Positions 1 to 64,000 of a stretch of DNA of 64,000 nucleotides are shown here, in pieces (the first letter of the stretch is position 1; each line of letters opens with the position of its first letter). The notes below the pieces were generated by a model. That model did no database searches, was not told the DNA's origin, and saw only the letters and a list, made by a program, of their open reading frames with translations. Both the position numbers and the translations under genes were made by a program. The stretch is from Haliotis rubra. Its lineage: Eukaryota. The stretch is from contig NW_025767033.1 of assembly GCF_003918875.1 (NCBI RefSeq), forward strand, positions 248,001 through 312,000, in the 5' to 3' direction.

Positions 1-544
1 TTCCCAGGAGTACTCTCCCCTCCTGACCCTGAAATATCAGCATGATGGACTCGTGTTATGTGAGTTATACCATGCACACACAGTAATAATCACTGTCATA
101 ATCAGGCCCAATCTTGGGTTAGAATCCACACAAGACCAAGGGACATATTCTTTGTGCCCATATACTGCAATTTTCTTTTAGCAAATATCGTCAAAACTTG
201 ACAACTCCATCAACAAATCTCTAGCATCTCTATATGCTTATAACTCATGTAAGTCAATATTTCGTATCATTCTTGAAATTACAGTGAAAGTTTCTATGAA
301 ACTACATTCTTTTTTTCATAACATTAAGCCCTTTTTAAGTCCTGTGCAATTTTATGTAGTCTACATTGAACAATGTCAAAGTTAACAACTTATTAAGTTG
401 TTATGAACCCTGCAGTTGAAAGTCAAAAGAGCAATGAAGTCTATAAAAGTATATTTGGATGCCAAGGTGTCCTTATCATAAACCAGAGCTGAAGAATCTG
501 TTATCCCCAAAAATGAAATAACATCACGACTACAGACACAAATC

Positions 545-3500
545 TCAGTAGCTGCTGTAGGTGATGGACTCCTTACTTGTGAATCTCTTCAGCAAATGTT
601 GTATATCCCCATCTGCTTCCCCCTCCGTACCTCTGTTCTCTGTGTCTGGAGATGAAGATGAGATGCATAAAAGTGACTGATCACATAATGGTGGAAAGGT
701 CCCAAGTGCAAATTGACTGATATATTGATTGATATACTGCCTTGAGACATATTGACAGATCAAGCTGATTGATACATACTGATCTATATAGCTTGCACTA
801 GAACAGCATAGTATAACATGGAGCATCACCTGTTTGTTCCACAGTCTCATCAGCAGCATCTGTAGCTTGTCTTCCTTCAGATGATGCCTCTGTAAGCAGG
901 ATCAGGTTACATAGTTAGCAAAGGCACTCATGCACAGGTCATGAACCTTACCTACTTGCTTTTGAGCTGTGGTGAGGTGAGGTGAGACGAGACGAGGTGA
1001 AGTTTGGTGAGGTGATGTGAAGTGATGGGAGGGAACAGGAAGAGAATGAAGGGCAGAGGAGGATTGGTTTGCCAAATGTTTGAGATTCCACTGGCTCTTA
1101 AGATACTCTGGGGCCGTGGGGTAGCCTAATGGTTAAAGCGTTGGCTCGTCACGCCGAAGACCCGGGTTCGAATCCCTACATGGGTACAATGTGTGAAGCC
1201 CATTTCTGGTGTCCCCCACCGTGATGTTGATGGAATATCTTAAGATACTTTAAACACTAACAGAACTTGTCAAGCTAGCAGACCAGAGCTCATTTACCTC
1301 TGTGAAGCAACATGTGCCAGGTACTACCCCAAATAGTGACAACATACAGCAGTACTCCTCAAAATGTCTGAATTTCCTCAGACCCTTGGATTCATATAAC
1401 ACTAACAGAAGTTCCCAGAGTTAGGTTAATTTCTATCCCTGAAGTTCATGCATAGAGTAGAGCTTGTTCAACATCATGGAGTCATAAATATAACTTTGAT
1501 TAGCTTACTAAGAATAGATAAGTGTGTATGTCACTATTACTCCAAAGTACAACTCAATGCAAGAAAACCCTGGAGCTCATTGCAACAAACTGGAGAGTGA
1601 GAAAAACGGTCTCATACTCACACACAATCACATGGTTTATGACCAATATCTCAACTGAGGATTCAGACTGCAACTGCTTCTCATCAACCTACACTGGTTG
1701 TACGAAGCAGCTTAAGAAATCACGTAGTCAGGATTGGTGACATGGTTGATTGTAAGTCATCATACCACCATGGCTTGGATTGTTATTCAAAATATCAGTA
1801 ACAGGATTGCATATTTCTGACTTGACCATTGACAGGCCACCCTCATACAGCCGGAATACTACTGAGAGCAGTGTTAAACAAAAAACAAAAAGTATTTAGT
1901 TCTGGCAGTTCCTCACCTTCAAGATGTTTCCTCCGATGACTGATGAGGCTAGCCATGCCCCTCATCTTCTCTCCACACTTCCTGCAGGTAAACACACTCG
2001 GCTGTCTCCTATGAGTTGTTGCACGGTGATATTTCAATGCTTTGAATGATTTAAACTGATGACCACATGTCTTACAACTGTGCTGATGGACAATATTATG
2101 CTTGATCTTACAGTGTCGTGTGAGGAAACGCTGAAACACAAACCCCTCCCCACACTGCCCACACAGGAAAGGCTTCGTACCAGCATGTTCTCGGAGATGG
2201 TTCGTCAAGCCAGCTCTATATTTAAACGTCCGACCACAAACCTCGCACATGTTGCTTGAACTGTTTGTATGGGAAGTTTTATGGAATGTCAGCCCTCGTT
2301 CAGACACACATCTAAACCCACACACATCACATTTAAACGGCCTGTCCTCTGCATGAGATTCATAATGAGCTTTCAAATCTGTTTTCAAATCAAACTTGTC
2401 CATACAGTACCTACACGAGAATTTCCGTTTTTCTGGATTCTTTTTTTATGATTCCTTTGCTACCAATGGGCACATTACTTGGACTTAAAGGCACCTTTTG
2501 CTGTGCAGCCAAATTTTCATGAATTTCTAAATGCTTATCGAGCAATTTTTTATGGGGAAATGTCCGAGGACATAAATGGCACTTCTGTCTGTTCGCAGAG
2601 TGTAATGCCATGTGTCGTTTAGCATGGATAAACTGGTTAAACTTCTTATCACACACTACACATGAATATGGCTTTTCCTGCGTGTGTATTTTCATGTGTC
2701 GCGTGAGGGAGCTCCTTTGGGCAAATCTTTTGCCACATGTTCCACACTTCTCTGGCTTGAAGCAGTTATGGGTTTCCATGTGAGTCTTGAGCAAGAATGG
2801 TTTGGAGAATCCTTTGCCACAGATGTCACATTTACACCTCTCCTGTCTCGATTTGTCATGCTTCAGACAATGCTCCTTGTAGCTCTGAATTTTGCTGTAG
2901 GATTTCTCACACAAATTACACTGGTACACCTTATCAGAAATAACAGCAGTCTTGCCTTGCGTTGGTGTTACTGCGATTTTCTCTAATAATTCCTTTTCTT
3001 CCTCTTTGGAGATAAAATCCTTTTTTATTTCTGTCAAATATTTCTCAGCATCTGTAAATATGAAAAGTAGCTTTAATTCAAATCTGAAAAATCTAGTTAT
3101 TACTGTGTAACTATTAGACTTGACAACATAAATCATTTGCAAGATAGAAAATATATAATTTTCATGGAGAGCATGTCCAGATAAGTGAATTCATATCGGA
3201 TCAAACACCTTCTTTTACGTTTCAAACAGATACATTTGGTTACACTATTTGGATTCTCAGTCCAGCCAAAACATAACACTGAAATTCCAGCCGACTTTGA
3301 CGAGGATGGAAACTGGAGGTTCGTACTAAATCACAGTCAGTGAACTCCCTTGTCTCGGGTAGATGATGAAAGAACAAAGGCAAAATGGGGTTCACTTTGT
3401 GCAAGAGTGTTTGTTTTAGTGTCTGCCAGACTAATGCCGGTTCTGTAGTGCTAGCACACTGAGATATCAACCCGTGACGATCTGTGTTAGAAATGTAAGT

Positions 3501-5951
3501 GTTGCTTCGCTGCTTTTTGTTATGCTTTAAGGAATATATAAGAAAAGAACCGCTTGGTTCAGAGTCAGTATACTGTGTCAAATGGGGTATGCATGTTAAA
3601 ACTACAGTGCGATGTCTCAGTGGTTGTTGTTGTTGGTTTGTAGGTAAACGCCGCACTCAGCAATATTCCACCTGTATGGCGGCGGTCTGTAAATAATTGA
3701 GTCTGGACCAGACAACCCAGTGATCAATAACATGAGCATCAATCTACGCAATTGGGATACAATGACATGCGTTAACCAAGTCAGCAAGCCAGACCACCCG
3801 ATCCCGTTAGTCGCTTCTCACGGCAAGTATCGGTTGCTGAAGACCAATTCTAACATATTTTGGTATGACACGGCCAGGGTTTGGACTACTGACCTTCCAC
3901 TCCCTGGACAGATGCTCTATCCACTAGGCCACCGAGGCAGTCCCTAAGTAACCATAACAAAGGTCTGTGTATGACTGAGAGAACATTTTTACCTGTATTG
4001 CTGTCACCAATGGGTGGTTGTTGACTTGCAGTTTCGGGCCAACACAGTGATCTCATTTGCCTCTTGTTGAATCTCGGACAAGTGCAGCATCTGGTCCGTG
4101 GTCACCACGATCACCTGTTCCTCATCTACCAACTGCTCGTATACCACCAGGGAACCTGTTTCCCCGGCAACACCAGCAATGGCTTGTAGAGCTTCCAGAG
4201 CTGATGATGTTTCAGCCGATGCCGCATCCTGGTTGTCAGACGGTGCATGGTGAGTTGTTCCTGGATAGGGTGGCAGGGCAATTTTTCTCACAGTTGGTTC
4301 ATTGGTAGTGAGGGTCATGTCACTGCTTATACTGAAAGAGTAGTCTCCCCCTGCCTGAGGCGTAGAGGGAAGGTCATGGACGATGATGTCAACTTGAGTG
4401 TCCTCTGTGGCCCCTGGGATATGTACTGGACTTCCTCGGACACAACAGGTCCATCAGTCGGGTCCAGGGGTGGATCTGGTTCAAGAGGTGGATCTGTTGA
4501 GAAGTCTTGACAGGCCTGAAACATCATGGCATGAAATTAGTACCGATAGGTACTAGATTTATCTAGAAAATCGTCCAAATCTCCAGCAGGTGTCAGTATT
4601 ACATACCAAACTGGAACTAAATATTTCCAAGTTCAAGCTATTATCATGATTATAGTCTGATCCTGTGAGTGAGTTAGTGAGTGAGTGAGAGTGAGTTTTG
4701 TTTTAAGCCACACTCAGCAATATTCCAGCGGTCCATAAATAATCGATTCTGGACCAGACAATCCAGTGATCACCTTTTGTGGCAAGAAGTTAAAAGCGGT
4801 AATTCATTGCTTTTTCAATGAACTGTTCTAAAATTCATGATAGTGTTCCCCTTAGCTACTAGGGAAATGATACAAAATTCAACCTGATGCACTTTGATGA
4901 CCTAATCACCTCTTTCAACATATTTTTATGCTAGCAAGTATTAGGTTACTAGTACTACAGTTAGAAGAAAATAGTCACAAATCTTACATAACTTGACATT
5001 GACAAATACTGTGAGAGTATATATTCCAGGTAATGCCAACTCACTAGTGTCTTTGAGAACAGGTTCCTGTACTCCTCCGTGTTGATTCTGGTCTCTATAC
5101 AGGAGAGATCTTCCAGGATCTTCTGAGTCACCACGCCACACTGACAGTGTCGAAGTAGTGGCCCACATCTACGGATGAACTTGTCCTGGGACAAACAGGC
5201 ATTTAATGACAATATCATACATATATAAGTTAAGCATGTACAGTCATTGTAATCATGGTAATCATTAGTTCTTGAGGTGAGGTGAGATGAGATGAGGTGA
5301 GGTGAGGTGAAATTGGGTTTTACGTACTGCTTGAGAATATTTCACTCATATGACCATCGTGCAATATGTATGTGTATGTCAGCAACTATCCCAGACTTAA
5401 GCTGGTTTTATAGTGCTAGCTCACTGAGATACCATGCCGCAGTGAAGCATGAATACCCCACTCAGACACAGTATACTGACTCCGAGCCGACCAGTCCTTG
5501 TTGTACCCATTAATGCCGAGCGCCAGGCAGGGACCAACAAGTACCATTTTTAACGCCTTTTTGAGTATGAGCCGGGGATCGAACCCGCCTTCCGCTCACC
5601 GGGCGGACGGTCTAACCACTACACCACGGAGGTGGTCCATTAGTTCTTGAAGGACACATACTTAAACTGTAATGAAACTTTCAAATGGTATGTTATCACT
5701 AACTGCTTAATTGAAAATGATGGTGTCACACCAGAAATGGGCTTCATAATGTCAGCTAAGGGGAAATGAACCCAGGTCTTCAATGAGGCAAGCTAATGAT
5801 TCAAACAGTAGGATAGCCCACTACCTGCTGAATGTACACATATTAGGCTGTGTTATTAGGTAATCAGAAATATTTCAGTGAGGATTACCTTCTCTTGACA
5901 ATTTCGGATTAGATAGTCATTGATCAGTTGGAGCTCTGACAAGGAATCCAT
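545..5951 (-). CDS. C2H2 zinc-finger protein A (11 fingers, ~673 aa if repaired) with an unassigned N-terminal Cys module; carries 3 single-base frameshifts (assembly error or pseudogene)
   Basis: Coding exons 5951-5889 (MDSLSELQLINDYLIRNCQEK), 5185-5045, 4515-3993, 3051-1917, 889-830, 645-545. All introns are GT-AG with matching phases (0,0,1,1,1). Exon 4 has 11 CxxC...HxxxH fingers with TGEKP-like linkers. The frame breaks at homopolymers 4411-4414, 4036-4038 and 2441-2447. Confidence 0.85.
1110..1238 (+). mobile_element. tRNA-derived SINE family 1, 3'-truncated copy
   Basis: A box (TAGCCTAATGG) and B box (GGTTCGAATCC); TSD TCTTAAGATACT. Confidence 0.9.
3622..3855 (-). mobile_element. SINE-like family 2 (non-tRNA head)
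   Basis: ~240-bp repeat sharing the GCTGGAATATTGCT...GCGGCGT tail with family 1. Confidence 0.85.
5275..5637 (-). mobile_element. tRNA-derived SINE family 3 (V-SINE-like body, (CACCT)n tail)
   Basis: tRNA head with A/B boxes; TSD CATTAGTTCTTGA. Confidence 0.85.
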
Positions 5952-6899
5952 GCTTCAGATGTCATCAATAATACACTTGTTTATTCATTACAAGCTGAAA
6001 TAGAAAGTTAAACTTAAACATGAATGATATCTGAACTTTGAGGAGAGAAACCCTAAGACCAGTCACGTTATTTGTGGTGAAAGATAGTTTCACAATGCAT
6101 TCAAGGCTAGTGCACTTATATAACGAAGAGTGTGGAAATCTGCTTGAAGTAGTCAAGACATGCCAGTTTTAGAGTATCAACCCACACAGATACCATGCCA
6201 CCATTTAACACTAATGCCCCTGCTCAGACATAGTATAACGACTCTGAGCTGACCAATCATGCAAGGCATGATAACAACAAGTACTGGGTTTTAATGTCTT
6301 CTGGTCTGATAGTACAGACCACGAAACTTCTCTACTCTGAGCAGACACTCTATCCATTACACTGACTGACACAATAGCAACATCACGGTGGGGACAGTGT
6401 CAAGCATTGTAAGAATCCTGGTCTTCGGCTGAGCCACTGAGAATGAGTACATGTATGTTTTGCAGTACAAGTGAAGAAAAAACTGATAACTTTTTGTTAT
6501 GAAAATCATGTGTAATGTATTTCAAACATGATCATGAAGCAAAATTCATCAGTACAAAGGAGCAACGGACAACTGGATGTGCATGTGGATATTAGAAACA
6601 TAAAATGATGTAATAATGCTGGAATACAAAAACATCAAAGAAAACTGATACTAAACTGTACCAATACATAGCTGCATTTTCATAAAACAACATAAAAACA
6701 TTTACAGAAAGTAGCCTCACTGAGAATGTGTGAAGAACAGGTGCAGACACTAAACCTAGACCATGTAGACTGTTGGACCCCATCGCGGCCCAGACTATTA
6801 GACTGATATTAGTGTATAATCTTATTGAAAGTGCCAAGTAAAAACAAAATTGAGCGACATATAAACTATAATATTTACTTTTAAACATGTAGTGGTTTA

Positions 6900-7450
6900 T
6901 AACCACGCAAAGGTGTTCTATACTTCGTGTACAATACCTGCAACAACCGCATGGACCTTTTATTACAAATGCCAGAAATGTAAGCGGAAGTTATCGTTTG
7001 GAGCAGAGCAGGTGCGCGATAAATATTCATCGAAGGAGGTTTTCAGGTCTTGTTAAACTATTAGCTTTGTGAGAAGGATACATGGTGGAGATTTATAATA
7101 CTTGAAATATCTATATTTTCCCAGATTGTTCATGGACATTTATGATTTTATCCAACAATATATTTGGTGCGTGCCTACTTGGATACTGTCTTCCGGTTAT
7201 AAAACCTTCATCGTTTGTTAAAAGTTGAATAGAAAAATCATACGTTGTGACATTCACGCTCCTATATTGGATTATGTTTATTTTTTGAAGACACGCGTCT
7301 TAGGTTTCTTGTTTGTTTCCTATGTATTCCGCATATGGGCAAGTGGATATGGAAAAGTGTTGTCATGGACGGTTCAGTATGTTGCTATTTCAGACGCCAT
7401 GCTCTGTCAATTATGGTTACGTGTGTTTAAGAATGGCGATGAAAATATAT
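6900..7450. promoter_or_regulatory. Probable bidirectional promoter between the divergent ZNF genes
   Basis: The start codons are 1.6 kb apart. The region is locally CpG-richer, with ETS-type motifs GCGGAAGT (6984-6991) and CTTCCGG (7190-7196) in opposite orientations and a YY1-like AATGGCG at ~7432. Confidence 0.5.
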
Positions 7451-7548
7451 TTTGAGCACTTTTAAAGAAGCAGTTATACTCATAGTATTGTAAATACAAC
7501 AGCAGAGAAGCGATGCATCTAACTAATAATTGCTTTACCTGGTGAGAG

Positions 7549-10500
7549 ATGGACCTAGGGGAGAGATACGATCGACTCATTGCAAAATGTGTTGAAAAGG
7601 TAAAGTTTTAACATTTTAATTTTATTTTAAGTATTTCTCTTGCAAGCCTGCCATTAAACCAATTGCATTTCCTAACAGTTTTGTGTACCACCGCAATATA
7701 GCTGGAATATTGCTTGGTGCAGCGTAAAGCTCGCTTGCTCACTCACTCACTCACGTCAGCATAGTCAAGTTCTTGTTCCTTGAGGAAAGAGTAACTTTAT
7801 AATAATGGGTAGCCCAGTAAGGCTGAAGGGGTCGTCGGCACAGGTACTACAGATACGTACCCCAGGTACGCTTCTGTATACAGATATGTACCCTAAACAA
7901 AGTCAAAATACAGAAATGTACCCGATACCCTAAAAGGCAGACGAGTCCATATTCCGCAATCCAAAACCGAAACTGCATGTAGTTCAACTGATTGCGAGTG
8001 GTATTCATATGCATTGCGAATATCCGTTACTGTGTATTCTCATTACTTACATAAAGCAATCAAATGTATCTAATACAACAGCATGACAGTTCCGATCAAG
8101 AATATGACACAATGGGAATGGAATCGTCCTAGGGTACGTTTCTGTATTCTCATTATGGCCAGGGTACGTTTCTGTATACAGAAACGTACCTGGGGTACAT
8201 ATCTGTAGTATCCGTGCTACAACGACCCCTTCAGCCCCAGTAAGGGTATAGGTGTTTGCTTGTATGCTAATTACAAAAATGTACATAATACAACTCACCT
8301 GGTCTATTTGCATCATATGCAAAGGGGGCGGTGGGGTAGCCTAGTGGTTAAAGCGTTGGCTTATCACACCAAAGACCCGGGTTCGAATCCCCACATGGGT
8401 ACAATGTGTGAATCCCATTTCTGGTGTTCCCCCGCCGTGATGTTGCTGGAATATTGCTAAAAGCGGCGTAAAACCAAACTCAGTCAGTCAGTCATATGCA
8501 AAGGAGAGTGAGTGAGTAAGTATCGTTGTATGCCGCTTTTAACAATATTCCACCAATATCTCAGTAGGGGACACCCGAAATGGGTTTCACACATTGTACC
8601 CATGTGGGGAATCGAACCCGGGGTCTTCAGTGTGATCACTACAACAGTCAACAGGGTAACAATCAGGCTACCCCACCGTCCCACATGCTGAAGAAACTAG
8701 TTTGGGACACATGCTGCTGAAAATGCCTGTTTACATATAGAGGTAAACAGTTCAAGTCAATGTATTTTAACTTAAGGAGAACATTTATATTGTCAGAATT
8801 TCTGAGAGAATATGTTTTATGATAGTATCCCAAGAAAACAAAAAATCATCCATGGTATGCAGTGGTTTGTTTGTAAGTTTCTTAGATATTGTTTATCTTT
8901 CATATATTATCACGATTATGATTTATGGATTTGTCTTATTCAATAATATTTCAGGACAAGTATATCCGGCGCCTGGGAAATGTACTGAGAGGCTGTCGTT
9001 GTGGTATTGTCACAGAAATGCTGCTTGATGAACTATGTTTGACTGAATCTGACCTGGAGAAAAACGAATACCTGCAGCTTCTGTCTCCTTTTGTACACAG
9101 CCAAACACGAGTTAGCCTACAGGTGACTATATCTTCACCTCTTCGGTTTGAGTTTAGTAATGTAATCCCTTTATGTTTTTTAAAAGAAGTTCAGCATTGG
9201 TAACTAACTTTTTCTTGTGCACTTAAAAATGGCAATTTTTTACTTTTTTGTTGGGCACTTTGGCAAGGACAATAGGACCAGTAGCAAGTTCTATTGCTGG
9301 CAGTTATCAGATGTTGATCCTGGTACTTTTTCAGCATATTATCTAGTAAAAACTATTATAAAATATAAGATTATAACATTCTTTGAGTGGCATTTTAGAA
9401 TTCGGGAAGTACAATATAGAACAAACTTTATGGATAACAACTTCTTTTTATTCGTGCTTGACAACGTACAAGAATCTGTATCGAAACGTCGCACTCACAA
9501 ATAAAAAGAAGTTGGTATCCATAAAGTTTGTTCTATATAAGATTATAACATTTCATTTCATATTGTATTAGCTCTTCAATGTCAGCTTGCTAATCCAGTT
9601 ATCATGTTGTTGTCAAAATTTATTTCTCAGTCTTTTGTTGAAATATTTACAGCCTAAGTTTAATTTTCAGTGAATGAAGTAATATGGCATTTTGACATTC
9701 ATCTTGTTCTTTCTTCTTCTAAATCACGTTAATGATTTGAAATTTTTACTGACATTTGCTGCAGACTTTTGACTGAATACTGGATTTTTATAATGTTTAC
9801 TTAGTCCTTAGAAACGAGAGGCATACCTAGTCCATATTTGTCATTTTCACAGTGTAAAATGAATACATTGCAGGGAGATGTGAGTGCCAGCGAGAAGTAC
9901 CCTATAGTATCTGTACATAACAACTCTCCAGTGAACAATGTTGTACCCTGGGTGCAAGTCACAGCTCTCACTGCATTGTCTGCTGAACTGGCAGCTAAAC
10001 AAGATGACCGACTTCACCAACAACCAACCGAAGCATATCACAGGAATGATCGAGATGACACACATTTTATCTCAGTATCAGACAACAGGTCATTCCCAAC
10101 TCAAACTACACATGACGTCACAGAAAACTTTGCTGACAGACCCAACATAGAATCTGAACACAGCTATGCCAATGGATCGGAAATATCAGATCCAGGATCA
10201 CAGTACGTTCCTCAAGGCATCATCAGTCTTCCAGAGTCCAACCATTTCAACAGAGTCAGTATTAATGGAGTAAACGAGGAGTATCAGCCCCAGCATGTAC
10301 ACGGGGAGGGTGGGGACAGGCCGCATACCACCGTAGAGGAATCGGGGGGAAGGTATGTTACCACGAACAGTCAATACCCTGAGGCCACAGCGATGAGTGA
10401 TACAGACCACAGTGATCGATTCATCAGCCGGCAGAGTTCAGAAACGGGAAACTTATTGAATAATTTGACTGATTTAGCATATCAAAATTTTGTGGACAAT

Positions 10501-12283
10501 GTCCCATTTTCACCCGTGTCCCCAGCAGAGTCAAGCTCTGAGATCTTCAACCTGCAGCCTCCAGTAATTCCGATACAGGTGACAGACAACAGAGTGCAGC
10601 ACTTACCAGGTAGGGTTTGTTCTTTGTTTGTGAAACATCTTTACACCACACTCAGCTATATTCCAGCTGTGTGATGCTGTCTGTAAATAATCAAATCTTG
10701 GTTGATATCTTTAACAGATTCAGACAATTGAGATACAGCTTAACCATTCAACCAGCCTATCCTACATACTCACTCACCAGCCTGATTGTCACAGACATAT
10801 TTCTGATATTGATGAGACACACCTATGAAATACATTGACCACTCAGAATCAGCAAACTGATCCCCCCACCGCATCATACCAAAAGACGTTAAAATATGGT
10901 ACTTGTTGATCCCTGCCTGGCTGCATGGACTGGTCGCCCCAGAGTCTGTATAATGTGTCTGAGGGGGTAAAATATCTCATTGGGCTAGCACTATAAAACC
11001 AGCTTAAGTCTGGGCTAGTACAAGCAGCCGCATTACATACACATTATTGACACGCATGCACGCGTGACGTGAAAATCCAATTTCACCTCACCTCACCTCA
11101 GTCAGCATCGTGATCGTATCGTAGCGTGACATAGTGTATCGTCCCAGCCCTAGCTGAAAGGAGTGTATGGGTAGTCTAATGGTTCAGATTTGATTCCTCA
11201 CACCTGGAACATTGCAAAAGGTGGCATAAACCCAACTCACTCACTCATGCTTAAACAAATTTTCTTTCAATTTTAGCTGTACAAAAACCTTCAGAGTCAC
11301 AAGATCAGGTGGAAGTAAGACCGAAGATTACTTCCCACAAGTCTAAGTATCGATGTGATGTGTGTGGAAAATGCTTTGCTAAGCCATCAAAACTAAATGA
11401 ACACGTCCGAGTCCACACTGGAGAGAAACCTTTCAGATGTCCCACCTGCCAGAAGTGTTTTGCCCAGTCGGGTACCCTGAAGTACCACATGAGAATCCAC
11501 TCTGGAGAGAAGCCGTTCACATGCGCAGATTGTGGCAAGACATTCACACAGCCGGGGCAGCTGTCGTCACACGCACTCATCCATCAAGAAAAGTCCCATA
11601 AGTGCCAGTTGTGTAAGAAAAGCTTCACAGAAGAACTGTTACTGGAACGCCACATGAAAATCCACAAAAAGGAACGCCCCCATAAATGTGACAAATGTGG
11701 AAAGTGTTTTCTCCACTCAGGTAATCTCGTCATTCACAAACCGAAGTGTTGTGGGGCAGATGAAGAACTGAAATGTAAGGAGTGTGGGAAGGTGTTCCAG
11801 TCTCGGGACGATCTAGAAGATCACGATGAAGATCATTCGAAAAACAAGCCCCATCAATGTGAAATTTGTTTGAAGAGATACAAACAGGCAATAAGCCTTT
11901 GTAAGCACCGGAGTTCCCACGTGGAGCTCAAACAGAAGCTGCATATGTGTGAGCTGTGTGGGCAGTGTTACAGTAAACCCAGCCTACTGAAAATACACTT
12001 GAGGATCCACACAGGTGAGAAACCTTTCATGTGTGATTTGTGTGGCAAGTTTCACGGCTCTGCAAACAATCTTCGACGTCACATGCTGTCCCACACAGGG
12101 GAACGTAATTTCAAGTGTAAGGATTGTGGGAAGGACTTCTCAACTGCACATAATCTGGAGTACCACTCTCGTGTTCATTCTGGTTTAAAGCCATTTAAAT
12201 GTGACATTTGTGGAAAGGGTTTTCCCTTTTCCTTCAGTCTAGACCGTCATATGCGGACTCATAAGAACGCTCATCGTACATGA
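7549..12283 (+). CDS. C2H2 zinc-finger protein B (~660 aa, 11 fingers incl. one C2HC) with the same N-terminal module
   Basis: Exons 7549-7599 (MDLGERYDRLIAKCVEK|gtaaag), 8955-9122 (tcag|DKYIRRLG...|gtgact), 9853-10609 (acidic/Ser-rich linker), 11277-12283 (fingers with HTGEKPF linkers). Phases 0,0,1 are consistent and the frame is open. Confidence 0.92.
7822..8235. mobile_element. MITE, Mutator-type
   Basis: ~75-bp imperfect TIRs (GCTGAAGGGGTCGT.../...ACGACCCCTTCAGC) and a perfect 9-bp TSD CCCAGTAAG. Confidence 0.88.
8324..8680. mobile_element. Two SINE family 1 copies, tail-to-tail (8324-8490 plus; 8507-8680 minus)
   Basis: tRNA heads with A/B boxes; TSD TCATATGCAAAGG around the first copy. 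Confidence 0.9.
9381..9535. mobile_element. Penelope-like non-autonomous insert with inverted arms and a hammerhead-like core
   Basis: TSD TATAAGATTATAACATT, ~39-bp inverted repeat, core TTGACAA...GAAAC. Confidence 0.7.
10868..11100 (+). mobile_element. SINE family 3, 5'-truncated/degenerate
   Basis: Similarity to 53910-54188. Confidence 0.75.
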
Positions 12284-13381
12284 TTGGTGACTTACCTCAT
12301 AGTATTCATACTTGTTGAAACAATTTTGAAACTTTTATACCACTCTGTGTACAATGTTCAGTGATATTTTAAGCTCACCTGATCTGAAAAAGTTATCCTG
12401 TGTTGTTTTTGTTTATCACCCACCATCTGCCTGTCAAAAACGTTTACTCTTTCAATATCACTTCTGAATCCATCCTGTGTAGAAAATATCTGATGCTTGA
12501 AACATCAATATAGCATTATTTTGGTTGTTCTAAATGAATCATATTGAAATGTGAGCGGAAAGTTTGCAGTGTGTTCTTGAAAGTGCTTTATCATTTGTCA
12601 TGGCCTTTGGTTATGTTTGTTGTGCATTTAAAGCTTCGACTATATTTTTACATTTTTTTATCTCTGTACTATTTTGATGGTCATGATCATTATGACTGTG
12701 TATAACAATCAGCATCCTGATTAATCCATGTTTGTGTTTGAAATATTCCAGGAAAAGTCCAACTACTAACTAGCACTTTAGCTTTGTTTGTATAACCCCT
12801 GTAGTACCAAGAGGTTGTGAAAAGTCACTAAGTGGAAAGGGTCGTTAGGCTCACTGACTTGGTAGATGGCGGGGATCATTATCACAATATCAGTCACTGG
12901 ATTGTCTGGTCCAGACTTGGTTCTCTACATGATGTCATAATGTGATTTGAATTTATCTGAAGCAAATGTAAGCAATATGAAAGGTAAAATCTGATTGTCT
13001 GTTTTGAAGGACATAGAAGGGGCGTAACTCTTAATAATAATTTTGGTCACATTACGATCACAATTGTTTAGCAAGGGTGGAAACTAGACTTGAACTGAGG
13101 GCAGTTGATTCCCTCACCTCAGGAAATACCAATCCAGGATTAAACATCACAAATGTTTGCTCCATTTTCATTTGTTTTTTAATGATGATTTCCCTCTTGT
13201 GCTATTGAAGAAGTGTTTCAGCTACCACACTCTAACTTAGTCTAAGGATGCAGTTTGTAAGAGACAGATTTCAGTGGTCTGATTATCCAACTGTTCACTG
13301 TTTATATATATAACTATTGAACTATGTTGAAGATATCCATCTCTAAACGTGACTAGATAACTGAATGTTCCTATATGTCCT

Positions 13382-13533
13382 GGGGCAGTGGGGTAGCCTA
13401 GTGGTTAAGGCGTTCGCTCGTCACGCTGAAGACCCGGGTTCAATTCCCCACATGGGCACAATGTGTAAAGTCCATTTCTGGTGTCCCCCGCCGTGATATT
13501 GTTAAAAAAACGGCGTAAAACGTAACTCACTCA
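13382..13533 (+). mobile_element. SINE family 1
   Basis: tRNA head, (ACTC)n tail, TSD ATGTCCTG. Confidence 0.9.
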
Positions 13534-14517
13534 TAAATGTCCTGCATCAGTTGTCAGCGATCTAACCAAGCTTTTTTGTCTAGTGGCTAAAGCTTAGAAG
13601 AGGCACTGTAAGGATATGCCTATCTTTGTATCCATTTATGATAAGGGTCTGTATCCATTTTTAGAAACTGAAGGGGCTCACTGGGAGCCTTGTGTAAGGG
13701 GGTAACAATGTTTCTATGCTGAGTTGTGTCCCTTGGTTGTGCCAGATACCTATGATTGTGTGTTCACATCCCTGTTCTCTCGGTTATATTTCAAAGATTG
13801 TCAGTATTGTACCAAACCTTGTGGCTTTCCTCTCATGCTGAGCTGAAACAAGGTGATTAAATGGAATACAGTGAAAACAGTGTTAAGTCACCTCCTGATA
13901 ACTACTCAAACAACTGTTACCTGACCAACTGTTATGGTTACTGCATATACCTCGAGTGATACTGCTACAACGAATTTATCTTGGTGATGTGTTTCAATTA
14001 CATTATACAAGGGATTTGTTCTCCCTTATAGAAATCCACATGCAGCCTGTTTCCTTTGTAAGCAGCTTTTCTTGGATTTATGTCTCCTGTTCGGAAGGGA
14101 TGCATAGTTTATTTTGCGATCCCTTGAAGCAATTATATTCTAGCAGTCACTGATATAAAATTACGAGAAACATTTACCTTGATCATTGATTATGATATAA
14201 ATAACTGTTTTGAACCAGGCTTGATTTGTCTTGCCTAGATTTGTTCATTTATAAGTTGCTATTAGCTGATTTTCCTTGGCCAGACTCAATTTACAAGCTG
14301 CCTTTCACTGATTTGTCTTGACCAGACTTCTTATATACAGGCATCTGCATCTGAAATATTGTTGAGTGAGGGGTTAATCAAGAAACTAACGACAAGAGAT
14401 GTACATTTTCTTTGTGCTTAGGCACAAGTAGCACAAAAATGTCAGTTGTTGTTTTTTAAAACAGAGCAGAGGTTGCATGCTCGTGTCAGAATGAGCATGT
14501 GACAGTCATTGTTACCA

Positions 14518-15026
14518 GACCCATGAAGATCCGGGTTAAATTGGTCTTCAGTAACCAATGCTTGTCATAAGAGGCTACTAACAGGATCGGGTGGTCAGGC
14601 TGGGTGGCTCGGTTGACACGTGTTATCTAGCCCAATTGTGTAGATTGATGCTCATGCTGATCACTGGATTGTCTGGTCCAGACTCGATTATTTACAGACC
14701 GCCGCCATATAGCTGGAATATTGCTGAGTGCTGCGTTAACAGCAAACCAACATTGTTACCATAGTAATGTCTTAAACAGCTGTTTGACCTTGTACGTGTC
14801 CTTGACCTCCCGTCTTGTTAAAGCGTAGCCATCCATTAAGTACCATGGGATCGGGTGTTCAGGCTGGCTGGCTTGGTTGACACATGTCATCGGTTCCCAA
14901 TTGCGCAGATCGATGCTCATGCTGTTGATCACTGGATTGTTTGGTCCAGACTGGATTATTTACAGACCGCAGCCATATAGCTGGAATATTGCTGAGTGCG
15001 GAGTAAAACTAAACTCACTCACTCAC
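14518..15026 (+). mobile_element. Two SINE-like family 2 copies (14518-14750 full length; 14848-15026 5'-truncated)
   Basis: TSDs CATTGTTACCA and CCATTAAGTAC respectively. Confidence 0.9.
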
Positions 15027-15692
15027 CCATTAAGTACGTCATATTCTAGGAGCTGTCTGGTGTGCATTGTTCATTTGTTGGGAGTTTGGAATACTGAGGG
15101 CTTCCATTTCACATCCACTGAGCGGGCATCATTAACATGTATTGTTGCATTTGTACTTATACAAATAGAGTAGAGTATTTATACAGTACTGGGTGCAATC
15201 ATCCTGATTAAAAGTGTGCAATGGAGACTTGGTGTTTTATTTACAATGTGTGAGAGGTATCCATGGGTGAAACAGTGCCTGTGTTGTAGGTGCTGGCAAG
15301 AGGACACCAGCCCTGGGAAGTGGTGTCCAGGTCGGATGCCATGAAATATTTATCTGTTACCAACTGGCAACATTTCAGTGATGGTATCGTATCCTCAAAT
15401 GACCGTTTTACACTAATGTACATCTATGTGTGGCTTAAATAAGAGCAGACGAATAAGCCTTGATCATCAGGCTGATCGACAGTTGCCACGCACATAACCT
15501 GCCAGAGTGCACATTTGCGTGAACACTAAATTTTGTCAATGACGCATTGAAAGTTGGTCTAATAATCCTGTACAGGATTCAGTTGCTGTGGAGTTGATGA
15601 CTGTTTCATAAAGTGCCAGCCCAACGTATTCCCCAGAAACTGTAACGGTCTTTGCGCTGATCCAAGTTCTGAAGGGAGATACTGATTGACGC

Positions 15693-15896
15693 CACAGGCC
15701 CTCTGTCTTTGCAAGGATTAAAGATTTTAAAAAAATATATAAAAAATTGACATGACCCCCGACTCGAAATGCTTCCCAGTACATTATGACAAGGCCTGTC
15801 ATGATGTATTGTAACGTAAAGCTTTTTGAGTCGGGGGTCATCTCAAAAACAATATTTTTTTTATCTTTAATCCTCACAAAGACACGAGGGCCTGTG
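15693..15896. mobile_element. Fully palindromic MITE
   Basis: CACAGGCCC.../...GGGCCTGTG hairpin along the whole 204 bp; 8-bp TSD ATTGACG(C/T). Confidence 0.85.
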
Positions 15897-16214
15897 ATTG
15901 ACGTCACTGACCATGAGACAGATCACAATGTCAGACGGGCTTGTTTGGACCAGACTTCACGTGTAGACTTATACACGCGATAACTTTTGTATATTGAGTA
16001 AAAATATTTAGTTTCTGTTCACATGTGATCCGCGCCCCCTGTTTTCAAAGTGAAAGTGATTTATAATTATTCCTTGTGTTCAAAAGGTCGTGTTGTTGGA
16101 GCATGTCACAAAGATCTCGTGTTTGCTGCAGGTTGAGGTGAAATACCTGTGTGCACGAGCATTTGTGTTGGTATGCCTGCCCTCGTGTGTGGGTTGTACT
16201 TGTCCGGATTAACA

Positions 16215-16452
16215 GACCCGTGAAGATCCGGGTTAGAATAGATCTTCAACAACCCATGCTCGTCGTTAAAAGCGATTAACGCGACCGGGTGGTCAGACTC
16301 GCCAAGTCGGATGTCATCGTATCCCAATTGCGTAGATCGATGCTCATGCTGTTGATCACTGGATTGTCTGGTCCAGACTCGATTATTTACAGACCGACGT
16401 CATATAGCTGGAATATTGCTGAGTGCAACGTTAAACAATAACCCAACCAACC
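16215..16452 (+). mobile_element. SINE-like family 2, full length
   Basis: Starts GACCCGTGAAGATCC; TSD CCGGATTAA. Confidence 0.9.
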
Positions 16453-18386
16453 GGATTAATACTCGGTTTATGATGCCAGTCATTGGGGATACCCTGCGGC
16501 TGTTAAACAAGAGTACCCGACTCTGACACCCTATACTGAACCCGAATGGCCAGAGCAAGACAGGATAACAAGAGGTACCATCGTTTTCGCTCTCCGGGCA
16601 GAAGCTCTCTAGACCAATCCAAGGAGGGGAACACGGTTGCTGGAATGATGTTGCCATGGAAACATTTCACATATCTGTCGCTTGAAAACGACGAAAGAAA
16701 CTTTCAGATTTGATGTGAAGGACGTTTTCCCACTTTGTCCGACTGATTCATGTTTACATGTTAACAGACGGCACTAGATCACGGCATGGCAATAGCCGTT
16801 TATTGGTTGATCTCCACTGTCACGTGACAGTATTTGTATTGCAGCTAATTCATTCTATTTATTAACAATCATACTTTCCATGACATCAAGAGCATCTACT
16901 CCACTCGTATCTGCACACATGTACGTGCAAATGCACACACTTATGTTTGTATAAATACGTGAGTAAAAGTATATATATATTGTGGAAAAAGGCGCCCAAT
17001 GTGCTGTCATGAGTTGCGCCCCTTAAAGGGGACTGCCGCCATATTGCTGAGGGCGGCGTTAAACACCAACCAACCATCACCGCGTCAAAGAAGAATTATT
17101 TTGTTTACAAAATATACATGATACTGATATTAATATCAACTGTTACAAAGGCACATACATGTACATGTGATAATTCATATGAGACTCTTAAAAAATGTAT
17201 TAATGTAAATAATGAACATCTATGAATAATTAATATCCAATCACAATGGTATGACAATTTTGGCAGGAAATATAAATTTTACGTCCTTGTATCTTAATGG
17301 CCAGTCATATATCACTTGTTTAAAGCGCGTTCAACAGATCATGTATGTCGTGTTATGCTTTTGAATGCAGGCCGTGAAGTAACGCAACACGTTTGCATTA
17401 TATTCAGTTCACAATATATTCATTGCTGCCAACTAGTGATCCCTTGTAATCGAACTACATGGCTCTAGGTGACACGTCCACGGACTTTAATAGAGAGGAT
17501 TAAATACACAACACTGGTTGTTGGTAGAAGCATGTCTGGGAACAACAAAGGGAGGTAATAAATATATACTTGATATTTACACATATGATCACAATCAATT
17601 GTCTTTTAAGAAAAGCAAGATCAGTCTAGGGCCTGTGAATACCTCGACTCACTCTCGTCCCTGATTTTCGAGTGAAATATATCAATTTTATTATGTTAAA
17701 TACCTTGCACCCATTCGTGGCCAATCGTTGAATTCAATTGCGGAGAGCATTCGTAACTACTCGTGTCATTCCGGCAAGCCGGATGGCGTCTCGTACCCCT
17801 CTAGTGGCCATGTTTACGACTGGGCCCTGTCTAAGCGCAAACGGACATGGAGATATAACTCTGAATTTCCAAACATGGCTCCTAGAATATCCTATATCCC
17901 GTGGGCAAAACAGCAATACAGTCATTTCCTTTGTAAACATGTTTCAGTGTTTAAAGTTTCTGATCCTTTAACTCAAAGTTTATGTTTAAATTGTGCTTTG
18001 CATAGTTTACCGAAGTTCCAAACTTCAACGGTGTCACCATTTTCATGCTTCGAAATGCGTTTTACTACGCGCAATTTGATTGGTTTGCCACGATTCTTGG
18101 CAATAATGGCGTACGATAGGGGTACGAGTCTTCATGTAGGTCACGGAAAGAGGCGAGTAGTTACGAATGTTGCGGAGAGAAGCGATTGGTGGCGAATGTC
18201 ATTCACTTCCGGAGCTTCGTTTCGGAAGGACATCCCAATCTCCACCATATCACCAAGTTGGAGCCTAATTTATCTTGCTAATGGGTATGACAACAAATCT
18301 TAAGACTTTTGAGAGTTCGTCTTAAATCCAATCATTTGGTAATCGAGGATGATGTTCCCGAAAGTCATTACAGCCGTTTCTGTTTC

Positions 18387-21148
18387 CTAAAGGAAAGCAT
18401 CTTGTGTGATTTCTTGGTTGTTGGAATGTCTGTCAACAAACACATCCGCAATGTCGTTCTTTCCCATCTCACGTAGTGCACGCTCCATGTACTTCACCCG
18501 GTCCCTCGTCTTCACGTCCGCCGTCAGTTCCTTCCACAACAGAAGACACTTCTCCGCAACAGATATGCGAAGCTTCTCGTTCTCTTCTGATATGCCGTCG
18601 TCGGTGATGGCGTAGATGCAGTTGACGATGGTTGTGGTGGGGATGTTGAGCATCATGGCCAGCACGACGCCGTTGAGGTTCTCCGGTCCTATATTACGGG
18701 CCAGCATCACCAGACTGGAGTCGGTGAGGACTTCTACGTCCTTCTTGGGCGGGGCTGTGTTGACTGCAACATAGGGAGGAAGTTTCTGAGTTAACACGTT
18801 TCAGTTTGTGAGAGTGCAAGTGATGGTAGTGAGTTTAACAATGCTTTCAACTAAAGTCCAGTTGAAGGAAAACCAAGTTCTATGGATAGTCAACTTCTTT
18901 ATTGCGACGTTTCGGTGTAGGTACTAACACCGTTATCAAGCAAGTGATCACTTGCTTCATAACGGTGTTAGTATACCTACACCGAAACGTCGCACTCATT
19001 GCAATAAAGAAGTTGACGATCCATAGAACTTGGTTTTCCTTCATCTATACAACTTCTAAAATGCCTCTCAAAGAAATTAAAGTCTAGCTATTTGATATGG
19101 CAGGAAAAGTGATGTAGAGTTCAGACTTCCACTTCGGTGAAACGCACTGTGGGCTGAAAAACGTAGAAACTTAATCGTCAAGAACCAGGCTAGCTATTCT
19201 CGAACGTCCGTAGCCTACGAACTTCGTAAGCCCATTCTCATAACACATTGGCCTACGATCAAAGTTAAGAATTCTTAGGGTTTATCATAGGCTCACGATC
19301 GGGAAACAGGATTCGAACGCACAACAACAGGTGTCTTTTCATGCCCAGTGTAGGCAGCTCTACACAGCAATTTGCGGTTAGGCGACCCATTATCCATCCG
19401 AGTACATGTGGGTGAATGAATTTGGCTTATTGTGGCTTTGAACAGTATTCCAGCTGTATTATGACGTGTTTGATAAAACGTGGAATGTTTTAGACTTTCA
19501 CCACTTTTGTGAAACAATCTGACACGGGTATTGTGCTGAGGAAACCTAAAACCAGAATCGGGATTCGAAACCATAATCACAGGTTTCTGGTGAGTCGGTG
19601 AAAAATATCTAGTTGATAATGTAACAAATAATGCATTATGGCCTTAACAGTTCGCGTGTCAAGGCTACTAGCAAAACAGGGTATCTTTATACACCTCATT
19701 TACAAAGATCGGTAAGTCCAATTACTACACTAGTCCCCGCGACTTGCAATGCTCCTGTTGTGTATTGATTGCCCATTTTATGAATCCATGGGTCATTGTA
19801 ATGTCTCGCGATTTAATCGTTTGTTATTTCCGGCTAGAATATGCCTAAGTAGCCTAGGTTTGCCGTTCGATAGGTTGAGTCGCTCGGATAGTCACGGTGG
19901 CCTGGTCGTTTGTCATCGTAACCTGGTGGGATAGGACATCACTCATGTAAATGACTGGACTCTCTGGTGCAGAATCGGTAGTTGAGAGAAATCTGAAAGT
20001 AGCTGGTATATTTCTGAGTGCGACGTTAAAAACGAAAGTAGACACAAAAACATGGTTGCATGCGCGTAACTACGTAAAAGTATAATTTTGGGCTTCGTAT
20101 GAAATGAAGTACATGAGGCAGATTACATGAAGTCTTTGTTTTCACTCCGGTACAAGGGGGTTCAAGTCACCTATGTGTCACTTGTCCCTTGAGTCCTGAG
20201 GTCCAGTTGTACGTCACCTATAGTGCTGGTTTCATGTCACCTGGAGTCCTGAGGTCCAGTTCTACGTCACCTATAGTGCTTGTCTCATGTCACCTGGAGT
20301 CCTAAAGGTCCAGCTTTACGTCACCTATAGTGCTTGTCTCATGTCACCTGGAGTCCTGAGGTCCAGCTTTACGTCACCTATAGTGCTGGTCTCATGTCAC
20401 CTGGAGTCCTGAGGTCCAGCTTTACGTCACCTATAGTGCTTGTCTCATGTCACCTGGAGTCCTAAAGGTCCAGCTTTACGTCACCTATAGTGCTTGTCTC
20501 ATGTCACCTGGAGTCCTGAGGTCCAGCTTTACGTCACCTATAGTGCTTGTCTCATGTCACCTGGAGTCCTGAGGTCCAGCTTTACGTCACCTATAGTGCT
20601 GGTCTCATGTCACCTGGAGTCCTGAGGTCCAGCTTTACGTCACCTATAGTGCTGGTTTCATGTCACCCGAGTCCTGAAGTCCAGCTTTACGTCACCTATA
20701 GTGCTTGTCTCATGTCACCTGGAGTCCTGAGGTCCAGCTTTACGTCACCTATAGTGCTGGTCTCATGTCACCTGGAGTCCTGAGGTCCATCTTTACGTCA
20801 CCTACAGTGCTTGTCTCATGTCACCTGGAGTCCTGAGGTCCAGCTTTACGTCACCTATAGTGCTGGTCTCATGTCACCTGGAGTCCTGAGGTCCAGCTTT
20901 ACGTCACCTATAGTGCTGGTTTCATGTCACTTGAGTCCTGAGGTCCAGCTTTACGTCACCTATAGCGCTGGTTTTATGTCACCTGGAGTCCTGAGGCCCA
21001 GCTGTACGTCACCTATAGCGCTGGTCACATGTCACCTGTAGTCCTTGGTTAGGGATTACAAAAAAATCAGGATTACAGTTTTACACAGAAATCAAGAAAA
21101 TACCTTACATCTTACTGAACGCTTTCCGGGTTTGGTCCTCGCTTCCAT
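18387..21148 (-). CDS. Small (~138 aa) death-domain-like protein with an N-terminal RVxF-type motif
   Basis: Exon 2 (18763-18387) reads LTDSSLVMLARNIG...LAMMLNIP...CLLLWKE...MERALREMGKNDIAD, a death-fold-like helical pattern, after acceptor tgttgcag (phase 1). Candidate exon 1 (21148-21109, MEARTKPGKRSVR+T|gtaagg) is phase 1, with TATAAG ~100 nt upstream. Exon 1 is less certain than exon 2. Confidence 0.72.
18863..19077. mobile_element. Penelope-like palindromic insert with two opposed hammerhead-like cores
   Basis: ~180-bp near-perfect palindrome centred on GTGATCAC; tail TTCTAAAATGCC(T/A)CTCAAAG shared with the 9381 element; TSD TAAAGTC(C/T)AG. Confidence 0.75.
20166..21044. repeat. 53-bp minisatellite, ~16 copies, in the intron of the death-domain gene
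   Basis: Unit GTCACCTATAGTGCTGGTCTCATGTCACCTGGAGTCCTGAGGTCCAGCTTTAC. Confidence 0.97.
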
Positions 21149-22217
21149 CGTATCCGAATGTACGTCGATCCAAACACAAATATCACCTCCAAGACCGTGT
21201 ACGTTCACCCTACCCCAACAAAACACTGATCCAAACAGCAGCGCCTTATAAACAGACGTGATCGTTAAAAATGCCAAAGTCTCAACACGCTTGTCCTTTC
21301 AATACCGAGAGAAAGCTTATAAGTAAATCCTTACTGAATATGAAAATACTCTCGGCCACCTTCTTCTTCAGATCTTCAGCCGAAGTGCCACACGTTTTGT
21401 TTAAGAGCTTATTGAAAGTCCAACGCGGAATCACAAATAATTACTGGTTGACCTGCCACAATGGACTCGTCCAGACTTTATTACCTCTGCCATAATCTCA
21501 ACACGCACATAAAAGCAGAGAAGTGCAATTATCAGCATTATTGCTGCCAGTTGTTGATTAATTGGCCTCTCAGTCACAAACTCTATTGACTCGTGGGCAG
21601 CGTTCTAAAGGTTGAGTGGATATAATCGGCGCTTTTGTTATCGGTTATTACAAGGTAAAAATGCAAGGTAAATAAATCACTGCTTCGCGGATCGAGTGAC
21701 AAAGATACATAAAGTGTTTGCAAATCACGGTGTTAGGTGCTCAGCTCCACACATACAGATCTATTGTTGTGTTTGGGTATCTCTTGACATTGTCAGTCGG
21801 GTGGATAAGGTCGTGTTTCGGGTCAGGTAACAGTGAATGTTTGATTACAGGTGGGAAGGACACCTGGTAACAGACTCCGCAGAGGTGGATGGGCGAGGGG
21901 TATACAGAAATAATGTACCCGGAATATTGAAAACAGATATATTTTTCAGCTGATGCTCCTAAATAACATGATGCACTTTTAAAGGTAGTCATCGATCCCC
22001 CACCCCAGTCGCTGCATAACCCAAACGAGGCTTAAAGTAATGTGCTATTTTTAGCGTCCGGGTTTGTATGACACATTAGTCCTGACTGGCAGTTAAAACA
22101 GCACTGGGTTGTACGAAGGGACACTCATTGCGACGTATCAGGTAGGTCACGTGTTATCAAAGGTCCCCAAGTCTTTGGGCATTGCTCGATAGCTTCCTCG
22201 GAACAATAAAGTATTTA

Positions 22218-22590
22218 TATGTTTCCACACTTCGAAATTGGTAAATCTTTGTTGCTGATGTATAACTAGCTCGAGCATGCCTGTAACCCACGAAGTTTGT
22301 TGCTGGAGTGATGCACTCCCTGACTTTGTATACCTATGTTTTCACACTTCGAAATTAGTAAATCTTTGTTGCTGATGTATAACTAGCTCGAGCATGCCTG
22401 TAACCCATGAAGTTTGCTGCTGGAGTCGTGCACTCCCTGACTTTGTATACTAGTAACTATATTTTCTTACTTTGAAAATTTGTAACTCTTTGTTGCCAAT
22501 ATGTATCCAGCCCTAACATGGAGTTGTGTACTCCCTGTCTTTGTATACCTATCTGAAATGAATAAAAATATTTAAAAAATATAAAAAAAT
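22218..22590 (+). repeat. ~115-bp unit repeated ~2.7 times, ending in AATAAA plus an A-rich tail (retroelement 3' end)
   Basis: Repeated CACACTTCGAAATT...CTAGCTCGAGCATGCCTGTAACCCA...CACTCCCTGACTTTGTATAC. Confidence 0.75.
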
Positions 22591-24160
22591 GCAATTAATT
22601 GTGATTCCTTTCTAGTTAATCCGTTAGTTTTATCATAGCTCATATGTCAAACAGTGCAACAGTAAGCCGGGACGCCAGAAGGTCTACTTAAGGGGGATTA
22701 GCAATACGTTCAAGATTATTGTTCAAGATTATTGCACTTATATATATACCGACGTGCATGCTTGTGTGTAAGGCTGCTTGTACTAGTCTGGACTGACATG
22801 TTTTATTGTGCTTGGGCGCTGAAACACCAGGTTATTGATACCTCACACAGACACATGACACCGACTCCAAACAGACAAGTCCTTGTTTTATCGCTTTATG
22901 CCGAACACCAGCCAGTCTTTTCAGAACGACCGCCTCTGGAAAGAATACTTTAACTAAAGAAAACCCCTGTTATGCTGGACATTGACGCTTACCACTATGA
23001 TAGTGTAAAGTATAAACCAAGGATCGTAATCTGCGTCAATCTAGGATTCGAACCTTCAATATTCGGATTTTAGCAATATTTAGGTAATTGAACCGATGAT
23101 GCCCCCGTCATGGGTTGAGGTGTTTGAGAATATTTTTTTTTAGTTTTAGTGGTTGTTTAACGCCCCAGCACTTTACCGGTCTGTGAATAACATATGCTGA
23201 ATGAGACCATCCAGTGATTGATATTATGAGAAACATCTCTTGCCATGATACGTAATCAAACAAGACACCGGGCTTGACCACCCGATCCATTCAGTCGCCT
23301 CTTACAAGCATCGGCTGTAGGGTCCTATTCTAACCCAGAATCCCTATCGACTGTTTGTGACATTGTCACAAGCACCAGGCGTATTCAACCAGGTTGTCAT
23401 GACAACAGGAATCTGAAATTTAACTTGTTAACTGTATGAAACACGTCTTTATAATGAAATAGTATGTTTGGTGATAAAATGCATATAATTTCAATATTTA
23501 ACACCTCACATGGTTACTATATGTAGAGCTTATTTCCGCTCTGTCCCGTTGTGATATTGCTGGAATATTGCTAAAAGCGGCGTAAAAGTATGTTCACTCG
23601 ATAACTCGAGTCGGATGGCACATGAACGATGACACATCTAAGATTTACAAAATATGGGTTCCAGGATTTGGGGGATGTCAGTTCGAATCCCACTGTCAAC
23701 CTAATTATGGTCACTGGTTTGTAAGTACTCAACACAGGAAACAGTCTACATGCTCATTAACTTAAATGAGTGAGTGAGTTAAACTTTTAGGTCACATCGG
23801 CAGTATTTCAGCCATATCGTGACTATATCAAGTTATATATTTACAATAATTTTAGGTAAATTATATTAAAAAACTGTCAACGAAAATCAGTAAAAGAACT
23901 AGTTTATCACAGATATAATTTTAAAACTAGTAATTAAATGTAAAACATTTTAACTATACAAGACGATACAATATAAAAACAGGCTATAGATCGCCAACAA
24001 CTGAAGGTAGATCACCATATCAGGGACCATAGGGACTTACAGTACGTTTGCTACCTACACGAACCCTTGTTGGATTTACACCATCCCTTTAGCCGGTGGC
24101 GATGGTAGGAAAATTTAGCCATAATTTAAAATAACAAATATTCTACGATTAAAAAGCATG

Positions 24161-24326
24161 GTGAGTGAGTGAGTTTAGTTTTACGCCGCTTTTAGCAATA
24201 TTCTAGCAATATATCACGGCGGGGGACACCAGAAATGGGCTTCACACATTGTACCCATGTAAGGAATCGAACCCGGTCTTCGGCGTGACGAACGAACGCT
24301 TTAACCACTAGGCTACCCCACCGGCC
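24161..24326 (-). mobile_element. SINE family 1
   Basis: Full copy; TSD TAAAAAGCATGGT. Confidence 0.9.
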
Positions 24327-24652
24327 TAAAAAGCATGGTTGAGATAAATTGACATTGAATGTTTTGGGACTTACGGACTGATGCTCAATAAATCAAACCT
24401 GTCACTCATATTTAGATTTCGAGTATAGGGGCTATTTTTAATGAGGCTGCTAATGAAGAGTCATTCAGACTGTTTGTTCCTCAGCGCGAGAGCTATCAAA
24501 CCAGACAATCTAATAACTGATATAACGGGCATCGGTGAAGACAATTGGTATACGATGACCATGTCTGACCACGTGTAGTTTCTCACAATAACCGGTTGTT
24601 GGGCACACATATACCTACCCAGAATTACCGCGGGTCAGATTTCACCTTATAT

Positions 24653-24828
24653 GAGTGACTGACTGACTGAGTGAGTTTGGTTTAACGCCGCTTTTAGCAA
24701 TATTCCTGCAATATCACGGCGGGGCACACCAGAAATGAGCTTCAAACATTGTACCCATGTGGGGAATCGAACCCGGGTCTTCGGCGTGACGAGCCAACGC
24801 TTTAACCATCAGGCTACCCCACCGCCCC
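24653..24828 (-). mobile_element. SINE family 1
   Basis: Full copy matching the family consensus. Confidence 0.9.
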
Positions 24829-26126
24829 TGAAAAGACAGAAACCATCAATCCATTCCGTCTGAACACCTTTGACGGGGAAGATAACACTGGACAGTTCTG
24901 TGTAAAACAGACTTTTTCAACAATAGAAACAAATAAGTATTTTTTTCATGAAGTGAATAAAGAAATAGTTATATGGCTGTAGCCTATACTCCTTTCGAGG
25001 GTATTCAAGTTCAAAACAAACCATGAATATTCATAGCCTATTTCTTCCAAAGAATTATTCAGTGGAGTTATTGGATCATGACAAACTACCTACAAATAGC
25101 GAATAATTCAATAACTTGATTAACGAGTTAGAGGTATGTAAATATTCAGTTAGGTCGAAATACATTCAAATCACAGAAATGAGCGTGAATCCCTTCGTGA
25201 ATCACAGAAAATCCCTTTGAATAATGCCCACGTTTGTTTGCTATATCTCAGTGTCAGTGCATATCTATATATACTTTGATATTGTAGAGAATCTGATCAC
25301 GTATTTTACATATTCTAAATTATGTTTGTATGATATTACTTATACGATCTATTCGCACACAGCTGTTAACGTTTCAAACTCACGCGAAATGCACACACAC
25401 CATTGTCACCCCTCTTTCTGATTTCCACGCAGGTATCAAGGAAACCCGGATCGATATGAGAGTGCAATCGATTATCACCTAGGGCTGCCAGTAACTAATT
25501 GACAGTGAGATCCCAGTGGAGTAGAATAATATAGCCTAGCCCGGTAACTCGACAAATCATATCTTCAATACTTCAACGTCAACAACACGTATTTCACTCG
25601 TATATCACAAGCTAACAGTAGCGTTTCCATGCCCCTCAGCAGCGATTTTTGTGTTCGTTACCTGTATAAAATACCTTGCATAATTAAATTCACTGTTCTT
25701 GGGTGTAAATATGTTTGACGTTCCGATGTCATATTTCTAGATTATAAACCCACCTTCCTCTGCCATTGTGCCGTGTGGTCGAAGGACAATGCTCTTTCGT
25801 TACAAATTTTGTCGTAAACAGCTCCGTGCTCGTGTTAATTCTCGTGCAGCTGACCTCGGTGCTTAGCAACGTGTACATAGTTACCGGGTTCAAGGGTTAC
25901 GGCTGCTCGCTGTCATTGTGTAGCGCACTTAATCCACGCGTAAGGATTCGCCGTGTGCAGGTTTTATTCAAATTTATGATAGCTGATTTGTATATACCCC
26001 CTCCCCTACCCTTATGTGTGCATAAATGCCGTCGAAACTGTATATGTATTGATTAGTTGTTAATAATAACAAACGTACTTACAGAATATATACAGTTGAA
26101 AAACGCATGGCTATGTTTACTTAAAT

Positions 26127-26554
26127 GGTTGGTTGGTTGGTTTGTTGTTGCTCTCAGGCTATATTGCGGCGGTCTGTAAATAATCGAGTCTGGACCAAAC
26201 AATCCAGTGATCAACAGCATGAGCATCGATCTATGCTATTCTGATACGGTGACATGTGTCAACCAAGTCACGGAGCTTGACCACCTGATCCCGTTAGTCG
26301 CCTCTTACGTGAGTGAGTGACTTTAGTTTTACGCAGCACTCAGCAATATTCCAGCTATATGGCGGCGGTCTGTAAATAATCGAGTCTGGACCAGACAATC
26401 CAGTGATCAACAGCATGAGCATCGATCTGCGCAACTGGGAACCGATGACATGTGTCAACCAAGCCAGGGAGCCTGACCACCCGATCCCGTTAGTCGCCTC
26501 TTACGACAAGCATGGGTTACTGAAGACCAATTCTAACCCGGATCTTCACGGGTC
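26127..26554 (-). mobile_element. Tandem/nested SINE-like family 2 copies
   Basis: Two bodies with different tails ((AACC)n and (ACTC)n) inside one TSD TTTACTT(A/C)AATG. Confidence 0.88.
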
Positions 26555-27889
26555 TTTACTTCAATGAAAATGATAAATACTGAAATAATTACTACAAATA
26601 AAAATAATAGTAAATAATAATAACGACTTTATGTCAAATCATTCATATTGTTTGGTACTGAAGCTGTCAAAATTAAAATTCTACATAAACTCATTTTATT
26701 TTTAAATCCTTATTTTGAAGATACAGCAGTAATTTGTTGAATACTATTTATGTCCATGATAGAATAATAAATAAACAACAACCCCAAAACCCACCGAACA
26801 TATCTTTAAGGTTAGTAACTGAAAAAAGACGAAATGAAAGAATAGTGCTCTGATGTTAATGCATATTGATTTTATCTTTTTTCATTATTTCGAGCATTTG
26901 AGCGTTAATAATCTGTAATGTCTTAATAAATGTGAAAACTTCCTGCCATATGGTCGAAGGGAGTTAACTCGAGATGTTAAATTGGTGTAGTGGGTTGTAA
27001 CGTTGATACGTTGCTACCTCACGCCGAAGTCGCCGGTGCGAATCACAACATAGGGGTTATTTATAAAGCATGGTCTTCTAGAATAATAAAATATGAAGGA
27101 TATTTTGGATGACAACGATGTTTTAACAAACCTAAACTAACGGTCAAAAGCCATTGTTTGATTGAGGATGTACTCGAACAAACATGAAATGCCCGCAGTC
27201 TTTCTGTAACATGTACATGCATGTATACAAGTCTATCCTTAAACCTGTATCAAAATAGTATACCAAATTTGGTTAGTTTAGCCATCTCCATTTCGGCCAA
27301 TACACAGGAAGTGAAACATACCAACCCCTTGTAGAACTTTAATACATCTTTTAACTTTGTCTTTATAGTTGAGAGATATTTACATAAACAAATGTCACAT
27401 CAGGTTTCAGTCGGTGTATATTTCGTACAGGTGGTGACTAGCACAGTCACGTGGTGTGTCACAATTTCGAGCTCGACCAATCAAAGCTCACTTCCGTTGC
27501 ACGAGTTTTTCGAGCGCGTTATTTCCAGACTCAGTGAAATGAACCAGAAGTGTCGTGTTTTGACGAACTGTGATATTTTAGGTGGCGAGAATTCATCTGA
27601 AACAGAACTGACGTGTTTAGCAAAGCCCAGCAAAATGAAGTTTTTCAAAATGGATCGAATTAACTATGAATGCAGTTTTCAAAGAACGTTGTTCAGTGTG
27701 ACTTTTCACCTTCCGTGACGTGGCAGGGAGCGTTGTAAGGTTAGTGAACTATAACGTACGATGAATGTATCTATATATTGTTAGAGTGAGTGAGTTTTGT
27801 TCTACCCCGCTTTTAGCAATATTCCATCAATATCACGGCAGGAGCACCAGAAATCTACAGGATGTCAGAGCGAATGTTAGAGCTAATGT

Positions 27890-28470
27890 CTATCTCGTAA
27901 CTATTTTGTATGTGACGCTACTACCATCACTTATCTATCTTGTATGTGACATTACTACCATCACTTATCCATGTTGTATGTGACGCCACTACCATCACTT
28001 ATCCCTTGTGTAGTTTTGAGGAACTACCACCACGTATCTATCTTGGCGGGTAAGGTCGAAGGCCAGATACCCTGGCGGCGTCAAGATGGTGCTTGTTGAT
28101 ATCTAGCTTTGCCCTCGACATTATCTAGGGTATGTGATAAATCCCGACTATGTCAGCACAAAAATCGCGCCATCCTTTCTAATTCACCACCACTTTCTAT
28201 CTTGTAATTCTAAACCAACTAACAACACAAATGTGACGCTACTACCATCACTTATCATCTTGTATGTGACGCTGCTACACACATCTATCTTGTATGTGGC
28301 ACTACACACATCTATCTTGTATGTGACACTACATCACTTACTACACACTACACACTTATCTATCTTGTATGTGACACTACCATCACTTTCACATCTTGTA
28401 CGCTACTACCATCACTTATCTATCTTGGTGATGCTTTTCACTTATCTATCTTGTCTCTATCACATCTACC
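27890..28470. repeat. Degenerate ~33-bp minisatellite interrupted by a ~145-bp insert
   Basis: Unit TATCTATCTTGTATGTGACGCTACTACCATCACT; the start of the insert (GGCGGGTAAGGTCGAAGGCCAGATACC) recurs at 28524. Confidence 0.75.
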
Positions 28471-29332
28471 AACCACCCCTCCCACACCTACCCACACCCA
28501 CTCCCACCCAAGTTTTTAGGAAAGGCGGGTAAGGTCGAAGGCCAGATACCAATGTTGTTGGGAACACCCTTCCTATTAATTCAGTTTCAAGGTAGGAATG
28601 GTTTCTATAGGAATGCATGGTATTGTATGTAAATGATGCGTATTGCGTAGTTCTGGAATGATCAAAACAGCTTTTAAAGATACATACTCTTAATTGTACG
28701 GAAAAGAAAGAATCACCAACTATCCAACCTAATATTGAGATTTCTGTTTCTGAACCATAACGGCTTTTTGGGGGGCTTAGTATTCAGAAATTGGATCTGC
28801 ATGTTCAGTCAGAGTCATACATACTTAAGTTCCCAATATATCACAATACGGTTACCTGTATCACAGTATATTGCAGTACAATATATGTGCTACTACAGAG
28901 CCTTAGTCTCAGTTATAGAATATGATGGTGAATACACACATCAACGTTTGCCTGCGAAATTGTGCTGAGGAGACTGAGCAAAGCGAGAGGCGCCCAAGTA
29001 AAACATGAACTCGATATACCGTTCAAAACGAGAAAAGACGCTCGAGTCATTGATATACACATGGGAAGATTTTCATACTGCGTAAAGCCGGGAGAATGAA
29101 GACACATCACCGGATACTTTGACAGGTGATTTAGAATTGCATTTATAATTAATGGTTAATGTTCAAGTTAGCAACGATGTTGCGACATGCATGCATCAAC
29201 TTGCCAGAGTGTATTTTCCGAAGGTCTTCGTCTTCCATGTCCAGAAAGGTTAATATTTAGTACTGTCATCCTTTAAATCAGTTCAGTTAACTGTAGTGCA
29301 CATACTGCAGTTATGAAATTTATACCTCGATG

Positions 29333-31799
29333 CAGGGGGCGGATACAGGATATTCGTTGTTGTGTGTGTGTGTGTGTGTGTGGGTGTGTGTGTGTGTGTG
29401 TACCCTAATCCTCGGAACCCAGGGCATATATTATAGACTATACCTATTCCATTACACATGATCGGAGGCAGCGGAAATATATACATTGCCCTCGGTTCTG
29501 AGGATGGTGCACTTGACTTGAGTGTCTTACATCTCGTTTATATGTACTGAAATGGTCAGTTTGGATTGAGGAACGTTTGTACAGAAGCGTTCAAGCAGTC
29601 AGCGGGTACCATGTGGACCATGCGTGATATTGTTCCATGGAGGACATTTATCTACTCAGAAAGGAAGTGATTAATCTTAAATACTTCAGTTTGATTTTCA
29701 AAGTTGTATACAAAACACGTTTGCTTATAACTGGATTTAAAGTTACAAATGACCTTAGAATTATGTGTTCAAATCCAAACTTTAAGGTTACTTGTTGAGC
29801 TTTGACCATATATGATCCTAAGGTTTTCAAACAAAGCATGAATGAACAGTAGTCAGTGAATGTGACTTGTCTACATAACCCACGGACAATCTTTGAATCT
29901 ACTGATATAGGATGCACCCTTGGAACAGCCGCCGTCTGTGTTTCTGAATGAACATCTGAACAACACTTTTAAGATCAACATCACATGTTTGCATTTTCAA
30001 CAGTGTGAGTCCAGCCAAGCTTTCTTGACCCATAGTGGATCGCAGGTGTGACTTGACCTGCCTTAAGGAGGAAAATGTTCTCTCTGCCTCTACACTCATG
30101 ACTGGCAGTGTTGCAGCAACTCTCAATACCTGTCTGATGTTCGGGTAGACATCAATATCAGCTGAAACAAAGCAGCCCTAGTCTCAGGGCGTACCGTGTG
30201 CTTTTCCCAGTACGCTTTCCACTCTCTTAGCTCTGATGATAGAGCAACTGGCATAGGCAGATCATCCTCCCAGAACATCAGTTTGAATTTCAAGCTCTCT
30301 ACCACGTCGACTATGACGTCAGGAAGAAGAGACAGTAGATCAACCCCGCATCTGTTTTCAGGTTCAAACCGCTGGTGCAGTTCAGTGTTCTAATGATCAA
30401 TAAAAGGAATGATGATGGTCCTTTTTACAGTACACTTCAGGGGTGTCTGATGGGGTGTTGTCTCGGTGTGTCATTCGCTTTGTCACCCTGGGAGTCTGTA
30501 TCTCAGAACCAACAACTTGGAGTAAAACGTTCCTTCAGGTACTTCAGTTTCTCAGTATCACTCATCGATGATAATTTTACTTTCCCTGATACAATGTCAC
30601 CGATATCATATATGTCTATCCCGGTAGATGCTTTAAACGTTTTAGATTCAGGCTCTGTGTCAGGGGTATCCATGTCACCGTGACATGTTTGAACACCAGG
30701 CTTGTCATCAAAGATTCTGTCTGATTCATCACCTAACCTGTCGGATATTGGAATTTCAGAATCTTCACTGGGACTCTCTTTCCAGGGATGATCTGAATGA
30801 GAATTGTCAATTTGTTTGGTGAGATTACAAGACTCTTCCTCACACGAAACAAAATGATTGGGGTTCACTGTGAGAGACTGTCCACATAATGTACATGTCT
30901 AATGCTTCATCAAATGTCCCCGACACTGGAGTTAATGTCTGGTGCATGACACTCCTATGACCGCCACATTTTCCCTTTGGGGATAGATGGAAATCAATCT
31001 TATTTGCAAACAATTGCAGGCAGCATACAGATGCAATTAAGAGCTGTATATACCAGAATTAACGCTTTTCAAAACCTCAATTTGGTAAGTGACGGCTAAA
31101 TTTGATCCTGAAATCGTATCATGTGATGCTGAGGTGTAAACTACATATTCTGCTAGGTTTGTCGTCTTCTGAGCAGACGATCCAGACATAAGTTTCAGAT
31201 TGTGATCTGAAATATAAAACTTGTCACGTGTTACCAGTTCATATACAACCCTAGTTCTACACTCAATGTGCTGATTTTCATCACCAAAACCTGCTAAATG
31301 ATCTAAAAAAACAGTTCCCGTCACCTACACACGACATTGGTTGGTTCATCATCTGGATATAACTCACATGAAATTCTGTCAGTAATGAAGTTGGAGAAAC
31401 AGATAGGCTTCAATGTTAAACTGTACTGTTTCAGCACACTTTGAGTTCTTAAAGACATTTGGAATTTCAATGTTGGCCGTCCTTTCTTAGCAGCGCTTGA
31501 AAACGCACGTAATATTGCGCTATAATGTCTATTCCGTTCATCCAGTATGATGACAGCATTGCCATTCTAGCATACTTTCAGTTTCAGCTCGTTACAGCGC
31601 CTGTGACATCACTGAATTATCTGACATGTATGTTACCCGTTGGTGCAAGGAGTTGCGTCTGGCATTGCATCATTGCTATATTTATACACAGTCTACACGA
31701 CAGTGAAAAGTTTTCCGACTCTTTTTTAACCATAAAGGCATTGATGAACTCTCTTGGGGGGAGGGCGCACCCCACCCCCACGCCCCGGATCCGCGCATG
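29333..31799 (-). mobile_element. Decayed, internally deleted hAT DNA transposon
   Basis: The hAT C-terminal dimerisation domain (ATLPVMSVEAERTFSSLRQVKSHLRSTMGQESLAGLTLL, 29899-30126) is frameshifted from the upstream part (ELREWKAYW). Ends CAGGGGGCGGATAC / GGATCCGCGCATG are hAT-like; no clear TSD, so the ends are tentative. Confidence 0.8.
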
Positions 31800-32426
31800 T
31801 CAATGTGCTTGACGCCTTTGTAGCACGTCAACACGTGGCCCACGGCTTTTGAGATGTTGTGTGAAGCACATGTTTTACATGTGCATTCCAATATGCTGGG
31901 ATATGATAGCCTGTTTGGTCCACACAATTAATAATTGCCCTTGAATTCATGTGGTGCTTAACTAATGCCCATGTGTATATAACAAGACTTGACAGGTGCC
32001 TCAATATCTATTCAACACAGACAGTAGTGGCGCTGGGTTTGCAGAGGCGTGCAATAATATACCACTAATTAAAGTAAAACGCATATTAAATTAAACTGAT
32101 TTTCCCAGAGGAATTATTCCATAAGCTCTTTAACAAGAATCACTGGACTGTTTCCGAAAATAGAACGATTCGTACTTAAAATCAATAAGTTTGAATACAC
32201 AGTTTCGGAGAACACTGACTGTATTGGTTTGTGTATTGATATCCTTTAACTAGTAAGATATTATTTTACACACGACTGCATCTGTCTTAAACACCCCGTC
32301 ATGATGATTTATTTAGGACAATTATGCCGCACTGATTAGCTGACTTTTGAAATCGCCCGTGTCCCCAATGACACCCTAGTGCCTTAAACATTTAAGAAGT
32401 ATTAGAGCTAGTCGTGAAGAAGTAGC

Positions 32427-35400
32427 ATGGCGCTGTGTCAGACGTTGATTGTAATAGGGGTTTTACTAGGAACCTATGGCCGTAAGTAATACCACTAATT
32501 CTGTATTAATCGTGATATACGATGTATGACTGAGAATTTTAGTCTTTAGACCAAATGACTGTTCGTTACAGTCATATGACCAAATGATTGGTTTGACAGA
32601 TTGACTGTAACTTATATACCTTGACAAGGATTTTCTTTGCTATTAGTCAAATTATTTGCTCGTTGGTTTAAGGTGGATGTATGTTTTATTTGGTGTTCCC
32701 TTCACTTTACATCGTTACCATGTAATAATCCGAATAATGTTCTTATGTTGTAAATACATCAACATGAATAGGAACAAGTAATACGATAACAAATGTTTCT
32801 ATAAACTTGACGACAAAGCGTTCAGTTGTACTTTATACTGCAGAATATGGTTACTTCTCCAGGCATAAAAGTATCCTACAAGCCATCACGGCATGCTGAC
32901 ATTTTTTACATGTAATCTACAAGCCGTAATGTTTTCGTTTCACAGTATTCCTGAGATTTTTAGCATAATATGTGCTGTCTCTTCCTATATTCGTGTACTT
33001 TTCTTAGCGCCAGTCAGACTGCAAAGAGGTTAGTTGCCTGTAATCAGTACAGCCTCGATGTAAAATGTTTAGATTTTGAATAAGCGAGCTTGATTAAACG
33101 CCTTGAACCTGTTTCTGTCCTATGACGGTATTAACATACATGGACACTAGAAATGTTTCTTACTGTTATCCCTTAAACGGTTTATGGTCCTTACTCTTAA
33201 GATGACAATAGAAGTAACGGAATATTGCTTCAAGTAGAAACTGAAAAGCAGATTTGTCAACTTGCTGATCGCGAGGGTTCTTGTAATTTTGGGGTTTCAA
33301 AATCTTGTGCTCCATTATCAAAATGCCAGATCATACTTGATCATGACACACGACAAAATGAATATTAGTATGTTGTTCACGATGTAAAAGTGACAGACCA
33401 CATAGCTCCTCGAGATGAGTGAGTGAGTAAGCCGCTTTTAGCAATATTCTAGCAACATCGGTCCATGAGATGAATGCCGTCTAATTGATCCTTGCATGCT
33501 GTAACCGTGAATCTAGAGTGTTCTCAACCAAAATCTGCAGTGAATATGTACGGAGAGGATTCTTTACGGTTGAAATATTCCTTTCCCTTTCCTTTTGTTT
33601 CATAAGATAGATTTATGTCTGCCGACTGTGGTGGGAAAACCGAAATGCCTAAAAGACTTCCTTGAAACCAAACAGTGACTTCTCCCAATATTTACACTTG
33701 GAAAAGCGTGTGGTCAGATTATGTACAATATGAAACTCTGTACTGTTACCATTTCAGCCGGTTGGACACGTGGTGGGAAAGAATATGTTCTTGTATCCCT
33801 TGGGAGTCATGGCGGTGCGATCAAACCATTCGATATATCTGTGACTACGCCTTCAGTGAACCTGACGTCGGCGTCTGTGACAACCTCGTGGGATCTCACC
33901 TCATCTGAGAACATCAGCGTGAGCGCAACCCAGGGACACTTGCTCTCTTATGGAATGGACGGGGTTCTTCAGGGTAGCTCAGCTCGAGGGAAAGCCGTTC
34001 ATATTCAGACACCGGATGAAATAGACGTTTCTGTAATCAGCAGATTTACCTACTCTGATGGAGTTTATCTTGGCCTACCTGTTGAGAGTCTAGGTCAGGT
34101 CTGTTTCATTCTAACGCCAGATGACTGTTCAGACAACTGTCACATCGCCTTTGCTGCAACGGAGGACAACACGACGGTGTCCTTGACTCCAGGGGAGATA
34201 ACCACAAACTGGGAGCATGTGCCAGGAATGACGAGTCGTAATCAGACATTTACTTTTCAGCTCGACAAACACGAAAGCTTTAAAGTTAGCAGCGCGTCTG
34301 ATATTTCCGGTACGCGCGTGTCGTCCGATAAACCTGTCGCAGTATTTTCAGGGAGTGCTGGATTAAGGGGAGACAACCATGAGTCTGTTGTAGAGCAGCT
34401 TCCGTCAACTGATCATTGGGGTCGGACCGTCTACACCATTCCAACACCGAACCAACGGTCGAAATATAACATTTATAAGGTCATAGCTTCCGACGGCAAC
34501 ACAACTGTCTCAGTTGGTGGCCAAGTGGCTGACCTACCTTACCCTGGGTCTTTCGCCACCGCAACCCTGCCATCCGATGCTTTCCTTAAAATAACCAGCA
34601 ACAAGCCCCTGCTGGTGATGAAGATCGTCCCGAGGAACACCAGTGTTGTTCAAGGGCAGGACGAATGCATGTCGCTCGTACTCTCAATGAACCAGTATAT
34701 TTTAGACACGTCCTTCTTCTCACACAACGACTACAACAACTACGTCTCCATCGTCATCAACGTCACCCACAAAGATGAACTTCTTCTGGACCAGACTCCT
34801 CTTCCCGATACTACCAATTGGACGGTGAGCGACGATCTCGAGATGGCTCTGGGGGTGTTGCTGGTGGGTAGCGGCAGTCACACCCTCGCCACGGATGCCC
34901 CTGGAGTCAGGTTTGCTGCCTACCTGCACGGCGTCAGTATCAACACAAACGCAACCGTATGCATGCCGCTAGGTGTCGCCCTTTCTGTCAGTCGATGGGT
35001 AAGTTGGTAAAATAGTATATAAGAAACTAAATTATGTTTCGTTGGTTTCAGACCCTTTACATGTTAGTAAAGTTAAACTAAAGACCTCAAATTTTGCGAC
35101 TTCAAATGGACCCATCACCAGAACCAAACCGGTGTTTTGCTGGTAGGACATTTACCTCCATTATCCGAAATATCTCTTCTTGAAATAATAAAGGCACATC
35201 GGCTTTTCTAAATAATATAGCATTGTAGAACGGCCTATACATTTACGTAACACCGTTATTATGGGTAATGGCATATAACATCGTCGCAATCCTTATACTA
35301 CAAGGAGAATGTATAGTCAGGGAACTATACTCCATGAAATGTATAGGGACTAGTGTAATTAATCACCGGGTTGTCTGGTCCAGGCTGAAATAACCATCGG

Positions 35401-36279
35401 CTGTCCTGATATTATAGCTGGCTGCAGCCGTGAGCATGATTGACATTAAACACTTGAAGCTGGAGAAAGATTATTATTATTATTATAGGATATTTATATA
35501 GCGCACATACCCACGCACTAGTGCATGCTCAAGGCGCTGGTATTTTTTCCCTCGATCATTGGATGTCAATCTCAACGGCACATCGCATTATCAATCTCAA
35601 CTCCCTGGGGAGTATACAACTCTTGCAGCCACTAGGCGCACCGAGTTATTGTAACTTTCTCATCCTAAAGATGCTAAATCCTGGAAAACTATCAGGAAAT
35701 ACGTAAAATGGGTCCTCCAATTTAGACAGACAGATTCTGTAGTTCCAGAAGCCGTTCACCATTTCAAAAATATGTATTGTTGGCAAGCGATAGGAATGCA
35801 CCCGTTTCCATATTTTCCCCTTTACAGATTACACATGAAGTACTTTCTAATCTGTTCACAATACCATTGCTCTCTCTCTCTCTCTGCTTCTCTAGCCCTC
35901 AGACTGCACGTGCAGCACGTTGTGCTTTGACGAGGATACTGTCAACCGTACGATAACCCCCGAATATATCGCCAATCTCACCGAAGAGATCCGACAGAAT
36001 CTGACTGTAGAACGGAAACGCCTGTCTGCGTCTATCCGGAAGAAGCAGGGTGCGAGAGACAGTCGGCCATCGGCTCAAGGTATGGGGACTATCAGTGTGT
36101 TATGCATCATTGTTCTGATAGCCAGCGTGGTGCTGTTTGACATCACGGGGATGTTTATCGGACCCACGTATGCATTTTCAAAGAAGAGAATGAGATCGAA
36201 CCTGAGAAAGAAAATCAAGAAACAGGAGGAAGACACCGATCTCGTCTCCAAGTTACAGACAATTACCCATCATCAGTGA
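32427..36279 (+). CDS. Type I membrane protein (~559 aa): signal peptide, IgGFc-binding protein N-terminal domain, Cys/helical stalk, TM helix and basic cytoplasmic tail
   Basis: Exons 32427-32481 (MALCQTLIVIGVLLGTYG, C|gtaagt), 33758-34998 and 35896-36279; phases 1,0 consistent. Exon 2 has motifs LGLPVESLG, ATEDNTTV, DISGTRVSSDKPVAVFSG, VEQLPSTDHWG typical of FCGBP N-terminal domains. Exon 3 has TM ISVLCIIVLIASVVLF. Confidence 0.9.
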
Positions 36280-36496
36280 AGAGATACTGCTGCGGGCATG
36301 ACACAAGACACAACTGACATGTAGGTTGACATTTCGCTCATGTTAAACATGGAGGTAATCTGGATGGCTATTGTCACAAGTTTACATTTCCACAACCTGT
36401 CGAACCTCCTGGTTAGTGGTTCTTGCCAGGGCGTTTTCTAAGGGAGGTCGCAAAATTCAGACCTGATTTTTCATACCACCATCGAGGGAATTCTAC

Positions 36497-36662
36497 TGAG
36501 TGAGTGAGTGAGTATGATTTTACTCCGTTTTTAGCAATATTCCAGCAATATCACAGCGGTGGACACCAGACATGGGCTTAACACATAGTACCCATGTGGG
36601 GAATCGAACCCGGGTCTTTGGCGTGACGAGCAAATGCTTTAACCTCTTGGCTACCCCACCGC
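36497..36662 (-). mobile_element. SINE family 1
   Basis: Full copy matching the family consensus. Confidence 0.85.
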
Positions 36663-37356
36663 TAAGGCTCTACCAACATCATTCAGTCAGTTTCGGCATG
36701 GGTAATTTGAGGATGCAGATTAGCCCACAATTACGCACGCACGTACTCCCACACATATATAATAGATGTTTCATCTTTCTTATTCCACCGTAAACCGTCT
36801 TTTACTGCATTTTGTACTCGAAATAAATCACCGTTAGAAACTGCTTCGACGTAATGGGGTCCGACGCGGGTTACCCTCTGTTTCCGTTTCTGGCGTGTTC
36901 AAAACCAGAGAACGCAGTCAGATTAACAACTCCAGTCAAATATACACTGCTTTTATTCCGAGTAATCGATAATTGTGTGCTGAGGTTAAAGATGAAATTA
37001 TTCAAAATCCAAACACGCCTCCAACCCATCCTCACCATGAGCATCTAGAGACGTCAACTAAACCGCTCCAGGAAACACGATCTATCATTCATTGTACCTG
37101 TGTCACGTCGGTTATGTAGCAAGGCCTTTTGAAATATTCAGACATATCGACAGCTGGCCAGTTAATGAGTGTAAACAGTCGCCGTGACATTTCTTTCCAA
37201 GCTGACGCAATAATTGATTTGAAAATCTTTCCGAAGTAATCACCAGGGGATCAATACTTAAATACTGTTTTATTATTTACGTTAACTGATTATAGTTTTG
37301 TTTTATGTTTTTGTACGCGATCCTCTACACAGTATCATTTATTTATGTTTTCTTAA

Positions 37357-38428
37357 AGGTCACATGCAACGTAAAACACAACTTTGCAGATTCTGATACC
37401 TTTCGGTATGAACTTACCGAAACAAATCGTCAAAAAATGCAAATTCAACTTATAAAGTTGAAAAATAACGCAATGAAAAAAACCGCGCGAAATCGGAGTT
37501 CAAACGTTTCACTAATTTTCCCCCGACTTTTCTGGGGAAAACGGGTTTCAACAGCTGGGCTGCGCTCATAGCACGTGCGCAGTGAAATAGGTTCGCGCAG
37601 CTTGGAAGCGGGTTGTCCGGTGAATACTCGGTGAAGGCTTTGGTGTGAGCTATTTTTCTAATGTTTTGTTGATATCTCACAGGCGCGAGCTTTTTTATAT
37701 GTTATGACAGTAAATAAACTGTTTATATAATTTCATTTGTCTATTTCACCACACGTTCTTCTTACCGAGTCACTTTCTCAGTTCGATACTTAAAAGCAAT
37801 GTCATTATTTAGCGTTGACAGAATTTCTAACTGTGATATAGATATGTCGTTGTCACAGACAAAACTCAATGTCTGTTTTATTGACACCTGTGTGTCTGCC
37901 TGCCTGTCTGCTAATGACAATATTCAATACACAGCTGCTATCACTGACCACATGCAATTTGAACTTAACACCAATCAGGCTATACACCATAAACAAAATG
38001 CATTGATTTATGGCCCGAGTTCGGTCTCTGTCACATTATGTAATTACACAGACAGGTAGGTGTGATACTTGAACACATGACATGTTATGATGTCTGTTGA
38101 TTGCAACATGTTATACACAAAAAATGAGCATGTATTTACAAAACCCAACATCTCTATATATACACACACAATAGCCGTGAGGGCATCTGCAAATGAACCA
38201 GCCGTTACACTTGAGTGCACACCCACCCGCTCTGACTGGGTTCGGTATCCCGGCTGCTTCGTTTCTTGGGAAGTAAACCGAAGTACACAATATTGCACTT
38301 TTGATTTGCGATTGTACGCTTATAATTTTGTTTATATGTTTTTTCATAACCAACAATGTATATTATATGTCATGAATAAGTGATAATTGTGTTTTAATTA
38401 TGTTTGATTTTTTGGTTGCATGTGACCT
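37357..38428. mobile_element. Non-autonomous DNA transposon, Kolobok-type
   Basis: TIR AGGTCACATGCAAC / GTTGCATGTGACCT flanked by TTAA on both sides. Confidence 0.85.
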
Positions 38429-40140
38429 TTAAAGAGATAAGGACGCCCTTTTACACTACGAATGACTTCAAAATACCGTTGGCCACATCATTTTTATCAC
38501 ATGTCGGGTACATCTAAATTATTAGAGGATCACAGTAGATGATAGATATTTGAGTGGGTGAGTAAGTGTGAAAGTGAATGAGTGAGTGAATTTTTTGTTT
38601 AGCAATACTTAGTCTGATCCAGGCAACCCAGTGGTACACAGTATGTGTTACGACCATTGTTCCAGTGAACGTGCACGTTTTTGTATATTCATCTCAGATT
38701 GCAAATAAAATGTTACCAAATCTCAATTGCAGTTTTGTTTTAATTTTAATCAGTAATATACTCATGCCAATAATGGTTGTCACCCCCTTCAATTTATTTA
38801 ATTGGAGGGGGTGTGAGGTGTATGTGGGGCTGGGGAGGGGGTGACAACCATTATTGGCATGAGTATATATATATGTTGCAGTTACCATTTGAATACGTGG
38901 AATTTGATTTTCAAACATACACAAGCACATGTAGTGATTTCCTCCTAAAAGATATCCGTACAATTATTCAGTCCGATGGAAAAGTGAGAGTGGTTTAACT
39001 GCTGGAAATCACAGATAGACCCGGATTCGATTTCCCACGAGTAAAATGCCTGAAGTCCATTTCTATTGTATCCCTATTGCTGGAATATTAGTAGAAGCGG
39101 AGTGGTCCTGTACTCAGTCATTCACGAGATCTGCTCCAATGTAGTTAAATACATGTCTGCGTTGTCATGATCTTGATTATGACGTCATTGTCCCTAAGTA
39201 GTTCTTATGGTGTAAGACATAATCAATTGTCTCCTAACAATTACACATTGTTTGCGTCCGGTGTCAGCTATACTCCGTCTAAATTGTTACTTAGGACTTA
39301 GACAGCGTGCCCAGTTCAGTGTCTTATTTTATAAACTTGACTTTCTGAAGAAATATTTCTGAAACAATTAAAAAAATATATACACACCTGAAGATTTGTT
39401 CCGTCAAGTCTGGTACCGGAATGTTAGGGCAAAGGGAGACTACTCTTGGTACACTATTCCCACTACGCGCGTTAAACACTTCAATAAAAGTGTCCATGCC
39501 ATAGCGTAACAGTCAGGATAGAGCTGTAAATTAGTGTCGCCATTAATGTATTCAAATATAAAATCGGAACAACAAAAATAGAATGATTATACTGGACTGA
39601 TTAAGCTTTCAACGCCAACCGGTTACTGTGACCTTCTCGAGACAAGAATTTAGACTCTATCGATCTAAGTGACGGAGAGGGGAACAGGAGCATGTTAGAC
39701 TGAATACCACACATAAACACGTACCCTCCGGGATTGGATTGGAACTTTTATTGAACGTCTCCCTGTGTAGATGCGGCTTGATAAACCTCGGTTTTATTGA
39801 GACATGGGGTTCCTTATGATCAAAACAACATTTTACAAAAATGAAATATAATATTAGGTTGAAATGGCGTGGTGGTTTTGAACGTGGGTGAATCTTGTGT
39901 CCTACGCTGTGTCCTCCGCTGTGTTTTCCAGCTACACCACGTCAACCTGAAAAATCGATCTGGGGCATACAAAGTGGTGGTTGATATCATCCGCAACGAC
40001 CAAAGCCATGTGAGATAATGTTCAGACTATGTAACCAGCGATCCTCATTGGTCAGATCTTACCAACAGCAAGTTGTAATACATACTAATGATAATACTAA
40101 CTTATATTACCGATTAATACCTCCATGCAGCTGAGGAACA

Positions 40141-40176
40141 CGACGTTTCGGAGTATATTCTTACTCCTTCATCAGG
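40141..40176 (-). ncRNA. Minimal hammerhead ribozyme motif (Penelope-type remnant)
   Basis: The minus strand reads CTGATGA-a-GGAGTA-agaata-TACTCC-GAAACGTC: canonical core, 6-bp helix II, palindromic helix III. The 5' helix-I arm abuts a SINE fragment and may be lost. Confidence 0.65.
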
Positions 40177-40596
40177 ACGCTGGAGGCCGGGTTCGATCCC
40201 CACATGGGTACAATGTGTGAAGACCATTTCTGGTGTCCCCCGCAATGATGTTGCTGGAATATTGCTAAAAGCGGCGAAAACCATAATCGCTCACTCGCTT
40301 ACTCTTTCACCAGGTGATCGTAGCTATGACCAGTGTAAAATCTATAATTTATTATCGGGATACAATAATCGATATGTTGAGCTGGCTTTGGGAAGCTGGG
40401 CTCGGGTCTTGGATGTATTTTGTTGCATTGCTGAATTGGAAATTGGACCTGACGAGAATGAACGTCATACAGTATTAAAGGTCAGAGTGACCTTGTGTTA
40501 GTGAATTAACAAACGACTCCTACGTGTCTTTTCGTAAATAAAATGTTATTGTATAGGTTTTTGTTGAGGAGAGAGTCTTTTTCCTTAAAATATTTT

Positions 40597-40842
40597 ACCC
40601 ATGAAGATCCGGGTTAGAATATTGATCTTCAGTAACCCATGCTTGTCGTAAGAGGCGACAAACGGGATCGGGTGGTCAGGCTCGCTGACTTGGTTGACAC
40701 ATTTCATCGGTTCCCAATTGCGTAGATCGATGCTCATGCTGTTGATCACTGGATTGGATCAGGTCCAGACTCGATTATATACAGACCGCCGCCATATAGC
40801 TGGAATAGTGCTGAGTGCGACGTAAAACTAAACTCACTCACT
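40597..40842 (+). mobile_element. SINE-like family 2, full length
   Basis: Consensus match with (ACTC)n tail. Confidence 0.9.
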
Positions 40843-41450
40843 TAAAATTTGTTTCTTTTTTTTTAAAAATATTTTAAAAACTCTTTTTGCTGTTCTTATA
40901 ATCTGTGTGGTTGCTAATTTGGCAGACGTCTGTCACACGGTCCAGGACAGCTATTGTCCGAATACACATTTAGTTCCAAAGGCCAAATACTGTAAAGCCA
41001 AGACATCATGCATAACGTATTTGCAGTCATTTATATAGCGCTAATCTCCATTCTTTACCACCATCGGCCAATCGTGCCACTCACTTTCATTAATTACATT
41101 TAATTATATTGTGACATTTATATCCTTAATTAATTATCCTTGGCCGTCGCTGTCATCAAATCAATAATTCAAGTGTCCAGGGGAATGTCATTGTGTCCTT
41201 TGTCAGTCCATTGTTGTCTTTTACTACAAATATTCACATATGTAGTGTTACCATCCATCTTATGTTTGATGTTCAACCATACCGCAAGGTTTTTTTCGCG
41301 TCTGTACCTTCGTTCTGTTTCCTCTCCGCCATTGTTGGGCTGCTGACCGGATATCCGTTGCATTTTGGTATCACGGAGGGGAGATAATTCGTTATGGAGG
41401 TAACAACCCTCACTGAACAGAGCTAAATAGTGATTAGCGATTCGTGTTTG

Positions 41451-41620
41451 ACTGACTAACTGACTGAGTTTGGTTTAACGCCGCTTTCAGCAATATTCCA
41501 GCAACATCACGGCGGGGACACCAGAAATGGGCTTCACGCATTGTGCCCATGTGGGGATTCGAACCCAGGTCTTCGGCGTGAAGAGCCAACGCTTTAACCA
41601 TTAGGCTACTCCACCGCCCC
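41451..41620 (-). mobile_element. SINE family 1
   Basis: TSD GATTCGTGTTTGA. Confidence 0.9.
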
Positions 41621-43545
41621 GATTCGTGTTTGAAGCTGTTGTAAGCATATTTAATCAGTGCCATACATCGTGGTATCTATTTGCCAGTATCTATTCGCAC
41701 AAGGACCTATCACATGAAACACCAAACATCATCTGAAGAATGGTTCGTATTGACACGTTTGGATTTCATGCACCAATCAATGGCAACAAGTGTGTCTTAG
41801 GATTGGCTGTGGGACTGTTGGGTTATGTATGATACAGGATACAAAGGCATCGTATCCAGCTAACAATCGTTGAATGTCACACATCTTTCTTCTCAAGCCC
41901 ACACACCAGACAAATCTGGACCTGGTTTTAATGTTTACTGATGAAATAATATTCTCAAGTACGACGTCATTACACCTCCATTTATTCATGGGGCATGAAT
42001 TTCGGTTGTATCGAACTTTTAACAACCGCTTTACATTACAAGGCCAATAAATTAAAGGAGATAGGAGATGCTTATAACCTGTCCTTAAATGAAACATGCC
42101 TAGAGGTATGTGCTGATAAAATACAGGGATCCGATGAAAAAAATCCTGTTTTGCTTTGAAGCCGAAAAAACATGAAAAGCAAATCACTAAATGAATGAAC
42201 TTTCGAGTCCATAAAACTTGTATGGTTATTTACATGCAACTAAATAAATGTAGAGATTACATTAAAGGAAATTAAAAGTATTTTTTCTGATAACGAATTG
42301 TTGGAAAACTACAGGGGAATATCGTAATGTAATGAAAATATATTTACACTATCAATAATGTACAACCTAACTTTAATGTCGTTGTTACAAATGGAACTTA
42401 AAAACTTTAGTGAAACATTAGGGTTCATTGTACCCATTAGTTGATGAGGCTATAGTCCAACGCCGTCCTGTTATAGATTATTCTTTGGCATCTGGTGATA
42501 AGCCAGAGTGCCTAATTTGACCATTTCTGTTGTGTTGGTTTGTTGTTTAACGCCGCACTCAGCAATATTCCATCTATATGATAATCCAGTCTGGACCAGA
42601 CAATTCAGTGAGTGACATGAACATCGATCAACGCAACTGTTGAGAGCATAACCACCTGTTCAGAGAGCCTCACCACCTGTTCACATTAGTGACCTCTAGA
42701 AACAAGAGGTTGCTGTAGATCACTTCACAGGGTTGGTCTTTCATCAATAGTAATGACACAAAAAAATACATTTATTAACAACGTTTCCGGGTACATCCTT
42801 ATCCTGTTATTTTGGTGATTGAGAGCCTCTTTGGAGCCTCTTTCTTAGAGAGGGAGACCCATTTCCAAACATACATTCAGACTCACACACTCACCGACGT
42901 TCTGACGAAAAGAGAAAAAGAAACAGAATGACTGTAAGTAAAAACCACTCATTATTTTTTTTCATTTCTAGGTATTCTGTTTATCACCCTAGTGACTCGT
43001 GTTAAATCATGAATATTCCCCCGAATCCCATGCGTGTATGCTGCGAGAAAAAAACACGTGCCAATGGCGCCAAAGTTGGCAAAAAGTGGACTATATTTTT
43101 TCTATCTGACACGTGCGGAACTACGTCGAAAACAGCCCCAAGTGTGCTGGAAAGACTCGGCGATCACTTGACATATATTACTAGAAGCAAGTAACGCAAG
43201 TAAGGGCTATTGCCCAATTTGATTTTCAAAACATGCTGAATATTTGATGAGGTTTGTATTTCAGCTACGTTTTCACTGCCACTTAACATTTCAATTTCAC
43301 AGAAGAAAAAAATCAATAATAGTTTCACATAACAACCTGTTCATGCTCTTAACGGTGACACGTCCATACAGAAAGACAGGGTGCCGGGATTTTGCTTTCT
43401 TTAGTTGACATTAATGTCCTACTTATTCCCCGATTAGTGTATACACTGCTCAAAATTTGCTAGGCATAAAGTTTTGATGATTTTAAAACATCATCCTACA
43501 AATGCAGATGAATATATCCTGGAACACAATGATGGGATATTTTCC

Positions 43546-44018
43546 TCGTGAAGATCCGCGTTAGAACTGATCTTCAGTAACCCATGCTTGTCGTAAGAGG
43601 CGACTAACGGGATCGGGTGGTCAGGCTCGCTGGCTTGGTTGACACATGTCATCGTATCCCAATTGCCTAGATCGATGGTCATGTTGTTGATCACTGGATT
43701 GTCCTGTCCAGATTCGATCATTTACAGACCGCCGCCATATACCTGGTATATTCCTGTGCGGCGTTAAACAACAAACCAACCATCCAAAGACGTCGTTTGG
43801 CAACCGTGGAACTAGGCAGATGCACGGACAAGCTTGCAGCTGGGTCAACACCACCCCACCTTGCAAAGGTCTTTGGTGTAACACTTTCATTTTAAACGGT
43901 CGATGCTCATGCTGTTGATCACTGGATTGTCTGGTCCAGACTCGATTATTTACAGACCGCCACCATATAGCTGGGATATTGCTGAGTGCGGCGTAAAACT
44001 AAACTCACTCACTCACTC
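43546..44018 (+). mobile_element. SINE-like family 2 copies (43546-43780; 5'-truncated 43900-44018)
   Basis: The second copy has TSD TCATTTTAAACGGT. Confidence 0.88.
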
Positions 44019-44477
44019 ATTTTAAACGGTGATCTGACTGATTATTGTGAAGTATTGTTGTTTGCATTGTCTGGCACATGGTCTTTTACAGAAGCATTCC
44101 ATCACAAACTTCGAGTAGTATATCATGAGAAAGGATACATCGAAAAACATCTCCGATATCTGTCGCAGACATTCAACCTTCCATTGTGCAGAGCATTGCA
44201 ACAAGATGATGCTTACCACAGGCGTTAATTTTCTATCGGAACGACTCGGGCGATCAAAATGAAAAGTACACCTCGGCGATACCTGTCTTCGTGGTTATTC
44301 ACAGAGGCACCATTGTCATAGAAATCACAGAGGTTCGATTATCATCATAAAAATCTATGCACAACCAGTTACGTTAACAAACCCAAAAATGTATATGGAA
44401 GCTTCCTTATAGAATGTAGGTCGGCTTCATTTGAGAAGCATTCCAGATATCATGAAGGCACCGCATTACGTCCAACA

Positions 44478-44517
<40 letters not shown>
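44478..44517. repeat. (TG)n microsatellite (others at 29362-29400 and 62667-62725; (GA)n at 61939-61974)
   Basis: Direct reading. Confidence 0.95.
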
Positions 44518-44519
<2 letters not shown>

Positions 44520-45254
44520 ACATACATATGTATATGGAACTGTCAAATATATATATATACACACATAGGGTATGTCTTGCATTTTACGTCCAGAGGTTAA
44601 TACCATCTCAGTTAAATATATATCTGCAATGGGATTAACCCCAACACGTAAAATGCAAGATACATCGTATATGAGCGAGACCGTACCATCGGTGTATTTC
44701 CAAAACAAGTCACGCTTTGATCAAGTACAATTCACAGCATGTCTCATTTAACAACCATGAGTGACTCCAGGGTGACAGGGAAGCACTTAACAAGTCTCAG
44801 TGATATCTTATTTATTTCTGCATCCAGGAGATATATGTTCGTCACGCATGTGCACAGGGTTACAATACAATATTGACCAATGTAAGCTGACAGGCCTGCT
44901 TTATCGTATATGTGGCATTGACTGTAAATATCGACGGGATTTGTCATTCAGAAAAACAAGGTTGTTATTTCAGCAGTTTGGAATGACATCTACAAATGAA
45001 TCCAATTACACTTTATAAGTTGCTACCTTAATAGGGTGACCAAACTGAGCTTGACGACTGTACCCGTGAGTGGCGCTGCACACCATCTATACCTTCTCAA
45101 ACACTTATATACAAATGATATACAGACCTAAACAACATGGATGTTATCCCCCAAAATCACTTTGCATGGGCCGTGTCCATCGATTGCATCTAATAGCCTT
45201 CTCGATGCTATGGTCACGTGAACTTTGGAAGTGTCCTACTCGCTGGTGCCCAAG

Positions 45255-48200
45255 TTAATCTTTATCTTTGTGTCTGCATACCAACACGGGCACGGGAGAG
45301 TGGTGTATTACGTAGTCGCTGACGCTGCCCATCAATGCACGTCGGAACTTGCCGAGTCCCCGAGTTCCGGTCACGATGAAGGAGACATTGCGAGCTGCTG
45401 CACATTCTACAATGGACGGGCCTGGCTTCTCGCCGTCAAGGCGAGCAAAGTCGCCCTTGATCTGAAAACAAATATTAAATGAGCCAATGTAGACCAACAC
45501 CAAAAAACAAACGCCTTGACTTGCAAATTCATTCTAGGATTAATTTGGATTCATTTTTTAACTCATTTTCTGGGACACTGACATGAGCCAAGAAAAGAAG
45601 TGGTTGAAAGGTTAAGGTGTTTGCCATTCCCGGTTAGAGATTTGAGTTTAATTTGTGTAGATTACTACGGTGATGCTAGCCAATGACATTTTAAACTAAT
45701 CAGTCTTAATGACTTTTTGTTCCTTCTAACATATATTTACAGCAATTCTACATACACAATGTATATTTTATTATATCAGGGGCGTAGCTACCATGGTAGA
45801 AAAAAACCCAGGCTTACACATTACTTTTGCTAAAAACGCTGGGCAAGCCCTCAATACTATCTAATATAAAGCTTTGCAACCTATCGGGCTTACACGAAAA
45901 AAATTGCTTGCTATGCGCCTGTTTATTAATAGGAAAATCGATATGGCTAGTGGTCATCGCAAGCTTGTGAGTTTGCGTCGCCTTATTTTACTGCGAACAA
46001 AGGCCTTCACACTGATACACCTCATCGCTACTAACATGATTGTTTTCAGTTGTATTTGTAGAAAAATGTTTCATTTTCCAAACTTGAGCAACAATCCCTT
46101 TATCAGTTGTCTCTGTGGGATAATATTGCATTTAGTTACTGCATAACATCAAAGAACTAGATGAAAGTTTTATGTGAGTTAATAATTGTAATTTGTTGCA
46201 GCGAATCTACGACTAAAAGCGACGAGACTCTCATTGTGTTGAGGGACCCATGTGTTAAAAGCTTTTACAGTTTACATTAGGAGCATCAGTATTTGTACAT
46301 GGACTCGATTAATACCGGTATGTTAGAACATTCACAGGTTTATACCCCTGCGTGTCCGCGTTTGCGATGGACCATTGTGTCAAGCAGTAATTATCAGGAC
46401 ATTCTAGCAACGAAGCTGCAGTATGTTTAATGGAACCACAGTCATGTGTCTGTGTTTAATCTACCCAATTACACACAAGGCATGTTCGAAGCACTTGATG
46501 GGATGAAAATCCATCAATTCATCCCGGATTTGATGTGTTGTTCTGATTAACACTGGTGCTTGCAGATTGATTCCAATGGTACAGTCTATGTAATTACGCC
46601 AACTTCAACCCATCTACATTGCCCTCCGTTGAACCCAAAGAGTACACTCATATTGACTCTACAGATTTGTAGGATCACACCAATCCCTCTGTTCTTGCCC
46701 TGTAGCGACAGTTAATTTCACGCGTCAATGGTGACATATATCTCTTGTGGATGACTGTGTCTTCCTGTCGATATTAACAGTCAGATCGTACACCATGTAA
46801 CGTTTTGTTGCTCCAAATCACAGTTCACTGGAATGTCAATACTGTTATACAGTGTAATGGTTGCGCATGCGTAAGATTAGATCGGGTGCACTGGTCTTGA
46901 AGACGTAGTATGTTCGATTTGGTGAGGATGGTAAGAGTGAGTTAGGTTTTACGCCGCTTTTATCAATATTCAAGCAATATCACGGTGGGGACACCAGAAA
47001 TGGGCTTTATACTTTGTACTCATATGGGTAATGGAACCGGGTCATCGGCGTGACGAGCGTACACTTTAACCCAGGCTACCCCACCGCCCTAGGATGGTAA
47101 GACAGGGCTTTTATACCCTTTCCGCAGCTAACTAGAGTCTTCAGTTATTTTCAGTGATCCATGATTATAATTTTCGCAGCTATTTTGGCAACTGTAATCT
47201 GCTCGAAGACTGGTTTATCTCTTGTATTGACGTTTTATGTGTACTGTCGCGATAACAAATGAAGGTGGCCACTTTTGCGACAATTCTGACAATCCTGAAC
47301 ATGTGCTGATGAATCACGATAGAAATAGTGATTATACCCTCCCCATCGATGGCACCCATCACTACTGGTGGTCCAATTAATTGAAATAATCGAAGATTGG
47401 TCGCAATGACTAAATGACCAAGCAATCTATCAGGTTTTCTCATAATCGAACACAAACAATTTTGGAACACTTGTTTGCAATAACAATATTTTTCACAAGG
47501 CTGGTTAAATCTGTTACATTTCATTAGCACTACAAGCTCGTTCCAAGTCAGGACTGAATTTATCTTAAAGACTTCAGGAAAATATATGTTCCTAACATAC
47601 TAGTCATCCTGTAAAGATGTGCCATTTGCAGAAAAAACTTGAAAGATCTAAATGTTATTTTCTATATTTTTTGTGCATTAACAAACATAACCAGGAAAAT
47701 ATGATACATGACGCTAACCAATTATTTTCGATGATTGATCATTTGTAATGAACCAATCATTAATTATAAGATTTTAACCAATTCCCAACATTACCCATCA
47801 CAAGCACCTGGACAGCTTCGGGAACATATAATACAAGTCAAAATAGGGTATTGCATCGGACATAAGTTTTCCCACTGATGCATCAAATGTTGAAATGTTC
47901 TCCTCATGTCCACCATAAACCTGTTTCAAGTATCACTGAGGGCTTGGATGATGTAACCTTGAACAACTGAGCAAGAGTCGAATTACGCATATTGAAATCT
48001 TGGTAAAAAGTGCATGCCCGGTTTTACCTCACAAGGCTAGAGTTGCTGGAATATTGCTGACAAAAGGGGAAGTTGACTATTGGAAAGTTGAAATAATCCC
48101 TTTTGTGATTCAGTCTTGTAGAGAGTATTTTGGTCACGCTTAAACTTTCTGCCGAGATCAAAACATGAAACACATGTGCCTGCCTCACTTGTCTTCTTTA

Positions 48201-51200
48201 TTAATGTTTCGTTTATACATCTAATTATACAGCCGGGTCCAGATGGTCAAGTATTCTGACGCCTATACGTCATATAGACCTATTACAGAGGAAAATGCCT
48301 CTTCGTGGTATGGGATAAATATGCAGAATTGTCCTTCGTGTTTTCTGGTATATATTTGTTTATCTTCGGCCAAAAAAATGTATAATACTTGCAAATAATA
48401 CCGTCCCATTGGTTTTGGTTTAATGTTGGGAATTGTTTTGTAGAAATGTGAATTGCAGATTTCATATTTTCGCACCATATTTCATTGACACAATGCCAAT
48501 GAAATAATGTAACTAGAATATAAAGACTCATTATATGGCCAAACTCATAACAATTTATTCCCCACGTCAACAGATCTGCGTTCATTACAGCTGCATTTTC
48601 CTCTCCCTGGGGAGTATACACCTCATTAAGGAGGCGTTAAAATGCATATGTGTACGGTGCAGAATATTCTATAGCCTCAGAAATTCAGGAGTTGAATTTG
48701 GTCTTGTCTGTCGCATAATTTCAAGATAACGTCATCCCTTGGGACGTAAAAAAACGCAAAGCTGGCTTCTATGAACATTCAACTGTATTGTGAATACAAG
48801 CACAGTCATTGTATCATGTATTGGAGGTAAAGGCCATGTGATAATCATCCATAATAGTTTGAATCTTGATGTCATAGAAGTCCACCCATTAGCTGCAGAT
48901 CCTGGTTGTATAAATTGTATATTACACTATCGTTTAGTAATGTGAGCCGCGGTCGCTAAATTCAGGAAGCGCTGTACAATAAAACAAACAGTCCCTGGTC
49001 ATTAGATGTCTGGACTCCCACAGTCAAAGACATCGTTGAACCAGCATGTCTGGTTCTGAGCTTGGTTTGTGGGGATGGTTGTCGTAATCAGCCTCTTAAA
49101 TGCATCCATTTCGCAGTAATTACCCCCGTAAATGGGGAAATACCTTACTGAACTATTCCCCAAACTCTGCAATCACTGTTCTGTATTGTCATATGAATCG
49201 TTTCAGATACACCAAATCCAAGCCACGGCTGTGTGGGGATGACACACTATCATTACACGAGGCGACTAAAATAATGGCAGTCAGGACAAAAAAATGACAA
49301 AAATCTAAGTTTTCCAGGACTATGGTCGAGTCTTAATTGCCAAGTGGACAATGGATACGGATGGATGTGTGACTTGAAGGGTAGGATTAATTCCGCTTTC
49401 AGCAATATTAGAGCCAGATCACACCAGCCACTTGTAGGACATTGAACCTGGATCTTAGGCCTCACGAGCCAACGCTCTAACCACACGGCTACCCTACGGC
49501 CCCCTTAAAGAGGTATAGGTAGAACATGATTACAGTGCTAGTGAAGTGAGTGAGTATGGTTTTACGCGGCTTGTAGTAATATTTCAGCAATACAGCGGCC
49601 TAGGGGAGACCCCAGAATAGTCATCACATGTGGGGAATGGAATCCGGATCTTCGGCGTGATGAGCGAACGCTCTAACCACTAGGATACCCCACCTGGTAG
49701 AGAATATATGAGAATGTATCTGGTGGGGTTGGTGATAAAGTCGGTGTAGATGAAATAAATAATACCCTCGAGACATGAGAAGGGGGGGGGGGGGGCAAGA
49801 GTTGGGTTGTTCTGGAAAGAAATGTCTTGTGTACTTTTTGGCGCCGCCAAGAATACCACACGGTCGTCCCCTAACATTATACTGAGTATGGGATGTTCAA
49901 TTAAGGTACTCGGGTAAGTGCCTGTACGCATTCCGGACAGGTACAGGAGTTAAGTCCACTGTGGACAGTGTCACTCACGCCATGTTCGTTCATCTTGTCC
50001 GTGTACTTCTTCTCTAGTGTCTGCATCTTCTCCTCGCATTGGGTGATGAGCTCCTGTACCTTGCTGGGACCTGTGAGACAGGATATAGAAAACTGATACA
50101 GTGTATCTTATAATAAATATGTTCCATTTCATGTTGGACATATGTGAAGGGTATGGATATGTGTGAAAGTTAAGACCTCTTTATGACCTTTTGCAACTCA
50201 ACGGCTCTTCAGGTGCAATTAAAGCCATGTGACTAGTCATGTTCTCATTACACCTTGAGAGTTGTTGAGTGGTGAAAGATGTGTACATAAAGGAATTTTG
50301 ACTAGCACAAATATCTGGACTCTCTTTTTTCGTACTTTTAATGGTTATGCACCTGAATAACTCAATTCATTAGTATATATATAGACATATACAAACCCGC
50401 GCGCGCACACACGCGCCACCGAACCTCACTTAACCGGATGCGTTGTCCGGATATTTGAATCCTTGTCAGTCTCCGCCCCTGCCAAAATGTTACGGAGGCA
50501 AAGACAAAATCCATTACATTACACAACAGATTATTGTGGTAATATGCACAGAGAGTAAGCGAATCCAGACAACGGGTGATTACAAACTCGGTCAATAGCA
50601 ACGTGTCGTAATTTTAGATAAAACATTACCGGAACAGTACTAGAAATTGTATTTATGTCCTGCCGCGATAATCATTACCGGGTGTATTTTCTCGCGAACT
50701 GAGCTGGAACAGCAATCAGTTGTAATTACATTTTCCTCCCAATCTACCGGCGATTAAAGATATAACGCATGAAAGTTTGATGCAGTTGTTGCAATAAATT
50801 GTATCTGAAATCATTATAACAACAGGATATAAAGTAACATATTCAGTAATAACTATAAGCGTACCACTTGGTTCCTTGTGCCGGAATAATTTTTGCCTTC
50901 GGAACAATTTGATCTGTCACAGTATTTTTTCCGGGATTTCTATAGCGGAAACGTTATGTTTGCATGTTATAGTCAAAGTACAGCTAATATATGGAACACC
51001 GCTTTATTTATATATAATACCCGAGGAGATCCGGGTTAGAATTGATCTCCAGTAGCCCATACTTATCGAAAGAGGCGACTAACGGGACAGATGTCATCGC
51101 TGACTTGGTACCCCAATTTCATCGTATCCCAATTTCGTAGATGGATGCTCATGCTGTTGATTACTGGATTGTCCGGTTCAGACTCGATTATTTACAGACC

Positions 51201-52789
51201 GCCGCCATATAGCTGGAATATTGCTGACTGTGGCGTAAAACTAAACTCACTCACTCACTATTTATATATATGCGCCAGAATTTCGAGTGTGAAATGTAAT
51301 AACAAACGTGGGACTGTTCCCCTGCTCCGAGTGGTGACCTCCCTTTGCCGGGAACTCCGGTGAAGGAAACATGCAGGGATGTACAGGCGCCAGAATTTCT
51401 CGTGACTAAAATGTCATGGCCAATGCTAGCGTGGAGCTCTCTTTAATTAAGTCCCATTGGATCGTCTCGTATGGCCTCCATAATTAATTACATGCATGAG
51501 GCAGTATTCTCCCAGTAAATAACGTAACTCACACTATTTGTCAATCAACTGCTTAGAGGAGAATAGTTGCAGCCGATTGACGCATGCATCTCGTTCATAG
51601 GAAGCAACATGTCCAGTGATTTGTTCAAACTGGCTTTCTTACCTCCTGCCCCGATGTACGTTCCCGGAGCCACTTTTGTGAAATTGTAAAAGCAATTTAC
51701 TGAAGAATTATGATGAAATTCTCCTGAACCCGGCATAGCAATAAAATTACTGCGATCTCATGAATATAAACGTTGTAAACATTTCTTTGTGAGAAGTCCT
51801 TTCGTTGATGCATCATTTGACTTCCAAAGCTAAACATTATTGATGACAATAGAATACGAAATTACATGAGACAGTTGTAAAACATTATTTGATTTAGTTT
51901 TGTGGAAATAAGTCATGAGTCTAATGTTACGTAATATCGCAATCAACACTCAAAACATTTAATGATATATTTTTAGAAGTTGCCGCCATATTCTAAAATG
52001 CCTCACACCTTGCCTAAGTTATCTTTAATGACAAGAAAAAAAATAAATTACACATTCTGACTTACCTCAAGGGCACATTACTGGGTTAACATGAACATAT
52101 TGGGTTATCACGATCATACTGGGTTATCATAAACATATTGGTTATCATGAACATATTGGGTTATCATGATCATACTGGGTTATCATGACCATACTAGGTT
52201 ATCATAAACATATTGGGTTATCATGATCATACTGGGTTATCATGAACATAGGGTTATCATAAACATATTGGGTTATCATGAACATATTGGGTTATCATGA
52301 CAATACTAGGTTATCATAAACATATTGGGTTATCATGATCATACTGGGTTATCATGACCATTGGGTTATCATGATCATATTGGGTTATCATGATCATACT
52401 GGGTCATCATGATCATATTGGGTTATCATTATCATATTGGGTTATCATGATCATACTGGGTTATCATGAACATACTGAGTTATCTTGATCATACTGGGTT
52501 ATCATGAACATACTGAGTTATCATGATCATACTGGGTTATCATGATCATATTGGGTCATCATGATCATATTGGGTTTATCATGATCATACTGGGCTATCA
52601 CGTGAATATTGGGCTCTTACGTGCACATTGGGTTATTACGTGCATATTGAACTCTCACGTGCATATTGGGTTATCATGTGCACATTCCTATACGTAAGGA
52701 CTTACTCATCATGGTGACATTAGCGAAGGTCTCAGGGCAGTGCACCAGCAGTAATCTGTTCCCTGGCTTGTGGAAGTGTTGAACATACC
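45255..52789 (-). CDS. Universal stress protein (UspA-like), 5'-incomplete
   Basis: Exons 52789-52706 (YVQHFHKPGNRLLLVHCPE...), 50070-49979 (PSKVQELITQCEEK...), 45461-45255 (PGPSIVECA...IVTGTRGLGKFRRALMGSVSDYVIHHSPVPVLVCR); phases 1,0 fit. The G-2X-G-9X-GS ATP-binding motif is intact. The first exon (VLIAVDGS-like) was not found in the window. Confidence 0.92.
46937..47089 (-). mobile_element. SINE family 1
   Basis: TSD AGGATGGTAAGA. Confidence 0.85.
49390..49692 (-). mobile_element. Two degenerate SINE family 1 copies
   Basis: tRNA-head and tail similarity to the other copies. Confidence 0.7.
51019..51258 (+). mobile_element. SINE-like family 2
   Basis: Consensus match; compensatory stem changes in the head. 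Confidence 0.85.
52082..52682. repeat. 20-21-bp minisatellite, ~29 copies, in a USP intron
   Basis: Unit GGGTTATCATGATCATA(C/T)T. Confidence 0.95.
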
Positions 52790-53839
52790 CTGAAACACAA
52801 ACAAACTCAATGAATATGCTTCCATACATACAAATGTCCGAAGGGGTCTCACGAACTCCACCGTCCACCATCTTCATATCAGACAGATTCCCCATGGACC
52901 CCGTACCTAATGAACGACCTAATATCCTCCCCAAATTTCCAATCTCCTAAGATCGGTTGTTTTCATTTCTCGAGTAATGAGTGAGAATAAATGTCCCATC
53001 GCTAACACTTGTTCCACAGTAGACGAGCTTCTTGACACGATTCAAAGACCCATGTGCCAAATGTTCACACAACCTTGTAATGGACAGGACATGGCGATAA
53101 ACCAGTGGAGATTCAATTAGCTGCCGAGGGGCTTATCGATGGAGGAAGACGGCCAGTACATTGATTTGTTAATGTAAAAGGCAAGGTAAGCCTAAGTCGA
53201 GACACCTAATCCAGAGCTTCTTGCAACACACTGCATCTGTTAATGCATCTTTTAATGCTTCTTGAACCACACACGTTCATGTGTAGGACATCTCAAGTTA
53301 CCTAGTGACGACTGATAGTCGGTTTTGTCAATTTATTCCGAACGTTTGATTTCAATTTTGAAATCTTTTGATAAAAAATGAATCTGTCTAAAAACAGAAA
53401 GGTTTGCTTGATGGTAACCCTCGATAATCTCCAGGGCATACGTTCCGATAAATCTCCAGCACTAGTGGCGATTTATCGGAAGGTATACCTTGGAGATTAT
53501 CGAGGATGCTTAATGGTTTACGATTTCAACAGATTAATCAAAGCTTTGGATACCGTGGATTCTCTTTATGTGCGTATATGCCCGTTTTAGTTGTTTGAGA
53601 GCTTGTGTGGGTGGTTTGGTCAGTGTATGGCTGAATGAATAAGCAAATATTGTTTTACGCCGAGGTCAGAAATATGAAGTTATATCATAATGAACAGAAT
53701 CGATTCAATGAGTTATCATGCCATGGCATATTGACTACGATGATATGAAAGAATAGTTTGGTTGTTATTACTTTGTATTGAGTAGTATACGTTCAAATCC
53801 CAAGTCGCCGATTTCACAGTATCACTCTAAACCGTACAG

Positions 53840-54188
53840 ACCGCCCCCGTGGTGTAGTGGTTAGAGCGTCCGCCCGGAGAGCGGAAGGTCGCGGGTTCGA
53901 TCCCCGGCCGCGTCATACCAAAAGACGTTAAGATATGGCACTTGTTGGTCCCTGCCTGGCGCTCGGCATTAATGGGTACAACAAGGACTGGTCGGCTCGG
54001 AGTCAGTATAATGTGTTTGAGTGGGATATTCATGCTTAACTGCAGTATGGTATCTCAGTGAGCTAGCACTATAAAACCAGCTTCAGTCTGGGCTAGTACA
54101 AGCAGCCACACATACTCACGCATGCGCGTCATCATATGAATGAAATATTCTCAAGTACGACGTTAAACCCTATTTCACCTCACCTCAC
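53840..54188 (+). mobile_element. tRNA-derived SINE family 3, full length
   Basis: A box TGGTGTAGTGG, B box GGTTCGATCCC, body GTCATACCAAAAGACG..., (CACCT)n tail, TSD CTAAAC(C/T)GTACA. Confidence 0.9.
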
Positions 54189-54371
54189 TAAACTGTACAT
54201 TGTAACATATCCTCGAAGTCAACACGGTGGTCAATAATATGAACATCGATTCACACCTTCAGGTGATGTTATCGCTTCGTAACTAAACCACTGTGTTAGA
54301 AAGCGGAGTCAACAGGAAGAGGGTGAGCGAGTGACAATGTCACGTCAATATTGTAGCTCCACGTTAACGAG

Positions 54372-54723
54372 TGAGTTTAGTTACGCCGCATATGTCCTTC
54401 ACCAGAGTTCCCGGCAAAGGGAGGTCACCACTCAAAAGCAGGGGAACAGTCCCACGTTTGTTATTACATTTCACACTCGAAATTCTGGCGCATATATATA
54501 TATATAGTGAGTGAGTGAGTTTAGTTTTACGCCACAGTTAGCAATATTCCAGCTATATGGCGGCGGTCTGCAAATAATCGACAGCATGAGTATCTATCTA
54601 CACAGTTGGGAACCGATGACATGTGTCAACCAAGTCAGCGAGCCAGACTACCCGATCCCGTTAGTCGCCTCTTACGACAAGCATGAGTTAGTGAAGATCA
54701 ATTTTAACCCGGACCGTCACGGG
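54372..54723 (-). mobile_element. Composite SINE-like family 2 insertion carrying ~115 bp copied from 51259-51376
   Basis: TSD TCCACGTT(A/T)ACGAG at 54358-54371 and 54724-54737. Confidence 0.85.
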
Positions 54724-57700
54724 TCCACGTTTACGAGACAGTCAGTGGAGATCCCGATGAATATAAATGAGACACACTTGAAATTGTTCAATTAGCCGAG
54801 AAGTTAATCTATGTAATGATGATTATGTCAAACTCCTAATGACTGATACTTAATTTCTGGATGCCTATTGGAACCCTTTAGCGCACATCCCGTTAATCTG
54901 GAGTGTTCAAAGCTGAATGGACCCAAACAAAAGCCATACGCACTACCAAATAAACCCTTAAGTAATATTCTCCCATACAAATCTTTACTAAGACGCAACG
55001 GTCTATTCAGTCTCCAGCTCGGCCAATAATCAACTATCTGCAATCGAGCCACCTATCATTTCAACTGCAAGGGGCCTGAAACCTACCATTTCCTGCCAAG
55101 TTACATTTAATAGTCCCTGCCTGCTCGTTCAGCGGATCACGCACGTCTTCTATGAAGTGGAGGTCTTCAGAGTGGAGAAACGTCTTACGTCAATAGACCA
55201 CCTGACATCTGATACCAGTCATCACTGGACAGCCAGACACTGATGAGCTGAGGTTGTGCGGACGCATACTGGTGCTGGGTAGCATTGGCATCTTGAGGGA
55301 ATACATCATAGCTTACTGTGTCTTGAAGGGGGTCAAAACTCTATCAAACTAGCAGCCCTTTGAAGTTTAAGACAAATCTTTTATCACTTCTTGTTATCCA
55401 AATTACCGAGACAATGTCTCCCCCGGAACCAGTCAGAAAGGACTTCCATGTTTATAGATGGTTTCTGGACGTTCTTCTCAGTGCCTTTCACATCGATATT
55501 TTTCCGTATGGTGGCGGTAGAATGCGGGGAAACTCTTTCTGTACTTTGTTTCTTGTGGAATGTTATATGGTTGCTAAAGCTGTTACATGGAACTGATATC
55601 AACGCCCTCCACCTTTATCACGAACGACACCCACCCCCATCCCACATCGCCTTCATCACACTACTTTCGTCACACCTCCCCCCACCTTCACGCCCCCATG
55701 CCTCCCCCCTATCTTCATCACACAAGCCCAACTTCATCACCCACCCACCTTCATCATGATACCCCTACCTTCATACTAGGCCCCCACTGCCTCTATACGT
55801 TTGATATTTCATCCAGGAACAATTCCCATGATGGCCAGCCATCCTCAAACTACATCTCCTGAAAGGTCTACGGACAATGGCTCCATGAGTCAACTGACGG
55901 TTGAATATGAAACACACTTCCCAGACCCGATCTTTCTTCTGCCATGACAAGGGAATGAATAACAAATTCAGGTTTGCAATATACTCAAGCCGACAAATGT
56001 CACGTCCATATGTTCCACCATCTTAGACCAAACCATGCTTAAACCAACACAATCAACTAATCTTTCCATATGCACGTACAATGACGAGATCTCTGGTGAT
56101 GTAGCCCACGTCAGTTGCACACAAACATGTCTCTCTAGGGCAGCATCTTCAGGGATACATGACAACGACAGCAGCGGTCAAACATCTGAGTCCGGGACCA
56201 TCTGAGTTTTCCCCATGCAAATATACGACCCAGTGATCCCACTACAATTAAATTAAATTAAATAGAATTAATCTAATTGAGATTTCTCCTATAGGAAATA
56301 CACAAACGTTTTGTCCATGCACAACGTTGAAGCCGCCATAAAGCTGGAATATTGCTGACTGTGGCGTTAAACAAACATGTTGAAACCATATAAACAGTGC
56401 CGTGAGTGATATTTGAGCTAATAATTATGAGTTATTAAAATTTTACCACTTATCTCATTTGACAAAAACGAAATTTTGATTTTTATATTGATAAACGTGC
56501 TTATCAAGCTCAAAGCTCACAAAAACTCTGGGCATAACTTTCTCACGTTCCAGGAGTCTAATTACATCGTCCATGCCGAGAACATACACATACCAGCACC
56601 AGTATTTCTTTACTTCAGACTACTGTAATCTTGAATTATGTTTTATGAAAATGGAAAGCACAGAAAATGATTCACATTCAAAGAGATAGGTGATTAAGTA
56701 TTGGAATTGATATTGTGTCACTTTTCAAGACATGAACATTAAGACGTGGCGGTTCATTGTTCTGGCATAAATGATTCTAAAGTGAAAAAATGGTGTTTTA
56801 AAAACCCTACATGTCAAAACCACGTATTAATAAATCAATGTCAATCAATTTCAGCACGAGCGCCCAACTTTTCATTGAAATAAAAGGCACTTCGGTTTAC
56901 GAAAGTCTTATGATTACGAACGTAACTGAATTTTGGTGAGGAAAAATATCGCTTGAAACTGTTCGTACTATTTTTAATCTATATATTTCCTGTTATCTTT
57001 AAGAAACATCTAATAACATTAGCTATCATATTGATTATATTTTTAATATCTCAAGAGAACGAAGCGGTAGAAATGGCGTTCTGTATTCAGCATAGAAAAG
57101 ATAATGATTCACACATATTTGTAATGGCTTTTCAATTTAAACACACTGTCAAATACAAGTATTGTGCGGCCGTTGCATTTAGATAGTAAAGCGATTGTGT
57201 CGAGGTCTCTGAAATATAGACGCTTTCAGAGCTTAATTAACTGATATATAGTCGCTTTTCAGAGCATTACGACCCCCTGGTCCCGCTCACAACCCCCACG
57301 AGGCTGAAGGCGACGTAATGCGCCCACCGATGTAACTCAATTCACCAATAAATATCGAATCGTAGTCGAGATCAATACTGTGGTGGGCACAGACCTATCG
57401 GTCTTCACATCTTTGTTGAGGATCAGGCCTCATTGATCTCTCACCAACTTGTGTGCTGTAGCCCTAATACCACAAAGATAAACACGTATGTCAAATAGAT
57501 TGCACGACCGAGAGGAAATGAAGTCCTTAATTTGTAAGCGGACAGGGACCGTGATGAAGCGCGTTCATTTTCTGGAACTGCAAAGGGTTTATTTCGGATT
57601 GCAAGGAGTAATATCACTCAAGATACTAGTTCTACAAAGAAAAAACACAAAATTGCAATTTATTGTAAATTGGGTCTAGACCTATCGTATACGTTTAGTT

Positions 57701-58741
57701 CTAATATCAGCTTGGATCATCATTAATATTACTGTTAACTCAATCAACACATTTATTCTTCAGCTAAACCCAAGTAAGCAAGAACCGGGACTGTTGGAAT
57801 ATGTTGTTTCAGATGTGAGATTTAGGCAGCTTGCCAGCCCCGAGGAACAGAGTGGTAATTGTCATTTTGGCGTCCTGGTGTTTATCAAAATGAAATTATA
57901 CTCATGGAAACGAATACGGGAACACATGAAAGTACAACTGTTCCTTAATTCTTTTCCATGTATTTTCACGAGATATGTATTGCACTGTGAGTTAAATTCT
58001 GGAATAAATGAAGGAACACTTGTACTTTCATGTGTTCCCTCATTCGTTTCTATGAGTATGTTTATCTAGTTCATGAAATTAGGAGAAATCGGTACTCACT
58101 AATATCATAGCCAATATATCGCAACATTTGATTCATTTGATGCTATCGTCCGGACACTCTTTTAACTCACAGTAACTCATGGCATAAATAGTGAAGTACG
58201 TCGTGGGCGACGTCGCCCACGACGTCGCATAAAAAGACGACGTCGCGCTTTGTAAAATATATTTTGGCTACAAAAATAACGGGCGACGTCGTGGGCGACG
58301 TCGTGATGGGCGACGTCGTGGTCGACGTCGCAGGCGACGTCGGACTATATCGAGTGGTTATCGGCCTCTGAACGTGGCTGACCAAGGTTACGTCTAAAAG
58401 AAGAATCGTTAAACGAAACAGGATTTAAAACGCAAAAAATGCTTCAGTCACTCCCGATAAACATTTCTGTCGACCCGAAAATGTTTTTACACCTATATCC
58501 AATCAAATACCACCCTAGAAGGCCACTGTTCATTGTATGTAAGGCATACCCATCTGCAAATGAAACGATCTCTTCCCCACACTCTAAACATAATCACCGC
58601 CACTATTGTTCGGTCCGGCATACCTCGGGCCGTCAAAAGCAGCTTAAACCTCACACATGTATCTTGAATTGCGTTTTAATTCACAGATTAGTATTACATC
58701 TACCTATATATCACTTTTCCAGCCCCTTTCTCTCCATTTTC

Positions 58742-58980
58742 ACCCGTAAAGGTCCGGATTAGAAAGTGCCTTCAGTAACCCATGCTTGTCGTAACGGGAG
58801 CGGGTGGTCAGACTCGCTGACTTGGTTGACATATGTCATCGGTTCCGAAATGCGCAGATCGATGTTCATGCTGTTGATCACTGGATTGTCTGGTTCATAC
58901 TCGATTATTTACAGACAGCCGCCATATAGCTGGAATATTGCTGAGTGCGGCGTAAAACTAAACTCACTCACTCACTCACT
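58742..58980 (+). mobile_element. SINE-like family 2
   Basis: Consensus match with (ACTC)n tail. Confidence 0.85.
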
Positions 58981-59789
58981 CTCTATTTTCAATATAGTTC
59001 TCAATCAAAAGTGTTAAGTTTCTGTTGGTCTCATTTTGGCCGGAGCTGTCAAAAGCAACTTAAACCTCGCACATGTATCTTGAAGTCTCACAGATGAATC
59101 CTAGATTCTGTTTACATCCAATGAATATAGTTATATCTATCTAAATACCACTTTATAGACCCAGTTTTCTTTGTAACATCACAATGTGGCATTTAGGTAG
59201 ATATAATACTGATCTATGGATTTAAACACATTTCAAGATACATGTGTGAGGTTTGTTGCTTTTGACAGCCCGGGCCAAGTCGGGCCGAACAGACTGAACA
59301 CTTTTGATTGAGGCTATTTTGAGGGTTGGCAGACAAGGGCTTCACTTTAACGGAGCAGTTACCTTTACATGTGGCATTTTGTAACATTTCAATGTGATAT
59401 GTAGGTAGATATAATACTAATCTATGGATTTAAGCACAATTAAAGATACACCTTTGAGGTGTTAGGTGCTTTAGACGACTCGAGCCAAGCCGGACCGAAC
59501 GCTTGTGACACAGTGTGTTTGTTCAGAATATATAGAAATGAAGGCTGCACTTCGAGCAACGTGTTTGCTTAAAATACTACGCTTTGAGACTCTATAAAGA
59601 AGTATTTAGGTACTAGTAGATATAATACCATTTTGCCTTTCATGTGTACTAGCAAATTTAAGCATATGCATACGCGCTGGCTATCGGATTTGGGCTGGTG
59701 TTGTTTACGGTTTAGAATACAATGAAAACACATAAGAATGTGTGTTTGTGTAAATGTATACTTTCTTTGATCCTTTATAACATATTACA

Positions 59790-60755
59790 AAAGGTTGTGA
59801 TTTAGTATATTTCTTTTAACATATATAATCATGTCATAATTTCCCATATAACATGGGGAGCAAATTATTTCGAAGCCATTGAAAATGTCCATGCATCTTA
59901 TTTTAAAAGATTTCTTACAGAAGGTATATTTGCTTCCAATAAAGCCATACTTGGCGAAACAGGATGCTATAACATGCATATTGAGAGTCAAATGAGAGTT
60001 ATTAGATACTGGATTAAACTTATAAGAATGCCTGATTATCGCTACCCCTATCAAAGCTGTCAAATATTGTTATCACTGGATAAATGTGGAAAGTATTCAT
60101 GGGCTTCAGATGTGAGAAATATGTTATTTTCAAGCGAGTTTTCTCATGTTTGATTTAAGCAAAATGTTGGTGATATAAAAATGTTTTGTCAACATTTAAA
60201 CAACGAATAAAAGATATATATTCACAGTTGGTACGCATCAGTCAATTCATCGAGTTTTCTTAGTCATTATTCACAATGTAAATCGATGTTCGGACCTGCA
60301 AAATATGTCAGTGTTCTTAATGATAAGTCCCTTTTAAGAATTTTTTTGTAAATTTAAAATCTCTCTTCATGCCTTAAAAATACAACGTTTTAGAAAAGAT
60401 AATAATATATTGGAAGATTTATCATGTTCTTATTGTTCTTCTGGTAAAACTGAAGACGAACGACACTTATTATTAGTCTGTAAGACTTTCTCTGCCTGCC
60501 GAAAGAAGTATTTAAAATGCACTAATGATGCCCCACAAACGATATTCAATGTACTTAATTCTAATAATGCTGATATTATTAAATCTGTTGCCATTTTCAT
60601 GAAACATTTGATGTCCATCCGTAAATCACATGTAAAATCATAATTTAATGTCACGTGACCAATAGTTGTAATTGAGTAACTTCAATTGTACTCTGGGCCA
60701 CTGGGCCTTAACTACTGAATAAAGCCTGTGTGACTGTCTGTGTGTCTATCTGTCA
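59790..60755 (+). mobile_element. 5'-truncated LINE 3' end nested in the MULE-like element
   Basis: Frameshifted ORF2 C-terminus (RYWIKLIRMPDYRYP; CSYC...EDERHLLLVC zinc knuckle), then AATAAA and a (TGTC)n-like tail. Confidence 0.8.
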
Positions 60756-62436
60756 TTGTCCAGGTACTCCATCAATGTCGGGTGGTTATTTGCAAGCCTG
60801 AACTTCAAGGTATCTAGTCGTTCCTCCAAATCTCTGTACTTCTATTTGGGGTCAGTCTTTGGCCGGCATTGTACTGAAGCATCTTTGCCTCGTTCAGTCC
60901 TTGTTCATCTTCCAGGAACTTGGCCATCTCGAATAGGGTGGGATGTTGTTTTACCACAACCTTCATGAGACGGCCATGCCAATTGCAACCCCGAGGTTGT
61001 TGTTTGTGCGGGGCCGTCAGTATTTTTGGTACAGTCGAAAAGATTCACTTTGACTTCGCTGTGTACAGGTCCGTGGTTGTGGTCTCCAGGTACTTGGGAA
61101 ATTATGTCGTTCACTGTTAAGACTGATATGCAGTCGTTCTGAATGCATCTCCACGAGATCCATTTTCCCCTTTTCTTCTTGTTCACAATAAACATATAAC
61201 CATTTACATATATGTATGTTCCACCACGAGAAGTATAAAGAAACCTATTGTGCATTTTCCATAACTGAATTTGTGGAAATGATGATGAAAACTGTCAATT
61301 CCAACATTCTTATAGCTTGCACGTTTATGTAAGAAATTGAATAACTCACTACTAATGAACTGAGTGAACTAAACTCACTCACTAAACCCGCTGGTTCACA
61401 TGTCAACCCGCTGGTACAAAAGTCATATTTCGTTTCCTGAGTGGAGACATTTTACATTTTGTAGAAAACCAGTGTTTTGATCCTTTAAAACAACACCGTT
61501 TTCACAACATCAAGCATCAACTAAATTTGACAGAATTTTTACTTAAGGTGTTCTGGCGCTTACCCCTTGATTGGTTTACTTAAATAAGTAGTAATGTTGA
61601 ACATGAAATCAGTGATTAGAGATCAATAGCAGTATAACTGCACCACAAAAGGTTATTCCCCGATTTTCCAATATAACAATTTCTAAACACGACGTCGCCC
61701 GCGACGTCGTAGGCGACGTCGACCTCGACGTCGTGGGCGACGTCGCCTTCGACGTCGTGGACGACGTCGATTTTGTATTTTGTCGTAGATCTCTTGTGTA
61801 TTTCTGCGACGACGTCGTGGACGACGTCTTACACGACGTCGTGGGCGACGTCGTCTTTTATGCGACGTCAGGGCGACGTCGCCCACGACGTAGTTCTTTT
61901 TACGCGCCACGCGATGGCAATTATAGGACACCATAAGGAGAGAGCGAGCGAGAGAGAGAGAGAGAGAGAGAGAGTACCGGTTAATTGATTGATTGACCTG
62001 CAACCTGCACCCCACACACACTTCCATTGTTACCCCGTGTGTTCTGACTAAATATACAAAGTATCACCATTCCTATTTCATACATAAACTATGGCGTCCG
62101 ACTGAACCTTCTGAGTGTAATTTCAGATTAAACATCGACTCTGAGCACTGAGGTGCCCTCGTGATGTATCACTGTCATCGGAACATCATTGTGCAACTCT
62201 CTAGGGTGTCTTCAGCATGCAGCACCATGCATTATCTACTCATTGTGTCAAGCATATCGTGCAACGTGAACCGTCCTCGTATTCTATGTTTACACCCTGC
62301 GGGGAGGTGAGATCAACATGCAGCATTATCAGCACATTATCCATCCCGTTTGAACCGATCTCTGTGTCGATATGACCAGCTGCCTTCGGACATGTCGATA
62401 TTGCTGCCATCGCAGTGTGATGCTATGAAGTGTCTT

Positions 62437-62597
62437 GTGAGTGAGTTGGGTTTTACGCCGCTTTTAGCAACATTCCAGCAACATCACTGCGAGGGACACC
62501 AGAAATTGGCTTCACACATTGTACCCATATGGGGAATCGAACCCGGGTTTTCAGTGTGACGAGCGAAAGCCTTAACCTCTGGGCTACCCCACCGCCC
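62437..62597 (-). mobile_element. SINE family 1
   Basis: Matches the family consensus. Confidence 0.85.
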
Positions 62598-62684
62598 TCT
62601 AACGTATCCCCTCAGAGTCTAGTACTTATAAGCATGGTAGGTATTTCAAGCAGATAACAACACAAGCGTGCGTGCGTGCGTGCG

Positions 62685-62725
<41 letters not shown>

Positions 62726-63077
62726 ACGCGCGCGCAGAATTGCTTCCTGCAAACAACCTAAGATACAGCACGACAATCATATTTAATGTGTTTTACAGCA
62801 TAATCGTGAAATTGCCCGGTACAGGGAGCTACTGGTACAAAAACTAAAGTGGAAACTTATGAAAGAGACACTGAAGGCTTCATGTTTAATGTAACATAAC
62901 GCAGCACACCATGACGAATATTTCCTTCTCATCTGTTATGGATAACTCAAAACTAATAATTCAATGCTGTGTGACATTTATATGTCCCCAAACCATACGA
63001 CGTAGGTTAGAAAACACTGGCACGTATTTCTCCATTAAAAATGTATAATGTATGAACCAATTCCGTCAATCTCAAGA

Positions 63078-63245
63078 GACTGACTGACTGAGTTTGGTTT
63101 TACGCCGCTTTTAGCAATATTCCAGCAACATCACGGCGGGGGACACCAGAAATGGGCTTCACACATTGTGCCCATGTGGGGATTCGAACCCGGGTCTTCG
63201 GCGTGACTAGCCAACGCTTTAACCATTAGGCTACCCCACCGCCCC
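63078..63245 (-). mobile_element. SINE family 1
   Basis: TSD CAATCTCAAGAGA. Confidence 0.9.
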
Positions 63246-63449
63246 AATCTCAAGAGAACATTCATTGAAAGTAATACCTGGTTCAGGGTAGCGTAGCCAT
63301 GAGTGTTTGACAACTACCTGTCTATTTAGCAGAATAAATGAACCTCTTCAACAACAAAGTGACGTCACTGATGTTTAACGAAACGGAATTTCGAATTATC
63401 GGTCTTTCGAAAATATACGTTGCAGGCGGACGCCAACCTCTCTGATAGC

Positions 63450-63577
63450 TTTTACGCGGCTTTTAGTAATATTCCAGCAATATCATGGCGGCTTCACAAA
63501 ATGTACCCATGTGGGGAATAGAACCCGGGCCTTCGGCGTGACGAGCGAACGCTTTAACCACTTGGCCACCCCACCGT
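63450..63577 (-). mobile_element. SINE family 1, internally deleted
   Basis: Matches the consensus with a deletion. Confidence 0.8.
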
Positions 63578-64000
63578 CTCTTGTTGAGGTCAACAGGGCA
63601 GTGGTGAGAGTAGACGTGGAGTAAACGGAGACAAGACGAAGACTAGACGAGGAGTAGGCAGAGAGTAGACATGAAGTAGACGAACATTAGACGGAGAGCT
63701 AGAAGAACATATAACAAGTCGTACCATGGAATGCAATGATTGTAAGGAAAGCAATATAGCCGTTTCCGCGGAGGACTTCAAACATTGACTTCGGCTTCTG
63801 TGTTCAATACAACCATACCACTTTGAAATAAAATAAATGTGTTTCCTATGAAAACGATTAAAGAATGTGTTTTATGTGAAACTGACGGTGCACAACATCC
63901 CCAAACTGTCATTATCGTGCCGACATGGAACAACTTCATTTGAATTTTGTCCGAAAGTAGACGATGTTGCTTTGACTATAGGAAAGGCATGACATTATGT

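What the first reader, a model, noticed from the sequence alone, without database searches (positions are those of the whole stretch)
5045..9122. Divergent C2H2-ZNF pair sharing an unassigned ~60-aa N-terminal module: candidate mollusc analogue of KRAB/ZAD
Seen in sequence: splicing the short first exons, which the ORF track misses, gives A = SELQLINDYLIRNCQEK|DKFIRRCGPLLRHCQCGVVTQKILEDLSCIETRINTEEYRNLFS and B = MDLGERYDRLIAKCVEK|DKYIRRLGNVLRGCRCGIVTEMLLDELCLTESDLEKNEYLQLLS. They align without gaps at 27/61 identities (hand count). The phase-0 intron sits at the same EK|DK position, and the consensus is LIxxCxEKDK[FY]IRRxGxxLRxCxCG[IV]VTxxxL[DE][DE]L...ExxxxxxEYxxLxS. The following linkers are unalignable and the DNA-contacting finger residues differ. 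Established: KRAB-, ZAD- and FiNZ-ZNF families have this layout (small conserved effector exons, fast spacer, one large finger exon), and KRAB-ZFPs are known transposon repressors. Inference: this is a lineage-specific effector or dimerisation domain (helical, with C + CxC and a possible fourth Cys as zinc ligands) defining a ZNF family. It does not resemble KRAB, SCAN, BTB, ZAD or SET as I know them.
Basis: partly seen in the sequence, partly recalled or inferred. Interest (0 to 1): 0.9.

Follow-up and report, generated by a model that had tools for sequence, protein, structure and literature searches.

The report
Abalone zinc-finger gene pair, shared N-terminus
Two neighbouring, oppositely oriented abalone zinc-finger genes share a real, strongly conserved and so far unnamed 61-residue N-terminal module, but I found it only in these two genes, so it looks like the private domain of an old gene duplicate and not a mollusc counterpart of KRAB or ZAD.

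Summary
Both short first exons exist with ATG starts, GT/AG borders and the phase-0 EK|DK junction. The two peptides share 27/61 identities without gaps (blastp E 1.5e-18; no shuffle comes near). The window is Haliotis rubra. RefSeq models from four Haliotis species join exactly these exons to the finger exons.

The module has no match in Pfam, PDB sequences or the ESM Atlas. It is under strong purifying selection: gene A has 0 nonsynonymous against 17-18 synonymous changes.

The KRAB/ZAD-analogue reading is not supported:
- A full HMMER scan of 1.84 billion representative proteins found only the gene B orthologue cluster. The one other hit, a moth FLYWCH protein, is a repeat-sum artefact.
- The window holds just these two copies.
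- Both genes are 1:1 orthologues across the genus.
- Fingers are conserved (omega 0.04-0.07; DNA-contact residues vary at 2/40 and 9/44 positions), and the linkers are constrained (omega about 0.1).
- The two genes share exon phases 0/0/1, which points to one ancient inverted whole-gene duplication.

AlphaFold models are low-confidence but all-helical, with three helices.

Best reading: a lineage-restricted interaction or dimerisation module of two conserved transcription factors.

In this assembly gene A carries three 1-base indels, probably assembly errors.

The parts
5889..5951 (-). Gene A coding exon 1 (21 aa, MDSLSEL...CQEK), first part of the module; phase-0 GT donor
   Evidence: 100% identical at protein level in four Haliotis species, and it is the CDS start of the RefSeq models in three of them
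5045..5185 (-). Gene A coding exon 2 (47 aa, DKFIRR...SKTL), main part of the module; AG acceptor and phase-0 GTGAGT donor
   Evidence: 0 nonsynonymous against 17-18 synonymous differences between rubra and cracherodii/rufescens over the module
3993..4515 (-). Gene A linker exon 3 (523 nt, ends in phase 1). In this assembly it carries two 1-base indels relative to three other species, within 4405-4418 and 4029-4043
1917..3051 (-). Gene A finger exon 4 (11 C2H2 fingers). A 1-base insertion lies in an A-run within 2435-2452. The 3' end at a putative GTGAGG donor is approximate, and the last exon(s) lie left of the window
5952..7548 (.). Head-to-head intergenic region (about 1.6 kb between the two ATGs). 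The arrangement is kept in four species, and promoter-proximal blocks (about 5952-6258 and 6938-7548) align between species at 71-76% identity
   Evidence: promoter function is inferred
7549..7599 (+). Gene B coding exon 1 (17 aa, MDLGERYDRLIAKCVEK), first part of the module
8955..9122 (+). Gene B coding exon 2 (56 aa; module residues 18-61 plus a 12-aa tail)
9874..10609 (+). Gene B linker exon 3 (736 nt, ends in phase 1); no Pfam domain
11277..12283 (+). Gene B finger exon 4 (10 canonical C2H2 fingers by pattern) with stop codon

Best explanation
The window (Haliotis rubra, blacklip abalone) holds a head-to-head pair of paralogous C2H2 zinc-finger transcription-factor genes. They arose by one ancient inverted whole-gene duplication and have been kept as 1:1 orthologues throughout the genus. 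Each gene has two small 5' coding exons, one linker exon and a large finger exon, with intron phases 0, 0 and 1. The two small exons encode a 61-65 aa module with no relative in current domain libraries. It is probably all-helical: a long amphipathic N-terminal helix with a 3-4 hydrophobic seam, a conserved G-x2-LR-x-C-x-C-G loop, and two short helices. Most likely it works as a protein-protein interaction surface, either for homo- or heterodimerisation of the two factors or for docking a cofactor. The conserved cysteines may stabilise it through a metal ion. What is shown: the exons, their splicing in public gene models, the homology, the selective constraint, and the restriction to two genes. 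What is inferred: the helical fold, the interaction function, and any zinc binding.
For: The exons and junctions are present. A and B are homologous at E 1.5e-18. The window is identical to the H. rubra contig, and RefSeq B models of four species are reproduced exactly by the four exons. The A models start at the module exon in three species. A and B share the same exon order and the same phases 0/0/1. Module omega is 0-0.05 in A and 0-0.15 in B for the informative pairs (0.30 for the near-identical cracherodii-rufescens pair), at dS of 0.17-0.63. Only 2/65 (A) and 4/61 (B) module columns vary among four species, against 12-22% of linker columns. Both AlphaFold runs predict three helices in the same register in A and B. 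The weak language-model neighbours are coiled-coil or oligomerisation domains. The module matches no known family.
Against: Both structure models are low-confidence (pLDDT 54 and 57), so the helical fold is only indicative, and Foldseek found nothing. There is no direct evidence for dimerisation, cofactor binding or metal binding. The family size of two is a lower bound. The A orthologues themselves were not returned by the representative scan, so the sequence standing for their cluster evidently lacks the module, and other members could be hidden the same way. No mollusc genome DNA could be searched with these tools.
Confidence: 0.6

Rival explanations
1. One reading: the module is the defining effector or dimerisation domain of a lineage-specific, expanding mollusc ZNF family that represses transposons, analogous to KRAB, ZAD or FiNZ.
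For: The layout is the same as in those families: small N-terminal exons, a linker and a large finger exon. The module is unassigned. Mollusc genomes hold very many ZNFs (PMC10547256). Another scan note (s1-339664) reports a different or related unassigned N-terminal domain in four clustered ZNF paralogues elsewhere in this genome; I did not test it.
Against: Only one cluster was hit among 1.84 billion representatives, and nothing outside Haliotis was found. The window holds two copies only. Both genes are 1:1 orthologues, with finger omega of 0.04-0.07 and contact residues almost fixed. There is no sign of copy-number expansion or of positive selection on the fingers.
Confidence: 0.1
2. The module is above all a small zinc-binding structural domain, with ligands Cys in helix 1, the CxC loop and a fourth Cys. 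This could coexist with the interaction function above.
For: Three Cys are strictly conserved between A and B and in all four species (B positions 14, 31, 33). A further Cys lies 11 residues (B) or 12 residues (A) after the last of them. The conserved CxCG motif sits in a predicted loop.
Against: The fourth Cys is not in register between A and B. No His or Cys pair matches a known zinc-knuckle, treble-clef, C2H2 or FLYWCH spacing. Pfam zinc-finger models do not hit the N-terminal 330 residues. Metal binding cannot be tested with these tools.
Confidence: 0.2
3. The module is a degenerate FLYWCH-type (WRKY/GCM1-fold) zinc finger that has lost its HxH half.
For: The only other hit of the 1.84-billion scan was a protein made of six FLYWCH repeats (E 3.2e-4). 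hhalign gives 79% probability over 20 columns. Gene A even has a C-x6-C spacing at the position of the two FLYWCH cysteines.
Against: The E-value comes from summing six near-identical repeats. The best single repeat scores 13.3 bits, which is E 6e3 for the library. The hit is from a moth. The Pfam FLYWCH model does not match any module peptide at E up to 10. There is no HxH. The first FLYWCH cysteine is Leu in B. The models are helical, not beta.
Confidence: 0.03
4. There is no discrete domain. The similarity is only residual paralogy at the N-terminus, without a function of its own.
For: Only two genes carry it, and no structure is confidently predicted.
Against: The module is the only non-finger part still alignable between A and B. 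It is also the most constrained part within the orthologues: 0 nonsynonymous against 17-18 synonymous changes in A. The intron position is conserved.
Confidence: 0.07

Closest known systems
ZAD (zf-AD, PF07776) of arthropod ZAD-C2H2 proteins
   Same: It is also an N-terminal accessory domain of multi-finger C2H2 proteins, about 60-90 aa long, cysteine-containing, with a long amphipathic helix. ZADs are homodimerisation domains (PMC7913770), which is the function I consider most likely here.
   Different: ZAD has four invariant zinc-binding cysteines, a treble-clef fold with two beta strands, and dozens of paralogues per genome (PMC7913770). The module has C...CxC...C with one Cys out of register, is predicted all-helical, gives no Pfam match and occurs in only two genes.
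KRAB (PF01352) of tetrapod KRAB-ZFPs
   Same: The gene layout is shared: small N-terminal effector exons, a linker, and one large finger exon.
   Different: There is no sequence match. KRAB-ZFPs form large, fast-evolving clusters, whereas these two genes are conserved 1:1 orthologues with constrained fingers.
FiNZ domain of cyprinid FiNZ-ZNFs
   Same: It is a short lineage-restricted N-terminal sequence on ZNFs with no similarity to known domains (PMC10547256).
   Different: FiNZ is 28 aa long, Glu-rich and present in about 700 zebrafish genes, many of them under positive selection (PMC10547256). The module is 61 aa long, carries conserved Cys, occurs in two genes and is under purifying selection throughout.
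FLYWCH zinc finger (PF04500)
   Same: A 15-20 residue stretch (R-x-G/S-N-x-L-R-G-C-R-x-x-V-V-T) is similar.
   Different: There is no HxH and the cysteines are not conserved between A and B. The Pfam model gives no hit, and the similarity is not significant for a single repeat.

Membership tests
C2H2 zinc-finger proteins (zf-C2H2 PF00096 / zf-H2C2_2 PF13465) | Tandem C-x2-C-x12-H-x3-5-H fingers recognised by the Pfam models | tested here: met
   The pattern scan found 10 fingers in B and 11 in A. Pfam gives zf-H2C2_2 at E 4.6e-54 and zf-C2H2 at E 1.8e-45 on the B orthologue.
KRAB-ZFP | N-terminal KRAB box recognised by PF01352 | tested here: not met
   No Pfam family matched at E up to 10 on four module peptides, nor at E up to 1 on residues 1-330 of B.
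KRAB-ZFP / ZAD-ZNF / FiNZ-ZNF (as a kind of family) | Many paralogues per genome with lineage-specific expansion and fast-evolving finger specificity | tested here: not met
   One cluster was hit in 1.84 billion representatives, and the window holds two copies. Finger omega is 0.04-0.07, and contact residues vary at 2/40 (B) and 9/44 (A) positions. Whole mollusc genomes could not be scanned.
ZAD (zf-AD) | Four invariant zinc-coordinating cysteines in a treble-clef fold (PMC7913770) and a match to PF07776 | tested here: not met
   No Pfam hit. The cysteine pattern is C-x16-C-x-C-x11/12-C, with the last Cys out of register. The low-confidence models contain no beta strands.
ZAD (zf-AD) | Homodimerisation | not testable with these tools
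   Only monomer prediction was available, and there are no experimental data.
SCAN / BTB / SET | Match to the Pfam models | tested here: not met
FLYWCH | W-x-C ... C ... H-x-H zinc ligands and a match to PF04500 | tested here: not met
   No PF04500 hit. There is no HxH, and the first Cys is missing in B. The best single-repeat score against the FLYWCH protein is 13.3 bits.
FiNZ | 28-aa Glu-rich N-terminal sequence of cyprinid ZNFs (PMC10547256) | not tested
   No FiNZ sequence or model was at hand. Length, composition and taxon differ, judging from the paper's description.

The most novel reading that the evidence does not exclude
The module is a new cysteine-stabilised dimerisation domain that does the job of ZAD in a gastropod lineage, letting the two paralogous factors pair selectively. 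It would have further, still unannotated or masked members in Haliotis and other vetigastropods. The unassigned N-terminal domain noted in a four-gene ZNF cluster elsewhere in this genome (s1-339664) might be one of them.
Probability: 0.12. Interest if true: 0.55.

Novelty: new variant of a known kind. Interest (0 to 1): 0.3.

Why it matters
C2H2 factors often owe their regulatory logic to an N-terminal accessory domain such as KRAB, SCAN, BTB or ZAD, and none is described for molluscs. This locus gives one clean case: an orphan domain under strong constraint, with a fixed intron position. It also shows that the case is a conserved two-gene affair. It is not the signature of an expanding transposon-repressor family, which lowers the wider significance. 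It stays useful as a defined 61-aa target for dimerisation, zinc-binding and tethering assays. It also warns that the H. rubra annotation splits gene A into two models and misses the module exons.

Tried and rejected
- **Pfam.** I scanned four module peptides at E up to 10 and residues 1-330 of B at E up to 1. Nothing matched.
- **PDB sequences.** A profile search at E up to 10 returned nothing.
- **ESM Atlas.** Searches by features and by structure gave only sub-threshold neighbours, scoring 0.64-0.78.
- **Foldseek.** The AF2 model against PDB gave no match with E below 5, and the model is too uncertain to count.
- **Word-based homologue searches.** I used B exon 2, B residues 1-75 and B residues 1-335. 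They returned only the Haliotis B cluster. A and B share no 5-residue word, so this tool could not have found relatives at that distance.
- **FLYWCH lead.** Followed and rejected as a repeat-sum artefact.
- **Degenerate C2H2 finger.** Gene A has C-x-C-x12-C, but B has x11, the hydrophobic core positions do not fit, and no Pfam finger model hits. Rejected.
- **Pseudogene status of gene A in H. rubra.** There are three 1-base indels, but the frame-corrected sequence has no stop and keeps a low omega. All three sit at base runs, so assembly error is more likely.
- **Scan notes by sequence.** The look-up was blank.
- **A-orthologue protein ids.** I could not obtain them: their 860-866 aa lengths fall outside the length window of every contiguous query available.
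Full report
**1. What is in the sequence**

On the minus strand, an ATG-initiated 21-codon exon lies at 5889-5951 (MDSLSEL...CQEK) and is followed by GTAATC. A 47-codon exon at 5045-5185 is preceded by tcccag, begins DKFIRR and ends SKTL before GTGAGT. On the plus strand, a 17-codon exon lies at 7549-7599 (MDLGERYDRLIAKCVEK, then GTAAAG). A 56-codon exon at 8955-9122 is preceded by tttcag, begins DKYIRR and ends before GTGACT.

The BLOSUM62 local score is 139, against 25.8 +/- 5.1 (maximum 65) in 5000 shuffles. Pairwise blastp gives E 1.5e-18.

A six-frame scan finds C2H2 fingers only downstream of these two starts: 1924-2920 on the minus strand and 11354-12262 on the plus strand. tblastn finds only these two copies of the module in the 64-kb window.

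**2. Origin and gene models**

A profile of the two exon-2 peptides was scanned by HMMER against 1.84 billion representative proteins. It returned a 653-aa protein at E 8.9e-26. This protein belongs to a four-member cluster of RefSeq proteins from Haliotis cracherodii, H. rubra, H. rufescens and H. asinina, all 653 aa long.

The H. rubra locus (GCA_003918875.1, contig QXJH01000358.1) is base-for-base identical to the window. An exact spliced mapping of the four proteins onto their loci gives four coding exons. In window coordinates these are 7549-7599, 8955-9122, 9874-10609 and 11277-12283.

For gene A, the RefSeq models of H. cracherodii, H. rufescens and H. asinina (860, 861 and 866 aa) begin exactly at the MDSLSEL exon. 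In H. rubra the gene is split into two models of 309 and 409 aa that lack the module exons.

By cross-species comparison, gene A continues as follows:
- Exon 3 lies at 3993-4515.
- The finger exon runs from 3051 to about 1917.
- At least one further exon lies left of the window.

Intron phases are 0, 0 and 1 in both genes. blastp between A and B aligns only the module (44% over 66 aa) and, generically, the finger arrays. The simplest history is one inverted duplication of a whole four-exon gene before the Haliotis radiation. The head-to-head arrangement, with 1.6-2.9 kb between the two ATGs, is kept in all four species.

**3. Constraint**

I computed Nei-Gojobori dN/dS on codon alignments of the four species.

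| Region | Gene A | Gene B |
|---|---|---|
| Module omega | 0-0.05; 0 nonsynonymous against 17-18 synonymous differences for rubra vs cracherodii/rufescens, 2 against 10 for rubra vs asinina | 0-0.15 for informative pairs at dS 0.17-0.37 |
| Linker omega | 0.07-0.13 | about 0.10 |
| Finger exon omega | 0.06-0.07 | 0.04-0.07 |
| Variable module columns | 2/65 | 4/61 |
| Variable linker columns | 23/197 | 59/274 |
| Variable contact residues (-1, 2, 3, 6) | 9/44 | 2/40 |

The module is thus the best-conserved non-finger part. The genes as a whole behave like ordinary conserved transcription factors, not like arms-race ZNFs. The 'fast spacer' holds only between the old paralogues.

**4. Is it a known domain?**

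- Pfam gave no family at E up to 10 for four module peptides, and none at E up to 1 for residues 1-330 of B. The C-terminal half gives the expected zf-C2H2 and zf-H2C2_2 hits.
- A PDB sequence profile search found nothing at E up to 10.
- The ESM Atlas gave only sub-threshold neighbours. The named ones are coiled-coil or oligomerisation domains at scores of 0.64 or below.

The only other hit of the large scan was a 400-aa protein from the moth Eumeta, made of six FLYWCH repeats (E 3.2e-4). hhalign gave 79% probability over 20 columns. However, re-scoring shows that the E-value is the sum of six near-identical repeats. The best single repeat scores 13.3 bits, which is E 6e3 for the library. The module has no HxH, the first FLYWCH cysteine is Leu in B, and the Pfam FLYWCH model does not hit. 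I reject this link.

**5. Family size**

No relative outside Haliotis was found by the exhaustive scan. The word-based searches with B exon 2, B residues 1-75 and B residues 1-335 also found none.

Two caveats apply. First, the A orthologues themselves were not returned by the scan although they must score about 100 bits. The representative of their 50%-identity cluster therefore lacks the module, and the count is a lower bound. Second, no mollusc genome DNA was searchable with these tools. A family of tens to hundreds of members, as for KRAB, ZAD or FiNZ, is nevertheless very unlikely to have escaped, because four Haliotis RefSeq proteomes are in the library.

A scan note (s1-339664) mentions another unassigned 80-90 aa N-terminal domain in four clustered ZNF paralogues elsewhere in this genome. 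I could not get its sequence, so any relation is untested.

**6. Structure and mechanism**

AlphaFold2 on B residues 1-75, with a six-row alignment, gave pLDDT 54 and pTM 0.29, with helices at 3-29, 36-47 and 53-65. On A exon 2 it gave pLDDT 57, with helices in the same register. Foldseek against PDB found nothing.

Read directly from the sequence, helix 1 carries a 3-4 spaced hydrophobic seam (B: L3, Y7, L10, C14, I21, L24, L28). The conserved G-x2-LR-x-C-x-C-G stretch falls in the loop between helices 1 and 2. Gene A has a Gly-Pro there.

My best reading, which is inferred, is a small helical protein-protein interaction module, either for dimerisation or for cofactor docking. The three strictly conserved cysteines may bind a metal together with a fourth Cys that is offset by one residue between A and B.

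**7. Gene A in this assembly**

Relative to the three other species, H. rubra has three 1-base indels:
- a deletion after GGGG (window 4405-4418);
- an insertion in GGCCCG (4029-4043);
- an insertion in an A-run (2435-2452).

Read literally, these truncate the protein soon after the module. The frame-corrected sequence has no stop codon and keeps omega at 0.05-0.13. Assembly error, or very recent damage, is therefore more likely than an old pseudogene.

**8. Verdict**

The proposal that it is a mollusc analogue of KRAB or ZAD defining a ZNF family is not supported. It is the private N-terminal domain of one conserved paralogue pair in abalones. Interest is moderate to low.

Noticed in passing
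window 4405-4418, 4029-4043, 2435-2452 (minus strand, gene A): Gene A carries three single-base indels at short base runs relative to H. asinina, H. cracherodii and H. rufescens. They explain why the H. rubra annotation splits the gene into 309-aa and 409-aa models that lack the module exons. They are probably assembly errors.
   Followed up: partly
window 7838-7923 and 8132-8217 (intron 1 of gene B): An inverted repeat with 86-nt arms (84% complementary, 208 nt apart), which looks like a foldback or MITE-like insertion.
   Followed up: no
window 8325-8431 and 8567-8682 (intron 1 of gene B): Two tRNA-like SINE heads in inverted orientation, with 56-nt arms 93% complementary. ARAGORN calls no tRNA in 1-14000. 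Similar tRNA-like segments lie in intron 1 of gene A, near 5400-5640.
   Followed up: no
window 33721-35010 (+): A 429-aa open reading frame with a full IgGFc_binding domain (PF17517, E 5e-46), probably an exon of a mucin- or FCGBP-like gene.
   Followed up: partly
window 18387-18797 (-): A 136-aa ORF that coincides with the start of an annotated 138-aa product kept next to gene B in three species. It has no Pfam match.
   Followed up: partly
L001 1-1933 (H. cracherodii, downstream part of gene A): At least 1.9 kb of a tandem repeat with a 30-nt (10-codon) unit, open in all three frames. It sits where H. rubra has intron sequence, so the array is species-specific.
   Followed up: no
gene B module exons (window 7549-7599, 8955-9086): Synonymous divergence in the B module (dS 0.17-0.37) is about half that of the linker and finger exons for the same species pairs (0.27-0.85). 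The sample is small, but it could reflect nucleotide-level constraint near the 5' end.
   Followed up: no
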